Below the pieces are notes generated by a model. That model made no database searches, had not been told where the DNA came from, and saw nothing but the letters and a program-made list of their open reading frames with translations. Positions 1 through 64,000 of a stretch of 64,000 nucleotides of DNA are shown piece after piece. Both the position numbers and the translations under genes were made by a program. How positions within the stretch are numbered: position 1 is the stretch's first letter; each line of letters starts with the position of its first letter. The DNA is from an uncultured Acidobacteriota bacterium (GTDB lineage: Bacteria; Acidobacteriota; Terriglobia; UBA7540), in the NCBI GenBank assembly GCA_963804995.1, contig CAWDSK010000003.1:768001-832000 (forward strand). Reading direction: 5' to 3'.

Positions 1-636
1 CCGAGGGTTGGCAGCAAGTGCGAGCTGTACTTTGATTGGCAGGGCACCCACATGGGATTTGCAGCCGTGGTCGTGTGCAAAGATGCGGAAGGGCGATTGG
101 ATCTGAAGTTTCTCTCGGTCGATAAGGAGACCCAAAAGCGCTTGCAGGAGCTTTGCGCCACGCTGCAGACGCCGCCACCGACCTCGCTGCCGAAGAACTG
201 GGACGCGGCCCGTCTTATCCCGAAATCCGCGGAGGCTCGCAATGCGGCGCGTCCTGCGGCCCTGACAAAAGCACCCCCCACGCTACCGTCCAAGCTGGCC
301 GAGAAGTCGCGGCGGCAGCTTCCCCGTTATGTGAGCGCATTGCCTGCCCACATCCCGAACCCTGCCACAGGAGCGACTTCCAGCGGCACCTTGATTACCC
401 TCTCCATTGCGGGTGGTTGCATCAAAGGCCTGGAACTTCCCGAGGCTGGCCAGAAATGTGAGCTTTATACCGATTGGGAAAATAAGCGGGTGCTGCTCCG
501 GGGTAACGTCGTCTGGAAACGTAAAGAGTGTGTGGGTGTGAAATTCTCACCTCTTGACGAAGAGACGCAGAATTTGCTGCGGCGAATCTGCTCCGACTTG
601 AGGCTTGAACCGCTCTCGGGTTTCCGCCCTGATTGA
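1..636 (+). CDS. Tandem PilZ-domain protein, 5' end outside the window
   Basis: Frame is open from base 1 (PRVGSKCELYFDWQG...). The second repeat has RRQLPRY and a degenerate TLSIAG motif, then KCELYTDW...GNVVW...VGVKF, paralogous to the first repeat. Confidence 0.65.
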   Translation, partial: PRVGSKCELYFDWQGTHMGFAAVVVCKDAEGRLDLKFLSVDKETQKRLQELCATLQTPPPTSLPKNWDAARLIPKSAEARNAARPAALTKAPPTLPSKLAEKSRRQLPRYVSALPAHIPNPATGATSSGTLITLSIAGGCIKGLELPEAGQKCELYTDWENKRVLLRGNVVWKRKECVGVKFSPLDEETQNLLRRICSDLRLEPLSGFRPD

Positions 637-704
637 AGTAAAGAGAACTTGGCTGCTTCCAGCCCCACTTTGTGTAGGCTGGGGAAGATCACAGCATGGT
701 AACC

Positions 705-794
705 GGCGGGCTGGCCCAGGGCTGCGCTCGCCCTGTGATTCTGGTGCGATTAGATGACGTGAATCGCCCCGACGAGTCGGGGCGCCAGCCCACC
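705..794. repeat. REP doublet (REPIN-like), RAYT-end family
   Basis: GGCGGGCTGGC...GCCAGCCCACC terminal inverted repeat. Two hairpins flank the spacer GATTCTGGTGCGATTAGATGACGTGAA shared with the copies at 6531, 6991 and 8151. Confidence 0.85.
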
Positions 795-1032
795 TCTCCG
801 GTAAACCGAAAAACCAGGAGTCCGCCTAACTGCCTTCCATGGATAGAGGCTTGGGCGAACGGTCGTTGCTAAGTTAAGAAGCGCGATCGAGCACCCTGAG
901 GGTCTTATCGATTCCAGTACTCAACCGCAAGCTTCCAAGCCGCTCGGTGACTTCAGCGATTAAAAGAAAACGCCCATCGTGTTAAGGGCCGCGGAGGAGG
1001 ACTGAAATACGCCCACCTCCGCGCTACCCCGC

Positions 1033-3315
<2,283 letters not shown>

Positions 3316-3439
3316 TCAAAAGAATGTGACGAACTACGAATCCATCCGGGCTTTCCCATTTGCGCCATCGCCGCCGGCCGCGCTCGCTGGCAAGCGCCAC
3401 TCAAGCGGTGTCCATACAGTGTCCACACGCTGACAACAG

Positions 3440-3865
3440 TTAACCGGAAGCTTTCTGCCAAGCGCACTTCGTGCAGAGCCCCCGGAAAATGAGTTCGCAT
3501 TCGCGAACCACCCGCTTACCCAGGGAGCCCGAGGCGGGCCTGGGCACGTCGTGCCACCGAATGTCCTCAACCTTGCCGCAGCGGTCGCAGATGAAGTGGT
3601 GATGCCGCATGCCTTTCGCCTCGAATCGCGCGCCACGGCCCTCGAGGGCCACTTCACGCACCAACCCCGCCAGCAGCAAGTCCCGCAGATTGTTATAAGT
3701 CGTGGCCCTGGAAGAGCGCGGATCCACGCGATTCACGGCTTCGAAGATTTCCGCAGCCGTGGGATGCGTGTTGTGTTCCATCAAGAATGCCATCACGGCG
3801 TAACGCTGCGGAGTGCACCGCAACCCGCTGCCTTTCAGGGACTGTTTAATCGCCTCAGCATCCAT
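3440..3865 (-). CDS. fur: Fur/PerR-family regulator upstream of katG
   Basis: GLRCTPQR, HPTAAEI, SRATTYNNL, HHHFICDRCG and a C-terminal CTKC. Classical fur-katG layout. Confidence 0.9.
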   Translation of the reverse strand: MDAEAIKQSLKGSGLRCTPQRYAVMAFLMEHNTHPTAAEIFEAVNRVDPRSSRATTYNNLRDLLLAGLVREVALEGRGARFEAKGMRHHHFICDRCGKVEDIRWHDVPRPASGSLGKRVVRECELIFRGLCTKCAWQKASG

Positions 3866-3874
3866 GAAGGATTT

Positions 3875-3903
3875 AGACTATTTTTAATGTGATATTTTGT
3901 CAA
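3875..3903 (-). promoter_or_regulatory. Sigma70-type promoter of fur-katG
   Basis: TTGACA-17 nt-TAGTCT on the minus strand, 9 nt from the ATG, with no SD (near-leaderless). Confidence 0.55.
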
Positions 3904-4157
3904 GACTTGTGCTTCGGGTTGCTGCTGCGAGCAGAAAACTGGCGGATGCCGTATGGCGCGGGTAGCCACAGTCAGTGGTTTCCTGACTGTGGGTTCTTCC
4001 TGACGAGGGTCTCTGGTCGGCCCGGAAGAACTCCGCTTGGTGTTGGGTTGACCGTGAACTGGAAATCTCAAGGTTTGGCGGGCATCCCTCGACAATCGCC
4101 AATCAGACATTTCGTCTGTGTGGTAGACTCATGCCCGTCCCAACCAGGAGGTTTGAC

Positions 4158-5294
4158 ATGCCAAACGACTCCGTTTCTCGCCGAGAGTTTCTGCATAACA
4201 TGGCCGCCGGTTCGACGGGTGCGGCGCTGGGCACGGTGCTTGCCGGCGCGCCCGCGAGCGCCGCCCACCCCGCGGTCGACGCCGAGCCGCCCTTTCCCCG
4301 TACCATGGAATCCTATCCCATCGTCCAGCCCGGCAAGGAAACCGATCGATTCAAGATCGTGAGCAAGTTTAATATGCCCGACTCTTTTGTGGAGCGCATC
4401 CGCGCCCTGTCACCGGGAATCGACCTGAAGACGCATCTTTCCCGCGACGCAATGCTCCGCGAGATTGCGGACGCCCACGTTTTGTACGGGCATTTTACGC
4501 GCGAGGAGTATGACGCTGGCAAGCGCCTGCGGTGGATTCAGTGGAGCGCCGCCGGGGTCGAAGAGATCATGTGGCCTGACCTGATCGCAAGCCCGATAGT
4601 GCTCACCAACATGCAGCGGTACTTTGCACCGGTCATCTCCGAAACCGCGATTGGGCTCATGCTCGCGCTCGCGCACGGCATTGGGCGCTACGCCGTCCAG
4701 ACTGAGCGCCATGAGTGGAAGGAAATTGAGAATTTGAATGAAATCAGCGGCATGACGCTGGGCATGGTCGGCCTGGGAGGGATTGGCACGGAAACGGCCC
4801 GTCGCGCCCACTTTGGATTTGGCATGACCGTCCTCGCCGTCGATCCCAAGCCCCTTCCCAAGCCCGATTTCGTGGCCGAACTGCACTCACTCGACTATCT
4901 GCCGCAGATGGCGGGGCGCGCGGACATTCTGATGTGCGCGGCGCCCCATACGCGGGTGTCCGAGGGGATGTTAAATGAGTCCATCTTCCGCGCTATGAAG
5001 AAGTCGGCGTACTTCATCAATATGTCGCGCGGTCCGATCGTGGATACGCCGGCCTTGGTGCGAGCCCTCAAAGAGGGCCGGATTGCCGGCGCGGGACTCA
5101 ACGTGGCTTACAAGGAACCCCTTCCTCCTGATGACGAGTTGTGGACGGCTCCGAATATCATCATCACCTGCCATACGTCCGGCAATTCGCCCAAGGTGGA
5201 GGGTCGCCAATTGGAACTCTTCACTGAAAACGTGCGCCGCTACGTCGCCGGTTTGCCTTTGCTTAACGTGGTGGATAAACAGCGCGGGTATTAG
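4158..5294 (+). CDS. D-2-hydroxyacid dehydrogenase family protein with a Tat-like signal
   Basis: SRREFL plus a hydrophobic stretch; GLGGIG, INMSRG, EPLP and TCHTSG motifs. GGAGG SD precedes ATG 4158. Confidence 0.85.
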   Translation: MPNDSVSRREFLHNMAAGSTGAALGTVLAGAPASAAHPAVDAEPPFPRTMESYPIVQPGKETDRFKIVSKFNMPDSFVERIRALSPGIDLKTHLSRDAMLREIADAHVLYGHFTREEYDAGKRLRWIQWSAAGVEEIMWPDLIASPIVLTNMQRYFAPVISETAIGLMLALAHGIGRYAVQTERHEWKEIENLNEISGMTLGMVGLGGIGTETARRAHFGFGMTVLAVDPKPLPKPDFVAELHSLDYLPQMAGRADILMCAAPHTRVSEGMLNESIFRAMKKSAYFINMSRGPIVDTPALVRALKEGRIAGAGLNVAYKEPLPPDDELWTAPNIIITCHTSGNSPKVEGRQLELFTENVRRYVAGLPLLNVVDKQRGY

Positions 5295-5305
5295 ATCGGG
5301 ATGGT

Positions 5306-5361
5306 GGGTAGCCACGGAGTCGCCGCGGCTGAAAGTCCGCCAATCTTAATGGTGGACGACC
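5306..5361. repeat. Dispersed ~56-bp repeat (inverted copy at 47888-47943, partial copy at 47503-47526)
   Basis: Core AAGTCCGCCAATCTTAAYGGTGGRCGACC is shared with the 47888 copy. Confidence 0.7.
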
Positions 5362-5503
5362 CCTTCTGTCCGTGAACTTTTCTCATGTCCGCGGGTGGCG
5401 CATACGGCCCGACGCACTTTGTCCGGATGTATGCGGCCTTGATGCACCAAGTGAGGTGATCACATACATGCCAAAACGCGTCAGGTATCCGTCAGCCGAC
5501 GGA

Positions 5504-5558
5504 TTCCAGTGCGGCCTTTCACTTCGTGTTCGCGACAAGAAATATCGTATCGCTGCTG
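5504..5558 (+). repeat. 55-bp direct repeat, left of the AbrB-VapC module
   Basis: TTCCAGTGCGGCCTTTCACTTCGTGTTCGCGACAAGAAATATCGTATCGCTGCTG aligns without gaps to 6400-6454. Confidence 0.8.
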
Positions 5559-5624
5559 GAATTTGGGAAGATCCGCGGAGGAATCCGCCGGCTGGCGGAT
5601 ACCTCGAAGCTACCGGCTTACGGC

Positions 5625-6037
5625 TCAGGGAATCAGCTTAAGGTGTGGGAAACGGCGGAAGTCCTTCTTGTTGAAGGTGGCCAACACCGGGGTTTTGGTT
5701 TCCTCGGCCAGAGCGACAAGATAGGCGTCCACGATTTCGATGTTGTGGGCGCGGTAAATCTCGATACACCGCGAAACCACCCGCGGCTCAAGCGCCGTCA
5801 CGCCCGGAAGTTCTCGAGGAGGGCCTCGAGCAAGCCCGCGATGTATTCCCGGCTGGCCCGGTAGAACGATTCCAAGGTCCAGACGACTTGGGCGATCACC
5901 AGGCTGGGGACGAGCAAGCGCAGGGCGCCCTCGCCCGCCTGCTCAAAAAGCCGTAGCGCCTGCCGCCGATGGGACGGATCATCTCCGAGAGCGTGGCGCA
6001 AAATTACATTGGTGTCCAGCAAGACTTCTTCAACCAT
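5625..6037 (-). pseudogene. vapC: VapC/PIN toxin, frameshifted near 5811-5816
   Basis: The N-terminal half (LLDTNVILR...LLEALLE) stops at 5798. The C-terminal half (LPGVTALE...IVDAYLVALAE...LATFNKKDFRRFPHLKLIP*) continues in another frame, consistent with a 2-bp insertion. Confidence 0.8.
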
Positions 6038-6290
6038 GGGCAAGCTCCCGCGCCGTCCTCGCGGCAACCGCTTTCTTCACGCGACGCCGGACTTCCGCGT
6101 CCGAAAGCCCCGGCTGCGGAGAACGCAAAGTTCCGGCCCAATGCACGATGGTCTTCCGCACCGGGCGCACCTTGATGCCGTCTGCCTCCTCTTCAAAGGC
6201 CACCCGGCTGCCCGCCCCCAGATTAAATCGCCGGCGCAATTCCTGCGGCAGCGTCACCTGCCCCTTGACGGTCAGGCGTGAGGTTTTCAT
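6030..6290 (-). CDS. AbrB/MazE/SpoVT-type antitoxin
   Basis: MKTSRLTVKGQVTLPQELRRRFNLGAGSRVAF; its stop overlaps the vapC start. Confidence 0.9.
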   Translation of the reverse strand: MKTSRLTVKGQVTLPQELRRRFNLGAGSRVAFEEEADGIKVRPVRKTIVHWAGTLRSPQPGLSDAEVRRRVKKAVAARTARELAHG

Positions 6291-6312
6291 ACACATTTTC
6301 CTCCAGGCTTCG

Positions 6313-6340
6313 GTATTACCATATCACAAAGAAGTATTAC
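6313..6340 (-). promoter_or_regulatory. Putative antitoxin operator
   Basis: Two GTA(A/T)TAC near-palindromes 21 bp apart just upstream of the antitoxin, overlapping TGaTATGGT (extended -10-like). Confidence 0.45.
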
Positions 6341-6399
6341 TATCCATCGGTGGTGGCAGCGCGAAGCAGCGGGCAGCGCACAGCTATGCGTATTTTGCG

Positions 6400-6454
6400 T
6401 TCCGGTGCGGTTTTTCACTTCGTGTTTGCGACCAGAAACATCGTAACGCTGCTG
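6400..6454 (+). repeat. 55-bp direct repeat, right of the AbrB-VapC module
   Basis: Partner of 5504-5558. Confidence 0.8.
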
Positions 6455-6530
6455 AGAAAACCGAGCCCCTTCGGGGCTCAAAAGTCAAAACTCCTGTTGC
6501 CAGCTACTCAACGGAGAACACCCCGACAGC

Positions 6531-6615
6531 CGGGCTGGCACAGGACGAGCGCAGCCCTCCGATTCTGGTGCGATTAGATGACGTGAAGCGCAGAGCTGCG
6601 CTCTCATCCCGCCCG
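6531..6615. repeat. REP doublet (REPIN-like), degenerate
   Basis: CGGGCTGGCACAGGACGAGCGCAGCCCTCCGATTCTGGTGCGATTAGATGACGTGAAGCGCAGAGCTGCGCT. Confidence 0.85.
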
Positions 6616-6642
6616 TCCGTGTCTGATAGTCAAAAGCCTCTT

Positions 6643-6921
6643 CTACACCAGCTCGATCGATACCCGTCGCCCCACCATGGCTGCTGCCCGCTGCAGGCTG
6701 GAAAGCGTGATGTCGTTTTTGGGATCGAGCAGACGGTCAACCTGGGTCCGGCTCGTCTTAAGCAGCGCCGCCATCCGCGACTTGGATATTTTCTTTTTCT
6801 TCATGGCCTGGGCGAGCTGCCACGCCACCACCTCCTTAATGGCCTGAGCTTGCGCCTCTTCAAAGATGCCTTCCTCCCTGAGAAAATTATCGAGGCTCGA
6901 ACCCATATGTTTCTTGCTCAT
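6643..6921 (-). CDS. XRE/HigA-like HTH antitoxin with no adjacent toxin
   Basis: HMGSSLDNFLREEG...MAALLKTSRTQVDRLLDP..ITLSSLQRAA is typical of antitoxins that follow RelE/Gp49-like toxins. Confidence 0.8.
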   Translation of the reverse strand: MSKKHMGSSLDNFLREEGIFEEAQAQAIKEVVAWQLAQAMKKKKISKSRMAALLKTSRTQVDRLLDPKNDITLSSLQRAAAMVGRRVSIELV

Positions 6922-6944
6922 GGCTCTAACTCCTTATGGATCAG

Positions 6945-6962
6945 TGTACCTTATAATGTACA
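6945..6962. promoter_or_regulatory. Palindromic operator-like site upstream of the XRE gene
   Basis: TGTACCTTATAATGTACA near-palindrome about 24 nt upstream of the ATG. Confidence 0.45.
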
Positions 6963-6990
6963 GGCGAGCAAGCTCATTAACCTAAAGCTG

Positions 6991-7079
6991 GGCCGGTTGG
7001 CGCAGGGCGAGCGTAGCCCTGCGATTCTGGTGCGTTTAGATGACCTGAAGCGCAGAGCTGCGCTCCGCGCCAGCCCGCC
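6991..7079. repeat. REP doublet (REPIN-like)
   Basis: GGCGCAGGGCGAGCGTAGCCCTGCG hairpin, conserved spacer, and GCGCCAGCCCGCC end. Confidence 0.9.
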
Positions 7080-7145
7080 TCTGCTACCCTGCTCCGAAAA
7101 ACTGCGCTAGAACCAGGGGGAATAGAAGCGTAGAATAGTGGGGTT

Positions 7146-7628
7146 ATGTCCTTTAAAGTTTTCTTGAGTCACAGCCTCGATCCTGCCGAGCAAGCGCTGG
7201 CTTGGCGGTTGCAAACCCTGGCGGCTGCACACGGCATTGAGATGTACGTGCCACGCCGCGGGTTTACGTTTCCTTCGAGAATGATTGGCGCGGGCGGCGT
7301 TGAGAAGGCCATTGATCGCGCGGACTGTGTTTTGGCGATTATCACTGCGGAAGCGAATGCGAGCGTCCAGAAAGAGCTTAAATATGCTCTCGCAAAACGA
7401 AAGCTTGTAATCCCCATTGTGCACTCGGAAGTGCCGAGCAATGGCCTCGTTGCGCAATTTCCCCGTGTCTTCACATTCTCGCCAGGGGACAATCCGGGAA
7501 AGGTTGAGGCGGAAGTTGTCGAATTCCTGCAACAGCAACACCTCAGTAAGGGAAAACGGCAAGCAGCCGGAGCCCTTGTCGCAGCGGGCCTCGCCTTGCT
7601 TCTACTCTTCTCACTTAGCGAAAAATAG
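7146..7628 (+). CDS. TIR-domain protein with a C-terminal hydrophobic (TM) helix
   Basis: KVFLSHS; AIDRADCVLAIIT; SVQKELKYAL (catalytic Glu position); KLVIPIV; C-terminal AAGALVAAGLALLLLFSL. Confidence 0.8.
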   Translation: MSFKVFLSHSLDPAEQALAWRLQTLAAAHGIEMYVPRRGFTFPSRMIGAGGVEKAIDRADCVLAIITAEANASVQKELKYALAKRKLVIPIVHSEVPSNGLVAQFPRVFTFSPGDNPGKVEAEVVEFLQQQHLSKGKRQAAGALVAAGLALLLLFSLSEK

Positions 7629-8122
7629 TGCGTATTGCCGTCGTAGACAGTTCCCCGCTCATTTACCTCACGCACCTCGGCCTCGCCGCAGAGCTATCCA
7701 GGTTTTTCGATGTCGTTTATGTCCCGCGAGTAGTTCATGAGGAAGTGAACAGGAAGGGCCGATTTCGGTATCGCCTTAAGAAACTGTACCAATCCGGCTG
7801 CTTTCTAAGATGCATGGCAGCGGACAGGACAAATGTCCGCTTACTGATGGCTCAATTACACGAAGGCGAGTCTGAGGCTCTTGTTCAAGCGGAGGAAAAG
7901 GCCGCTGAGTTCTTCATCGGTGATGAAAAGGATGCACGTGAGATTGGCAGGCTCAAGGGATTTAAACCTGTGGGAACAGTCCGCCTCCTGGCGCGACTGC
8001 ACCTTGAGGGTCGAGCCACGGATCCCCTAGCCTTGGTGCGAAAGCTCCGTCGAGACCTCAACTTCCGAGCTACTGAGACCGTAGTGAACGAAGCAATTGC
8101 GATGGCTTCCCAACCCATCTGA
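7628..8122 (+). CDS. PIN-domain ribonuclease (DUF3368-like)
   Basis: VVDSSPLIYL, VPRVVHEE, LHEGESEAL, IGDEKDAR, GTVRLL. The GTG start overlaps the TIR stop (TAGTG). Confidence 0.85.
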   Translation: MRIAVVDSSPLIYLTHLGLAAELSRFFDVVYVPRVVHEEVNRKGRFRYRLKKLYQSGCFLRCMAADRTNVRLLMAQLHEGESEALVQAEEKAAEFFIGDEKDAREIGRLKGFKPVGTVRLLARLHLEGRATDPLALVRKLRRDLNFRATETVVNEAIAMASQPI

Positions 8123-8150
8123 AAGAGGCTTACACCGAGCAGGCGGTCAC

Positions 8151-8239
8151 GGACGGCTGGCGCAGGGCGAGCGCAGCCCTGCGATTCTGGTGCGATTAGA
8201 TGACGTGAATCGCAGACCTGCGCTATGCGCCAGCCCGCC
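8151..8239. repeat. REP doublet (REPIN-like), best-conserved copy
   Basis: GGCTGGCGCAGGGCGAGCGCAGCCCTGCGATTCTGGTGCGATTAGATGACGTGAATCGCAGACCTGCGCTATGCGCCAGCCCGCC. Confidence 0.9.
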
Positions 8240-8458
8240 AGTTTCCGAACAGGCAACGATATAGGATACCCTCCGGCGTCTCAGAGGATCCGTGTTGGAC
8301 GAGAGCCATTTTCCGTGATGGTGACTTTTCAGGCGGGATCCGACGTAGCAGTGAAACCTCGTGAGCGGCCACAACTTGCAGTTGGTCGAGCGAAGGAGTT
8401 TGTCGGCGAACAATCGGAGAGCACATTCCGAGTGGGCGGACTTGAAGGAGTTGGGCGA

Positions 8459-8803
8459 CTACGCGGCGCTTCGGCGGAATACGGGATGGTCTTGGTGAAT
8501 CTGGGGATGCGCGGGGGCGGTTTTCCGATAAATGAACACGATTTTACCGGGCTCGGCGGCGTCTTCGAGATCGAGTTCGAGTCCGCAGTCATTTACGAAA
8601 TGGTCGCGAATGGCTTGGGCGGCGCTGAGTGTGAACGCTTCACGGTAGATTAGGCCATCACCCAGGTCCGCTACGAGGTGGTTTTGGAAAAACGGCCCGC
8701 GCGGGTCTTTGGCTGTGCCCACGCACCAGTCGCTCGGACTGCCACCGAATTTCTGAATGTGCTGTTCGATCTCAGCGATAATCTCGCCGCGATTGCTGGG
8801 CAT
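8459..8803 (-). CDS. Small hypothetical protein, possibly a degenerate GIY-YIG-like fold
   Basis: DWCVGTAKDPR...NH...IYREA...AQAIRDH...VFIYRKT resembles the WYVGIxxDP pattern. Confidence 0.5.
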   Translation of the reverse strand: MPSNRGEIIAEIEQHIQKFGGSPSDWCVGTAKDPRGPFFQNHLVADLGDGLIYREAFTLSAAQAIRDHFVNDCGLELDLEDAAEPGKIVFIYRKTAPAHPQIHQDHPVFRRSAA

Positions 8804-8820
8804 GGTTGTGGCCCTCTCCC

Positions 8821-8883
8821 GGACCAACTGACTTGATTTGCCCTAAGTCGCAAAACTGGGCTCGTTCTGCGCCAGCCGGCTAC
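8821..8883 (+). repeat. Degenerate copy of the RAYT right end (last codons plus REP)
   Basis: GGACCAACTGACTTGATTTGCCCTAAGTCGCA...CTGCGCCAGCCGGCTAC aligns to GGACCGGTTGAGTTGACTCGCACTAAGTCGCA...CTGCGCCAGCCAGCCC at 10093-10154. Confidence 0.75.
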
Positions 8884-8887
8884 TCGA

Positions 8888-9388
8888 TCACATCTTTATG
8901 GGCGGCGAGTATATTATTACCTCGCCTGGCCTGTCGTAAGGAGGGAATGCGCCGTAGAGTTCCCGCTTGATGACTCTTTTCGCGTCGAAGTAGATATGAA
9001 CCGAGTATGTGTCGGCGCCGTGGGCCCCTCCGGTCACAAGCATAAAGGTTCCCTTTTCCAATGTTAGCTGTGCTCCTCTCACATTGAAAAGGGTCGCATA
9101 GGCATCCCAGGGAACCGCCAGTGCCTTCCCATCGACAACAATGGTCATGTCCTCAACAAAGGAGGCCTCATTGTAGCCGTCCTTTAGAAACACGGGAAAA
9201 CCTGGATCGGACTTGTTCAGCAGGATGGTGCGGAATGTAATCTGTACCTTCTTGCCTCCCAGCACTGCCTGCAGAGAAGCTTCGCCCGACTTTGGGATCT
9301 TCACTTCGTCCGGCGCAGCATGGGAAAAACCGGTAGCCAACAAACAGGAAATGACAACCGTAAGCAGAGTACGCGCCGGATAGTTCAT
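8888..9388 (-). CDS. Secreted hypothetical protein
   Basis: Sec signal peptide (MNYPARTLLTVVISCLLATGFSHA), GGAGG SD, 166 aa. Confidence 0.75.
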   Translation of the reverse strand: MNYPARTLLTVVISCLLATGFSHAAPDEVKIPKSGEASLQAVLGGKKVQITFRTILLNKSDPGFPVFLKDGYNEASFVEDMTIVVDGKALAVPWDAYATLFNVRGAQLTLEKGTFMLVTGGAHGADTYSVHIYFDAKRVIKRELYGAFPPYDRPGEVIIYSPPIKM

Positions 9389-9486
9389 TTCACCACCTCC
9401 AAATCACGAATTCCACTGTTTCCGATGGACTCTAAAACGTTCAAAGGCTCAACTATGCAACCCTGCGAATCACCCATTGTTTTAAA

Positions 9487-10154
9487 GGCGGGCTGGCGCA
9501 GAGCGAGCTCAGCTCTGCGATTCACGTCTCTGACCCTACCCGCCGATATAATTATTATGCCGATCTATGGACGCCATTTCGAGCCCGGCCAGTTGCAGTT
9601 CATCACCACCAGCACTTATCGCCGCAGCCGGCTATTTACCTGTCAGCGCTTCTGCTGGACCTTTGTCGAAACTCTCCGCCAAGTCCGCCAGGAGACCGGA
9701 TTCCTCCTGATTGGCTGGGTGTTAATGCCGGAACACTTTCACCTGCTCCTTAAACCCCAACCCGCCGAGCAAATCGTCCGCTTCATGCAGGAGCTCAAGA
9801 AGCGATCCGCGCAGCAGATTATCGCCGCCCTTGCCAGGAATCAACACCAGCCCACGTGCCGCACCACGCTGGCCCGGCTGCAACTGCCCCCCACCGTCCA
9901 CAGTGATTCGCACTATCGGCTGTGGCAGAGGCGCTATGTCCCGTTTAACGTTTTCACGGAGAAAAACCGCTTGCAGAAGCTCAACTACATGCACGGCAAT
10001 CCGGTAAAGAGAAGGCTGGTGAGCTCTCCCGATCAATGGCCCTGGTCAAGCTTTCGATTCTATTATCTGAATGATTCGTCCGTCTTGAGCATGGACCGGT
10101 TGAGTTGACTCGCACTAAGTCGCAGGGCTGCGCTCGCCCTGCGCCAGCCAGCCC
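9487..10154 (+). mobile_element. RAYT locus: transposase between inverted REP hairpins
   Basis: Left REP 9487-9528 (GCGCAGAGCGAGCTCAGCTCTGCG) and right REP 10110-10154 (CGCAGGGCTGCGCTCGCCCTGCG) in inverted orientation. Confidence 0.85.
9557..10108 (+). CDS. rayT: REP-associated tyrosine transposase (HUH/Y1)
   Basis: FITTST, WVLMPEHFHLL (HUH), LWQRRY, NYMHGNPVK (catalytic Tyr), WPWSS. TATAAT lies just upstream of ATG 9557. Confidence 0.9.
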   Translation: MPIYGRHFEPGQLQFITTSTYRRSRLFTCQRFCWTFVETLRQVRQETGFLLIGWVLMPEHFHLLLKPQPAEQIVRFMQELKKRSAQQIIAALARNQHQPTCRTTLARLQLPPTVHSDSHYRLWQRRYVPFNVFTEKNRLQKLNYMHGNPVKRRLVSSPDQWPWSSFRFYYLNDSSVLSMDRLS

Positions 10155-12346
10155 GTATCGTTATCGTCGGATTCGAGAAGGAGGATGACGAAATTTAGTG
10201 GGGGGGGTGAAAGCACCGGGGCGTCCGGTAGGAGCGAATGGAGACGCCGCAGGGCCGCCAGAGCAAGTCAAAAGGCAAAGCGCAAAAGGCAAAAGTCAAA
10301 AGTGAGGCGTCCCCTCCTGAGAATCCCGCCCCCCGCGCAGTGCCCCCGACACTCCCCCCTATCGTTATCGGCGGGTGGGGCGACGAACGTGAGAGATTTT
10401 GAGACCGTCGAAAACCCTCGGCGAAAATGGGTTGGCTGCGCCGAAGGCGCTTTGGGAGTGCGGCCGCGAAGCTGCCGCTTTGGTGCGAACACGGCCGCGC
10501 CAATCAGGACTTCAGACGCAAGTTGCAACATTCGGATGCAAAATGGGCGGAGAGACCCCTCATCCGGCTTCGTCCCTCCGCCACCTTCTCCCTAGGGAGA
10601 AGGAACGAAGTCGCGGGGCGCGCGATCGCGCGCTGTAAACCCTGGGCGGCCGCGAAGCTGCCGCTTTTCTTTCCGCCCGGCGGGTTGCTGTCCCGGCTGT
10701 GGCGCGCGGCGGGAGCAGAAAGCGGTAGCTCCGCGACCGCACTCCGAAAGCGCGTCGCGCCCTCGAGGCCACGGTGATGAGGGGAAGGTCATCAACCGAT
10801 CGCGAAGGCGATGACACGCCGCGGAAGGTCGCTCCGCCGGTGCCGCCCTCTAGGGAGGTACTACTTCGGGAACGAAAATTTAAGCTCGCGGCCCATTTCG
10901 AAGACGGGCTTCTTGCGGCGCTTGATGAGTGTGGCGTTTTCGGAGAGGGCGGAAACCAGGATGGGCATGGCGATGGTCGAATCGCATTGCACGCTGACCA
11001 TGCTGGCGTCGTGCGCGATTTTCCCCCAGCTTTGAGCTTCTTCGAAGGTGCAGCCGGAAAGCCCGCCAAAGTGCGGTGCGTCAATCACGACCTGAATGGC
11101 ATACTTATGGCCTTCGGTCGATTTGCGCAGGAAGGCCGCGGTGACTTCCGTCTGCTGCACAAAGTTTTTCGGCGTACCTCCTCCAAAATAGACCACGCCG
11201 CAGGGTCGCAAGAGCAGGTCAAAAGGCAAAGCGCAAAGGCAAAAGTGAGGAGTCCCCTCCTGAGAATCCCGCCCCCCGCGCAGTGCCCCCGACACTCCCC
11301 CGTACCGTTATCGGCGGATTCCAGAAGGAGGATGACGAAATTTACTGGGGGGTGAAAGCACCGGGGCGTCCGGCGGGAGCGAATGGACACGCCGCAGGGC
11401 CGCAAGAGCAAGTCAAAAGGCAAAGCGCAAAAGGCAAAAGTCAAAAGTGAGGAGTCCTCGCCTGAGAATCCCGCCCCCCGCGCAGTACCCCCGACACTCC
11501 CCCGTATCGTTATCGGCGGGTGGGGCGACGAACATGAGAGATTTTGGGACCGTCGAAAACCCTCGGCGAAAATGGGTTGGCTGCGCCGAAGGCGCTTTGG
11601 GAGTGCGGCCGCGAAGCTGCCGCTTTGGTGCGAACACGGCCGCGCCAATCAGGACTTCAGACGCAAGTTGCAACATTCGGATGCAAAATGGGCGGAGAGA
11701 CCCCTCATCCGGCTTCGTCCCTCCGCCACCTTCTCCCTAGGGAGAAGGAACGAAGTCGCGGGGCGCGCGATCGCGCGCTGTAAACCCTGGGCGGCCGCGA
11801 AGCTGCCGCTTTTCTTTCCGCCCGGCGGGTTGCTGTCCCGGCTGTGGCGCGCGGCAGGAGCAGAAAGCGGTAGCTCCGCGACCGCACTCCGAAAGCGCGT
11901 TGCGCCCTCGAAGCCACGGTGATGAGGGGAAGGTCATCAACCGATCGCGAAGGCGATGACACGCCGCGGAAGGTCGCTCCGCCGGTGCCGCCCTCTAGGG
12001 AGGTACTACTTCGGGAACGAAAACTTAAGTTCGCGGCCCATCTCGAAGACGGGCTTTTTGCGGCGCTTGATGAGTGTGGCGTTTTCGGAGAGGGCGGAAA
12101 CCAGCATGGGCATGGCGATGGTGGAATCGCATTGCACGCTGACCATGCTGGCGTCGTGGGCGATTTTCCCCCAGCTTTGAGCTTCTTCGAAGGTGCAGCC
12201 GGAAAGCCCGCCAAAGTGCGGTGCGTCAATCACGACCTGAATGGCGTACTTATGGCCTTCGGTCGATTTGCGCAGGAAGGCGGCGGTGACCTCCGTCTGC
12301 TGCACGAAGTTCTTCGGCGTGCCTCCTCCAAAATAGACGACGCCGC
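10152..12346 (+). repeat. Near-tandem duplication: 10152-11201 and 11299-12346 (offset ~1145)
   Basis: Direct alignment. Includes a ~125-bp sub-repeat present three times (10244-10374, 11195-11317, 11389-11519), palindromic elements and the 3' third of the dhs-like gene. Confidence 0.95.
10861..11201 (-). pseudogene. 3' fragment of the deoxyhypusine-synthase-like gene
   Basis: GVVYFGGGTPKNF...FSFPK matches 12006-12346 except for one Ile/Met; no 5' part. Confidence 0.9.
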
Positions 12347-13043
12347 TATTGGGTGAGTCGCTGGCCAGGTGCGCGGTCTCCAGCACATCGCCGATCACAT
12401 CAAAGGTGAACTGGTTTTTGCCCTCATAGCGGTTTTCGGCGATGCCGATGCCGATGGAGGAGTCGCTCACCGCCGGGCAATAGAGGGGGACGCCGGCCTT
12501 GTAGGCGGCGGTCACGATGCCGTCTTCTTTGGCGCGCCGGGAGAGGTCCTTGCCCAACAGGTTCAAGAACTCCCGCGTCGTATAGGGCCGCGACTGGTCA
12601 AGTGTCGCCGCGAAGGCTCCAATCATGGCGTCGGCTTCGCGAAACTCCTCCTCATCGGCCAGGGTGTCATACATGCGGTCAATCAGGTTCTTCTGCAAAT
12701 GGACGTCGTCGATTTTGGGTGAACACTGAAAGTGCAGGCGGCCCAGAGTCTCATGAATGTCGTGGAAGAAATTGGCGCCGGTCGAAACCAGGCAATCAAT
12801 CAGGCGGTTCTTGATCAGATATACCACCAGCCGCCGCATGCCGGCGGGCACCATGGCGCCCGATAGGCCCATCATGATCATCACCCGGTCGCCCAGCATC
12901 TTTTTCCAAATCTGATAGGCAGTGGCCAGGTTGCGGCCCTGGAAGGAAATGCCCTGCATCTTTTCGAGTAATGCCGCGACACTCTTGCCGGCGTCGATCT
13001 TCAAGGGCCGGGTCGGTGTGGAGAGAATTTCGTGTTTGCGCAT
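12006..13043 (-). CDS. Deoxyhypusine synthase-like protein (homospermidine pathway, SpeY-like)
   Basis: GLSGAMVPAG, VSTGAN, CPAVSDSSIG, GGGTPKN, GGLSGCTFEEAQSWGK (catalytic Lys). Confidence 0.9.
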   Translation of the reverse strand: MRKHEILSTPTRPLKIDAGKSVAALLEKMQGISFQGRNLATAYQIWKKMLGDRVMIMMGLSGAMVPAGMRRLVVYLIKNRLIDCLVSTGANFFHDIHETLGRLHFQCSPKIDDVHLQKNLIDRMYDTLADEEEFREADAMIGAFAATLDQSRPYTTREFLNLLGKDLSRRAKEDGIVTAAYKAGVPLYCPAVSDSSIGIGIAENRYEGKNQFTFDVIGDVLETAHLASDSPNSGVVYFGGGTPKNFVQQTEVTAAFLRKSTEGHKYAIQVVIDAPHFGGLSGCTFEEAQSWGKIAHDASMVSVQCDSTIAMPMLVSALSENATLIKRRKKPVFEMGRELKFSFPK

Positions 13044-13119
13044 GACACCCCTTGGGATTCAAGCTCTTGCGGCTGGGACTCCGAGCAGGGCTCAGGAGGG
13101 TGGACGGAACCACGGTCCA

Positions 13120-13674
13120 TCACTCATCGACCCCCAGCAAGATGGCGGCGGAAAGCACGGTGGTCCACAGGCCGCGCTTGTCCCCAATGGCGGATTGGGT
13201 GATTTCCATCGTCCGGACAATCTTGTTGGAAATCTGGTAAATCTCCTTCTTCTCATTCCAGCTTCGATCCGGATCGAATTCGACGCCGAGCGTGGTGGCC
13301 AGCATTTCGGCCGCGAGCTCTTCCGCGTATTCCCCCGCCACTTCTTCGGTTTCTCCATAGGAATGATGCTCGGAGAGGTAGCCAAAAGTGTTGCGGTCGG
13401 AGGGAAGGGCGATTCCAATCGAGGCGGCAATCAGACGGTGCGGTTCGCGCGTGGAGTTCTCACTCATCACCACGAACGTTACCTGGCCGGGCCGCATCTC
13501 CTTCACGCCCTCGGAACGTGGAATCAATTTGCAACGCGGAGGAAAGATACTGGAAACCCTCACCAGGTTGCAAGCCGCAATGCCGGCGGAGCGCAACGCC
13601 AGCTCAAAGCTGGTCAGCTTCTCGCGGTGCTTCCCTACACCTTTGGTGAGAAACATCCGTTTGGGTACGAACAT
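13120..13674 (-). CDS. pdaD: Pyruvoyl-dependent arginine decarboxylase
   Basis: [22 protein letters not shown] (Ser-Ser cleavage site), [15 protein letters not shown]. Confidence 0.9.
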
Positions 13675-13935
13675 TCCTGTTCCTTCCTTCTCCGGGTGGT
13701 TACGGGCTTAATGGCTGAGGGCTATCAAGTCCGGTCCCAAGGATGGATTCTACTGTATCAAGCGGGAATTTTGTACCGTAACAAAAAACGAAGAAAAGTG
13801 TCAACGGACTTTTGGACGTGTCCCAGTTTGACGGAGAGGCAGCGGCAACCGATCTGGTCGGGACGCCGCCCTTGCGTAGAGGCTGAGGCATTTATCCCGA
13901 TCTGATCGGGACGCCGCCATCCAGCGAAGTGGGAC

Positions 13936-14037
13936 TGTCCCACATGTTGCTCTCCGCGCACCATAGCGCGCGAGGTCCCACTTAATTTCCCACCTTCATG
14001 CGTTTTTTTCCTATGACTTTTCACATGCGGATCCGCC
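13936..14037 (+). repeat. 102-bp TGT-terminated repeat (transposon-end-like)
   Basis: Gapless 84/102 match to the reverse complement of 58382-58483; partial copies at 34116-34170 and ~42856-42905. Confidence 0.85.
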
Positions 14038-14090
14038 AAATTAAGCTCATAGATCGCCGCTACCCCAAATTGACCCCCTAGCCAGTTTAC

Positions 14091-14120
14091 TTGACAAGAT
14101 TGTTAGGAGGTGCCGATAAT
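14091..14120 (+). promoter_or_regulatory. Putative sigma70 promoter of the sugar-utilisation operon
   Basis: TTGACA-18 nt-GATAAT. Confidence 0.4.
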
Positions 14121-14259
14121 CCCTTGGTTTCGGTGTACCGGCCGAAAGTTGTTCCTCCACGCTCCTGGCCAAAACTCTTCGCAGGCGGCGCCCGAAACTC
14201 TAAGAGGTATGAGCCCTACATCCCAGCACCCTAAATATCCTCAAGGCGAGGCGTATCAT

Positions 14260-15273
14260 ATGACCTTCATCCTGAGAGTGGCGAGCATTATGGCTTTAGT
14301 CATCCTCCTGCCCCCTGGCTTCCTAGCCGGCGCCGATCAACCGGTGAAGTTCGAGAAACATCCGGATTCCATCGCAGTCCTCATAGGCGGAAAGCCCTTC
14401 ACAACATATTACTTTGGCCCGCAATCACCCAAACCTTATCTGCACCCCTTGCGGACAGCGGAAGGAACTATCGTGACCCGCGGATTCCCCATGCGCACGG
14501 ACATTCCTGGCGAGAGCCGGGACCACCCGCACCATCGCGCCCTGTTCTATACGCACGGCGACATCAATGGCATCGATTTCTGGGGCGAGGGCGAGGCGAG
14601 CAAACAGCAGCAAACCGCCAAGGGTGTGTTTTACTCCACCAGTAAAGAGCTACCCAAAGGCCGCACGGTGTTCCGCAAACTCGACGAGTCGAAGGGTGGC
14701 GCCGACAGCGGCACACTGCGTGCCACTTTCGATCTGGTCGGGCCCGACGGCAAAACCATCGGCAGCGAAATCCAGGAATATACTTTCCGGGGCGATGCCT
14801 CCACGCGCATCATCGACTGCGCGTTCACCACCACCGCCGATCACGGGATTCCACTGAAAATGGGCGACACCAAGGAGGGCACCTTTGCCATTCGCGTGGT
14901 GAAGGGGCTGGAGAAACCCAACGGCAAGATGCTGAACTCAGAAGGCAAGGTGGGGGAAGCCGATATCTGGGGCAAGCGCGCCGATTGGGTGGATTACTCC
15001 GGCGTGGTGGCGGGGGAAGCACTTGGCATCGCTATATTTGATAATCCTGGGAATATCAAGCACCCCACTTACTGGCATGCCCGCGATTATGGCCTGTTCG
15101 CCGTCAATCCCTTCGGCGAGCACGACTTCTACAACGACCCTAAGCGCGATGGCAGCGTCACGATTGCGGTTGGCCAGTCGCTCACTTTTCGGTACCGCGT
15201 GCTCATTCACCACGGCGACGCCGCAGAGGCCCAGGTTGCCGAAGCGTACCGGCAGTACGCTCAAAACAAGTAG
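14260..15273 (+). CDS. Secreted PmoA-like/DUF6807 family protein
   Basis: Signal peptide; KPYLHPL, DHPHHR, DTKEG, WGKRADWVDYSG, WHARDYGLFAVNPFG. Confidence 0.75.
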   Translation: MTFILRVASIMALVILLPPGFLAGADQPVKFEKHPDSIAVLIGGKPFTTYYFGPQSPKPYLHPLRTAEGTIVTRGFPMRTDIPGESRDHPHHRALFYTHGDINGIDFWGEGEASKQQQTAKGVFYSTSKELPKGRTVFRKLDESKGGADSGTLRATFDLVGPDGKTIGSEIQEYTFRGDASTRIIDCAFTTTADHGIPLKMGDTKEGTFAIRVVKGLEKPNGKMLNSEGKVGEADIWGKRADWVDYSGVVAGEALGIAIFDNPGNIKHPTYWHARDYGLFAVNPFGEHDFYNDPKRDGSVTIAVGQSLTFRYRVLIHHGDAAEAQVAEAYRQYAQNK

Positions 15274-15327
15274 GCACAAGCCAGCCTGACCTTAGCGTGC
15301 GCGCATCCCAGTCCCTGCGAGGTGCTT

Positions 15328-16140
15328 ATGGATCGTCTGATCAAAGCTCGCAAAAATGGAAACTTTCAACAGATCGTCGCACCAGGCACGATGCGATTCC
15401 TGGATTTTGCCACCCTGCAACTAGAGAAAGGTGACCACCACTCGCTCTCCACAGGCGCGCGTGAGTACGTGCTTGACCTCTTCTCCGGCGTCGTTACCTT
15501 GACGGTCCGCACCGTGGGAAGAAGCAAAGAGATTTACAGCCAGATTGGCAAGCGTGCGGATGTCTTCTCGGGGCCGCCGCTGATGAGCTACCTCCCGCCC
15601 AACTCGCAGGTGGAGATCAAAGCGGAATCGCAGGCGGAAATGGGGCTGTTCTCCGCGCCATCGAACTCCCAAGCCCCGGCGGCGCTACTCGAAGGCTCTA
15701 CTGTCGTCGCCAAGCAGGTTGGCCACGATAACTCCCTGCGCACCGTCTACTCGGCGCTGGCCAATAATGTACCGGCCGAGCGTCTCCTGGCCGGCGAAAC
15801 TCTCAATCCACCCGGTAACTGGTCAAGCTTCCCGCCCCACAAGCACGACCGCTCGAACCCACCGAAGGAAGCCGTGCTCGAAGAGATTTACTTTTTCCGC
15901 TTCAAACCGGCGAGGGGCTTTGGCTTTATCTGGACTTACACAGCCCCTGATGATCCCCAAGGTTTCTCCAACGTTTTCGTGGTCGAGGACGGCGACACGG
16001 TCCTCCTGCCCAAAGGCTATCACCCCTTGGTGGGCGCTCCCGGTTACGAACTGCACTACACTTGGGTCCTCGCGGGTGAAGAGCGCCGTTACGGCGCCTG
16101 GGCTGAAGATCCTCGTTACGCCGGGGTGAAGAACCCGTGA
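15328..16140 (+). CDS. iolB: 5-deoxy-glucuronate isomerase
   Basis: GNWSSFPPHKHD, LEEIYFF, LPKGYHP. Confidence 0.85.
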   Translation: MDRLIKARKNGNFQQIVAPGTMRFLDFATLQLEKGDHHSLSTGAREYVLDLFSGVVTLTVRTVGRSKEIYSQIGKRADVFSGPPLMSYLPPNSQVEIKAESQAEMGLFSAPSNSQAPAALLEGSTVVAKQVGHDNSLRTVYSALANNVPAERLLAGETLNPPGNWSSFPPHKHDRSNPPKEAVLEEIYFFRFKPARGFGFIWTYTAPDDPQGFSNVFVVEDGDTVLLPKGYHPLVGAPGYELHYTWVLAGEERRYGAWAEDPRYAGVKNP

Positions 16141-16150
16141 CCCGCGCCCA

Positions 16151-17536
16151 TTGACAAGTGAGCCGGGCAAATCGCACGCCCTAAGGAGAATTGTGCACCT
16201 CCCATCCTCGGAAACAGAATCTGCCCCCAGCCCCACCCATCCACCAACCTCGGCACGCCCCTTCCAAATCCCGCACCTACGTTGGGTGATTTGCGGGGTG
16301 CTGTTTACCGGCACACTCGTCAACTACATCGACCGCGGCACGATTGCCATCCTCGCCCATCATCTGCAGCAGCTTTTCCAATGGAAGGAAAGCGACTATG
16401 GGTGGATCGTCTTTGCGTTTCAGTTGTCCTACGCCATCATGATGCTGGCTTCCGGAGGTGTTATTGACCGGCTCGGCACGCGGGCTGGATACGCGCTGGC
16501 CATGACCTGGTGGTCACTTGCCGCCATGGGCCACGCCCTGGCCCGGGGAGTCATGTCCTTCGCCGCGGCGCGCTTCCTGTTGGGAGCGGGAGAGGCGGGC
16601 AACTTCCCGGCTTCCATCAAGGCGGTGGCGGAATGGTTCCCCAAACGGGAGCGTGCCCTGGCCACGGGGATTTTCAACTCCGCGACCGCAGTAGGCACAG
16701 TAGTTGCCTATCCGATAGTGGGCTGGTTGTTTCTCAAATGGGGCTGGCAGGCAGCCTTTATCGGCACGGGCGCGCTGGGTCTCGTTTGCCTCACCCTCTG
16801 GCTGGGGATTTACCGTCTGCCCCGGCAACACTCCTGGCTCACTCCGGCCGAACTGAAGCACATTGAGACCCAGCATGCTGACGAGAAGGAATCAGAGGGG
16901 CAAGCTCTTTCGTGGGGGGAGGTTCTCAGCTTTCGGCAGGCGTGGGGATTCGCCCTGGCCAAGTTCATGACCGACCCGATTTGGTGGTTCTACATTTTCT
17001 GGCTGCCCAAATACCTGATCGAAATCCGCCACTACTCGATCGCGCGGCTGGAGCTTTTTGGCGCCATCCCCTGGCTTGCGGCCGTCCCGGGATCGATTGG
17101 AGGCGGGTGGCTCTCCGGATACTTGATTCGTCGCGGCCGTTCCATCAACTACTCTCGCAAAACAGCCATGTTGATATGCGCCTGCCTGATGCCCGCCGGC
17201 GTTCTGGCGGTATTCGCGCACAGCCCCTGGGCAGCGCTGGTGTTTGTTTCCCTAGCCACGGCAGCGCACTCAGGGTGGTCAGCGAACGTCTACACGCTGG
17301 CTTCAGACATGTTTCCGAAAAGGGATGTGGGTTCGGTGGTAGGGCTGGGCGGAGCCGCAGGAGCCTTCGGAGGAATGATCATCGCGCCGGTGGCGGGTTA
17401 TGTCCTGCAATGGTTCCACACGTATGTCCCACTCTTTATAATCGCGGGGGTCATGCACCCCCTGGCAATTGTACTTTTACAACGGGTCATACCGCGTATT
17501 GAAAGCATCACGCCGGCTACTCCAGCCCTCACGTAG
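16151..17536 (+). CDS. MFS transporter, ExuT/hexuronate-like (start uncertain)
   Basis: NYIDR, RFLLGAGEAGNFP, WFPKRERALATGIFNS, TDPIWWFY. Confidence 0.9.
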   Translation: MTSEPGKSHALRRIVHLPSSETESAPSPTHPPTSARPFQIPHLRWVICGVLFTGTLVNYIDRGTIAILAHHLQQLFQWKESDYGWIVFAFQLSYAIMMLASGGVIDRLGTRAGYALAMTWWSLAAMGHALARGVMSFAAARFLLGAGEAGNFPASIKAVAEWFPKRERALATGIFNSATAVGTVVAYPIVGWLFLKWGWQAAFIGTGALGLVCLTLWLGIYRLPRQHSWLTPAELKHIETQHADEKESEGQALSWGEVLSFRQAWGFALAKFMTDPIWWFYIFWLPKYLIEIRHYSIARLELFGAIPWLAAVPGSIGGGWLSGYLIRRGRSINYSRKTAMLICACLMPAGVLAVFAHSPWAALVFVSLATAAHSGWSANVYTLASDMFPKRDVGSVVGLGGAAGAFGGMIIAPVAGYVLQWFHTYVPLFIIAGVMHPLAIVLLQRVIPRIESITPATPALT

Positions 17537-17555
17537 AGAATGCGAGCCCGCTGCT

Positions 17556-17993
17556 TCAGGCAGCAGTCCCCCGCTCCTTGAGCTTTTCAACTTGGATGTG
17601 GGCGCGGATGAACCGGAGCAGGTCGCTGGGAGCCACTGGCTTCTCCAAGTAATCCACCGCCCCCATCTGCATGGCCTCCAGGTAGCAACTCATTTCGATC
17701 GACCGCGTCACCACCAGGACAGCCCGGTGACGGTCCAATTGGATCGCGCGGTCCAGCACGGTCCGCCCTTCGAAAGCCGGGCCGCCCTGGCTGACCAACA
17801 CAAAATCAACAGGCTCCGCCCCGAGGCATTGTACGCCGGCTTCAAAGGAAGTGCAGGCGGCAACCTCGAAGCCCTGGCCCTCCAGGATCATGCGAAAGAA
17901 ACTCAGGTCTCCCGCGTCCTCATCCACCAGCAGGACTTTTCCCGACTGCCGTGCAAAATCGATGGCTCGTTGAGTGAGGGTGTCGCTTGACAT
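17556..17993 (-). CDS. Stand-alone receiver domain lacking the phospho-acceptor Asp
   Basis: VLLVDED, DFVLVSQGGP (Ser at the Asp site), GAVDYLEKP. Confidence 0.8.
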   Translation of the reverse strand: MSSDTLTQRAIDFARQSGKVLLVDEDAGDLSFFRMILEGQGFEVAACTSFEAGVQCLGAEPVDFVLVSQGGPAFEGRTVLDRAIQLDRHRAVLVVTRSIEMSCYLEAMQMGAVDYLEKPVAPSDLLRFIRAHIQVEKLKERGTAA

Positions 17994-19072
17994 AGGAGTT
18001 CTCCGTGCCGTTTCTGTGACCCTTTTTCGAAGCCGGTGGAGGAGACATCTCGCCTTGCGGAGAGGATTCCTCCTGCTACCTTGATCAGAGTAAGGGTTAC
18101 GTCAAGTTGTGTCAGTTCCTATAGTCTTCTTAAAGCGAGGAAACTTTCAGAGCCCTTCCGGGGTTGAGAAGGTAACAGCATCTTTGTGAGGGAACAGGAA
18201 TCAGCACAGTACCGGGTAGTGGAGAGTTGAACAGACCCAGGAGAAGCTTCCAGGTGATCCCGATTTTCAATCCTTAAAAAACGTAACTTCCGCGATGCCC
18301 GCGCAGGCCCAAGTGGAGATTGCCCATGGGAGGACCAAGCCTCCTGATGACTCCAGATTGTCGGTGGGTACAACTGACGATGAGCCCGCGCGGGCTCGCT
18401 CGCGGCGGTGGTCTCGCCTGTGACCCCACCCACAGGGTCGAAACACACCGGGAGTGCTCCGGGCGAAAAACACTTTCTCATGGCTTGGAACAGGCGAAGA
18501 GAGTAATCTTTTTATAGGTAGTTGTCAAGACAATTATTAAGTGAATACCCTTCACACGTGGCGTAGATCAGATTGATGCAACTCATTGAATCTACATGGC
18601 TAAACAATTATGACCCAAGGGTGCTGATGCAAAGTTCAACACCAACTGACAACTAGTCTACCCTGTCCCCATTAGTCAGCAACTCTTGCCATGATTGCCT
18701 CCCTCCTTGCTTGCCTGGATGGCTTTATCTCCGCGCGGCAGGGTGCTCAGTAACCTGCCGTGCGAAAGAAGATGGGTCGCCGGCCGGCGCTATTTGCCGC
18801 CAGCCGTCCAACGCGAATGGACCCCAGCGGTCTATTCGCGCCGTCGTTCGGTCAAGCTGAGAGGCTCTCGTTTGGCGTGCCCAGGTGTCACATCAGTGAG
18901 AATTGAAGAGGTGGAAGGTAACATCAGGAGCGCAACCGTATCTAGTTGAGGGGAAAAGCAAGGAAAGTTGTCATCGGCTACGGTACGCGAGGATTGAGTG
19001 GCTAGGTTTCTCCTCTTGACCTTCCGGCGAATTGCGATATGCTGCCGCAACCTCTCGCTTCTGGACGGCTGA

Positions 19073-20350
19073 GTGAGCAATTCAAGTGTTTCTGTTCCGG
19101 GTATTGGCGACGCGCGGGCCGGTTTGCTGCCCATCTCGAACCATCGCCGTTGGGTTCTGGTCGGCCTTCTGTTCATCGCCTCGTTCATCAATTACCTCAA
19201 CCGCGCCACGCTCTCCGTGGCCTTGCCGCTGATTTCGGTCGATCTCCATCTCGGCCCGGAGACCAAAGGGTTGCTGCTTTCCTCCTTCTTCGTCTCCTAC
19301 GCCCTCATGCAGATTCCCGTGGGCTGGTGCGCGGACCGTTTCAACCTCAAGTGGCTTTACGCGGGCCTGTTTGCCGTATGGTCACTCGCCTGTGGTCTGA
19401 CCAGCCTCGCGGGCAGCCTGGGAGTGTTGATTGTGCTGCGCATTCTGCTGGGCATCGGCGAATCCGTATACCTCCCCGGCGGAACCAAGATCGTCAGTGT
19501 GCTGTTTTCCTCCCGGGAACGCGGCCTGCCCTCCGGGCTGTTTGATAGCGGCACGCGCGCGGGAATTGCCCTGGGCGCGCCGTTCATCGCCATGCTGGTA
19601 GTGCATTACGGATGGCGGCGCATGTTTGCGCTGGTGGGTTTCACGGCCGTGGCCTGGCTCCTGCCCTGGGTCCTGCTCGCTCCACGGAGACTGCAGACTC
19701 CGCCGGGCTACACTGCCGCCGCGCGCGCTCCGGCCGCTTCCCCGCCCACCCGGCGCTTCCACCTTAACCGTAACCTGCTGGGCATCTGCCTGGGCTTCTT
19801 CTGCTTTGATTATTTCTGGTACCTCCTGGTTACCTGGCTGCCCGACTATCTCGTGACCGTCCGCCACCTCAATTTGCTGAGCGCCGGTATGTATGCGTCG
19901 CTCCCCTATTTCATTTTTGGGGCCGGTGAACCTATCGGTGGCTGGATTGCCGACCGCTTGATCCGACGCGGCTGGGATGAAACCCGCACGCGTAAAGGCA
20001 TCGTCACAGTTGCCTTCATGACCGGACTCCTGCTCATTCCCGCGGCACGCGCCGCTACGCCCTCCGGCGCCCTGGCGTTCATTGCCGCCGCCTCTCTGGT
20101 GGGACTTTCCAGCGGTAACCTGCTGGTCATCCTGCAATGTTGCGCGCCGCCTGACGAAGTGGGCACCTGGACCGGCATCCAGAACTTCGGCGGCAACGTG
20201 GGTGGCATCCTCGCGCCCCTTGCCACCGGCCTCCTCATCGCCCGCTCCGGATCCTATCTTCCCGGATTTGCGCTTGCCGCGTTTGTCCTGGTCGCCGGTC
20301 TGCTGGCCTACTGGTATATCGTCGGCGAACTCAATCCGCACGCGGACTAA
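19073..20350 (+). CDS. MFS transporter (sugar-acid/ACS family)
   Basis: FINYLNRATLSVA, RILLGIGES, WLPDYL and multiple TM segments. Confidence 0.9.
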   Translation: MSNSSVSVPGIGDARAGLLPISNHRRWVLVGLLFIASFINYLNRATLSVALPLISVDLHLGPETKGLLLSSFFVSYALMQIPVGWCADRFNLKWLYAGLFAVWSLACGLTSLAGSLGVLIVLRILLGIGESVYLPGGTKIVSVLFSSRERGLPSGLFDSGTRAGIALGAPFIAMLVVHYGWRRMFALVGFTAVAWLLPWVLLAPRRLQTPPGYTAAARAPAASPPTRRFHLNRNLLGICLGFFCFDYFWYLLVTWLPDYLVTVRHLNLLSAGMYASLPYFIFGAGEPIGGWIADRLIRRGWDETRTRKGIVTVAFMTGLLLIPAARAATPSGALAFIAAASLVGLSSGNLLVILQCCAPPDEVGTWTGIQNFGGNVGGILAPLATGLLIARSGSYLPGFALAAFVLVAGLLAYWYIVGELNPHAD

Positions 20351-20475
20351 CCCACGGAATTCACTTTAATTGTAGCAACCTGCCCAAACGCACACGGTTA
20401 AAACCCGGACTGCCGCGCCATCAAACTTACCCTAGTCGCCGCAGCCGAATAGAATCTATAATGGAAGTTCCACTT

Positions 20476-21180
20476 ATGACTTCCCCTTTTCCTCTTCCTG
20501 GTGCAGTGATCTTCGACATGGACGGCGTTCTGATTGACAGCAACCCCTTCCATCTCCGCAAATGGGTTGATCTGCTGCGAGAACACGGCATCCCCTTCGA
20601 CGAGGAAGCACTTCCCAAAATCATTCTGGGGCATCGTAACGATTCGGCTTTCCGGCGCTTTTTCGGCGCACAGCTTACGCGCGAAGAGATCCGCATTCTT
20701 AGCGGGGAGTTGGAAGAAAAATTCCGCAAGGCGTTTGGCCCCCACGCTCAACTGCTCCCGGGCTTGCAGCGGTTCATGGACGAATGCCGGGCGAACGCCG
20801 TCCCCATGGCCGTGGCTTCTTCCGCCATGACCAAGAACGTCGAGTTCGTCGTCACTCGGCTCGAACTGGGCCCCTACCTCCAGACGATCCTGACCGGCGA
20901 TGAAGTGTCGCACGCCAAGCCTGACCCGGAGATCTACCTCAGAACCGCCGCCAAACTTGGGCTAGAACCCTCCAATTGTGTGGCCTTCGAAGATTCTTTC
21001 GTGGGTATCGAGGCCGCCAAGCGCGCCGGCATGAAGTGCATCGGCATTGCCTCAACTTTTCCCGCGGAGGACCTTCGCCGCGAGACTCACGCCGACCTGG
21101 TCGTCCCCGGGTTTGAGGTGGTCTCGCTCCCGACCCTGCGCCAGCTTTTTAATGGTGCCGGCGGCATGCCCCAACGTTAG
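20476..21180 (+). CDS. HAD-family phosphatase (beta-PGM/CbbY-like)
   Basis: IFDMDGVLIDS, KPDPEIY, FEDSFVGIEAAKRAGM. Confidence 0.9.
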   Translation: MTSPFPLPGAVIFDMDGVLIDSNPFHLRKWVDLLREHGIPFDEEALPKIILGHRNDSAFRRFFGAQLTREEIRILSGELEEKFRKAFGPHAQLLPGLQRFMDECRANAVPMAVASSAMTKNVEFVVTRLELGPYLQTILTGDEVSHAKPDPEIYLRTAAKLGLEPSNCVAFEDSFVGIEAAKRAGMKCIGIASTFPAEDLRRETHADLVVPGFEVVSLPTLRQLFNGAGGMPQR

Positions 21181-21325
21181 CCCTGTGAACCGATCGGGAC
21201 ACATTTCCGGAAAGCGGATATGTTCTCCAGTAGAAATCCGTTCCAGAAGCGCACTTACAGTCCCGGCCTACAGCAATTCATCACCACCAGGATGGGCTAA
21301 CAGCTCTTACCTGCCCCTTCAGGGC

Positions 21326-21371
21326 ATCGCAGACCCCCAAGAACCGGGGTCTGCGCCAGCCAGCCCGCTAC
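21326..21371 (-). repeat. GTAG-type REP hairpin related to the RAYT ends
   Basis: CGCAGACCCC...GGGGTCTGCGCCAGCCAGCCCGCTAC. Confidence 0.7.
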
Positions 21372-21500
21372 TGCTTCGCTTTCGATCCTTGCTTCCGTCA
21401 GCCGTTTGTTGTCCCTCGCCCACGGCATCAAGCATCCAGGTCTCAGCGCGCAGGCCCCAAGCGTCCGGATTTCAGATTCCAGATGTCAGGATTTCAGATT

Positions 21501-23157
21501 TCAGTACGGCGCGCCGTAGCGCACCACCGTCACGGTGAGGTCATCGGATTGCGGGGCAGCCCCCACAAACTGTTGCACGCTGGCCAGGATTCTGTGGCAA
21601 ACCTCCTCAGGCGACAGGCCGTTGCAGGTTTCAAGCAAGGTGTGGAGCCGGGCGTCGCTGAACAGTCCGCCGATGGAGTCACGCGCTTCTGTGACGCCGT
21701 CGGAGGTAGTCACAATCAGGTCACCGGGCAGAAGCTGGACACAGTCCACCTGAAAGGGGATGTGCGGAAAGAGTCCCAAGGGGAAATTGGAAGAATCGGG
21801 CCGGTCGATTCCGCCCTGGTAGCGCAGAATCAAGGGCGGAATGTGTCCGGCGTTTACAAACTCGAATAAGCCCTGAGGATCCAACACGCCATAGAGGACA
21901 GTGGCAAACATTTCCATGGGCGTCCGGTCGCACAGGTAATCGTTGACGTGGGCGAATAAATCAGCCATCGCTGGAGCACCGGTGGCAACTCCACCGAAGG
22001 CTCCCTGCAAGCTCGCGGCCATCAAAGCGGCAGGCAGGCCTTTGCCGGAGACATCCGCCAGGGCGAAGCCGCAGCGGCCATCGGGCAGAGGCAGGAACGT
22101 CATAATAATCGCCGCCCACAGCTTCGGTGGGTATGGTTACGGCATGAATCTGAAAGTAATCGCTCTGGGGCAACTGCCGGGGCAGCAGGCCCTGTTGGAT
22201 ATTCCGCGCCAACTGCATTTCGTGCCGGATGCGTTCTTGTTCGCGGGCCAGGCGGAACAATCGAGCATTCTCAATCACCGTGGCGCCTTCGACGGCGAGG
22301 GTTTGCAGCACCTGCCGGTCAAGCCCCGTCACGGCAGCGGCGGACGAGCGCGCTTCCAGATACAGCAGACCCAGCAGCTCAGGCGCAGCGCCCACAAAGG
22401 TTTCACCCGTGGAATCCGACACGGGTAGTTTCTGCAGGGGGACCGCCACAATTCCCCGCGCCCCGGTGCGGATCAAACCGGTTTCCGCCGCGACTTGGCC
22501 CGAGGCTTCTTCCTCCAGAACCACTGCTTCTTGCCCCGACGCCGCCACGCGCTCCACGACGGCGTGCGAATAATCCGTGGCCTCGGGCGCCAGATAGACG
22601 CCTCCCTTGCCGCGCGCCAGGCGTAATTGCAGGTCGCCCCCCTCTTCTCTGAGAAACAGCAGACCGCGATCGGCGTTGGTAAGTTGCAAGGCGGAATCCA
22701 CCAGCGCCGTCAACACCTCTTCGAGGGCCGGGGCGCGCAACAACATTTGCGCCATTTGTAAGAGCAGGCCCAAGTGATGGAGTTGCGGAGCGGAACTTTG
22801 GACCCGGGCCTTTTCAAATTTTTCCAGCAGGCCCGGCAGCACGGCTTCCTCTACGCCGAAAATCAACGCGTAGGCGTCCGTCACGCCCAGGCTGATCTGG
22901 TCGCCGGATTGCAGCCGGTGCGGCGCCGTGATCTTCTCGCCGTTGACGAACGTTCCGTGACGGCTGCCCACGTCTTCCAGGAAGTAGCCTTGGTCGTCTC
23001 TTGCAATGCGCGCGTGGTGGCGCGATATGCGGCTGTCAAGCAGCACCAGGTCGTTGTTGCCCTGCCGGCCGAGTGTGAAGGGAGTTCGCGAGAGTTCGAT
23101 CTCACGCTGGTTGCCAAAGGCGTCGCGGACCGTAAGACGTGGAACAGTGCTGGGCAT
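21501..23157 (-). pseudogene. FHA-GAF-PP2C (SpoIIE) phosphatase with a +1 frameshift at ~22098
   Basis: FHA motifs (GR..SRHHA..SRHGTFVNG) and a GAF domain. VGGDYYD[g]FLPL then ADVSGKG, NAGH, SDGVTE and SDDLT in the next frame. Confidence 0.85.
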
Positions 23158-23498
23158 GAGTTTGGTCGACCTTTGAAGAGCGCACCCTATTATATCAAAC
23201 ACGGCAATGGCCGCCTATGGCCCAGCAGTGGTCCGGCCTCTTTCACCCGTTTCCCCCGGGACCCCCCCTGACCGCTGCGATGCCATCTCCCGAAATCTCA
23301 TTGCAATTTCTGGACGCTTGCCGCATCATCGATAGTTTCTTTTGAGCACCCTATTGATCCTAGTGGCTGTTTGAGAGACCGTACCGCGACTTGACAGCGC
23401 GGGGCGCCGTAGCAATAGAGGGTAAGTAACAAAACGAGTCCATCTCAGTCGCCAGGAAGTTTCTCAGCAAGCAGTTGGAAATCAAGGAGGCACACAAA

Positions 23499-24824
23499 GT
23501 GAGTGGCATACCCGTAAGCATTGACGAACCCAAAGGCAAGCTAGGAGTCCTGATACCCGGCATGGGCGCCGTGGCGACGACATTTATGGCAGGCGTGGAA
23601 GCCATCCGCAAGAACCAGGCTGCGCCCATCGGCTCACTGACGCAGATGGGAACGATCCGGCTGGGCAAGCGCACCGACAAGCGCACCCCGCTCATCAAGG
23701 ACTTTGTCCCCCTCGCCAAGCTGGATGACCTGGTCTTCGGAGGCTGGGACCTGTTCACGGACAATGCTTACGAGGCCGCCCTCCACGCCGGTGTTCTGGA
23801 GCGCCCCCACCTGGATTCCGTGAAGGCCTTCCTCCAACGTATCCGCCCCATGCCCGCGGTCTTCGAGCAGAAATTCGTCAAAAACCTGCACGGCGAAAAC
23901 GTGAAAAAGGGCAAGAACAAGATGGATCTGGCCGAGCAGCTCATGGACGATATCCGGAAATTCAAGAAGCAACATCGCCTGGCGCGCCTGGTCATGATCT
24001 GGTGCGGTTCCACGGAAATCTTCCTTAAACCCCGGCCGGTGCATCGCACTCTTGCCGCCTTTGAGAAAGGCTTGCGCGACAACAGTCACGAAATCGCCCC
24101 CAGCATGATTTACGCCTACGCGGCGCTCAAACTCGGCATCCCCTTCGCCAATGGGGCGCCCAACCTGACGGTGGACATCCCCGCCCTGATGGAACTAGCT
24201 CTCCAGAATCAAGTCCCGGTATGTGGCAAGGATTACAAAACCGGCCAGACGCTGATGAAAACCATCCTGGCTCCGGGCTTAAAGGCGCGGCTCATCGGTC
24301 TGCACGGATGGTTCTCCACCAATATCCTCGGCAACCGGGATGGCGAAGTGCTGGACGACCCTGCTTCCTTCCGCACTAAAGAAGAAAGCAAGCTTTCGGT
24401 GCTGGAATACATCCTGCAACCGGAGCTCTACCCGACGCTCTACAAGGGCTTCCACCACAAAGTGCGGATCAACTATTACCCGCCGCGCGGCGACAACAAA
24501 GAAGGCTGGGATAACCTCGATATTTTTGGCTGGATGGGCTATCCCATGCAGATCAAGATCGACTTCCTTTGCCGCGATTCCATTCTGGCCGCGCCGCTGG
24601 TACTCGACCTGGTTCTGTTTATGGACCTGGCACAACGTTGCCCGGAAATGGCGCGCAAGGGCGTGCAGGAGTGGCTCTCGTTCTACTTCAAGAGTCCCAT
24701 GTGCGCTCCCCACCTCTACCCGGAGCACGACCTCTTTATCCAGCTTATGAAGCTGAAGAACACGCTGCGTTACCTGCGCGGTGAGGAGCTGATCACCCAC
24801 TTGGGATTGGAGTATTACGACTAG
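23499..24824 (+). CDS. ino1: myo-inositol-1-phosphate synthase
   Basis: GKDYKTGQT, NILGNRDG, RDSILAAPLVLDL, FYFKSP. AGGAGG precedes the GTG. Confidence 0.92.
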   Translation: MSGIPVSIDEPKGKLGVLIPGMGAVATTFMAGVEAIRKNQAAPIGSLTQMGTIRLGKRTDKRTPLIKDFVPLAKLDDLVFGGWDLFTDNAYEAALHAGVLERPHLDSVKAFLQRIRPMPAVFEQKFVKNLHGENVKKGKNKMDLAEQLMDDIRKFKKQHRLARLVMIWCGSTEIFLKPRPVHRTLAAFEKGLRDNSHEIAPSMIYAYAALKLGIPFANGAPNLTVDIPALMELALQNQVPVCGKDYKTGQTLMKTILAPGLKARLIGLHGWFSTNILGNRDGEVLDDPASFRTKEESKLSVLEYILQPELYPTLYKGFHHKVRINYYPPRGDNKEGWDNLDIFGWMGYPMQIKIDFLCRDSILAAPLVLDLVLFMDLAQRCPEMARKGVQEWLSFYFKSPMCAPHLYPEHDLFIQLMKLKNTLRYLRGEELITHLGLEYYD

Positions 24825-25393
24825 GCCTTATGGGAGCCCTTGGTGGGAGCAAACGCCCCGGCGGGCAGCTCCGACAAGTATTTTCCCAGAATTGATCCGA
24901 CCGTGGTGAGCAGGGCCAAATCTGCCTGAGTAAAATCGGGACCCACGGTCTCCTCGGGTCGCACTTTCCGGCTGACTTGGAGCACCCCGACCACTTTCCC
25001 TTCCACAATCATGGGTGAGCTCATGATTTTTTGAATGGGCGCTGCCTTCTCCTGCGCAGAAAGATTGACGGCTTCAAACACCGTCGGGTGTTTGTAGCTG
25101 GGGAAGTTGTTCACAATCTCCCCGCGTTTGTCGCGGATGGTCTTGGTGGCCAGGGAGTGTGTAGTGGTAAGGGGAATGGCGCCCATCAGGGCAAGTTTGG
25201 TGGGGAACAGAAAACTCAGAATCTTCCCATCGGCTGAAATCCGCAGGATAGCGACTTCTTCCTTCTTGGCCTTAAAGCCGTTGGAGATCTGCGCCGCCAG
25301 CCGATGCAGATCCTGCTCAGCGGGAGGGGTTCCTGCCTTGCGCAATTCATCCACCAGCTTAGCGACAACGAGAACGAGATCCATTTCCACCAT
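24821..25393 (-). CDS. GAF-domain protein
   Basis: IMSSPMIVEGKVVGVLQVSRK...FTQADLALL. Confidence 0.7.
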   Translation of the reverse strand: MVEMDLVLVVAKLVDELRKAGTPPAEQDLHRLAAQISNGFKAKKEEVAILRISADGKILSFLFPTKLALMGAIPLTTTHSLATKTIRDKRGEIVNNFPSYKHPTVFEAVNLSAQEKAAPIQKIMSSPMIVEGKVVGVLQVSRKVRPEETVGPDFTQADLALLTTVGSILGKYLSELPAGAFAPTKGSHKA

Positions 25394-25573
25394 TGCGCTT
25401 TGCTCCCCCGAGGATTATTACGGCAGGTGGGCATTATACCGAACCCCCTACCGGCAAGCAATCACGGTATGCGCTAAAATTCGCAAGCTTGCGGGCTCTC
25501 CCCATGGCCCTGGCGCCCAGAATACGTTTGACAAAACCTTCCGCACCTCCTGATAATTCCCCCATCTTCACTT

Positions 25574-26821
25574 ATGAGAACTTCACGCATGGGAAAACAT
25601 CCGAGAATCTCCGCCTGGCTTCTTTTCTGCGCTTGCATGGTGGGTTCACTCCCGATTTTTGCCCGGCCACCCGCCAACGCGGACGCCGTTGCGGAGCGTG
25701 CCCTGGCGCATGCCATCATCATCGACACTCATGCTGACACTCCGCAGGCGATGCTCGATCAGGACTACGACCTCGCCGACCCTGCCAGCCCCTACATGGT
25801 CAGCATCCCCAAGCTGCGCGCCGGGCACATGGGCGCTGAATTCTTCTCGATCTGGGTGGACGTCACCTGGCCCAAGCAGGACCTGATCCGTCGCGCCCTC
25901 GACCTGATTGACGTCACCTACCAGCAGATCGCGCGCCACGCGGATGCCCTGGGTCTGGCCACCACCGCAGACGACATTGAGCGCCTGCACCGGGAGGGGA
26001 AAATCGCCATCCTGATGGGCGTCGAGGGGGGACACGAAATTGAAGGCGATTTGCACGCGCTCGACATTTACTACCGCCTGGGCGTGCGCTACATGACCCT
26101 GACCCATACTGCGTTCGATGAGTTAGGCGATTCCTCGGGTGACTCTCCCAATTGGAATGGGCTCTCCCCCTTAGGTCGCGAAGCTGTCCAGCGCATGAAT
26201 CGCCTGGGCATGATGGTGGACATTTCGCACGTCTCCGACAAAACTTTTTATGATGCGGTGGCAGTGAGCCGCGCCCCGCTTATTGCTTCGCACTCTTCCT
26301 GCCGTGCCTTGTGCAGCGCGCCGCGCAACATGACTGACGATATGATTCGTGCCCTGGCCAAGAATGGCGGGGTCATGGACATCAATTTCTTTTCCGGCTT
26401 CCTGACACAGGACTACGCGAGCGGCTTCAAAAGCATCGAAAAGGAGATGAACGCAGCGATTGCGGAGGCCCGCGCGCGTTACGCTCGTGAGGGTAAACAG
26501 CTCCCTTACGTGGAAAGGGTGAAGATTGAACAGAGCCTGACCAAAGATTTACCGACGCCCAGTTTTACTTCCATCGCCGACCACATTGACCACGCCGTCA
26601 AAGTGGGTGGCATCGATCACGTAGGTTTGGGCTCCGATTTCGATGGCATTGAATCGGCCCCGCGGGGCATGGAAGATGCTTCCAAAATTCCCGACTTGGT
26701 TCGCGAACTGGCGCGGCGCGGCTACAGCGAAGAGGACCTGGTGAAAATCCTGGGCGGCAATGTGTTGCGCGTTATGCGTCAGGTGGAACAGAGGGCGCGT
26801 GCCCTCGAAACGGCCCACTGA
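25574..26821 (+). CDS. Membrane dipeptidase (peptidase M19)
   Basis: IDTHAD, GVEGGH, VDISHVS, ASHSS, GLGSDFDG. Confidence 0.92.
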   Translation: MRTSRMGKHPRISAWLLFCACMVGSLPIFARPPANADAVAERALAHAIIIDTHADTPQAMLDQDYDLADPASPYMVSIPKLRAGHMGAEFFSIWVDVTWPKQDLIRRALDLIDVTYQQIARHADALGLATTADDIERLHREGKIAILMGVEGGHEIEGDLHALDIYYRLGVRYMTLTHTAFDELGDSSGDSPNWNGLSPLGREAVQRMNRLGMMVDISHVSDKTFYDAVAVSRAPLIASHSSCRALCSAPRNMTDDMIRALAKNGGVMDINFFSGFLTQDYASGFKSIEKEMNAAIAEARARYAREGKQLPYVERVKIEQSLTKDLPTPSFTSIADHIDHAVKVGGIDHVGLGSDFDGIESAPRGMEDASKIPDLVRELARRGYSEEDLVKILGGNVLRVMRQVEQRARALETAH

Positions 26822-26958
26822 GAGATGGGCCACGGACGGCTCGATGGGATCTTTGGATTTACCGCTGCCAAGGTCACGACCGCGCCCAGAGCGGATCGCA
26901 TCGCGCGTGAAGCGGTGAGGGCACTGTTTGTCGTGTCATTAAAATTCCGGGAGGACGC

Positions 26959-27665
26959 ATGAAGAAACAGATTATTACGATTCTCCTTGCCGCGCTCGCC
27001 TTGGCGCTAAATGCCGCCGTGGCCCAGCAATCCCCCCAAACAACGACGAAGAAATCGACTGCGGCCACGACGAAAAAGACTGCGACCAAACCCAGCGCCT
27101 CGCTCCTCAACCCCGCTTCCCTCAAAGACCAGGCTCCGCCCTATTTCAACGCCAAGTTCTCGACGACCAAGGGCGATTTCGTTATGGAGGTCCGGCGTGC
27201 CTGGGCCCCACAGGGTGCCGACCGTTTTTACAACCTGGTGAAATACCACTTCTATGACGGCGCCGCGTTCTTCCGTGTCTTGCCGGGATTCGTGGTGCAA
27301 TTCGGTATCAGTTCTCAGCCCCAGATCAGTCAGGCTTGGGAACGCGCCGTCATCCCTGACGACCCGCCTTCCCAAGGCAATACCCGGGGGATGGTGACCT
27401 TCGCCACCGCCGGCGCCAACACCCGCACCACGCAGGTTTTCATCAATCTGGGTGACAACTCAACCCTCGATCATATGGGCTTCACTCCCTTCGGGAAAAT
27501 CACCAGTGGCATGGATGTGGTCGATCAATTGTTTGCCGGCTACGGAGAAGGCGCACCCAACGGAAGCGGTCCCAGCCAGGATCGGATGCAAAAGGAAGGC
27601 AAGACCTACCTCGAAAGTATTTCCCGGAGCTGGATAAGATCAAGACCGCGGAAATAGTGCCCTGA
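26959..27665 (+). CDS. Secreted cyclophilin PPIase with a probable 1-bp deletion near 27614-27617
   Basis: APQGADRF, FFRVLPGFVVQFG, RTTQVFINL. The natural-looking C-terminus KYFPELDKIKTAEIVP* is in the adjacent frame. Confidence 0.85.
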
Positions 27666-27693
27666 GGCACGGGGCGCCGCAGCGCAGCCGCAA

Positions 27694-27826
27694 GGAGGGC
27701 TGGCGCAGGGCGAGCGCAGCCCTGCGATTTAGTGTGGATCAAGCATGCTCAAGACAGACGAATCATTCGCTGGCTCCGGTGATCGACGTGGATCGCATAG
27801 CTGAGCTCGCTATGCGCCAACCTGCC
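27694..27826 (-). mobile_element. Internally deleted RAYT derivative (both REP ends plus 25 nt of rayT 3' coding sequence)
   Basis: 27744-27768 matches the reverse complement of 10069-10093 at 24/25. Confidence 0.8.
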
Positions 27827-27873
27827 AGATTTGACGTTGCCAGGAAATTACAATTGGAATATCAGGAGAAACC

Positions 27874-28404
<531 letters not shown>

Positions 28405-28421
28405 AGGAGGAGTAAGCAAGT

Positions 28422-28509
28422 GTAGCGCGGACCTGTTCGTTAGGTCCGCGGTTTTTTGCTCTCAATATTGCGTAGCGCGGTCCCCCGCCTTTGGGGTCCG
28501 CGGCTCTTC
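28422..28509 (+). repeat. Two GTAG-type REPs (inverted counterparts at 39028-39063 and 39122-39157)
   Basis: GTAGCGCGGACCTG..TAGGTCCGCGG and GTAGCGCGGTCCCC..GGGGTCCGCGG; the first is followed by a T-run and may act as a terminator. Confidence 0.8.
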
Positions 28510-28904
28510 ATTTGAAAATTCCTCCAATTCCGAACCCGGGCGGCCGCTTCGCAACGATAAATTTGCTTGCTTGGCACACGAAGAACCGCCCTGAGGGATG
28601 GGGGCACTCCCTGAGTCCTAACGTCAAGCCTATCAGGTCGCTACGGGAATTAACTTTAATTACTAAACTATCCAGTATATGCAAGATGGGACTTGACAAA
28701 GTCAGTTAATTAACCTACCCTGGTTAAGGAGATGAGACTCTCTACTCCCACCTTCCAGGTCATCTGAACTAAGTCAGGTAATCTGCAATCGCACCTCTTA
28801 GGCGAGATCCAAGGAGGTCCCCATATTTGCCCGTAGCGCTTCCTTATATCAGAAGCCCAAGACCCATCATTCCATACTGAACTACGCGTGAGAGGAGACT
28901 CAAA

Positions 28905-29222
28905 ATGAATTTTAGACCGCTACATGATCGAATTCTGATAAAGCGAATTGAAGAGAAGGAAACGGTGAAGGGCGGAATTATCATTCCGGACACCGCCAAA
29001 GAGAAACCGCAAGAAGGCGAAGTGATCGCCGTCGGAAACGGGAAGATGACCGAAGAGGGGAAGCTTGTTCCCCTGGACGTGAAGGCGGGCGATCGCATTC
29101 TCTTCGGCAAGTACTCCGGCACAGAAATCAAGATCGACAACCAAGAGTATCTGATCTTGAAAGAGGAAGAAGTGCTGGGCGTCCTGGAAGGCAAGGCAGC
29201 CGCCGCGAACAAGAAGAAGTAA
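28905..29222 (+). CDS. groES: Co-chaperonin GroES
   Basis: [25 protein letters not shown]. Confidence 0.97.
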
Positions 29223-30998
<1,776 letters not shown>

Positions 30999-31032
30999 CG
31001 TAAGGCATCAAGTCCCCTAAAGGAGGACTCCA

Positions 31033-31860
31033 ATGATCAACGTTCGCAGAGTGATAGTTTCAGTTTTAGGGACCATGCTGGTAGTGGCGCCCATGATTCG
31101 CTCGCAAGGCGTGAAGCCGCCTGAGGCAAAGGCGATTGTTACACAACGGCTGGGGATCCAAGAACTGGGGTTGCAGCCCCGCAGCGGTTTCGACGGTTGG
31201 TTGCAAGCCGCCGCTGTTTCGGCGCCGGCGACGGGCGCACCGGATCTTTCCCGTTACCGGGATTTTCAGTTTGGAGAGACCCTGCCGGCACTCGCGAAGC
31301 AAGCTGGCCTGAAACTGTCTGACGCGAAGCTGATCCATGGACGTCCGGCGGTCATGCAGGAACTGGAGTGGCAGATCTGGCTCTCAAGCGGTTCTTCAGT
31401 GCAAACGGACCCGGTTAGGACTATCCTGTTCAGCTTTTACAACGGGGAGCTCTCTCGCATCGTGGTCACTTACGATCGGGGTGAAACCGAAGGGCTGACC
31501 GCCGAGGACCTGATCGAAGCGATTTCGGCCAAGTACGGAACTGCCACCCAGCCCGCTAGCCCCGATATCTCCTTCTCTTCAACTCAAGTCTACAACGATA
31601 CCGAAGTCGTCATCGCGCGTTGGGAGGACTCCCAGTACTCGTATAACCTGTATCGTTCCAATTACCAACCGACTTTTGGAATGATGGCATTTTCAAAAAG
31701 ACTGGATGACCTGGCCCGCGCGGCGACCGCAGAAGCCATCCGGTTAGATGCGCAAGAGGCTCCCCAGCAGGAGATTCAGCGTCAAAACACGGAAGACGAG
31801 AAGAACCGTGAATCGCTGGAAAAAGCCAGGCAATTGAACAAGCCCAACTTCCGTCTTTAG
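31033..31860 (+). CDS. Secreted hypothetical protein
   Basis: AGGAGG SD, signal-like N-terminus, 275 aa, directly after groEL. Confidence 0.7.
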   Translation: MINVRRVIVSVLGTMLVVAPMIRSQGVKPPEAKAIVTQRLGIQELGLQPRSGFDGWLQAAAVSAPATGAPDLSRYRDFQFGETLPALAKQAGLKLSDAKLIHGRPAVMQELEWQIWLSSGSSVQTDPVRTILFSFYNGELSRIVVTYDRGETEGLTAEDLIEAISAKYGTATQPASPDISFSSTQVYNDTEVVIARWEDSQYSYNLYRSNYQPTFGMMAFSKRLDDLARAATAEAIRLDAQEAPQQEIQRQNTEDEKNRESLEKARQLNKPNFRL

Positions 31861-31902
31861 CTTTCAGCGACGGCTCGAAAGATCAGCGCTTCCGGCCAGC
31901 CA

Positions 31903-32080
31903 GGAGGCTGGCCGGCGCAGACTGAGCTTAGTTCCGCGATTCACATCTCTAACCCTGCCCACCGATATTTCTCTTCTGCCGATCTCTGAACGTTATTTCG
32001 AGCCCGGCCCGTGGCAGTTTATCTCCACCCAGACCTATCGCCGCAGCCGGCTATTTACGTATCAGGGCTTCGGCTGGAGC
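31903..32080 (+). pseudogene. Relic 5' end of a RAYT element (left REP plus first ~35 codons)
   Basis: LPISERYFEPGPWQFISTQTYRRSRLFTYQGFGW versus MPIYGRHFEPGQLQFITTSTYRRSRLFTCQRFCW; the ATG and TATAAT are mutated. Confidence 0.85.
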
Positions 32081-32311
32081 TCAAGCTTCCGATGCTATTG
32101 TCTGAGCGACCCGGCGGTCTCTGACCGCCTGCCTCCCCTCGGTCGGAGACCGACACTACAGCAAACCCGCTCCTCCGGCCAAAGAGTCCGAACTTGCCTT
32201 TCAATAATAGCTTTGTTATCAGTGATTTATCGGAAATTTTCGCAAGTAACTTGCTTTTCTGTAACAATTCCTTAACAATACGGGGCTCTAAAAAACCGCT
32301 GAGGACTAACC

Positions 32312-32923
32312 GTGCAACTGATACCTCGCGACGAGAAGTTTTACGACCTCTTTCGCGAACAAGCTGAAAACATCCACAAGGCTGCGAAGATGCTGGTCGC
32401 CCTGTTTGACGACTTCCAGGAAGTCGAAAAACAGATTTCAGAAATCAAATTTCTGGAGCACAAGGGCGATCAGCTCACGCACGCCCTGATGAAGAAACTG
32501 AACCGGACGTTCATTACCCCCATCGACCGGGAAGATATCCACGCGCTCTGTTCGGCCCTGGATGACGTGCTCGACCTGGTAGACGCCGCCGCCAGCCGCA
32601 TGACTACGTACAAGGTCAAGAAGGTTACGCCCGGGGCGCAGCAACTCGCCAAGGTTATCCTGCATGGAACTGAGATCATCGTGAAGGCGGTGGCGCAACT
32701 GAAGCATCCTCAGAACATCCTCGAGTACTGCGAGCAACTCACCTTGCTCGAAGAGGAAGCCGACCGCATCAAGGGCGAATGCGTTGCCCGCTTGTTTGAG
32801 GATTCCACGGATCCCATGGAAGTGATCAAGTGGAAGGAAATCTACGAGGTCCTGGAAGCGACAACGGATAGGTGCGAAGACGTGGCGGACGTCCTTGAAT
32901 CCGTGGTTCTGAAGGCGGCGTGA
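32312..32923 (+). CDS. DUF47/PhoU-like phosphate transport regulator
   Basis: EHKGD, TFITPIDREDI, EEEAD, IKWKEIYE, DRCEDVAD. Confidence 0.9.
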   Translation: MQLIPRDEKFYDLFREQAENIHKAAKMLVALFDDFQEVEKQISEIKFLEHKGDQLTHALMKKLNRTFITPIDREDIHALCSALDDVLDLVDAAASRMTTYKVKKVTPGAQQLAKVILHGTEIIVKAVAQLKHPQNILEYCEQLTLLEEEADRIKGECVARLFEDSTDPMEVIKWKEIYEVLEATTDRCEDVADVLESVVLKAA

Positions 32924-33019
32924 GGGCAGACCGGCCGCCGGTTTCTCAGGGCTCAGTTACACCCGGGCAAACGTGCAAGCCGAACCTGCCGCGATCCTCC
33001 CCGGTAAGGCGCACAGCGA

Positions 33020-34024
33020 ATGACCCCATCACTGGCCTTTGCACTTCTCCTTGTCGTCGTGGCGCTGGGCTTCGACTTTCTCAACGGCTTTCACGATGCA
33101 GCGAACTCCATTGCCACGGTGGTTTCTACGCGTGTGCTCTCCCCCCGTATGGCGGTGGCCTGGGCGGCTTTCTTCAATTTTGTGGCGGCGTTTACCTTCG
33201 GCACGGCTGTCGCCAGGACCATGGGCCAGGGGATGATCCGCTTGTCGGCCATCAATCTCTACGTGATTCTGGCCGGCCTGCTGGGCGCCATCTTTTGGGA
33301 TATCGTGACCTGGTATTACGGGTTGCCGGTGAGTTCGTCGCACGCACTGATGGGAGGATATGCGGGAGCGGCCATCGCCAAGGCCGGCTGGGGCGTCATC
33401 CTGCCGGAGGGTTGGACCAAAACCCTGGCGTTCATCATTCTCTCACCGGCCATCGGATTCGTTCTGGGCGGTGGCCTGATGCTGGCGGTGTATTGGATCT
33501 TTCGCAATTGGGCCCCGCAGCGACTGGATAAGTACTTTCGCAAGCTGCAACTGCTCTCGGCCGCCGCTTACAGTTTTGGCCACGGCACCAACGACGCGCA
33601 GAAAACCATGGGGATCATCTCGGGGATTTTGTTCACCGCCGGAGTCCTGAAAAGGTTTTATATTCCCTTCTGGGTGGTGTTGATTGCGCACGCTGCCATT
33701 GCCATGGGAACCATGGCGGGCGGCTGGCGCATCGTGAAAACCATGGGCATGAGGATTACCCGGCTGAAACCCGTGGGAGGATTCTGCGCAGAAACCGCTG
33801 CCGCCATCAGCCTGCTGGGCACCGCCCTGGCGGGAATCCCCGTTTCTACCACGCACACCATCGCGGGAGGAATCATGGGCGTGGGCAGCGTGCAGCGCTT
33901 CAGCGCCGTCCGCTGGGGAGTGGCGCGCGGCATCATGTGGGCCTGGGTGCTGACGATCCCCATCTCCGGCGCCGTCTCCTATTTGTGCTTTGTGCTGATC
34001 CACCATTTCTTCTCCGCGGCGTGA
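33020..34024 (+). CDS. pit: PiT-family inorganic phosphate transporter
   Basis: NGFHDAANSIAT, GLPVSSSHAL, HGTNDAQK, PVSTTH. Confidence 0.93.
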   Translation: MTPSLAFALLLVVVALGFDFLNGFHDAANSIATVVSTRVLSPRMAVAWAAFFNFVAAFTFGTAVARTMGQGMIRLSAINLYVILAGLLGAIFWDIVTWYYGLPVSSSHALMGGYAGAAIAKAGWGVILPEGWTKTLAFIILSPAIGFVLGGGLMLAVYWIFRNWAPQRLDKYFRKLQLLSAAAYSFGHGTNDAQKTMGIISGILFTAGVLKRFYIPFWVVLIAHAAIAMGTMAGGWRIVKTMGMRITRLKPVGGFCAETAAAISLLGTALAGIPVSTTHTIAGGIMGVGSVQRFSAVRWGVARGIMWAWVLTIPISGAVSYLCFVLIHHFFSAA

Positions 34025-34071
34025 ACCCCACCGCCATAGCGAATTCCTGGATGATATTCAGGGCAGCCAGG

Positions 34072-35013
34072 TCAGAAGTGAGGCCCCCCCTCCTCGGACG
34101 TTACGTCCCCCAGCGTGTCCCACATGTTGCCCGTAGAGGGGCTACGCGGCCCTTGTCCCACCAAGTTCACCATGGCTTGGAGCAACGTTTGATAAACCGG
34201 GACAAACTCTGGCGCGCTACGTTTCAGGGCGGCAACATGGCGGCGAATAGTTGCCCAATCTCCCCGCACCGCCGGACCCGTCAGTGCGCGACGCGCTCCG
34301 AGCTCTGCGAAGTTCTTGGATGTTTCCGTCACGAACATCCTCAGCATAGGACGCGAGATTCTGGTCGGGACTCCAGCTTTCCTCAACAAGCGCGCGGATT
34401 GCTCCATCAGCGTAACGACCGTTGGGCATACGAGAAACGCGGAAAGGTGATACAGCGTTTTCTCTTTGGGGCTAACACGAAATGCAACTCCCCGCAACAA
34501 CTTCACCCACTGTCTTGCGACCCGGAGCGCGCGGCGGTCGCCCTCGATTCCCCAAAAGCCACCGCGCAAATTTCGCATGCCCGCCTGCGGACTCGGAACG
34601 GTCTGATAGGGGTGAAGCGAGCCCACCGATGCGCCTCGCAATTTGAGCGGCCGCAGTATCGAGCTCGGCAGTGAGCCGCAAGTGTGAAGCACGACTTTAC
34701 CACGCCAAGAATCCTTCCCCCTCGTTTGCTTCGCAAATACTCGTGCAATCTCAACGAGGGCTGAGTCGGAAACCGTAATCAAGAAGACCTGGGCCCGCAG
34801 CAGCCGGGGATCAGTGAGCGCGACAACTTCTCCGCACCCGATGAAGCGCGCTGCGGCACGAGCCCGGGCGGGATTGCGGGCGGCGATGTATGCGATCGGC
34901 ACGTCGGACCGCGCAAGCAGACGCCCCATCGCCTGACCGATGCGGCCCGGACCGATAATGGCTACTCCTGAATACGAATTGTGCTTGCTGACCTTGAGTC
35001 TCACGGGAGACAA
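34072..35013 (-). CDS. Rossmann-like plus DUF2520 protein
   Basis: [34 protein letters not shown]. Confidence 0.85.
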
Positions 35014-36998
35014 TCCGGGCTCCTGACACCTTTCTCTTTAAGTCCCTTGACGCGATCCCGCAACTGCGCGGCTTTCTCAAACTCAAATTGTTTTGCCGCC
35101 TCACGCATCCGGGTTTCGAGATTACGGATCAACTCGTCTAGCTGGTCACCGGTCACCGCCTCATCTTCGACCATTTCCAGCGGGACCGTGACGTAATCAG
35201 CCGCCACGATGGAAGCCAGGGCCATATCCACGGGCTTGATGATGGACTCTGGAGTGATGCCGTTCTCCTGGTTGTACTGGACTTGCTTGACGCGGCGGCG
35301 ATTGGTTTCGGCGATAGCATGCTGCATCGAATCGGTATGACGGTCGGCGTAGAGTATCGCTTTGCCGTGCAGATTGCGCGCGGCGCGTCCCATAGTTTGA
35401 ATCAGCGCGCCGGCGGAGCGGAGATAGCCTTCCTTATCGGCATCAAGGATAGCGACCAGCGATACTTCCGGCAGGTCCAAGCCTTCGCGCAGCAGGTTGA
35501 TCCCAATCAGCACATCGAACTCACCGCGCCGCAAATCCCGCAGGATTTTAACGCGCTCGAGGGTCTCAATCTCGGAATGGAGGTAGCGGCAGCGCACGCC
35601 CACTTCCGCGTAGTATTCGGCCAAGTCCTCAGACATGCGCTTGGTCAGAGTGGTGACCAGCACGCGTTCACTGGCCGCGGCCCGCTGGCGGATTTCACCG
35701 AGCAGATCGTCAATCTGGTTCCGCGTGGAGCGAACCTCCACCTCCGGGTCAATCAGCCCCGTGGGGCGGATGATCTGCTCCACCACTTCCCCACCGGTTT
35801 TGGTCAGCTCGTACGGCCCCGGTGTCGCGGAAACATAAATCAATTGGCCGACCCGGTGTTCGAACTCTTCAAAAGATAGCGGGCGATTGTCAAGCGCCGA
35901 CGGCAATCGGAATCCGTAATCCACCAGCGTCTGTTTGCGCGAGCGGTCGCCATGATACATGCCGCGAAGTTGGGGAACCGTCTGGTGGCTTTCGTCAATG
36001 AATAGCACGGCGTCCTGAGGCAGATAATCGAGCAATGTCGGCGGCGGCTCACCCGGCAGGCGCCCGGAAAGGTGCCGCGAGTAATTCTCAATCCCGTGGC
36101 AATAGCCCATTTCCTTGATCATTTCGAGGTCAAACATGGTGCGCTGATGAATGCGCTGCGCCTCCACCAGCTTTCCCTGTTTCTCGAGTTCGCCCCGCCA
36201 CCACTCGAGTTCGCTCTTGATGCGCTCCACGGCATCATCTTTCCGTTCGGCGGGCAGGACGTAATGGGTACGAGGATAAATCGGCAGGCGAGCAAGGGAT
36301 TGTTTTACCTGGCCGAATAGAGGGTCGATTTGCGCCATGGCCTCGACCTGCTCGCCCCACATCTCAATGCGGTAGGCATTGTCCTCGTAGGTCGGATAAA
36401 TCTCGATCACGTCACCACGCACGCGGAAGGTCCCGCGCCGGAAGTCCACATCGTTGCGCTCGTATTGAATCTCCACCAGCCGGCGGAGGATATCCTGCCG
36501 CGAAATTTTCTGGCCTTTTTCGAGCAAAAGCAGCATGCCGTAATAAGCCTCCGGCGAACCCAGGCCGTAGATGCAGGAGACGCTGGCCACGATCAGGCAG
36601 TCGCGCCGTTCAAAGAGCGAGCGGGTGGCGGACATGCGCAGCTTGTCCAGCTCGTCGTTGATAGTCGATTCCTTCTCGATATAAACGTCCGCCGCGGGAA
36701 TGTAAGCTTCCGGCTGGTAATAGTCGTAATAGCTGACGAAGTATTCGACAGCGTTGCGGGGAAAGAAATTGCGGAACTCGTGATAAAGCTGCGCGGCCAG
36801 GGTTTTGTTGTGGGCTAAGACGAGGGTAGGACGGTTGAGGGCCTCCGCCACCTTGGCCACGGTAAAGGTCTTGCCGGAACCTGTAACGCCCAGCAGGACC
36901 TGGTGCTGTTTACCATCCTCCAACCCGCCAACCAGTTCGCGGATGGCAGTCGCCTGGTCGCCACGCGGCTGGTAATCGGAAAAAAGTTTGAAGTCCAT
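35001..36998 (-). CDS. uvrB: Excinuclease ABC subunit B
   Basis: [28 protein letters not shown]-terminal UVR motif. Confidence 0.98.
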
Positions 36999-37161
36999 CG
37001 CCCCTGCTCGTTCTGACTGTCAACGGCCAAAACACCATTATAGCGCGGGACGGGCCAGGCATTTCTGCGGACCTCATGCCAAACGCGGTGCGAGTCTAAG
37101 GAATTATGTTACGATGGTGAGGATGTTCAGGCATGAAATTTACGGAATAAAGGTAGGTTCT

Positions 37162-38163
37162 ATGGATCAATTCGTCCCGCGGCATGCGTCGAGATTTATC
37201 GCGGCCCTCCTCTTGGCAGGGCTGATGACGGGCCTGGCGCACGCCCAAGCACCCACAACCAAGCCCGCAGGCACGCCGCCCGCCACGAGCAAGCCTGAAC
37301 TGCCATCCTTCCAAGTGCCGGAATCGCCCGACGCGGTGGTCTTGAAGGTCAGCGACCAGCAGTTCACCAAGGCAGATATTGATTTCTTGTTCGACAACTT
37401 AAATCCGCAGGCCCAAAAAACCATGGCCACACAGGGACGAAAGCCCCTGGGTGATCAGTTTGCCCTGGTCGTAATGCTCTCCCAACAAGCAAAATCGCAT
37501 CACTTGGACCAGACCCCGGCTTTTCAACACAGACTGACCGTGCAAAAGCAGCAACTTGAGGCGCAGGCTGCCTATGACGAAATCGTCCAGCAAGCCAAGG
37601 TGAATCCGGAAGATATCAGCCAGTATTATTCCGCCCACGCCGCCGACTATGACCAACTAATGGTCAGGCAATTCGTGGTCCGCACCCGCGCCGCAAACGC
37701 TCAAACCGGACCGGGCCTGCCCGTGGAGGAAGCCAAAACCCGCGCTGAGGCGATCCGTAAAGAAGTGGCGGCCGGAACTGACATCAAGAAAGTGATCGAG
37801 GATTTCAAGGCTCCCGGGGATGTGATCATCGAAGCCGAACCCCGCAGCGTCCGCAAGGGAAACTTACGCCCGGAGCTAGAAAAAGCCGCCTTCGCTCTTA
37901 AAGATGGGGAAGTATCGCAAGTTCTTGATGTTACGCAGGCGGAGGCATTTTTCCAGGTTACCGCACACAGCCGCGCCGAGCTTAAGGATGTTTCCGCACA
38001 AATTGAGGAGACCCTACGAAAAGGAAAGATCGACGCCGCGGTGAATGACCTCAAGAAAAAAAATACAGTTTGGATGGACGATCAGTATTTTGCTGCTCCG
38101 GAGGCACCGACACTCGGACCAAGGTTAAGTGAGCCTGCGGGCAAGCCTCCAGCCAAACCCTGA
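37162..38163 (+). CDS. Secreted parvulin/PrsA-like foldase
   Basis: Signal peptide; ELEKAAFALKDGEVSQV resembles PpiC, but the parvulin His residues look degenerate. Confidence 0.7.
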   Translation: MDQFVPRHASRFIAALLLAGLMTGLAHAQAPTTKPAGTPPATSKPELPSFQVPESPDAVVLKVSDQQFTKADIDFLFDNLNPQAQKTMATQGRKPLGDQFALVVMLSQQAKSHHLDQTPAFQHRLTVQKQQLEAQAAYDEIVQQAKVNPEDISQYYSAHAADYDQLMVRQFVVRTRAANAQTGPGLPVEEAKTRAEAIRKEVAAGTDIKKVIEDFKAPGDVIIEAEPRSVRKGNLRPELEKAAFALKDGEVSQVLDVTQAEAFFQVTAHSRAELKDVSAQIEETLRKGKIDAAVNDLKKKNTVWMDDQYFAAPEAPTLGPRLSEPAGKPPAKP

Positions 38164-38350
38164 GTCCAGCGTGCCAAAAAGAAAACTTTTGCGTTATCTG
38201 GATTTGAGTGGTTTTTTGACGGTCCGCGGCACTTCGCTTGCAAATTCTTAGAATTCCGGAAACGGGCGGCCGCTTCGCCACTCCCAGCCGCGTAGCGGCG
38301 GCAGAATGTGGCCCATGGCGGGAGAAACTGTGAAAAAATCCCATCAAACC

Positions 38351-38430
38351 TTTCACCGCGGAGACGCGGAGGCGCAGAGGTTTGAAAACAAAGGGTCATT
38401 TCTCTGCGTCTCAGCGTCTCAGCGGTGAAA
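38351..38430. repeat. Inverted-repeat mini-element (CACCGC.GAGACGC.GAG type)
   Basis: 29-bp arms TTTCACCGCGGAGACGCGGAGGCGCAGAG / CTCTGCGTCTCAGCGTCTCAGCGGTGAAA. Confidence 0.8.
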
Positions 38431-38665
38431 GCAGAACATCACCTCGAACCTGATAAATGAGCGCGTAGGGATACTTGTTGGTCCGGCAGCGCCGGGTTCT
38501 TTTTGAGATCAGCGACCAGGCTTCGGGGTATTGGAGGATTCTTTCGAGGGTTCGTCTTACTTCCTGGGCAAATCGGGAGCCGAGCCCTGGCTCTTGTAAA
38601 TCATAATAGGCGATGGCCTCCGCCAACTCGGCTCGGGCCGGAGCCAAAAACTCAATGGCCATCAC
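38411..38665 (-). pseudogene. RelE/ParE toxin, C-terminus replaced by the mini-element
   Basis: ARAELAEAIAYY..PGLGSRF..RRC..KYPYALIY; the frame runs into the repeat (SPLRR*) before the usual VAVxH motif. Confidence 0.75.
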
Positions 38666-38892
38666 GGTTTCACGTTCTTGGTGGCACCGAAGACTTCGCG
38701 AGCGGAAACGGTTTTGATCTCACCACGCTCATATGCATCGAGACGCTCTTCCGCTTCCCGCCCCCATAATTCATCGATTCTACGCTCGGGCGAAGAATCA
38801 AGACTTGCCAGGAGACGGTCTATTACTTCTGCCCGCTCCGCAGGCGGAAGGGATAATGCCTCTTCCAGAACCTCTGTACCTTTCTTTGACAT
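38662..38892 (-). CDS. Addiction-module antitoxin (TIGR02574-like)
   Basis: EEALSLPPAERAEVIDRLLASLD...W..EAEERL...G. Confidence 0.85.
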   Translation of the reverse strand: MSKKGTEVLEEALSLPPAERAEVIDRLLASLDSSPERRIDELWGREAEERLDAYERGEIKTVSAREVFGATKNVKP

Positions 38893-38971
38893 GTCCGAGA
38901 CACCCCTTATATGCATTGTAGCATGGCCGGGATTCCCACGCTGGAGGGGCATGAACAATCAAACCTGTTTT

Positions 38972-39063
38972 GGGGGCTGGTTGGCGCAGAGCGAGCCCAG
39001 CTCTGCGATTCGTCCCTGATTGATAACGAAGAGCCGCGGACCTAAACAACAGGTCCGCGCTAC
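38972..39063. repeat. RAYT-left-end REP paired with a GTAG REP, upstream of the TA operon
   Basis: GGCGCAGAGCGAGCCCAGCTCTGCGATTCGTCCCTGA matches 9496-9533. Confidence 0.8.
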
Positions 39064-39234
39064 ACGTGCTTGTCTCAACGACAGGGGTCTGCTTTCGGAA
39101 TTGGGTGTGTGAATCTCAGGAAGAACCGCAGACCCCAACGGCGGGGGTCTGCGCTACGATTGCATTGGTTCTGTTCTCTTTCGCACCTACCGCGGCCGAG
39201 TGAACTCGTCGGAGAATATCCGCCCAGGGCTCCC

Positions 39235-40023
39235 TCAATGCGAAATCGTGGCTTTAGTGGCCCCTGTCGATATGCCGCCATCAACCAGCAAGGTTTGCCC
39301 GGTGATGTACTGGCAGGCGTCCGAGGCCAGGAAGACAACTGCGCCATTGAGATCGTCGGGCTGGCCGGGCCGCTTCATGGGAATCCGGTCGGTAAGGTAA
39401 TCGACCCACTCCTGGTTCTGATACAGCACTTCGGTCTGCTTGGTCTTGAACCATCCTGGCGCCAGGCAGTTGACGCTAATCCCGTATGGCCCCCAGTCGT
39501 CGGCCAGACTCATGGTGAGCTGCTTGACGCCGCCGCGGCTGGCGCAGTACGGAGCCAGTCCCGCATAACCAAAGACGCAGGTGACCGAGCCGATGTTCAC
39601 AATCCGCCCGTACCGGCGCGGAACCATGCGCTTGGCCACTGCCTGGGCCACAAAGAAAGTGCCTCGCAGGTTGGTATCAACCACCAGATTCCAGTCATCC
39701 CACGTGACCTCGAGCCCCGGCTTGCGGACATTGCAGCCCGCGTTGTTCACCAGGATATCGATCTTGCCGTAAGCGGCTTCGGCATCCGCCACCATCTTCT
39801 GAATACTGTCGTAATTCCTAACGTCGAGTTCGAGCGGCACCGCGCGCCGGCCCAGACCCTCGATTTCCTTGCGGAAGGGTTCGAGCGATTCCAGCTTGCG
39901 GGCGGTGATGACCAGGTCAGCGCCGGCATGCGCCAGGGCTCGTCCCAGGTACTGGCCAAGCCCGCGGCTGGCTCCGGTAACAATCGCTACCTTACCCGAC
40001 AGATCGAAAACGTTGTTGCTCAT
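39235..40023 (-). CDS. SDR oxidoreductase (gluconate 5-dehydrogenase/KduD-like)
   Basis: TGASRGLG, NNAG, YCASR, APGWF. Confidence 0.9.
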   Translation of the reverse strand: MSNNVFDLSGKVAIVTGASRGLGQYLGRALAHAGADLVITARKLESLEPFRKEIEGLGRRAVPLELDVRNYDSIQKMVADAEAAYGKIDILVNNAGCNVRKPGLEVTWDDWNLVVDTNLRGTFFVAQAVAKRMVPRRYGRIVNIGSVTCVFGYAGLAPYCASRGGVKQLTMSLADDWGPYGISVNCLAPGWFKTKQTEVLYQNQEWVDYLTDRIPMKRPGQPDDLNGAVVFLASDACQYITGQTLLVDGGISTGATKATISH

Positions 40024-40032
40024 ATGAACTCC

Positions 40033-41070
40033 TTAGGGTTGCAAGATGACTTTCATGAGGTTCGGGTCGCGGCCGTACAAACGCTCAAACCATGCCGCGC
40101 CCTCCGCGAGGGGTGCGGTGGCGCTGATCAGCGGGTCAACCCGAATAGCCCGCCGCGCCAGCAGATCAATGCACGCGGGGTACTCTCCCGAAGACGCGCA
40201 CGAGCCCTGAATGCGAATCTGCCGCGTGACGGCGGATTGCAGCGGCAGCTCCACCTGCGGGGAAATATTGCCAATCAGGGTCAGAAATCCTCCTTTGCGG
40301 AGACTCGCGAGCGCGGTCTGTAAAGCCTTGGTGTTCCCCACTACCTCAACAGCCACATCCGCCCCTCGGCCCGAGGTGTGGTCGCGGACTACGCTCGCAA
40401 CGTCACTCCGAGTGGCGTTCAGGCAGATGTCTGCGCCAAGTTCCCCGGCCACGCCGAGGCGCGCATCGTCCACATCAACGGCAATGACCCGGCCCGCGCC
40501 CGCCAGTCGAAGCACCTGAACCACCAGCAGGCCAATCATGCCGCTACCGACCACCACCGCCGTATCATCCAGCTTCACCGGCGTCAATGCCACGCCGTGG
40601 ACCGCCACCGACACGGCTTCGATCATCGCCGCGTGCTCGAAGCTGAGCGCCTCCGGAATCGGGTAAGAGATGTGTTGGGGAACTGCGACGTACTCCGCAA
40701 AAGCTCCGTGGCGCCGGTAATCGCCGGGAGAAACTCCCAACACCTGGCGGTCATCGCAAAGGTTCACTTCGCCGCGCCGGCAGAAGAAGCACTTGCCGCA
40801 GTAGACGGTGGAGTCAAAGGTCACCCGCTCGCCCACCCGGAACCGCGTCACGTTGCTGCCGATTTTGGCGACAACGCCCGCGGCTTCGTGGCCCATCACG
40901 ATGGGTGGAACACGCCGCCCCGTGCTGCCATCGAATCCGTGAATGTCACTGCCACAGATTCCGCAGGCCTTTACCCGCACCAGAAGGTCATCAGGACCAA
41001 CCTGGGGTTCCGGCATGTCCGTCATTTCGAGCTTTTTGTATTCCTTCAACATTAAGGCCTGCATGTTCAC
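40033..41070 (-). CDS. Zn-dependent polyol dehydrogenase
   Basis: CGICGSD, GHE, CGKCFFCRRG...C, GSGMIG. Confidence 0.92.
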   Translation of the reverse strand: MNMQALMLKEYKKLEMTDMPEPQVGPDDLLVRVKACGICGSDIHGFDGSTGRRVPPIVMGHEAAGVVAKIGSNVTRFRVGERVTFDSTVYCGKCFFCRRGEVNLCDDRQVLGVSPGDYRRHGAFAEYVAVPQHISYPIPEALSFEHAAMIEAVSVAVHGVALTPVKLDDTAVVVGSGMIGLLVVQVLRLAGAGRVIAVDVDDARLGVAGELGADICLNATRSDVASVVRDHTSGRGADVAVEVVGNTKALQTALASLRKGGFLTLIGNISPQVELPLQSAVTRQIRIQGSCASSGEYPACIDLLARRAIRVDPLISATAPLAEGAAWFERLYGRDPNLMKVILQP

Positions 41071-41203
41071 TCCTGGATTCTACTGATTCTGGTGTCATAT
41101 TACAGAAGTTTGCTCACCAAGTCTCTGACCTGTGCGGGTCATTCCGCAGCCCCGTCAGGGGCGTAAGATCGTAGCCCAGGGCGCAAGCCCGTAAGCGTTA
41201 ACC

Positions 41204-41578
41204 TAGCCCTCTCCGAGGGGAGAGGGTGGACCGCAGCCGGCGTACTCATCAGCCGGGGCGGGACGGGCCTACGCCCTCCGAAGGGGTACCTGGGAGCAGT
41301 AAACAAGTTCAGCTTCGGCCCGCAGGCGGGTGAGGGGTTACTTCGTCAGCTTCGCATCGCCTAAGGCCAATCCATTCAGCGCCAACCCACTGGAAATTCA
41401 CACCCAGCCCACGCCGGGAACTCGCATGTAATCGTTTTTTTCTGCCGCGTCTTTTCCCATCTGAATCGGCTGTGAGTGGATACTTCTGAATTGCCCACCG
41501 GAAGTAACCCCTCACCCGTCGTGCTCCGGCTGGTGAAAGCGCCGGCAGCCCGCCACCCTCTCCCCTCGGAGAGGGCTA
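41204..41578. repeat. Inverted pair of CCCTCTCC/GGGTGAGGG palindromic elements, the left one carrying a nested 59-bp insertion
   Basis: 41204-41344 aligns to the reverse complement of 41501-41578 once 41268-41326 and one CGGG are removed. Confidence 0.75.
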
Positions 41579-41724
41579 TGAATTCGAGTCCCACTCTCCT
41601 CGGAGTAAACTCAAATTAAGTCCCCGTCGGTCACCAGCGGCGGGCCCCCCTCTGTCGCCGCGGCGACAGAGGGGCCGTTGGTGAGGGGGTTCTCTAATAA
41701 TCAGCGAACTTCTGACTCTAGGCA

Positions 41725-42798
41725 CTAGCCATACAGCGGATAATTCCCGTACTCCGCGAGCAATTCCAACACATACTCCGCGGTTTCAACAGAGATATCC
41801 GGCCCCATAGAGTGCGTGCCGAAAACCAATCCGCCGCCGCGCCCTGCTTCGAGCAGGTACCGCACATGATCGCGGATTTCGGCGCGGTCGCCTCGCGGCA
41901 GGATTACACAATTATCCATGCCGCCCGTCAACACCAGACGGTTTCCAAATCGCTCGCGGAGCTTGACCGCGTCCATGCCAATGCGGAACTCCATGGGGTT
42001 TATGGCGTCGATGCCTGCGTCTACCCACATGTCAAGCAGGGGGAGGACATTACCATCGGAGTGATGCATGACCCAGCGGGCGCCCGCTTGCTTAAAGGCC
42101 TGCACCATGCGGCGCAGAGCGGGCAGGAACACGCGCTCGTAATGCTTTGGCCCGACGAACGGCCCCAGGCTCGACGCCACGTCATCGTAAATCGCGATCC
42201 CGGTGTCCTCGAGACCGAAGCGGCGCATCGCTGCAATCGCCACGGTGACGATGTGATCCACCACGCGGTCAACAAAAGCGCGGGTCCACCCGGGGTCCTC
42301 AGCCACGTCGACCCAGAACTGTTCCTCCCCGCGCATGAATGCGGCACGCAGGTAAGGGCCACCACTCTTGCACCAGACGAAGTACTCATCCTTAAGCGCT
42401 GCGGCTTGCTTGCCTGCGGTTTCGAAGCGGCACTCGAGCAGCGGATCGTCGAACTTGAGCTTTTCCGGATCAACGCGATCCTTAACCGCCGGCTCAATCA
42501 ATTGGCCCATGACCTGGGGGGTGAGCTCCGCGAACGGCGTCAACTTGGTTTCGCCCCAACCGCTGCGCACCAGCGCTTGATCCCCACGCCGTCCGAGAAT
42601 CCCCGCCCGCGTCGGCCACGCGGACTCCTCGGGCTCGACCAGGCGCATGTCGTCGCCAAAGTGCTTATAGAGATCAGTGGGGCCGTGAACGCTCTCCCAA
42701 TTCGCTTCAAACTCAGGCCAGAAAGACGAAAAGTAACGTGGGACGCGATCCGGTTCCTCGAAGCTCATCGCGGCCATCACACGCTGCTTGCTGGTCAT
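41725..42798 (-). CDS. Uroporphyrinogen decarboxylase/MtaA-CmuA family protein
   Basis: MTSKQRV..EPDRVP, YDDVA, HSDGNV, GGMD, GTHS. Confidence 0.85.
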   Translation of the reverse strand: MTSKQRVMAAMSFEEPDRVPRYFSSFWPEFEANWESVHGPTDLYKHFGDDMRLVEPEESAWPTRAGILGRRGDQALVRSGWGETKLTPFAELTPQVMGQLIEPAVKDRVDPEKLKFDDPLLECRFETAGKQAAALKDEYFVWCKSGGPYLRAAFMRGEEQFWVDVAEDPGWTRAFVDRVVDHIVTVAIAAMRRFGLEDTGIAIYDDVASSLGPFVGPKHYERVFLPALRRMVQAFKQAGARWVMHHSDGNVLPLLDMWVDAGIDAINPMEFRIGMDAVKLRERFGNRLVLTGGMDNCVILPRGDRAEIRDHVRYLLEAGRGGGLVFGTHSMGPDISVETAEYVLELLAEYGNYPLYG

Positions 42799-42964
42799 GC
42801 TTGGAGACACATATGGAAATGCGGAATCTACAAGAAATGGAAAGGCAAATCCGCCGCCATCCCCGTTGCTTTGCGCGCGCCATAGCGCGCGAGGTCCCAC
42901 CAAAACTGCCTCCAGTGGGACAACGCGACGCAGTAAATTCCAAATCTGGTAGAAAGTTTTGGCG

Positions 42965-44203
42965 CTAGACGATGTCTTCGCGCTTCTCGTCCCAACGCAC
43001 CGTCCGACCCTGCCGGTAAGAAGCTATCGCCATCTGGCAGGCGATCGCGGAACGGAACCCGATTTCGAGCGGGCAGTTGGGCTGTTTGCGGCTGCGCACA
43101 CAATCAATGAAGTTCTGCATGTGAGGATTGGTAGCGTCATCCTCACCCACGATGTCTGGAGCTTTGGCCGACGCCAGCGCGGCCCGCGTCCCCATGCCGG
43201 ATTTGGTACCTTGCGGTGCGTAGCGAACGCGCTCCTGATCATCCCGGAAGATCGTTCCCTTATCGCCCAGCACGTAGTCGTCGCCTTCGCCGAACAGGCT
43301 ATTGCCGAACATGGAGTTCCAGGTGAACAGCATCTTATTCGGCAGGTTCATGGAGACATCCATGGTGTCGGGCAACTGCATGTTCGGGGAGAGGTAGTTG
43401 TCGCCGCTCATGGTGACTTTGAGGGGAATCCCGAGATCCATCTGCTTGAACCAGAACCCTACTTGGTGGACCATGTTCTCAAATACGTTCCCGCCGGAGT
43501 AATCCCAATAGAAGCGCCAGTTGATGACGCGATTGGGGTCGAAGGGATACTGCTTGGCCTCTCCCTGGAAAGTCTTCCAATCGACGTGCTGAAGGTCGCA
43601 ATCGGCGGGAATCGGCCGCTTCCAGCCACCATAGGGTGCGTTGCGATAATGGTGCGTGTGAATCTGAGTAATCTTGCCCATGCGCTCGGCCGTAAGGTAT
43701 TCGCGCACTTGCGCGGGAGCCGGGCCGCTGGTGGATTGGATGCCGACCTGAACGATCTTCCCGGTGCCCTCCAAAGCCTTCCGCATGCGCTTGGCGTGAT
43801 CAGGATTGAACGCCATGGTCTTTTCCTGATAAATGTCCTTGCCGGCCTGAATGGCGGGCACAAAATTCAAAGCATGCTGATGCTGCGGAGTGGCAATCAG
43901 TACAGCATCAACGCTCTTGTCGTCGAGCAACTGCTGGAATTCGTGATAGGTTTTGATGTTGGGTACGAAGCCCTTCACCTCGTCCAGGCGTCGCGTGTAA
44001 ACATCTGCTACCGCCACACCTTCTACGTTGGAGCACTTCAACGCGGCTTTGAAAATCTGCTGGCCACGTCCTCCGGCCCCGATCAATCCGATGCGGACGC
44101 GGTCATTGGCTCCCAGCACTCGGCTGGAAGGAAACAATCCATAGGCAGCCACCGCAGCCGAACCACGCAGTGCTTGCCCGATAAAAGTCCTTCGATTTGG
44201 CAT
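42965..44203 (-). CDS. Gfo/Idh/MocA oxidoreductase with a Tat signal
   Basis: NRRTFI, GANDRVRIGLIGAGGRG, ATPQHQH, YQEKTM, HMQNFIDCVRSR. Confidence 0.92.
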   Translation of the reverse strand: MPNRRTFIGQALRGSAAVAAYGLFPSSRVLGANDRVRIGLIGAGGRGQQIFKAALKCSNVEGVAVADVYTRRLDEVKGFVPNIKTYHEFQQLLDDKSVDAVLIATPQHQHALNFVPAIQAGKDIYQEKTMAFNPDHAKRMRKALEGTGKIVQVGIQSTSGPAPAQVREYLTAERMGKITQIHTHHYRNAPYGGWKRPIPADCDLQHVDWKTFQGEAKQYPFDPNRVINWRFYWDYSGGNVFENMVHQVGFWFKQMDLGIPLKVTMSGDNYLSPNMQLPDTMDVSMNLPNKMLFTWNSMFGNSLFGEGDDYVLGDKGTIFRDDQERVRYAPQGTKSGMGTRAALASAKAPDIVGEDDATNPHMQNFIDCVRSRKQPNCPLEIGFRSAIACQMAIASYRQGRTVRWDEKREDIV

Positions 44204-44612
44204 GCAAAAACTCCTTTCGCAAAAGTTTCATGGCATGAATTTAAATTGGTTGTCTTAACTGGCTTTCGAGGATCAACAACTTCTCTCTCCATATTCGTCG
44301 CGCCTATGATACTCAGCCCCACCCTGGACCGCAATCAGTTGTTATGGAAAGAGGCCTCGCAAAAGGTCAATTTGCCTGAATCGTGTGGCCAGGGGGAGAG
44401 TGCAGGCTTGCCCACAACTCGCCCAGCATGAAATGCGGTGCTCGCCGATGCTACCGGTCTCAGGTAATGACCCGTAACCGCAAGAGGTCAAGAATCATTT
44501 CGGCTCTCCATCACCCTTAAGCAAATTGAAATCGGGTCGATAGGTCTGTATTAGGAGACATTTACGGGTTGCCAATTCAGGAATGAATCGGTCACCCGCG
44601 GAGATTCGTGCC

Positions 44613-44828
44613 ATGACCAAGCTACTCAACGCCAAAGGGCTCTCGTCCACCGAACCACACCTCAAGACATCAGGCATGTCCCTGAACGCCGGCGACATCC
44701 TGGAATGCGTGGCTGACTGCCCCACGTTTGAAGCCGAAATGAAGGAGTGGTGCAAGAACAGCAAGAAAGCCGTGCTGTGGTTCAGGACCGAGGGTAACGG
44801 CGCCACCAGGTGCCAGGTGCAGATCTAA
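44613..44828 (+). CDS. TusA-like protein lacking the CPxP cysteine (possibly degenerate)
   Basis: LNAKGLSSTEP ... GDILECVADCPTFEAEMKEWC. Confidence 0.55.
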   Translation: MTKLLNAKGLSSTEPHLKTSGMSLNAGDILECVADCPTFEAEMKEWCKNSKKAVLWFRTEGNGATRCQVQI

Positions 44829-45132
44829 ATCGGACTTGCCAAAATTTCCCCCCATTGTGTGGGCAGCGACCTGCGGCGCTTACTCCCCTCCTGATTTAGG
44901 AGGGGTGGCGCCGAAGGCGACGGGGTGGTTACCTCGCCCACCAAATGGCGAGGTGAACTCGCCGCTACAGGATCAAACTGAACCACCACCGAATCCTTCA
45001 ACCCCGTTTCACAATCCCCAGCCGTGGTGTAGACTCTTAACGTCCCGAAAACAAATTGTCGTCCGATTGAGTAGTGGGACACATCCAGACCATCAACTCG
45101 GACAAACCACCATATCAACGAGAGGAGTGGCC

Positions 45133-46056
45133 ATGGCCAGATCACCGGAGGAGTTACGAACGGGGTTGCGAGGAATGTTTGCCTTCCCCGTGACACCCTT
45201 TACCACTGCTAACGAGGTGGATGTCAAGAGATTCAGGGAGCATCTGGCCTATCTGATCGAGGCGCGCCCGGCTGCGCTCTTTGTGTGTGGGGGAACGGGT
45301 GAGTTTGTTTCGCTCGATCTCGAGGAATACCGTGCCCTGGTCAAAGCCGCCGTGGCGGAAGCCGCCGGCCGGGTTCCCGTCATCGCGGGTGCAGGATACG
45401 GCGTCAAAATCGCCATCCAATTTGTGCAGGCTGCCGAGGAAGCGGGAGCGGACGGCGTCCTGGTGTTGCCGCCCTATCTTCTGCAATCCGAGCAGGAAGG
45501 ATTATTCGCTCACTACCTCGCCGTTGCCCAAGCCACCCGCTTGGGAGTAATCGTTTATCAAAGGGACAACGCCATCTTCTCTCCCTCCACGGCGCGCCGC
45601 TTGACGGAGATTCCCAACCTCATCGGCTTCAAGGACGGTCATGGAGATATGGAACGCCTCACCCGCATTCGTCTCGCGGTCGGTGACCGGTTCGCCTTCA
45701 TGAACGGTATGCCCACGGCGGAGCTCTCCGCTCTGGCCTTCTTCGGATTGGGAATTTCGAGCTACTCCTCGGCCGTCTTCAATTTCGTGCCGGAGATATC
45801 GCACGCCTTCTTTCGAGCCCTCAACGCTTCCGATATGAAAGGGGTGGGCCACCTGGTTGAAACCTTTTACCGCCCCCTGGCCGAGCTGCGGGAAAAGAAG
45901 AAGGGTTACGCCATCGCGCTGATCAAAGCCGGAGTGAACATCCTCAAAAAGCCCGTCGGCAAGGTTCGGCCTCCCCTGGTTTACCCTTCCCCGGCTGAAG
46001 AGGCTGAACTGAAGACCATCATTGAGAAGGGACTCGCGGCTCTATCTGCAAAATAG
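45133..46056 (+). CDS. kdgD: 5-dehydro-4-deoxyglucarate dehydratase (DapA family)
   Basis: FPVTPF, GGTGEF, LPPYL, YQRDN, GFKDG, GMPTAE, YSSAVFNF. Confidence 0.9.
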   Translation: MARSPEELRTGLRGMFAFPVTPFTTANEVDVKRFREHLAYLIEARPAALFVCGGTGEFVSLDLEEYRALVKAAVAEAAGRVPVIAGAGYGVKIAIQFVQAAEEAGADGVLVLPPYLLQSEQEGLFAHYLAVAQATRLGVIVYQRDNAIFSPSTARRLTEIPNLIGFKDGHGDMERLTRIRLAVGDRFAFMNGMPTAELSALAFFGLGISSYSSAVFNFVPEISHAFFRALNASDMKGVGHLVETFYRPLAELREKKKGYAIALIKAGVNILKKPVGKVRPPLVYPSPAEEAELKTIIEKGLAALSAK

Positions 46057-46248
46057 AAGCGTGGGGGCACCCCTTGTGGGTGCCCGGAAGTCGGCCCCGC
46101 CGACGGGGAGGGCAGGCACGACCCGTCGCCCGAAGGCTTTGGCCCTGCCATCCGAAGGCTTTGCGCCGTAGGATGGACCCAAGGGCGAGGCCAGCCCCTA
46201 CGTCCTCAAAACCGGGCGTGCCTTGGAATGTTTTACGTGGCGTGCATC

Positions 46249-47274
46249 TCAGGCGGCGCGCTTCTGGGCATACCGTGCTGCCATTTCAGACAAGGGCAGC
46301 GGCGCGTAATCACCGGCATGGCCGGCCTGCCCGAACTGCGTCATGCGCAACGCCACAACCTTCTTCATCGCCTCGCGGGCAGGCTTCAGGTAGCTGCGGG
46401 GATCGAACTCCTCAGGCTTCTCGGCGAAGACCTTGCGGATCGCGCCGGTAATCGCCAGGCGATTGTCCGTATCCACGTTGATCTTGCGCACCCCGTTCTT
46501 GATGCCCAGTTGGATTTCCTCCACCGGAACTCCCCAGGTGGGCTTCAACTTGCCACCGTACTGATTGATGACGTCCTGGAGATCCTTGGGGACGCTGGAC
46601 GAGCCATGCATCACCAGGTGAGTTTTCGGCAGGAGCTTGTGGATCTCGATCAGGCGGTCCATTTTCAGTGTTTCGCCCGTGGGCTTCGAGCTGAACTTGT
46701 AAGCGCCGTGGCTGGTGCCGATGGCGATGGCCAAAGCGTCCAACCCCGTGAGCTTTACAAACTCGGCAGCCTGGGCAGGGTCGGTGAGGTGGCTCAGACC
46801 GTCAAGGCCCGCGCCGTGGCCGTCTTCAATGCCGCCCAGACAACCGATTTCGCCCTCCACCGTGATCCCCTTGGCATGGGCCATCTCCACCACTTCCCGC
46901 GTGACCTTAACGTTATAGTCAAAGGTGGAGGGCATCTTGCCATCAGGCATCAGCGACCCATCCATCATGACGCTGGTGAAGCCCAGGTCGATGGCGGACT
47001 TGCATGTCTCCACGCTGTTGCCGTGGTCCAGGTGCAACACCATGGGGATCTCCGGGTAGAGTTCCGCCGCAGCCAGCATGAGGTGATAGAGGAATTTGTC
47101 CTGGGAGTAGCTGCGCGCGCCACGGCTGGCCTGCACGATGACAGGCGATTTGGTTTCTCGGGCAGCCTCCATGATGGATTGGATCTGCTCCATATTATTC
47201 ACGTTGAAAGCACCGACTCCGTAGCCACCCTTGGCAGCTTCGTCCAGTAACTGACGCATGGAAACAAGAGGCAT
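46249..47274 (-). CDS. fba: Class II fructose-bisphosphate aldolase
   Basis: [37 protein letters not shown]. Confidence 0.96.
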
Positions 47275-47970
47275 AAGACTTGATCTCCTTCGATGAATTC
47301 GAATTTAATGTTCGGGTGTTCCCACCCGTTCCTCAGAGCACTACAGTACGATTGCGATAACTACAATAGGATACACGTGTACGCTCGTCTTTGAAAGAAT
47401 AAGGGTGGGTGAAGCTACATAATGTCCTTTTAAGATATCACTTTCCACTTTCTCTCCTGCCTGCCGACGCGTTTGCCAGCCGCGCGGGGCCCGCTCTCCG
47501 GCCCGCCAATCTTAACGGTGGACGGCTTTTCCACAGCGACGCGATTCTGGCGGCGCGGCGCCCCCGCGGCAGATAGGCCGCTACTTGCCGGAAGATTTCA
47601 ATGCCCGCGGGGCGGCTGGGAATAGTTCTCTGCGAACGAGCTGCTCCCCTCGCAGAACATAAATGACTGTCGGCTGTCATCTGTCAGTTGTTGGCAGGCG
47701 TAGCGCGCAACTGTTTTGTATGTCCGCGGCACACGGGGGTGACCGATCCGAAAGTCGCAGAGCTTGAAACCCGGTTCTGCGCCAGCCAGCCCGTTGGGGC
47801 TCAAGGGCACCTTAGGTGGCGTGGCCCAGAGGTAGCACCATTCGTCCTGGGAATTGCGGCCGTCAAAAAGGCCCACGGTTCACAAGAGGTCGCCCACCGT
47901 TAAGATTGGCGGACTTCGAGGCGCGGCACCACCGTGGCAACCCCGCTCGACGCCGTCAGGATGAAGGCAG

Positions 47971-49371
47971 TTAAGCCTTCAGAGCGGCGGCGAGGGCCTG
48001 ACGGATGGTGGCTTCGCACTCCGGGAAGGCGATATAGCTGTAAGGGTCGTTATAGCCGTCCGCAGCATCTTTGGCGGTGGGGATATAACCGGGACCGCTG
48101 TCGCCGTAACCCAACGTCATGACGAAGGAGTCCGGCCGCAGAGCCTGGGCCCACAACTGGTACTGAACAAAACTTTCGGAGGGCATCAGGACGATCTGCG
48201 CGGGACCGAGGTCGATTGCCGGAACGTCAAGGTGGCACCCGGAATCGGAGCGCTGCCGCCAGCTCAGTCCGATCGCCGCAAAGAACCGGTCCGCTGCCGT
48301 CCGTGTGTTGTCCGTAAGGGTGCGACGGAATTCCTCTGGACTGAACCCGGGCGTGCGGCGGGGCTCAAGTTTCATCGGAACGCAGCGGAAACCCATTTTG
48401 TCCAGAGGATACCTCTTGGTTGATTGCCACGCGGCCAGCATGCCTTGATGCAAACGTTCGGCTAGGATCGGCCGGTTCTGGTGACTTCCGTCGTTGAACT
48501 TACCGGCCATGGTATCTCCGCTACAACCGGAGAAGTAGATCTGGGCAACCGAAGGCATCTCCTTACGCCGCTGCGCCCTCGCCACGCCGGGGAAGTCATA
48601 GGAAACCTCTCCCTTTCCCCAGTAGGTCATGGGATGGGTGGAGTAGCAGCTCAGGGCGGCAACCGGCTGCTCACCATTCCAAAAGCTGATGGTTTTCAGC
48701 CAGGGATCAATTAATCCGGTCGGCATATTTCGAACCACCGGATCACGCTCGCCGCTGGTTCGTCCATAAGAGATCTTTCCGTCCGGGGTAACATAGCGGC
48801 GGTTGGACGCAACCATTTCCACTTTCCCTTGCCCGGTTCCGATGTGGGTGATGGGAAGCGGATTGGCCATGGATTTTCGAAGCGCGGAGGCGACGCGCTC
48901 GACCGTCCGCTCATCAAATTCCGGATCACACAGATCCTGAGAAACGTGATTTTCTTTCAACAATTTTTGCGCGACCACGTCACTGTATACGGCGTCGTGC
49001 TGGTGAACGCAACTGACCAGCACCCTTTCCTTGTCAGTTCCGGCCGCTTCAGCCAGTACAGACCGCCAGCGTTCGTAGGACTCGTTGCAAATCTCACACC
49101 AGTCGACCGCAACCAGCACAATGGGCTTACCGGGACCGGATAGAACCAGCCCGTTGGCCTCGAGCCGGTCGACGATGATCGTGGCACGCACGGGGCGCCC
49201 CCCGAACACCGGATTACCCAAGGCAGGTGTGACATCCTCGATGAACGAGCAAAGTTGAAATTTGCCGCCCGCCAGGACATCACCCTGGCTCACAGCAAAT
49301 CCTCCTCCTATGGATCCCGCGATCAACCTCAAAATCTTACGTCGGGATAAATTGTTCTCATGATTGACCAT
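47971..49371 (-). CDS. Tat-exported protein, neutral-ceramidase-like fold
   Basis: LSRRKIL, DVTP, SCVHQHDA, NRR, YSTHP, GYGD..PGYIPT. Confidence 0.65.
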   Translation of the reverse strand: MVNHENNLSRRKILRLIAGSIGGGFAVSQGDVLAGGKFQLCSFIEDVTPALGNPVFGGRPVRATIIVDRLEANGLVLSGPGKPIVLVAVDWCEICNESYERWRSVLAEAAGTDKERVLVSCVHQHDAVYSDVVAQKLLKENHVSQDLCDPEFDERTVERVASALRKSMANPLPITHIGTGQGKVEMVASNRRYVTPDGKISYGRTSGERDPVVRNMPTGLIDPWLKTISFWNGEQPVAALSCYSTHPMTYWGKGEVSYDFPGVARAQRRKEMPSVAQIYFSGCSGDTMAGKFNDGSHQNRPILAERLHQGMLAAWQSTKRYPLDKMGFRCVPMKLEPRRTPGFSPEEFRRTLTDNTRTAADRFFAAIGLSWRQRSDSGCHLDVPAIDLGPAQIVLMPSESFVQYQLWAQALRPDSFVMTLGYGDSGPGYIPTAKDAADGYNDPYSYIAFPECEATIRQALAAALKA

Positions 49372-49532
49372 TGGAAGCACCTCCACAATCAGCGCAGACC
49401 TACTTTCCAAGGTCCGCAGCTCTTTGGCAGGGCCGCCTGCTCAGCCCCAAGGCGTCAGCCGTGGGCTAGTCGCCGCGGCGCCCCCCCCCGCTACGAGGGC
49501 TGAATTCATCAACGAACTTCTGACTCAGGCCA

Positions 49533-51587
49533 CTAGTGCTCCGGCCGATAGGACTGCAGCGATGGCAGGGTGTCTCCATCGTGGAATCCTTCCCGCACTT
49601 TGTCCATCCAGCGCGTGAATCCGTACCAGTAGAGGAACTCGCGATCAAACTTCCCCAGCGAAGTGCCCAGGCGGTAAGGGGCATACTCCGCCAGCCAGGC
49701 CGGGCGGTAATCTTCGCGCAGTTCGGTTATCCCGTCCATCAGGTCGCCCGCGGGAAAGTGGTCCAGGCAGCAGAGCTCATTCAGAGTGGATGTCACCTGT
49801 TCCTTGCTGGGGTGCGCGCCCAGTTGCTTCCACCGTTCTGCCATATCAGCGGCATAGATGAACTTCATCCCCGTGTAATCGAGCAACCGCGCCCCCAGGT
49901 CCAGGCTGTTCAGGCTTTCGCGATCACCCTGGAGAGCGAAGGCGCGCGACAGGTGTTCCTGCCCCTGCTCCGCCAGCAGACGCACCTGTCGAAAATCCTC
50001 ACGGTGGGGCGCGTACAGCTTGAGACTGTCGGAGCTCAGAGGATCGTCCCACATCCTGATCTGGGTCTCTTCGCCGAAAACCTTTTCCAAACGAGTCTCG
50101 GCGTCGGTCAATTCCCGGAGGGCGGGCGCCACCTCCGCCGCTACCGCGGGGGGATACATGATGCCGGCGTAATCGGAGAAGAAATGTTGGCGCTCGACGG
50201 GACCGGACTGCCACGCCGCCGCCGCACCATAGGCCATCCCTGCCCATGCCATCCTGTACAGGTCTTGATTGTCGTCCGTCCAGAGATTAACCAGTTGACC
50301 GCTGATGCCGTATTTGCGGCCAGTTTCAAGCAGACTGTCAATCAAGGTAAAGCTGAGGTTGAACTCCGGGAAAATCGACAGGCAGTTGTGAATATAAGTT
50401 GAGGCGAATGCCGGGATGTGGTGGGCGGCCCAAGGCGCGAACCACGGGGTGTAATCCTTCTCGATAAAATCATGCCAGGGCACCGCGATTATTCCCGGTG
50501 GAAGGTCAGGAATAATCTCGGGGTACTTTCCGAAAATGTTGACCGTGTCCGCCCAGAACAGCACATGCTTGCCACGTTGTTGAACCACTTTGACGACCCG
50601 ATTTAACTGGTTGAGATACAGTTTGCCGGGAGAGACCTTGGATATTGCGGAAGATTTATCCAGGTCATAGGGTTCGTCAAAGCCTATGTGCATGAAGGGC
50701 GAGGGAAACATGCGCACGAGTTGGTCCACCCAGTCGGTCACCAGGGGCATCACGCGAGGGTCGAGCGCGTTAAAATCCTGCCCGTGCGGGATGACCGCCA
50801 TATCGGCGTAACGTTCGATCCGGAAGAGGTCGTGCAGGTGCCCGTAAAATTCCACACAGGGAACTACATCCACATGGCGCGCACGCGCGAAAGTGATAAT
50901 CCGGCCCACCTGCTCCTGGGTATAGCGAGCCTTGGGGCTTACCAGAGGATAGCCTTGCATCTCAATGCTGGTCTCAGAATAGAAAAAATACTGATTGTTT
51001 TTCCATCGGGATAGGAAATCGATCTGCCGCTTGATCTCTTCTTCGGTCGGCAACGGCCCGTGGCTTAAGTCCACCATCGTTCCCCGGTACGCAAGGGAGG
51101 GCCAATCGCGAATTTCCACTTCCGGAATCGCAGCTTCGGCGCCCGATCCCTCCACGAGTTGCAGCAGGGTTTGAACGCCGTAAAAGATACCCGCCGAGGA
51201 ATTAGCGCGAATTTCGGCACCCTCCGGGGTGACCTTGATCGTGTAAGCCTCGCGCGAATCCGGCCCCGGTTGCTCGCCGGGCTGAGGAAGGTCGGGGCCG
51301 GAGCCGGTCCGTTTGAGCATAATCGTGGGGTGCGCCGCCAGCGTCTCCGCTACTCGGACCTCAACATGGGCACGGGACCCGAGGCCGGATGCCAGCTCGT
51401 CTGCCGCAAACCGATCCTGCGGCGTCTGCTCGCTGCCCAAGCCTATCTGCAAACCGGAGACGGGAAGCCGGCCCGTGCCGTACCGAATCTCCTGCGGCCT
51501 CGGAAGCAAGGGATTATGCCCCTCTCCAAAAAAGAGCGATGGGGTAAAAAGCAAGAACACTAGAAGCATCGTGGATCGCCTAGACAT
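49533..51587 (-). CDS. GH20 beta-N-acetylhexosaminidase-like protein
   Basis: LLPRPQ, FYGVQTLLQL, IRDWPSLAYRG, HIGFDE. Confidence 0.88.
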   Translation of the reverse strand: MSRRSTMLLVFLLFTPSLFFGEGHNPLLPRPQEIRYGTGRLPVSGLQIGLGSEQTPQDRFAADELASGLGSRAHVEVRVAETLAAHPTIMLKRTGSGPDLPQPGEQPGPDSREAYTIKVTPEGAEIRANSSAGIFYGVQTLLQLVEGSGAEAAIPEVEIRDWPSLAYRGTMVDLSHGPLPTEEEIKRQIDFLSRWKNNQYFFYSETSIEMQGYPLVSPKARYTQEQVGRIITFARARHVDVVPCVEFYGHLHDLFRIERYADMAVIPHGQDFNALDPRVMPLVTDWVDQLVRMFPSPFMHIGFDEPYDLDKSSAISKVSPGKLYLNQLNRVVKVVQQRGKHVLFWADTVNIFGKYPEIIPDLPPGIIAVPWHDFIEKDYTPWFAPWAAHHIPAFASTYIHNCLSIFPEFNLSFTLIDSLLETGRKYGISGQLVNLWTDDNQDLYRMAWAGMAYGAAAAWQSGPVERQHFFSDYAGIMYPPAVAAEVAPALRELTDAETRLEKVFGEETQIRMWDDPLSSDSLKLYAPHREDFRQVRLLAEQGQEHLSRAFALQGDRESLNSLDLGARLLDYTGMKFIYAADMAERWKQLGAHPSKEQVTSTLNELCCLDHFPAGDLMDGITELREDYRPAWLAEYAPYRLGTSLGKFDREFLYWYGFTRWMDKVREGFHDGDTLPSLQSYRPEH

Positions 51588-51766
51588 ACACTTCTCCTCC
51601 CGAGTGATTCACAACTGAAATTCCCTGTGGGCCTTCCGACGCTCGAATGGCAAAAGTGAAGGTGAAAGGCAGCACCTTGAAGCATCCTCGCTAAGAAGAC
51701 GAAAACCGGTGTGATGCAGGGGCGTGCTAAACAAGCGACCAACGCGCTCCGAGGCGGAGTTCGGAT

Positions 51767-52780
51767 TTAGTCGCCGGGCCGCTCACGGTACTTTTGTGCC
51801 AGGGCGCGAATTTCATAACTGAACTTGAGGAAGTTCTTCTCCCAGCGCCGGGCTGACGCCGGTGTGTACTTGTAGAAACCCTTCGCGTTTGCCACGCCAC
51901 GGGCGCCCGACTTCAACACTTCTTGCATCAGTTTGGGAACTTCCTTGTCACAACTGAGGTCCGGGAATAAGTCGCGCATCACGGCGGCATACGCCGGGAT
52001 GCCGGTCAAATCCATGTAACGGAAAAGACCGGCGAAGGTAATCCAATACCCATAGTCATTGCGGCAGGAACGGTCTATGTCGGCCGGAGTGGCGTATCCC
52101 CCTTCAACCAGGTGGAAGGCTTCACGCAGCATGGCATACATCAGCCGGTTGGTAATGAAGCCGCGTACGTCGCGCCGCACCAGGGTCGGCTCCTTTTTCC
52201 ACCGCTCGGCCAGCTTGACAACGCGCTCCGCACACTTGGGGCTGGTTTGATTTCCGCAGATGATCTCCATAAAACGCAAGATATGCGCGGGCTCGCCCCA
52301 ATGGATTCCCATGATGCGCTCCGGATGCATCGCACCACGCTGCAGTTCAGTTATGGGCAGGGCGGAAGTGTTGCTGCCGATCAAAGCGTCGGGAGGAACC
52401 GCAGTTTCTATCTTGCGGAGCACCTCATGCTTCACTTCCAGGTTCTCCAGCACGGACTCAACCACAATGCCGCAGTCGCCGAGGGCGGAGTAGTCTTCCG
52501 AGAGCTGGAAGTTCCTGGCCACCGCGCCGGGATCTGCGGACAACAGTTTTTCGCGCTTCATCTCCCGCAGAAAATTGAGGATCTGGCGGCGGGTGTTGCG
52601 CCGGCGTGACACGCTTCGGGTGATGCCCACCACGCGGTGCCCGGCCGCCAATAGACAGGCTATGATGCTGGTGCCCATCAGGCCGAGTCCAATCACCCCG
52701 GCGGGCGTCGATTTCGGGTCGGGCGCAGAACGGCTGGGTTTTGCGCCTGCTTTGGATTTGACTACGGAGTGTTTAGTCAT
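51767..52780 (-). CDS. 3-hydroxyacyl-CoA dehydrogenase family protein
   Basis: GLGLMG, VESVLE, SNTS, GIHW, GFITNRL. Confidence 0.9.
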   Translation of the reverse strand: MTKHSVVKSKAGAKPSRSAPDPKSTPAGVIGLGLMGTSIIACLLAAGHRVVGITRSVSRRRNTRRQILNFLREMKREKLLSADPGAVARNFQLSEDYSALGDCGIVVESVLENLEVKHEVLRKIETAVPPDALIGSNTSALPITELQRGAMHPERIMGIHWGEPAHILRFMEIICGNQTSPKCAERVVKLAERWKKEPTLVRRDVRGFITNRLMYAMLREAFHLVEGGYATPADIDRSCRNDYGYWITFAGLFRYMDLTGIPAYAAVMRDLFPDLSCDKEVPKLMQEVLKSGARGVANAKGFYKYTPASARRWEKNFLKFSYEIRALAQKYRERPGD

Positions 52781-52838
52781 CGGTTCAACCTCATTCTGTG
52801 TTGGGGGCGGGCGCATCGATAAGGCCGGCCGCTTATTC

Positions 52839-54188
52839 TCAGGAGATGTTGTTCTTCTTGCGAAGGTCGACTACGGCTTCCGAGAAACCTTCGATGTGGT
52901 TATCAGCCAGCGTAATCTGATCCGCCTCAGGCCCGATCCGAATGCCGATGCGCTGGCCGGGCCCCTGGGTTTCGCGGATTTCATTTTGTGTGATGGTGAG
53001 CGACTTCGTCTGTGCTTGAATATCGATTCCGATGCCGTGATCTTCCGTCAGCCCCAGAATCCGGTTCTTTTCGATAAGGTTGCGATTACCTTGGAACGCC
53101 GGCCCTTCCTCTTTCCGGAACAGGATGCCGACCTGGCCGCTGGCCCGGACGTCGTTGTCGCGAACCACGTTGTCCGTATCGTGATGCCCAATCGAGATAC
53201 CGTAAAGCTTGTTGCCTTCGATAAAGTTCTTCTCAGCCAGTCCCCACCTGACACCCCAACAGAAGAACAGCCCCTGTTCGTTGCCCACCATGCGGTTGCC
53301 GCGGATTATCGAACGCTGGGAGCCGGAGCCGGGATGGAGCCCCAGGCCGGTGTGATCGTGGCTGTGGCAATCCTCCACCTGCACGTCGTGGCAAATCTGC
53401 CAGCTAATACCGTCGCCGTTGTAGTTGCGCGCCGTGACCTTGCGCATCTTGATCCGGATGCAGTCCTGCAGCCAGATACAGCCGGCGTAATTGCCGTCCA
53501 GATTTTCGTTGTTGGCTTTGTTGCCGTCCAGCGCGATGTCCTCGAAGGTGAGGTCCGCAATGTTCTCTCCGCTGAACAGGGGGAACAGGCTTTCGACTTT
53601 AGGTTCACCTTCCAGAAACACGTTTTCCCGCAGGGCGCGGTCCAGCTTGAAACGGTTGCCATTGCGGGCCACCAGCGTGCGCTTAATGACTTTGAGCTCG
53701 CCTTTGTCCGGGTCCTTCACACGGATGCAAATCCCATCACCGATCTGGAAACCCTTGGGGTCCGCGAAGGTGATCTCCTGGTCGAACCAGTCGGAATCGT
53801 CCGCGAGTTTGGCCAGGAACGAGGGTTCCTTGATGATGACCGTATCGGTTCCGCTGCCCAGGATGCGCACGTTGTTTTGCATGTAAACCGCGTTGCGAAA
53901 GCGGTAAGTGCCCGGCAGGATCTTGACCGTTCCGCCTCCGAATCGCGCCACGGAATCGACAGCCGCCTGAATTACTTTTTCGTTTGAGCCCATCAGGTCG
54001 GCCTTCTGTTGGCCCACTGTTAGGGTGAGACGCTCGGCCCAGTTTGGCTCGATGGGGTCGCCTGACGTCGCTCGCGGGTCCTTGTCGGGAACCGGGTGCT
54101 CACTTACCTTTGCGGCAATCCCCCTCAGTGCGGCACTTCCGATCGCAACGCTGCCGAAGGTAGTGGTTACAAATTCACGGCGATTCAT
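52839..54188 (-). CDS. Tat-exported right-handed beta-helix protein
   Basis: MNRREF, IQAAVD..GGGTV.ILPGTY, repeated GI/NxIxxN strands. Confidence 0.85.
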   Translation of the reverse strand: MNRREFVTTTFGSVAIGSAALRGIAAKVSEHPVPDKDPRATSGDPIEPNWAERLTLTVGQQKADLMGSNEKVIQAAVDSVARFGGGTVKILPGTYRFRNAVYMQNNVRILGSGTDTVIIKEPSFLAKLADDSDWFDQEITFADPKGFQIGDGICIRVKDPDKGELKVIKRTLVARNGNRFKLDRALRENVFLEGEPKVESLFPLFSGENIADLTFEDIALDGNKANNENLDGNYAGCIWLQDCIRIKMRKVTARNYNGDGISWQICHDVQVEDCHSHDHTGLGLHPGSGSQRSIIRGNRMVGNEQGLFFCWGVRWGLAEKNFIEGNKLYGISIGHHDTDNVVRDNDVRASGQVGILFRKEEGPAFQGNRNLIEKNRILGLTEDHGIGIDIQAQTKSLTITQNEIRETQGPGQRIGIRIGPEADQITLADNHIEGFSEAVVDLRKKNNIS

Positions 54189-54591
54189 GGTCCTGCCTCC
54201 TGGTTTGCATGTCAGTTTACCCGAAGTTTCCGGGTCAGCCCCTTACGGCCCCACAGCATACACCCATTGCGAGGTACCCAGTACAGACCTTGTCAAAAAT
54301 AACAGCGCAACCACTGCCTCGGGACAGGCAAACACGCTGGCTCGTTCGGTAGGGCGCAGAGGCACCCAGCACTGAAAATCCGACGAGACTTTGCATTCTG
54401 AAGCTGTCGGGTGTAGGGTAGCGGTCCACTGAAGTATGGAAGAGTAGATTCCGGGGAATAACCCTGCGCACACAATGCCGCCACACAGTGGTCGCGGCAT
54501 TCGAAGTGGAAGCGTCTGGGGCGGCACATGGCAATCTTCTGAAGGTCAGCGCCTCTCAATAAGCTGACGAATTACTACATCGGAGGTATTT

Positions 54592-56652
54592 ATGGATCGA
54601 AGGTGGTTGGGTACGGGACTTATTCTGATCCTGGTTTCGACTTTCGCGGCATCGGCTGAGCACAATCCCTTGTTGCCACGACCGCAGAAAGTTCAGTACG
54701 GGGCGGGAGAACTTGCTTTGCGGGGTCTGGCCATACGCCTGGCGCCCGAGGCGAGTGCCGAAGATCGCTTCACGGCCCAGGAACTTTCTACGTCACTTGC
54801 GAAGATGGCAGGAACTTCCATTCCAATCACGGACCGTGGCGCCTCCGGGATTGCCATCACCTTGCTGCGCACCGGTGCGCTCGATCCGCTGCCCATACCC
54901 GGAGAGAGCGCAGGCCCCGATTCCCGCGAATCGTTTTCCATTAAAGTGACGCCCACGGGCGCCGAGGTTGAGGGGCGGTCCTCCGCCGGCGTGTACTACG
55001 GCGCCCAGACCTTGCTCCAGCTCGTCGAGGGCACGGGCGCGGAAGCCAGGCTTCCGGAGGTCGAGATTCACGACTGGCCCTCGCTCCCCTATCGTGGAGT
55101 TATGATCGACACCAGCCACGGCCCGTTGCCCACCGAAGCGGAAGTGAAGCAGCACCTCGATTTCCTGGCGCGCTGGAAGAACAATCAATACTACCTGTAT
55201 TCGGAGGCGAGTGTCGCGCTGGAAGGATTTCCCATCCTGCGCCCCGAAGCGCAATTCAGCCCGGACGAGATTCGCCGCCTAGTTGCCTATGCGCGCGAGC
55301 GGCACATCGATGTAGTTCCTTGTATGGAACTGTATGGCCATCTCCACGATCTTTTCCGGGTGGAACGCTATGCGGACCTCGCGATTATCCCCCATGGCAG
55401 CGAGTTCAATCCGCGCAATCCGCAGGTAGCGGCGCTATTGAGCAAGTGGGTGGGGCAGCTCGCAGATCTGTTTCCGAGTCAGTTCTTCCACATCGGATTC
55501 GATGAGGTGGAGGAGGCCCCTCGGGTTGCAGTTTCTGAAAAGGTTACGGCAGCCACATTGTATATGGAGCAGTTTCGACTCGTGTCCGGACTGGTTCGGC
55601 AGCATGGCAAGACCCTGCTGGTCTGGAGCGACATGTTTGCCCGGTACCCCGATCTGATCCCCCAGCTCCCAGCCGGCACGATTGTGGTCCCGTGGGGGTA
55701 CGATCGCACGGTTTATGAACCGTACTGGAAGCCCTTCGAGAATAGTTCCCTCCCTCGAATAATCGCGACGGGCGTGAGTATCTGGGATCAGATAGCGCCC
55801 AACTTCGATCGTTCCTTCGATAACATTGACACCTTTCTCGCCGCGGGACGCCCCCACGGAGTGATCGGGCTGATGAATACTGTGTGGACGGACGACATCG
55901 CGGTCTTGATCAGACCTGCTTTCCCCGGCATGGCGTACGGAGCCATCGCCGCCTGGCAGACCGATCCGGTGGACCGCGCAACGTTCTTTCCTGAGTATGC
56001 GCGGATCATGTATGGGGCATCGGCAGGCGCAGAAGTAGCGCCCGGGCTCGCGGCGTTGAACCGCTCAGAAGTCGAACTGGCCCAGGCGGCGGGCGGAGGG
56101 CGTCCGGAATGGGAAGAAACCTCGCCCTCATTCTGGGATGACCCGCTCACTCCAGCTCATCTGGCGCGGGCCGCAGCGCAACGGGAACATTACCGGCAGA
56201 CCCGCCTGGAGGCCGAAGCTGCCGAAGAACATCTTTCCCACGCCCTGCGCCTGGGTGGAGATGCTTCCACTTTGTCAGACCTTCTCTTGGAAGCCCGACT
56301 GCTCGATTACCAGGGGATGAAGAATCTCTTCGCCGATCAAATCGCAGGTTACTGGCGGGAAATGGGCGCGCATCCGGACCCCGACAAACTTGAATTTTAT
56401 ATAGGGGAGTCCACCTCTCACGACCACAGCCTGATCGAAGACCTGATGGATTCCAGTGGCGATCTACAACAAGCGTACCGTGCGGCATGGCTGGATTCCT
56501 ATACTCCCTATCGCCTGGGCACGGTCATGGGCAAATGGAGTGGCGAATTCCAATACTGGTGGAAACTCCAAAGGCGCTTACGCGACCTCGATAATGGGTA
56601 CCATAAGGGCGACGCGCTACCGCCGCTCGAATCGTTGAGCCCTGGACATTGA
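54592..56652 (+). CDS. GH20 beta-N-acetylhexosaminidase-like protein (paralog of 49533..51587)
   Basis: Shared HNPLLPRPQ, GPDSRE, YGHLHDLFR, HIGFDE, WTDD. Confidence 0.88.
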   Translation: MDRRWLGTGLILILVSTFAASAEHNPLLPRPQKVQYGAGELALRGLAIRLAPEASAEDRFTAQELSTSLAKMAGTSIPITDRGASGIAITLLRTGALDPLPIPGESAGPDSRESFSIKVTPTGAEVEGRSSAGVYYGAQTLLQLVEGTGAEARLPEVEIHDWPSLPYRGVMIDTSHGPLPTEAEVKQHLDFLARWKNNQYYLYSEASVALEGFPILRPEAQFSPDEIRRLVAYARERHIDVVPCMELYGHLHDLFRVERYADLAIIPHGSEFNPRNPQVAALLSKWVGQLADLFPSQFFHIGFDEVEEAPRVAVSEKVTAATLYMEQFRLVSGLVRQHGKTLLVWSDMFARYPDLIPQLPAGTIVVPWGYDRTVYEPYWKPFENSSLPRIIATGVSIWDQIAPNFDRSFDNIDTFLAAGRPHGVIGLMNTVWTDDIAVLIRPAFPGMAYGAIAAWQTDPVDRATFFPEYARIMYGASAGAEVAPGLAALNRSEVELAQAAGGGRPEWEETSPSFWDDPLTPAHLARAAAQREHYRQTRLEAEAAEEHLSHALRLGGDASTLSDLLLEARLLDYQGMKNLFADQIAGYWREMGAHPDPDKLEFYIGESTSHDHSLIEDLMDSSGDLQQAYRAAWLDSYTPYRLGTVMGKWSGEFQYWWKLQRRLRDLDNGYHKGDALPPLESLSPGH

Positions 56653-56823
56653 GATTGCGGCGGCGGGTGAGGAAATGCCACCCGCTGCTTCCACCGACAT
56701 CCAGGCTAGTTGCGCCCTGAGCCTAGCGCGCGCATTGAAGCGCAGCGCGACGGCAGGCCCGAAACTCTCTGTGTCCTCCGTGCCACTCAGGCTTTAACGC
56801 AGCGTGCGCGGGGGGACAGAGTC

Positions 56824-57948
56824 TCATACCCACCGCACAGGTTGCTCCACTGCAAATTGAAAAAGCTCCTCAAAGAGGAGCATTTGCACATCAAGGATTT
56901 GCTCCTGGGTAAGAGGCGGCACGGACGCATACGGTATGCCGGCTGAGGTCTCGTGGACGAAGGACACCGCGCCGCAAGTGTGGTGGAGCGCGCTCGCGAG
57001 ATTGAAACTAGGAGGAGGAAAGGCTACGCCATCCTCCTGGGCTTCGGGGCCAGCTTTACGGGTGGAGACCCCGGCATCCCGGTAGCGGGCATAGAGCCGA
57101 TCGGCAAAAGCCTTGATAGTCTCTTTAACCGTCCGCGGGACGTAGGCCGTAGGTTCGACGGTAGGTTCGACTTCGTGCGAGTGCAGTATGGCGACGAAAT
57201 CGGGGGCTTCCTCCCGAGTCAGGCGCAGGAAAGCACGAGTTTCCTCCGCCATCGGGTTAAACCACTCGTCATGCATTAAGTTGATCCCGTCATCGTTGAA
57301 ATAAGCGCCCAATTTTCCCACCGCAGCACCTCGCATGGGATGGATTTGCTTAACGAGTGGCCATACGTAGCTTGTTCCATCCGGCCGCGTACCCATCCCG
57401 ATACGTTCGTACGTGCTGTCGTCGGTTCCTATCCAGATATCTACAGGGCACCTGGCGCGGCCGTCCGGATTTCCCACGGGAACGATAAGCACGCGGCATC
57501 GGGCCAGGTTGGCCGCGAGGTGGGGCCAACCGCGCCCACGAAAATCCTGGCCCGTCTCGGCTACCGAGAGCAGATTATTCAACCCCACTATCCCTTCAAA
57601 CTCCCCGCCGTGTACGGGGCCCAGCAGGAACACCACAGGCTTTTGTTTGCCGTCCTTCCGGCGATACGAGGCCGGGTCGTTCCCCCCGCAGGCGGAGTTA
57701 TAGTTCGCCGTCGATTGGAGAGAGTCTTTATCACCATAGGTTATGAGGTGAAGATTTCGTCCCCCAGCTGATTTTGCTAATACCCGCACATGACCTTCCT
57801 TCACTTGGCTTACGGTAGAGTCGACATCGGCCAAGCGGCTTTTCCAAAAGGGTGGAAGGACATCAGATGCGTCAGCAAAACTCCCTGTTGAGAATAAGCT
57901 CGCCCCGGCGAGCCCTCCTACTGAGAAAAGAACCTCACGACGAGTCAT
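56824..57948 (-). CDS. M14 zinc carboxypeptidase-family protein with a Tat-like signal
   Basis: MTRREVL, VHGGEFEG, NPDGR, GINLMHD, LHSH, HE. Confidence 0.8.
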   Translation of the reverse strand: MTRREVLFSVGGLAGASLFSTGSFADASDVLPPFWKSRLADVDSTVSQVKEGHVRVLAKSAGGRNLHLITYGDKDSLQSTANYNSACGGNDPASYRRKDGKQKPVVFLLGPVHGGEFEGIVGLNNLLSVAETGQDFRGRGWPHLAANLARCRVLIVPVGNPDGRARCPVDIWIGTDDSTYERIGMGTRPDGTSYVWPLVKQIHPMRGAAVGKLGAYFNDDGINLMHDEWFNPMAEETRAFLRLTREEAPDFVAILHSHEVEPTVEPTAYVPRTVKETIKAFADRLYARYRDAGVSTRKAGPEAQEDGVAFPPPSFNLASALHHTCGAVSFVHETSAGIPYASVPPLTQEQILDVQMLLFEELFQFAVEQPVRWV

Positions 57949-58109
57949 AATGGTCCTCCAAGATTTTCCATGGGGAGCAGCGCACTTTAGGCAGGGAGCA
58001 TAGCAACTGCGAGCACCTCGGTCAAGAAGCCAAGTCCATACGTCGTAAGCCACAACGCAAATATCAACGCGATGCTTCGGAAACGGCTTTCTGACGGAAC
58101 GTGGGTTTC

Positions 58110-58330
58110 CGGTGCGCCTATACCTACGGCTGAACAGTGCAGCAAGGGTCGCACGGAGATGCTCTCTACTTCGTTTCGCGATTTCGAACGCAAGGTCCGC
58201 GAACAATTCACGGAGATGTTTTCGATGTCGGGCTTTGACGCGCGGCGGGATATTGCCGGCATCATCCTCAATCGTTGGGGCCACCATTTCATTGCTCCCC
58301 AGCCGGGATTCATTTATGGCTGGGGGACGA
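58110..58330 (+). pseudogene. C-terminal remnant of a spermidine-dehydrogenase-like flavoprotein
   Basis: GRTEMLSTSFRDFERKVREQFTEMF..GFDARRDIAGIILNRWGH; no N-terminal FAD-binding part. Confidence 0.55.
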
Positions 58331-58381
58331 ACCCCGGCTATTCCTCCAACCTTTCAGGTGATATGGCAACGCGTGTAGCGG

Positions 58382-58483
58382 GGCGAATCCGCATGCGAAT
58401 AGTCATAGGAAAATAACGCATGAAAATGTGAAATTTGGTGGGACTACGGTCGCTACGCCCCTCGGAGAGCAACATGTGGGACA
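58382..58483 (-). repeat. 102-bp TGT-terminated repeat (partner of 13936-14037)
   Basis: Gapless 82% match in inverted orientation. Confidence 0.85.
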
Positions 58484-59011
58484 TGTCCCTGGGGTTTCCC
58501 CATTTTGTATGCGAACTCCCCCCGCGCCAGGCCCCCGATTCCCGCAGGGTGACAGAGGAGCGGTTTGGCGACAATACGACCAAGTGACCAAGGCGATCAT
58601 GCAACTCCCCATTATCCGAGATGGGCGTTTTTCGTTCCAAATCCAACTAAGTCCCCCCGCAGCATGTCTTCCGAGTGCGCCATCGTTCGGCCTGACCTTC
58701 GGATTGCTCCTGCGGATTCGCTGATAAAACTAGACAACGTTTCGTGATGCGAAGCCAGCCATAAAGGTCTATACTCTCCGCCAGCGAAGGGAGACCTTCG
58801 ATTGGATCAACGAACTGACCAGGATGCTTATCCAGGTCTGGACGGTTCACACTCAACGCCCAGGCGAAACAGCGCCACCTCTCGCTCTAAAAACTTGATT
58901 ACAGGGAAACGAAGTGATCCCCATCACTCAGAACAGGAAACTGTCGCCCGTTTTCCCCGAACCCTTCGCTCATTATTAGATTGGCCCTTCCCAGGAAAGG
59001 AGGTAGTCATT

Positions 59012-59485
59012 ATGCATCGCTGGCTGACGGTTCTGTTTGTATTCACCCTGCTTGTTTTGAATGCGGCGATGGCTTTTTCTCAGCCCAAGCCCGCACCGGG
59101 AGGCCAGTATCTGACGGTGCAGGACGTTGAGAAGATCACTGGACTTCAGGGAGTTAAACTCGTCCCCGCGGACCCATCGAAAGGGGCAGGGGGCGACCTG
59201 AATTTTGCCAACAAGGATGGGAAGCTGATCCTGATGTCTAATAGAAGCCTTTCTTCCGATATGTTCTATTCACAAACCAAGAAAATGAACGGGGCGTTCA
59301 AGGAGGACATCCAAGGGGTGGGAGATGCCGCGTTTATCGGGCCGCCGGGCAATTACCCCTACTTTGTCGCCTTTAAGAAAGAAAAAGGCTCCGGTTCGGT
59401 GGCCACCTTTTTGGGTTTCACAGGGACCCTGCTTACCATCGATCAGGTCAAGAAAGTAGCTCAGAAGATTGCTTCTGGGATGTAG
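59012..59485 (+). CDS. Secreted small protein, DUF3558-like
   Basis: Signal peptide; LTVQDVEKITG, IQGVGDAAF, KKVAQKIA. Confidence 0.7.
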   Translation: MHRWLTVLFVFTLLVLNAAMAFSQPKPAPGGQYLTVQDVEKITGLQGVKLVPADPSKGAGGDLNFANKDGKLILMSNRSLSSDMFYSQTKKMNGAFKEDIQGVGDAAFIGPPGNYPYFVAFKKEKGSGSVATFLGFTGTLLTIDQVKKVAQKIASGM

Positions 59486-59595
59486 TCACCCCCTTGGGGG
59501 GACTTATTCTAAGTTGAAATTCGGGTAAAGATCGGACCGCCCGTCCCTCGCAATTCCTCGCATTGCTCCGTCCGAAGGAAAGGGAGGGTACAGGT

Positions 59596-61473
59596 ATGCT
59601 CACTCGTTGCTTTCTCCAAAGGTTGGCCCCGCATTTGTTTGTCCTTATTCTGTTCAGCTTCTCAGCCTCCGCCCTGGCTGCCGACTCGCTCCAGGGCACC
59701 TGGCAACACGTGAAGGATTCTCCCAGTGGCTGGCACGTGCTGAAGGGCGGCTCGGCCACCCTGACCTTGAGCACCAACGGCCAGGCGTCCCTCTCCGCGA
59801 CGGTGCCCAACCAGAATCCCCTCAATCAGACGGGCACCTGGTCGCAGCAAGGTGGCCGGGTCACCATCAACATTGCCGGTGAAGTTGAGGTCAACAACCA
59901 GTCGTTCCAGCTCCAGGGCGATACGCTGACGCTGCCCACGCAGCTCTCCAGCGACGACCCGGGCACATCGACGTGGACGCGGGTGAAAGCAGGGGGCATC
60001 GACCTCATCTTCGTGGCGTTCAACGGCGGCCTGGAAAAAGGAGAGAGTGCCACCCAGGCGGCGGAGGAGGCAGCGACGGAGGCCCGTAAACAGGAAGCGG
60101 TCGAAGATGTCAAAGTCAATCCCGGCGGCACGGGGCTGGTGCTAACCCTCAAGCCTGAGGCCCCCGCGAAAACCGGGGCCCCGGCGGCAGGGAAAATGCG
60201 GGCTTCCATCTGGTTTGCCAACAAATCCGCTCCCCGCACCCCACCGGTGCAGCGCAAGCCAACGATGTCGCCACTCGCCGCTGACCCCCGCACGCATATC
60301 GATGCCCAGAATCCTCCCGGCGACCCGGACGCGCCGAAAACGAAGACTGCCCTGGTCGTGGCGCCTTTCCAATCCAAGGTGTACTACGCCTACGATCAGG
60401 CCATTTGGCATGAAGGAGGGGGCGGGACAGGGGGCGCGCCCATCGCCAAGACCACCACCTTCAAGGAACTTGGCGATGACCCTGCGGGGATCGCCAAGAA
60501 ACTGGAGAAAGCCGGTTACGACGTCAAGCTGTTGATCGATGGCCAGGCGACCCCCGGTGAAGTGTTCCGCGCCCTCCAGTCCCGGCCGGCGGTGATCTAC
60601 TTCGCTACCCACGGGGGCATAGGATCAACGCCTACGGTGGAGGACGTGAATGCCGTCCTTGTAGCCGGATTTCTTGGGGTGGACACCACGGGCAAGCAGA
60701 AGGGGTTCCTGACTCCCGCCCTCGCCAGCAGCCGCCTTGCGGAACTGCTGGCCAAGGATAACGTCCCGGAAGCCGCCCGATCAAAAGAGGCTGTTACCTG
60801 GGGCTGCATGCAGGAAGGCCAGAATATGTCTTATTGCTTCCCCCTGTTGTTGCCGAAATTTTTCGAACTGGCGCTGGGTGAGCATGGCGCGCCGGATTCT
60901 TTTGCCTTTATCGACGCCTGCTATTCCGGGACATATCCCATCCTGGCCAAAACCATCAACCCGAAAGTGTACATGGGATACACCGATACCATGGAGGGTT
61001 GGGCCAGCGCGCGCTTCGCCCAATACTTTTTTGGCAATCTTGAACATCGCGGCCACTCCGTGGGTGAGGCATGGGACCGGCTCCTGCATTTGACCGAGGG
61101 GGCCGGTGTTCTCTACCTGGAAGATTCCATCCTCAGCCCGGTCGCACAGGGCGGTGTGGACCTGAAGAAGGAAGGGGCTAATGTCCAGTTGTGGGGAATT
61201 GATCACATCCGATATCACCGCATCAACAACGAGGTGTTTTGGCTGATGGGCATGGCCCGCTGGTCAAGCCAGGATGTTAACAATGGAGCCGACACTCTGG
61301 GGCGCTGTTACGATCAGTACTGGAAGCTCAACAAGCGGCCGGGGCTGGCCGATCAGTTCTGCAATTCGGGCATCCTCGGCGACCACACACCTACCGAGGA
61401 GGAAGTGGCGTTGGCTCGGCATCTCGTTTCGGGCAAGCCGACAAAACCCCTAGGACGGTTTGTTCTGCGCTGA
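59596..61473 (+). CDS. Secreted clan CD (caspase/gingipain-like) cysteine peptidase candidate
   Basis: Signal peptide, beta-rich N-domain, VIYFATHGG and FAFIDACYSG (His-Cys dyad pattern). Confidence 0.65.
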   Translation: MLTRCFLQRLAPHLFVLILFSFSASALAADSLQGTWQHVKDSPSGWHVLKGGSATLTLSTNGQASLSATVPNQNPLNQTGTWSQQGGRVTINIAGEVEVNNQSFQLQGDTLTLPTQLSSDDPGTSTWTRVKAGGIDLIFVAFNGGLEKGESATQAAEEAATEARKQEAVEDVKVNPGGTGLVLTLKPEAPAKTGAPAAGKMRASIWFANKSAPRTPPVQRKPTMSPLAADPRTHIDAQNPPGDPDAPKTKTALVVAPFQSKVYYAYDQAIWHEGGGGTGGAPIAKTTTFKELGDDPAGIAKKLEKAGYDVKLLIDGQATPGEVFRALQSRPAVIYFATHGGIGSTPTVEDVNAVLVAGFLGVDTTGKQKGFLTPALASSRLAELLAKDNVPEAARSKEAVTWGCMQEGQNMSYCFPLLLPKFFELALGEHGAPDSFAFIDACYSGTYPILAKTINPKVYMGYTDTMEGWASARFAQYFFGNLEHRGHSVGEAWDRLLHLTEGAGVLYLEDSILSPVAQGGVDLKKEGANVQLWGIDHIRYHRINNEVFWLMGMARWSSQDVNNGADTLGRCYDQYWKLNKRPGLADQFCNSGILGDHTPTEEEVALARHLVSGKPTKPLGRFVLR

Positions 61474-61839
61474 GCGGCGCGGTGGCGCGCTGCCGGCCGG
61501 TGGTGGTCAGAAACTCGAACATCTACCAGTTGACGAGGTCTTCCACGCGCAACGCACGGTGAAAGAGTACGGGGGACCGTAGAGTATGTCCACTTGAATT
61601 GGGTACACTTGGCCTGTTGAAGCGGCCCGAGGAGTGGAAGGCCTTCAGCACTTCTGAGTATGCGGGCGTGGGCGTTGCCGAGCCGCAGAGCCGGTGCGGG
61701 CGGACAGTCGACTGAGTGCGTTTGCCCGCCGATGAGAACACGAGGATTTGAACGTTTGCGGCTCGTCCCCTATGGGCGACGAAAAGCCGTGGACCTGCCG
61801 GGCGCAGGTCCGCGATGGAAACAGCGAGGCAGAGAAGCG

Positions 61840-62364
61840 TTACAAGCGCGCCGCCACTTGCTCCGCAATGAACTTGGCGACTTCGGCTTTCGGTTTGGGG
61901 CCGGTGTAGGCGTTGGCGGCGACGGTCACTTTCACCTTCCCCTTATGAAAAACGATGCCGTCCATGAGGGTATAGGCGTCTTCTCCAATTCCCGAGACGG
62001 ACTTCTCCTTGGGGTACGTGGCAAATACGTATTTCTTGTCGGCATCCCAGTTTTTGGGATCGATCAACTTAATATCCACCCCGATGAGGCCGTCAGGCAG
62101 GACATCTGCCCCCTCGATCATGCATGATGTATCGCTAAGCCGTTTGATTTGGGCGCCTGCTCCGAAAACCTCCTCAGCATCCTTTGCGGTCAGGAGCGTG
62201 CAGGGGTGGGGCAGGCCGCTGGAGGTGGAGGCCGCGGGCATCGCCGGTGCCGCCGCACTCTTGGCCGTGTTTGGCGATGTGGAAGGCGTGGACTTGGAAC
62301 AGGCGAGAAAACTGCCTGCCCATATGAGAACGAATGCTAGGACCGAAAAACGCAAATAAGTCAT
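61840..62364 (-). CDS. Lipoprotein, DUF3558-like
   Basis: Lipobox FLAC, PCTLLTAKDAEEVFG, VSGIGEDAY. Confidence 0.75.
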   Translation of the reverse strand: MTYLRFSVLAFVLIWAGSFLACSKSTPSTSPNTAKSAAAPAMPAASTSSGLPHPCTLLTAKDAEEVFGAGAQIKRLSDTSCMIEGADVLPDGLIGVDIKLIDPKNWDADKKYVFATYPKEKSVSGIGEDAYTLMDGIVFHKGKVKVTVAANAYTGPKPKAEVAKFIAEQVAARL

Positions 62365-62786
62365 GGGAATCCTCTCTTTCTGAGAATCTCAAAAACCTCA
62401 GGTGATATTTAGAGCGCCGTTTATGCAGTAATGCTGCAACGTGCAATTTCGTATTGCTGTCATTAACAGTCGCACCCCCTGCGGCCCTGCCGCAACTCAC
62501 CCTCCACCGGACCAATCGCAATCTTGAGAAGCTCGGGGTTACCCCGCCAAATCTCCGGCGATTTCAACACACCATCGCGGCATGAAGCCGCCGCTACCGA
62601 GCCTGTAAAGCCGCGCCCTTCCATCCTGCGCGTGAGAAGTCCGGGCTCGCTCAACGAAATCACCGCAAATTCCAAAGATCACTTGGCCGCAGTCCGCTTA
62701 CTGATGTCCCGTCAAAACCGCTGTGCCCGTACCGGTGAAACTGTTCTCACCCGAATCCGCGGCCAGCAGCCTGCGCGAGGAGTCTC

Positions 62787-64000
62787 CTACCAGTCCTTGA
62801 CATTGAGCTTGCGAAAACAATCAAACTCGGGCAACCCCACTCCCCGGCAGAATCTCGAATACTGCATGGGGAGGTCGGCATCGGGCCGGAAGAGCGTTTG
62901 CAGAAGAATGAACCGGTGATACGTAGTGTCTGCCGGAATGTACATGGGACAGGCCCTCACGGGGGCGCCACTCAAGCCCGGCGGCGATCCGCTCTGGTGA
63001 TCGCTCAACCCGCAGGCGTGGCCTACCTCGTGGATCGCGATCTGGGTGGTGAACTGGCGAACCAATGCCTCCCGGCTGGCCGGACTCCGCAAATTGTCGT
63101 GGGCGCGTTGCGCCAGCCAGGGAGGGAAACCTGCACCCGCGAGTTCCTGGCCTTGCGGCGACGTGGGCTGTGCCAGAGCGAGTCCGAGCCATTGGTACAA
63201 GTCCTCGATCTTGGCGCGAATTCGCGCCGGAAACACCTTGCAGGACTTGGCATCCTTCGGTGAGCGGCACCCCTCGCAGTAAGTTATACCCATGCTCTGG
63301 TTCTCTCCCTCCGGATCGTCCGGATCGCTGCTGCCGGGCATACTCACCACGCGCACGGCGTACTTCGGGTGGCCGCTGTCCGAGTTAAAATTGACCAAGC
63401 GCGATGCTATCGGGTCCCCCCCGCCCGCGATCAGGCTCTCGTCCAGCAGGTGGGCGATGATGCCGCTCGCTTGCTCCCAGATGGCGCTATCGAAGATTCC
63501 CGCAGGGTCGATCACCAGGAGTTCCTTACGCTTCGGATCGAAGCGGCGGAACACCTTGTCGCCGTTCTCGACGACCACGAAGCCGCGGTATTCGTCAAAG
63601 TAGGTAAGGCCGTCCCCGGTTCGGTCCTGTCCGGATACCTGGTCTTCGTCGGAATCCTGGGTACCGTGAGCGTTCATCTGCTGGTCCCACGCGTCAGCCA
63701 CGTGGTTCCTGTCGTCATCGCGGGGAATCGTCAGAACCGGGGCGTTGGTGGGTTTGTAAATGGCCTCGAGTTGGAGGTCGGGAGCACTGGCCTTCAGCTT
63801 GCCGTAAGCACCCGTGTCGGTCGCCTCAATGATCACGGCGGCCTCGGACACCCCATCGGAAGTGTGGGCTGTGTATTTGCCGTCCACCACGATGCCAGCC
63901 GGTTGCTTGTCGGCGAAGCGCAGATCGTCCTTGGGGCTGGCGTTTTGCGGGTAGTTACCGCACTGACCCCGGTGCTTGCTGACCTCGTCCAGCACGAAGT
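62787..64000 (-). CDS. Zinc metalloprotease-like protein with Asp-rich Ca-binding motifs, 5' end outside the window
   Basis: IHEVGHACGLSDH (metzincin-like), CPM turn, DDDRNHVADAWD and GDGLTYFDEY. Confidence 0.7.
   Translation of the reverse strand, partial: FVLDEVSKHRGQCGNYPQNASPKDDLRFADKQPAGIVVDGKYTAHTSDGVSEAAVIIEATDTGAYGKLKASAPDLQLEAIYKPTNAPVLTIPRDDDRNHVADAWDQQMNAHGTQDSDEDQVSGQDRTGDGLTYFDEYRGFVVVENGDKVFRRFDPKRKELLVIDPAGIFDSAIWEQASGIIAHLLDESLIAGGGDPIASRLVNFNSDSGHPKYAVRVVSMPGSSDPDDPEGENQSMGITYCEGCRSPKDAKSCKVFPARIRAKIEDLYQWLGLALAQPTSPQGQELAGAGFPPWLAQRAHDNLRSPASREALVRQFTTQIAIHEVGHACGLSDHQSGSPPGLSGAPVRACPMYIPADTTYHRFILLQTLFRPDADLPMQYSRFCRGVGLPEFDCFRKLNVKDW

Follow-up and report, generated by a model that had tools for sequence, protein, structure and literature searches.

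The window analyzed here is a 64-kb stretch of a 7.55-Mb acidobacterial genome (G000), which was compared with 28 relatives that are kin of one another. Its sequence does contain the genes, the repeat family (P), and the intact RAYT of the original prediction (Table 1). The three P doublets are co-oriented as claimed, and the other P copies, a solo right end and the two ends of the RAYT unit (9487 to 9523 and 10120 to 10153), are real. The first module, however, has no P on its left and is bracketed by a second repeat, Q, an overlooked REPIN of the window. The AbrB, PIN, XRE-type HTH, and TIR identities of the modules, and that of the second PIN, are supported by the searches listed in Table 1. 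The second toxin-antitoxin (TA) module, placed at 38.4 to 38.9 kb, is a ParE/addiction pair located 81 bp from a P left arm. A different young repeat (38317 to 38430) is also found beside this pair.

Table 1. Features of the repeat-rich island and of the second TA module in the window
Feature	Position	Strand	Remarks
GTAG-footed repeat, unrelated, left edge of island	5306..5440		Depth 35 in genome self-comparison
Q copy 1, left joint of vapC-abrB module	5480..5613	+	REPIN: two inverted hairpins around ~64-bp core
vapC, PIN toxin	5625..6037	-	Pfam; frameshift near 5800-5815
abrB/mazE-type antitoxin	6030..6296	-	PF04014, E 3.5e-10
Q copy 2	6372..6455	+	Direct repeat of Q copy 1, 896 bp apart; right part missing
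P doublet 1	6529..6617	+	Right arm and left arm of RAYT unit, internal deletion
XRE antitoxin	6643..6921	-	XRE-type HTH by Pfam; toxin deleted
P doublet 2	6991..7079	+	Begins at point where homology to P-free G017 allele stops
TIR-domain gene and PIN-like gene, candidate defense pair	7146..8122	+	TIR by Pfam; second PIN gene by PADLOC PDC-S70
P doublet 3	8151..8239	+	Doublet 2 matches best to doublet 3, 90%
orfX, 114 aa, weak GIY-YIG lead	8459..8803	-	No Pfam match
Solo P right end	8821..8880	-	Fused to orfX ribosome-binding region
166-aa gene, putative secreted	8888..9388	-	Signal-peptide-like start, judged by eye
RAYT unit, 667 bp, inverted hairpin ends	9487..10153	+	Gene 9557-10108
ParE/addiction-module pair and P left arm	38411..39012	-	Pair 38411-38892 by Pfam; arm at 38973

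The vapC reading frame is broken here and intact in relatives, and the XRE gene is an antitoxin whose Gp49/RelE-like toxin partner (~350 bp) has been deleted at 6938/6939. TIR-PIN homologues are present in six loci of relatives, and the 166-aa gene, with the window's copy as the query, gave no match in the 28 relatives. When an empty site for the whole island was sought in these genomes, the flanking core genes were not syntenic. The GIY-YIG-like identity proposed for orfX is only a lead: no match was found in NCBIfam, Atlas placed an orfX homologue (0.94) in a cluster of which 14% is GIY-YIG, and a fold search with the predicted orfX model (pLDDT 71) gave a best Z of 4.7 to unrelated chains, with no GIY-YIG among the listed matches.

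The P arms gave 126 matches at an E value of ≤0.01 in G000, versus 0 in the reversed genome, and the family comprises 91 loci, 6 of which fall inside 3.7 kb at the island. The P copies represent either the ends or miniatures of a mobile RAYT unit of 667 bp, in which hairpin repeats flank the RAYT gene, and are dispersed through the genome as inverted doublets. The window RAYT has an open 183-aa frame (NF047646, 111 bits versus a cutoff of 80). A second copy of the unit is located at G000:C2:467408-468074 (93.7%), and full 667-bp matches with the same termini and unrelated flanks were identified in four relatives (G005, G017, G035, and G039); judging from these copies, the unit is one that moves whole and not a fixed single-copy gene. 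In contigs from other strains (the best run shares 0.11 of words), sharp loose ends at 9487 and 10154 were the sole signal, and neither a module circle nor a single insertion event was observed in these data, which weighs against the cassette explanation favored below. The P ends have a conserved foot other than GTAG, and neither a target preference nor a target duplication was seen at them. TIRtron/TIRYT appears to be the best label for the P unit on the basis of its gene and repeat-end layout, with terminal inverted repeats that lack GTAG on either side of a tyrosine transposase gene and a family of TIR dimers. An acidobacterial TIRYT group is named by Di Nocera et al. (2013), and the accessible part of that paper describes no cargo shuffling for TIRtrons (PMC3733652).

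P had been proposed as the joint or capture site of the modules. However, no P arm is present within 1.4 kb of the homologues at any of the 8 vapC-abrB, 8 XRE, and 6 TIR-PIN loci of the relatives (0/22; four loci are cut by a contig end), and in G005 the vapC-abrB module adjoins the XRE module with P absent. Since relatives carry these modules without P, the P copies are likely later arrivals that entered after the island was built. None of 196 P flanks recurred in another genome; the P flanks common between genomes came from same-strain records and one IS only, and the metagenome scan yielded nine loci. Nor were P copies enriched beside TA loci in G000 compared with other repeats (8/85 versus 125/2044; P = 0.25, not significant). 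By eye, P arms in relatives are often near TA or defense-like genes, and neighboring P doublets are co-oriented in 10 of 10 pairs, both of which weigh against the explanation that we favor below. The alternative that the repeats have no joint function fits P well; under it, TA genes and repeats accumulate together in permissive intergenic hot spots, and local hops of the repeats preserve their orientation, giving the mere appearance of cassettes.

The proposal that REPINs act as cassette joints in the absence of a tyrosine recombinase is supported for Q and for many other families. In relatives, the vapC-abrB and XRE modules bear Q at their ends, and the neighbors change at Q. Among loci fetched by Q alone, 25 of 92 flanks recurred across genomes in new left-right combinations. 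In a comparison of Q copies, left flank L1 was paired with five groups of right flanks and with two unique rights, and right flank R1 with seven different lefts. The order in G018 is Phd-vapC, Q, XRE-Gp49, Q, and R6, whereas in G036 XRE-Gp49 comes earlier and is followed by Phd-vapC, Q, and R6, giving one filled/empty, reordered pair at Q. A conserved promoter could by itself make homology stop next to a repeat, but hot spots would not explain this pair, nor the recurrence of one module in several genomes with Q at a shared junction and different neighbors past Q. Neighboring Q copies are co-oriented in 24 of 24 cases, mostly at a spacing of 770 to 1,020 bp, and 17 of 19 Q-to-Q intervals hold TA genes. 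The cores of neighboring copies are just 86% alike, versus 82 to 83% for other Q cores (24 of the 72 cores stem from loci picked for holding the window's modules), so the neighbors are not fresh duplicates. Module identity between genomes is 87 to 95%, compared with 78 to 84% for the core genes of these genomes. The arrays adjoin different core genes, and their common end, R6, extends for 115 to 390 bp and is followed by unrelated genes; R6 was considered as a conserved platform and proved to be a short module remnant. Taken from the sequence comparisons, repeat-mediated cassette shuffling of TA modules is supported.

At locus L152, a RAYT (positions 1416 to 1934; NF047646, 102.5 bits) is flanked by Q's own hairpins, which carry GTAG feet, and lies between two direct Q copies in the slot that TA modules occupy, suggesting that a cognate Q enzyme exists. 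Fragments of the same RAYT family are found beside Q in L145 and L090, and G000 encodes a 67% relative. A Q-family RAYT of G000 is located at C2:304788-305309. The Q core reads like the first strand of an IS200 gene; the possibility that it is a remnant of such a gene was dropped, because not one of G000's 11 other Y1 genes has the core beside it and because Q is linked to a RAYT through L152. The cognate RAYT itself might catalyze the exchange at Q: the HUH transposase would cut single-stranded DNA beside the same hairpin in two direct REPINs, and a circle of the module and one REPIN would form and be joined at another REPIN, with each RAYT family serving its own repeat. The accessible text of two studies reports that TnpA-REP cleaves and transfers strands near REPs in vitro and gives a circle-excision model for BIMEs (PMC3333891 and PMC8266576), although the E. 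coli TnpA-REP is monomeric and lacks an obvious means of excising a circle (PMC3479197). RAYT catalysis would account for the joining of diverged repeats despite mutS. In addition, four of the five orfX copies in G000 begin at a P right end and have variable far ends, as in one-ended HUH transposition; however, the P arms of these four copies differ in hairpin type, a difference compatible with exchange within the arm and with transposition alike. No single or sharp crossover point was found within Q in 61 aligned copies, and its truncation points vary (by eye), both of which weigh against RAYT catalysis. We regard catalysis by RAYT as a possible but unlikely route. The broader proposal would be that in Acidobacteria such HUH enzymes cut single-stranded hairpin repeats and excise TA and defense modules as one-REPIN circles, which are then inserted at any other copy; the thousands of REPINs would thereby amount to a genome-wide, distributed, integrase-free integron and to the route of chromosomal TA movement. 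This proposal is comparably doubtful.

Repeats derived from RAYT-type Y1 transposases and their miniatures make up ~500 kb of G000 and occur in 2,106 of 4,517 gaps (47%). Gene calls were home-made and the TA list comprised six Pfam families only; with these, 28 of 110 TA loci were bracketed by same-family direct repeats, whereas the expectation after swapping of flanks was 1.9; the counts for short non-TA genes and core-like genes were 20 of 300 and 8 of 400, respectively. Direct-only brackets were seen at 20 TA loci and inverted-only brackets at none. The brackets belong to many repeat families (35 to 429 bp) and are not enriched in GTAG feet (15/28 versus a background of 1,428/3,222), which also argues against RAYT catalysis. 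Among same-family pairs 400 to 2,000 bp apart, the direct-to-inverted ratio was 26:2 across a TA match and 27:15 across a long gene (P = 0.009). Replication-strand bias was rejected as the source of the co-orientation, since the GC skew is too weak (7/21 doublets; P = 0.19) and 50 to 53% of the same-family pairs beyond 5 kb are direct.

Two other readings bear on these counts. The abundance of repeats would favor hot spots, as would the observations that proximity to TA is about twofold more frequent for repeats of any family than for gaps without repeats and that direct pairs exceed inverted pairs across non-TA sequence too (100:47 at 400 to 2,000 bp); clustering of REPs beside RAYT genes has also been published, as far as the accessible parts of the papers go (PMC3116915 and PMC8266576). 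The TA-specific ratio is not explained in this way, and as a general account hot spots seem improbable. Alternatively, direct repeats might delete their interval unless it is addictive, so that TA modules remain, and stabilization of cassette arrays by TA modules is known (PMC7167474). Yet such retention could at most level direct with inverted pairs, whereas direct pairs outnumber inverted ones 26:2 across TA matches, and broken modules such as the frameshifted vapC and the toxin-less XRE persist between direct repeats, making survival bias very improbable as the explanation.

On balance, it seems somewhat probable that TA modules reassort at short direct REP/REPIN repeats that serve as recombination homology and not as the sites of one recombinase. 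A module carrying a single repeat copy, as a circle or as an incoming piece with the repeat on one or both sides, would recombine with a resident copy of that family to give repeat-module-repeat, and modules would be stacked and rearranged through further rounds. In this scheme the RAYTs would provide the joints, and perhaps nick them, without being required for the exchange. At the island, the P copies probably arose later through local copying near the resident RAYT unit, within an array already built at Q, and would have replaced Q on both sides of the XRE gene. Both recA and mutS are present in G000. Repeats that are 72 to 95% alike over 35 to 150 bp are poor RecA substrates, the more so with mutS present, and this weighs against a homology route.

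Q arrays resemble integrons and CALINs in their co-oriented structured joints ~1 kb apart, TA and defense cargo, and changes of order. They lack a nearby integrase, attC boxes, and a fixed platform; their genes are in mixed orientation, and their joints come from many families. By these features the array is not an integron. The 11 PF00589 matches in G000 include none nearer than ~105 kb, and the nearest is broken; among the relatives' Q loci, a tyrosine recombinase piece was present in L152 only, far below the integron-integrase cutoff. A simple pattern test for attC boxes (RYYYAAC ... GTTRRRY) gave 0 of 72 for Q and 0 of 126 for P, and Rfam gave no match in positions 4000 to 14000 of the window. 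In one-ended transposition of IS91/ISCR and in homology-facilitated illegitimate recombination, one end is fixed and the other variable. Similarly, orfX and a recently copied Phd-ParE pair have one end fixed in a repeat and the other variable, although a short Y1 protein is the enzyme in the present case. The pdif modules of Acinetobacter plasmids, in the portions of the literature available, are also small accessory modules, TA included, shuffled at short flanking sites, but pdif are dif sites used by the host tyrosine recombinase XerC/D on plasmids, whereas here the sites are 60- to 150-bp hairpin repeats on a chromosome. Also related are REPtrons, i.e., E. coli TnpA-REP with its BIMEs and the Pseudomonas REPIN-RAYT systems, which share an HUH/Y1 transposase of NF047646 and hairpin doublets found genome-wide and clustered near the gene (PMC3333891, PMC3116915, and PMC8266576, in their accessible parts). 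Q shares GTAG feet and a cognate RAYT with them. REPtrons are said in that text not to transpose as a unit, whereas the P unit moves in its entirety (two copies in G000, four relatives), and what lies between the repeats and reassorts here is genes and not linkers. No description of REP/REPIN-bounded cassette shuffling was found in literature titles and abstract openings, and subscription papers and supplements may hold one.

One route is testable here, since the joint (Q) and the cargo are defined, there is a candidate cognate enzyme, and the excess of direct over inverted brackets can be counted. Exchange by a RAYT would make this a gene-cassette system of a new kind, whereas exchange by homology would make REP-type repeats a general docking grid for accessory genes.

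The string of small genes with interspersed repeats and a RAYT at 5300 to 10154 was borne out by sequence and profile checks. The AbrB-VapC module is present, with an apparent vapC frameshift near 5800 to 5815, where contigs of related strains have two bases fewer. The XRE antitoxin is also present, but the 350-bp Gp49-type toxin carried by relatives has been lost here. At a fetched locus (L050:5505-5900), a Gp49 toxin gene carries a hairpin repeat in place of about 60 bp (insertion plus deletion). The GIY-YIG-like label of orfX serves as a lead only; the family has 233 homologues with invariant residues in the first half, occurs in several copies per genome in several genomes, and is usually preceded by short tandem repeats. 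The source genome (7.55 Mb, 58% GC, 9 contigs) holds 3222 repeat segments, about 500 kb, which occupy 2106 of the 4517 gaps of at least 60 bp, counts that rest on a home-made call of 6223 genes. In addition, 135 Pfam matches to six families define 110 toxin-antitoxin (TA) loci. About 40 near-identical reverse-transcriptase genes (40 sites, e.g., C6:1709459-1710895) are nearly all in one orientation on each contig.

Repeat-related features of the window
Feature	Position	Description
Q copy 1	5480-5613	Left of vapC-abrB
Q copy 2	6372-6455	Truncated; 896 bp from copy 1
P doublets	6529-6617, 6991-7079, 8151-8239	Each a right arm plus a left arm
orfX	8459-8803	
RAYT unit	9487-10153	667 bp; bounded by inverted hairpin ends
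Further P-family miniatures and decayed RAYT start	704-796, 27693-27826, 31909-32009	
Tandem duplication	10152-12346	96.8%; 1050-bp stretch with stacked repeats and the 3' part of a deoxyhypusine-synthase-like gene; first copy begins at RAYT right end
114-bp element	38317-38430	97-99% identical to no fewer than 14 further copies, hence recently expanded; overlaps 3' end of parE frame

The repeat family named in the original prediction (P) represents the ends of a unit that contains the RAYT, and this unit is mobile. A second copy in the source genome is 93.7% identical and has unrelated flanks, full-length matches with identical termini are present in relatives G005, G017, G035, and G039, and homology to metagenome contigs stops at 9487 and 10154, the unit edges. 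The 126 P arms comprise left and right ends of the unit as well as miniatures of it with internal deletions. The P terminus is sharp and lacks GTAG, and no flank preference was found there. The unit is TIRtron-like, matching the definition in PMC3733652; the second family (Q), which brackets vapC-abrB, is a REPIN with a core between two inverted GTAG-footed hairpins.

The relatives do not support P as the joint between modules. Among module homologues taken from 20 loci of the genus, no P arm lay within 1.4 kb of vapC-abrB (0/8), XRE (0/8), or TIR-PIN (0/6), four loci being cut by contig ends. G017 has the same toxin-less XRE allele without P, and its homology stops at 6991, the start of a P doublet in the window. 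P outer flanks recurred in another genome below 99% identity in 0/196 cases, and an enrichment of TA genes beside P was not seen genome-wide, P loci being no closer to TA genes than other repeats (8/85 versus 125/2044). Counted toward a role for P are the shared orientation of neighboring doublets (10/10 pairs), other P-interleaved strings in the source genome (C6:1888642, C9:253106, and C5:606178), and the start of orfX at a P right end in four of five copies there, where the DNA outside the terminus is unrelated and the far ends vary; in relatives, a P end upstream of orfX homologues was seen by eye at 0/9 loci. Since doublets 6991 and 8151 are reciprocal best matches (10 compared), the pattern fits local copying of P, and REPs are described as clustering near their RAYT gene in PMC3116915 and PMC8266576. 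A coincidence of repeats and TA genes at shared hot spots would fit P but does not fit Q, and we consider it improbable.

Several further P sequences were observed. Chimeras of the repeat families, at C9:255957 of the source genome, L105:3230, and L109:1156, join a P arm to the right half of Q or have a P-like arm intruding on the vapC end right after Q. P left arms are interrupted three times at one position by one IS-like element (C3:1379554, C6:1008235, and C6:237305). In L186 and L191 (G018:C24:369909-373262), a PIN-like gene lies between two RAYT-unit left-end halves in direct order, and in L173:2370-3677 about 200 bp separate a RAYT unit from a gene with, as judged by eye, a Cas9-like start.

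Q cores number 72 across 15 genomes. Q is present at one or both ends of vapC-abrB in 8/8 loci of relatives and at XRE in 5/8, and in G005 vapC-abrB adjoins the XRE module with Q, and without P, between them. The DNA beyond Q varies: a single left flank occurs with right flanks of five groups plus two unique ones, and seven different lefts are joined to the vapC end. The order in G018 is Phd-vapC, XRE-Gp49, and a shared right-flank group (R6), while in G036 XRE-Gp49 comes earlier and Phd-vapC is joined directly to R6; the overlaps of the two fall in Q. Q flanks recurred in another genome in 25/92 cases, in 7 groups (48 cores, from the source genome and loci fetched by Q alone). Neighboring Q copies share one orientation (24/24), and 17 of the 19 Q intervals of up to 2.3 kb in relatives contain TA-type genes, in both gene orientations, the assignments coming from Pfam for 21 selected frames or from near identity to such a frame. 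Q arrays adjoin different core genes. Because kin genomes are not independent, the Q counts are descriptive and are given without P values.

Bracketing extends across the source genome. A comparison of noncoding DNA up to 800 bp to either side gave same-family direct repeats on both sides for 28 of the 110 TA loci (20 direct only, none inverted only), against 1.9 expected from swapped flanks. The controls gave 20/300 for short non-TA genes and 8/400 for core-like genes (12/250 and 4/250 in a first run on other samples). Among same-family pairs 400 to 2000 bp apart, 26 were direct and 2 inverted where a TA hit lay between them; the figures were 27 and 15 for an intervening long gene (P = 0.009) and 73 and 32 for the remaining pairs, so a milder local excess of direct pairs is also seen without TA genes. 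Replication-strand bias does not account for the pattern, since pairs beyond 5 kb are 50 to 53% direct. TA brackets are drawn from many repeat families, with no enrichment of GTAG feet (15/28 versus 1428/3222). In a recently copied Phd-ParE pair (97.5%, 729 bp), one end falls within a repeat and the other at the stop codon.

The arrangement is not an integron, and the proposed likeness to integrons is one of layout; a nearby integrase, attC boxes, and a platform are all absent. A literature search found no published description of REPIN-bounded module shuffling, although relevant material may lie in supplements or subscription papers. PMC3333891 describes hicAB in place of a REPtron in Escherichia coli, PMC7167474 mentions a TA insertion locus with REPs and calls TA integration unexplained, and PMC5581495 and PMC6006769 describe RAYT groups, some having duplicates.

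The observation in the original prediction is confirmed and its interpretation of REPINs as cassette joints partly supported: Q shows the reassortment and co-orientation, P was the wrong repeat, and the RAYT is a putative catalyst. The candidate is a RAYT (NF047646) in L152, between two direct Q cores and flanked by Q's own hairpins, with a 67% relative in the source genome. Catalysis of joining by such a cognate RAYT would accord with the divergence of the repeats, the presence of mutS, and the TnpA-REP cleavage, strand transfer, and circle model in PMC3333891 and PMC8266576; the monomer argument for TnpA-REP in PMC3479197 speaks against it, and we regard it as rather doubtful. Adjacent Q cores are 86% alike, versus 82 to 83% for other pairs, which makes them two family members brought together and not fresh duplicates. 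No fixed crossover point was found in Q. Because the bracket families are diverse and the crossovers diffuse, we lean toward homology-driven joining, in which a module with a repeat would join a resident copy of that repeat.
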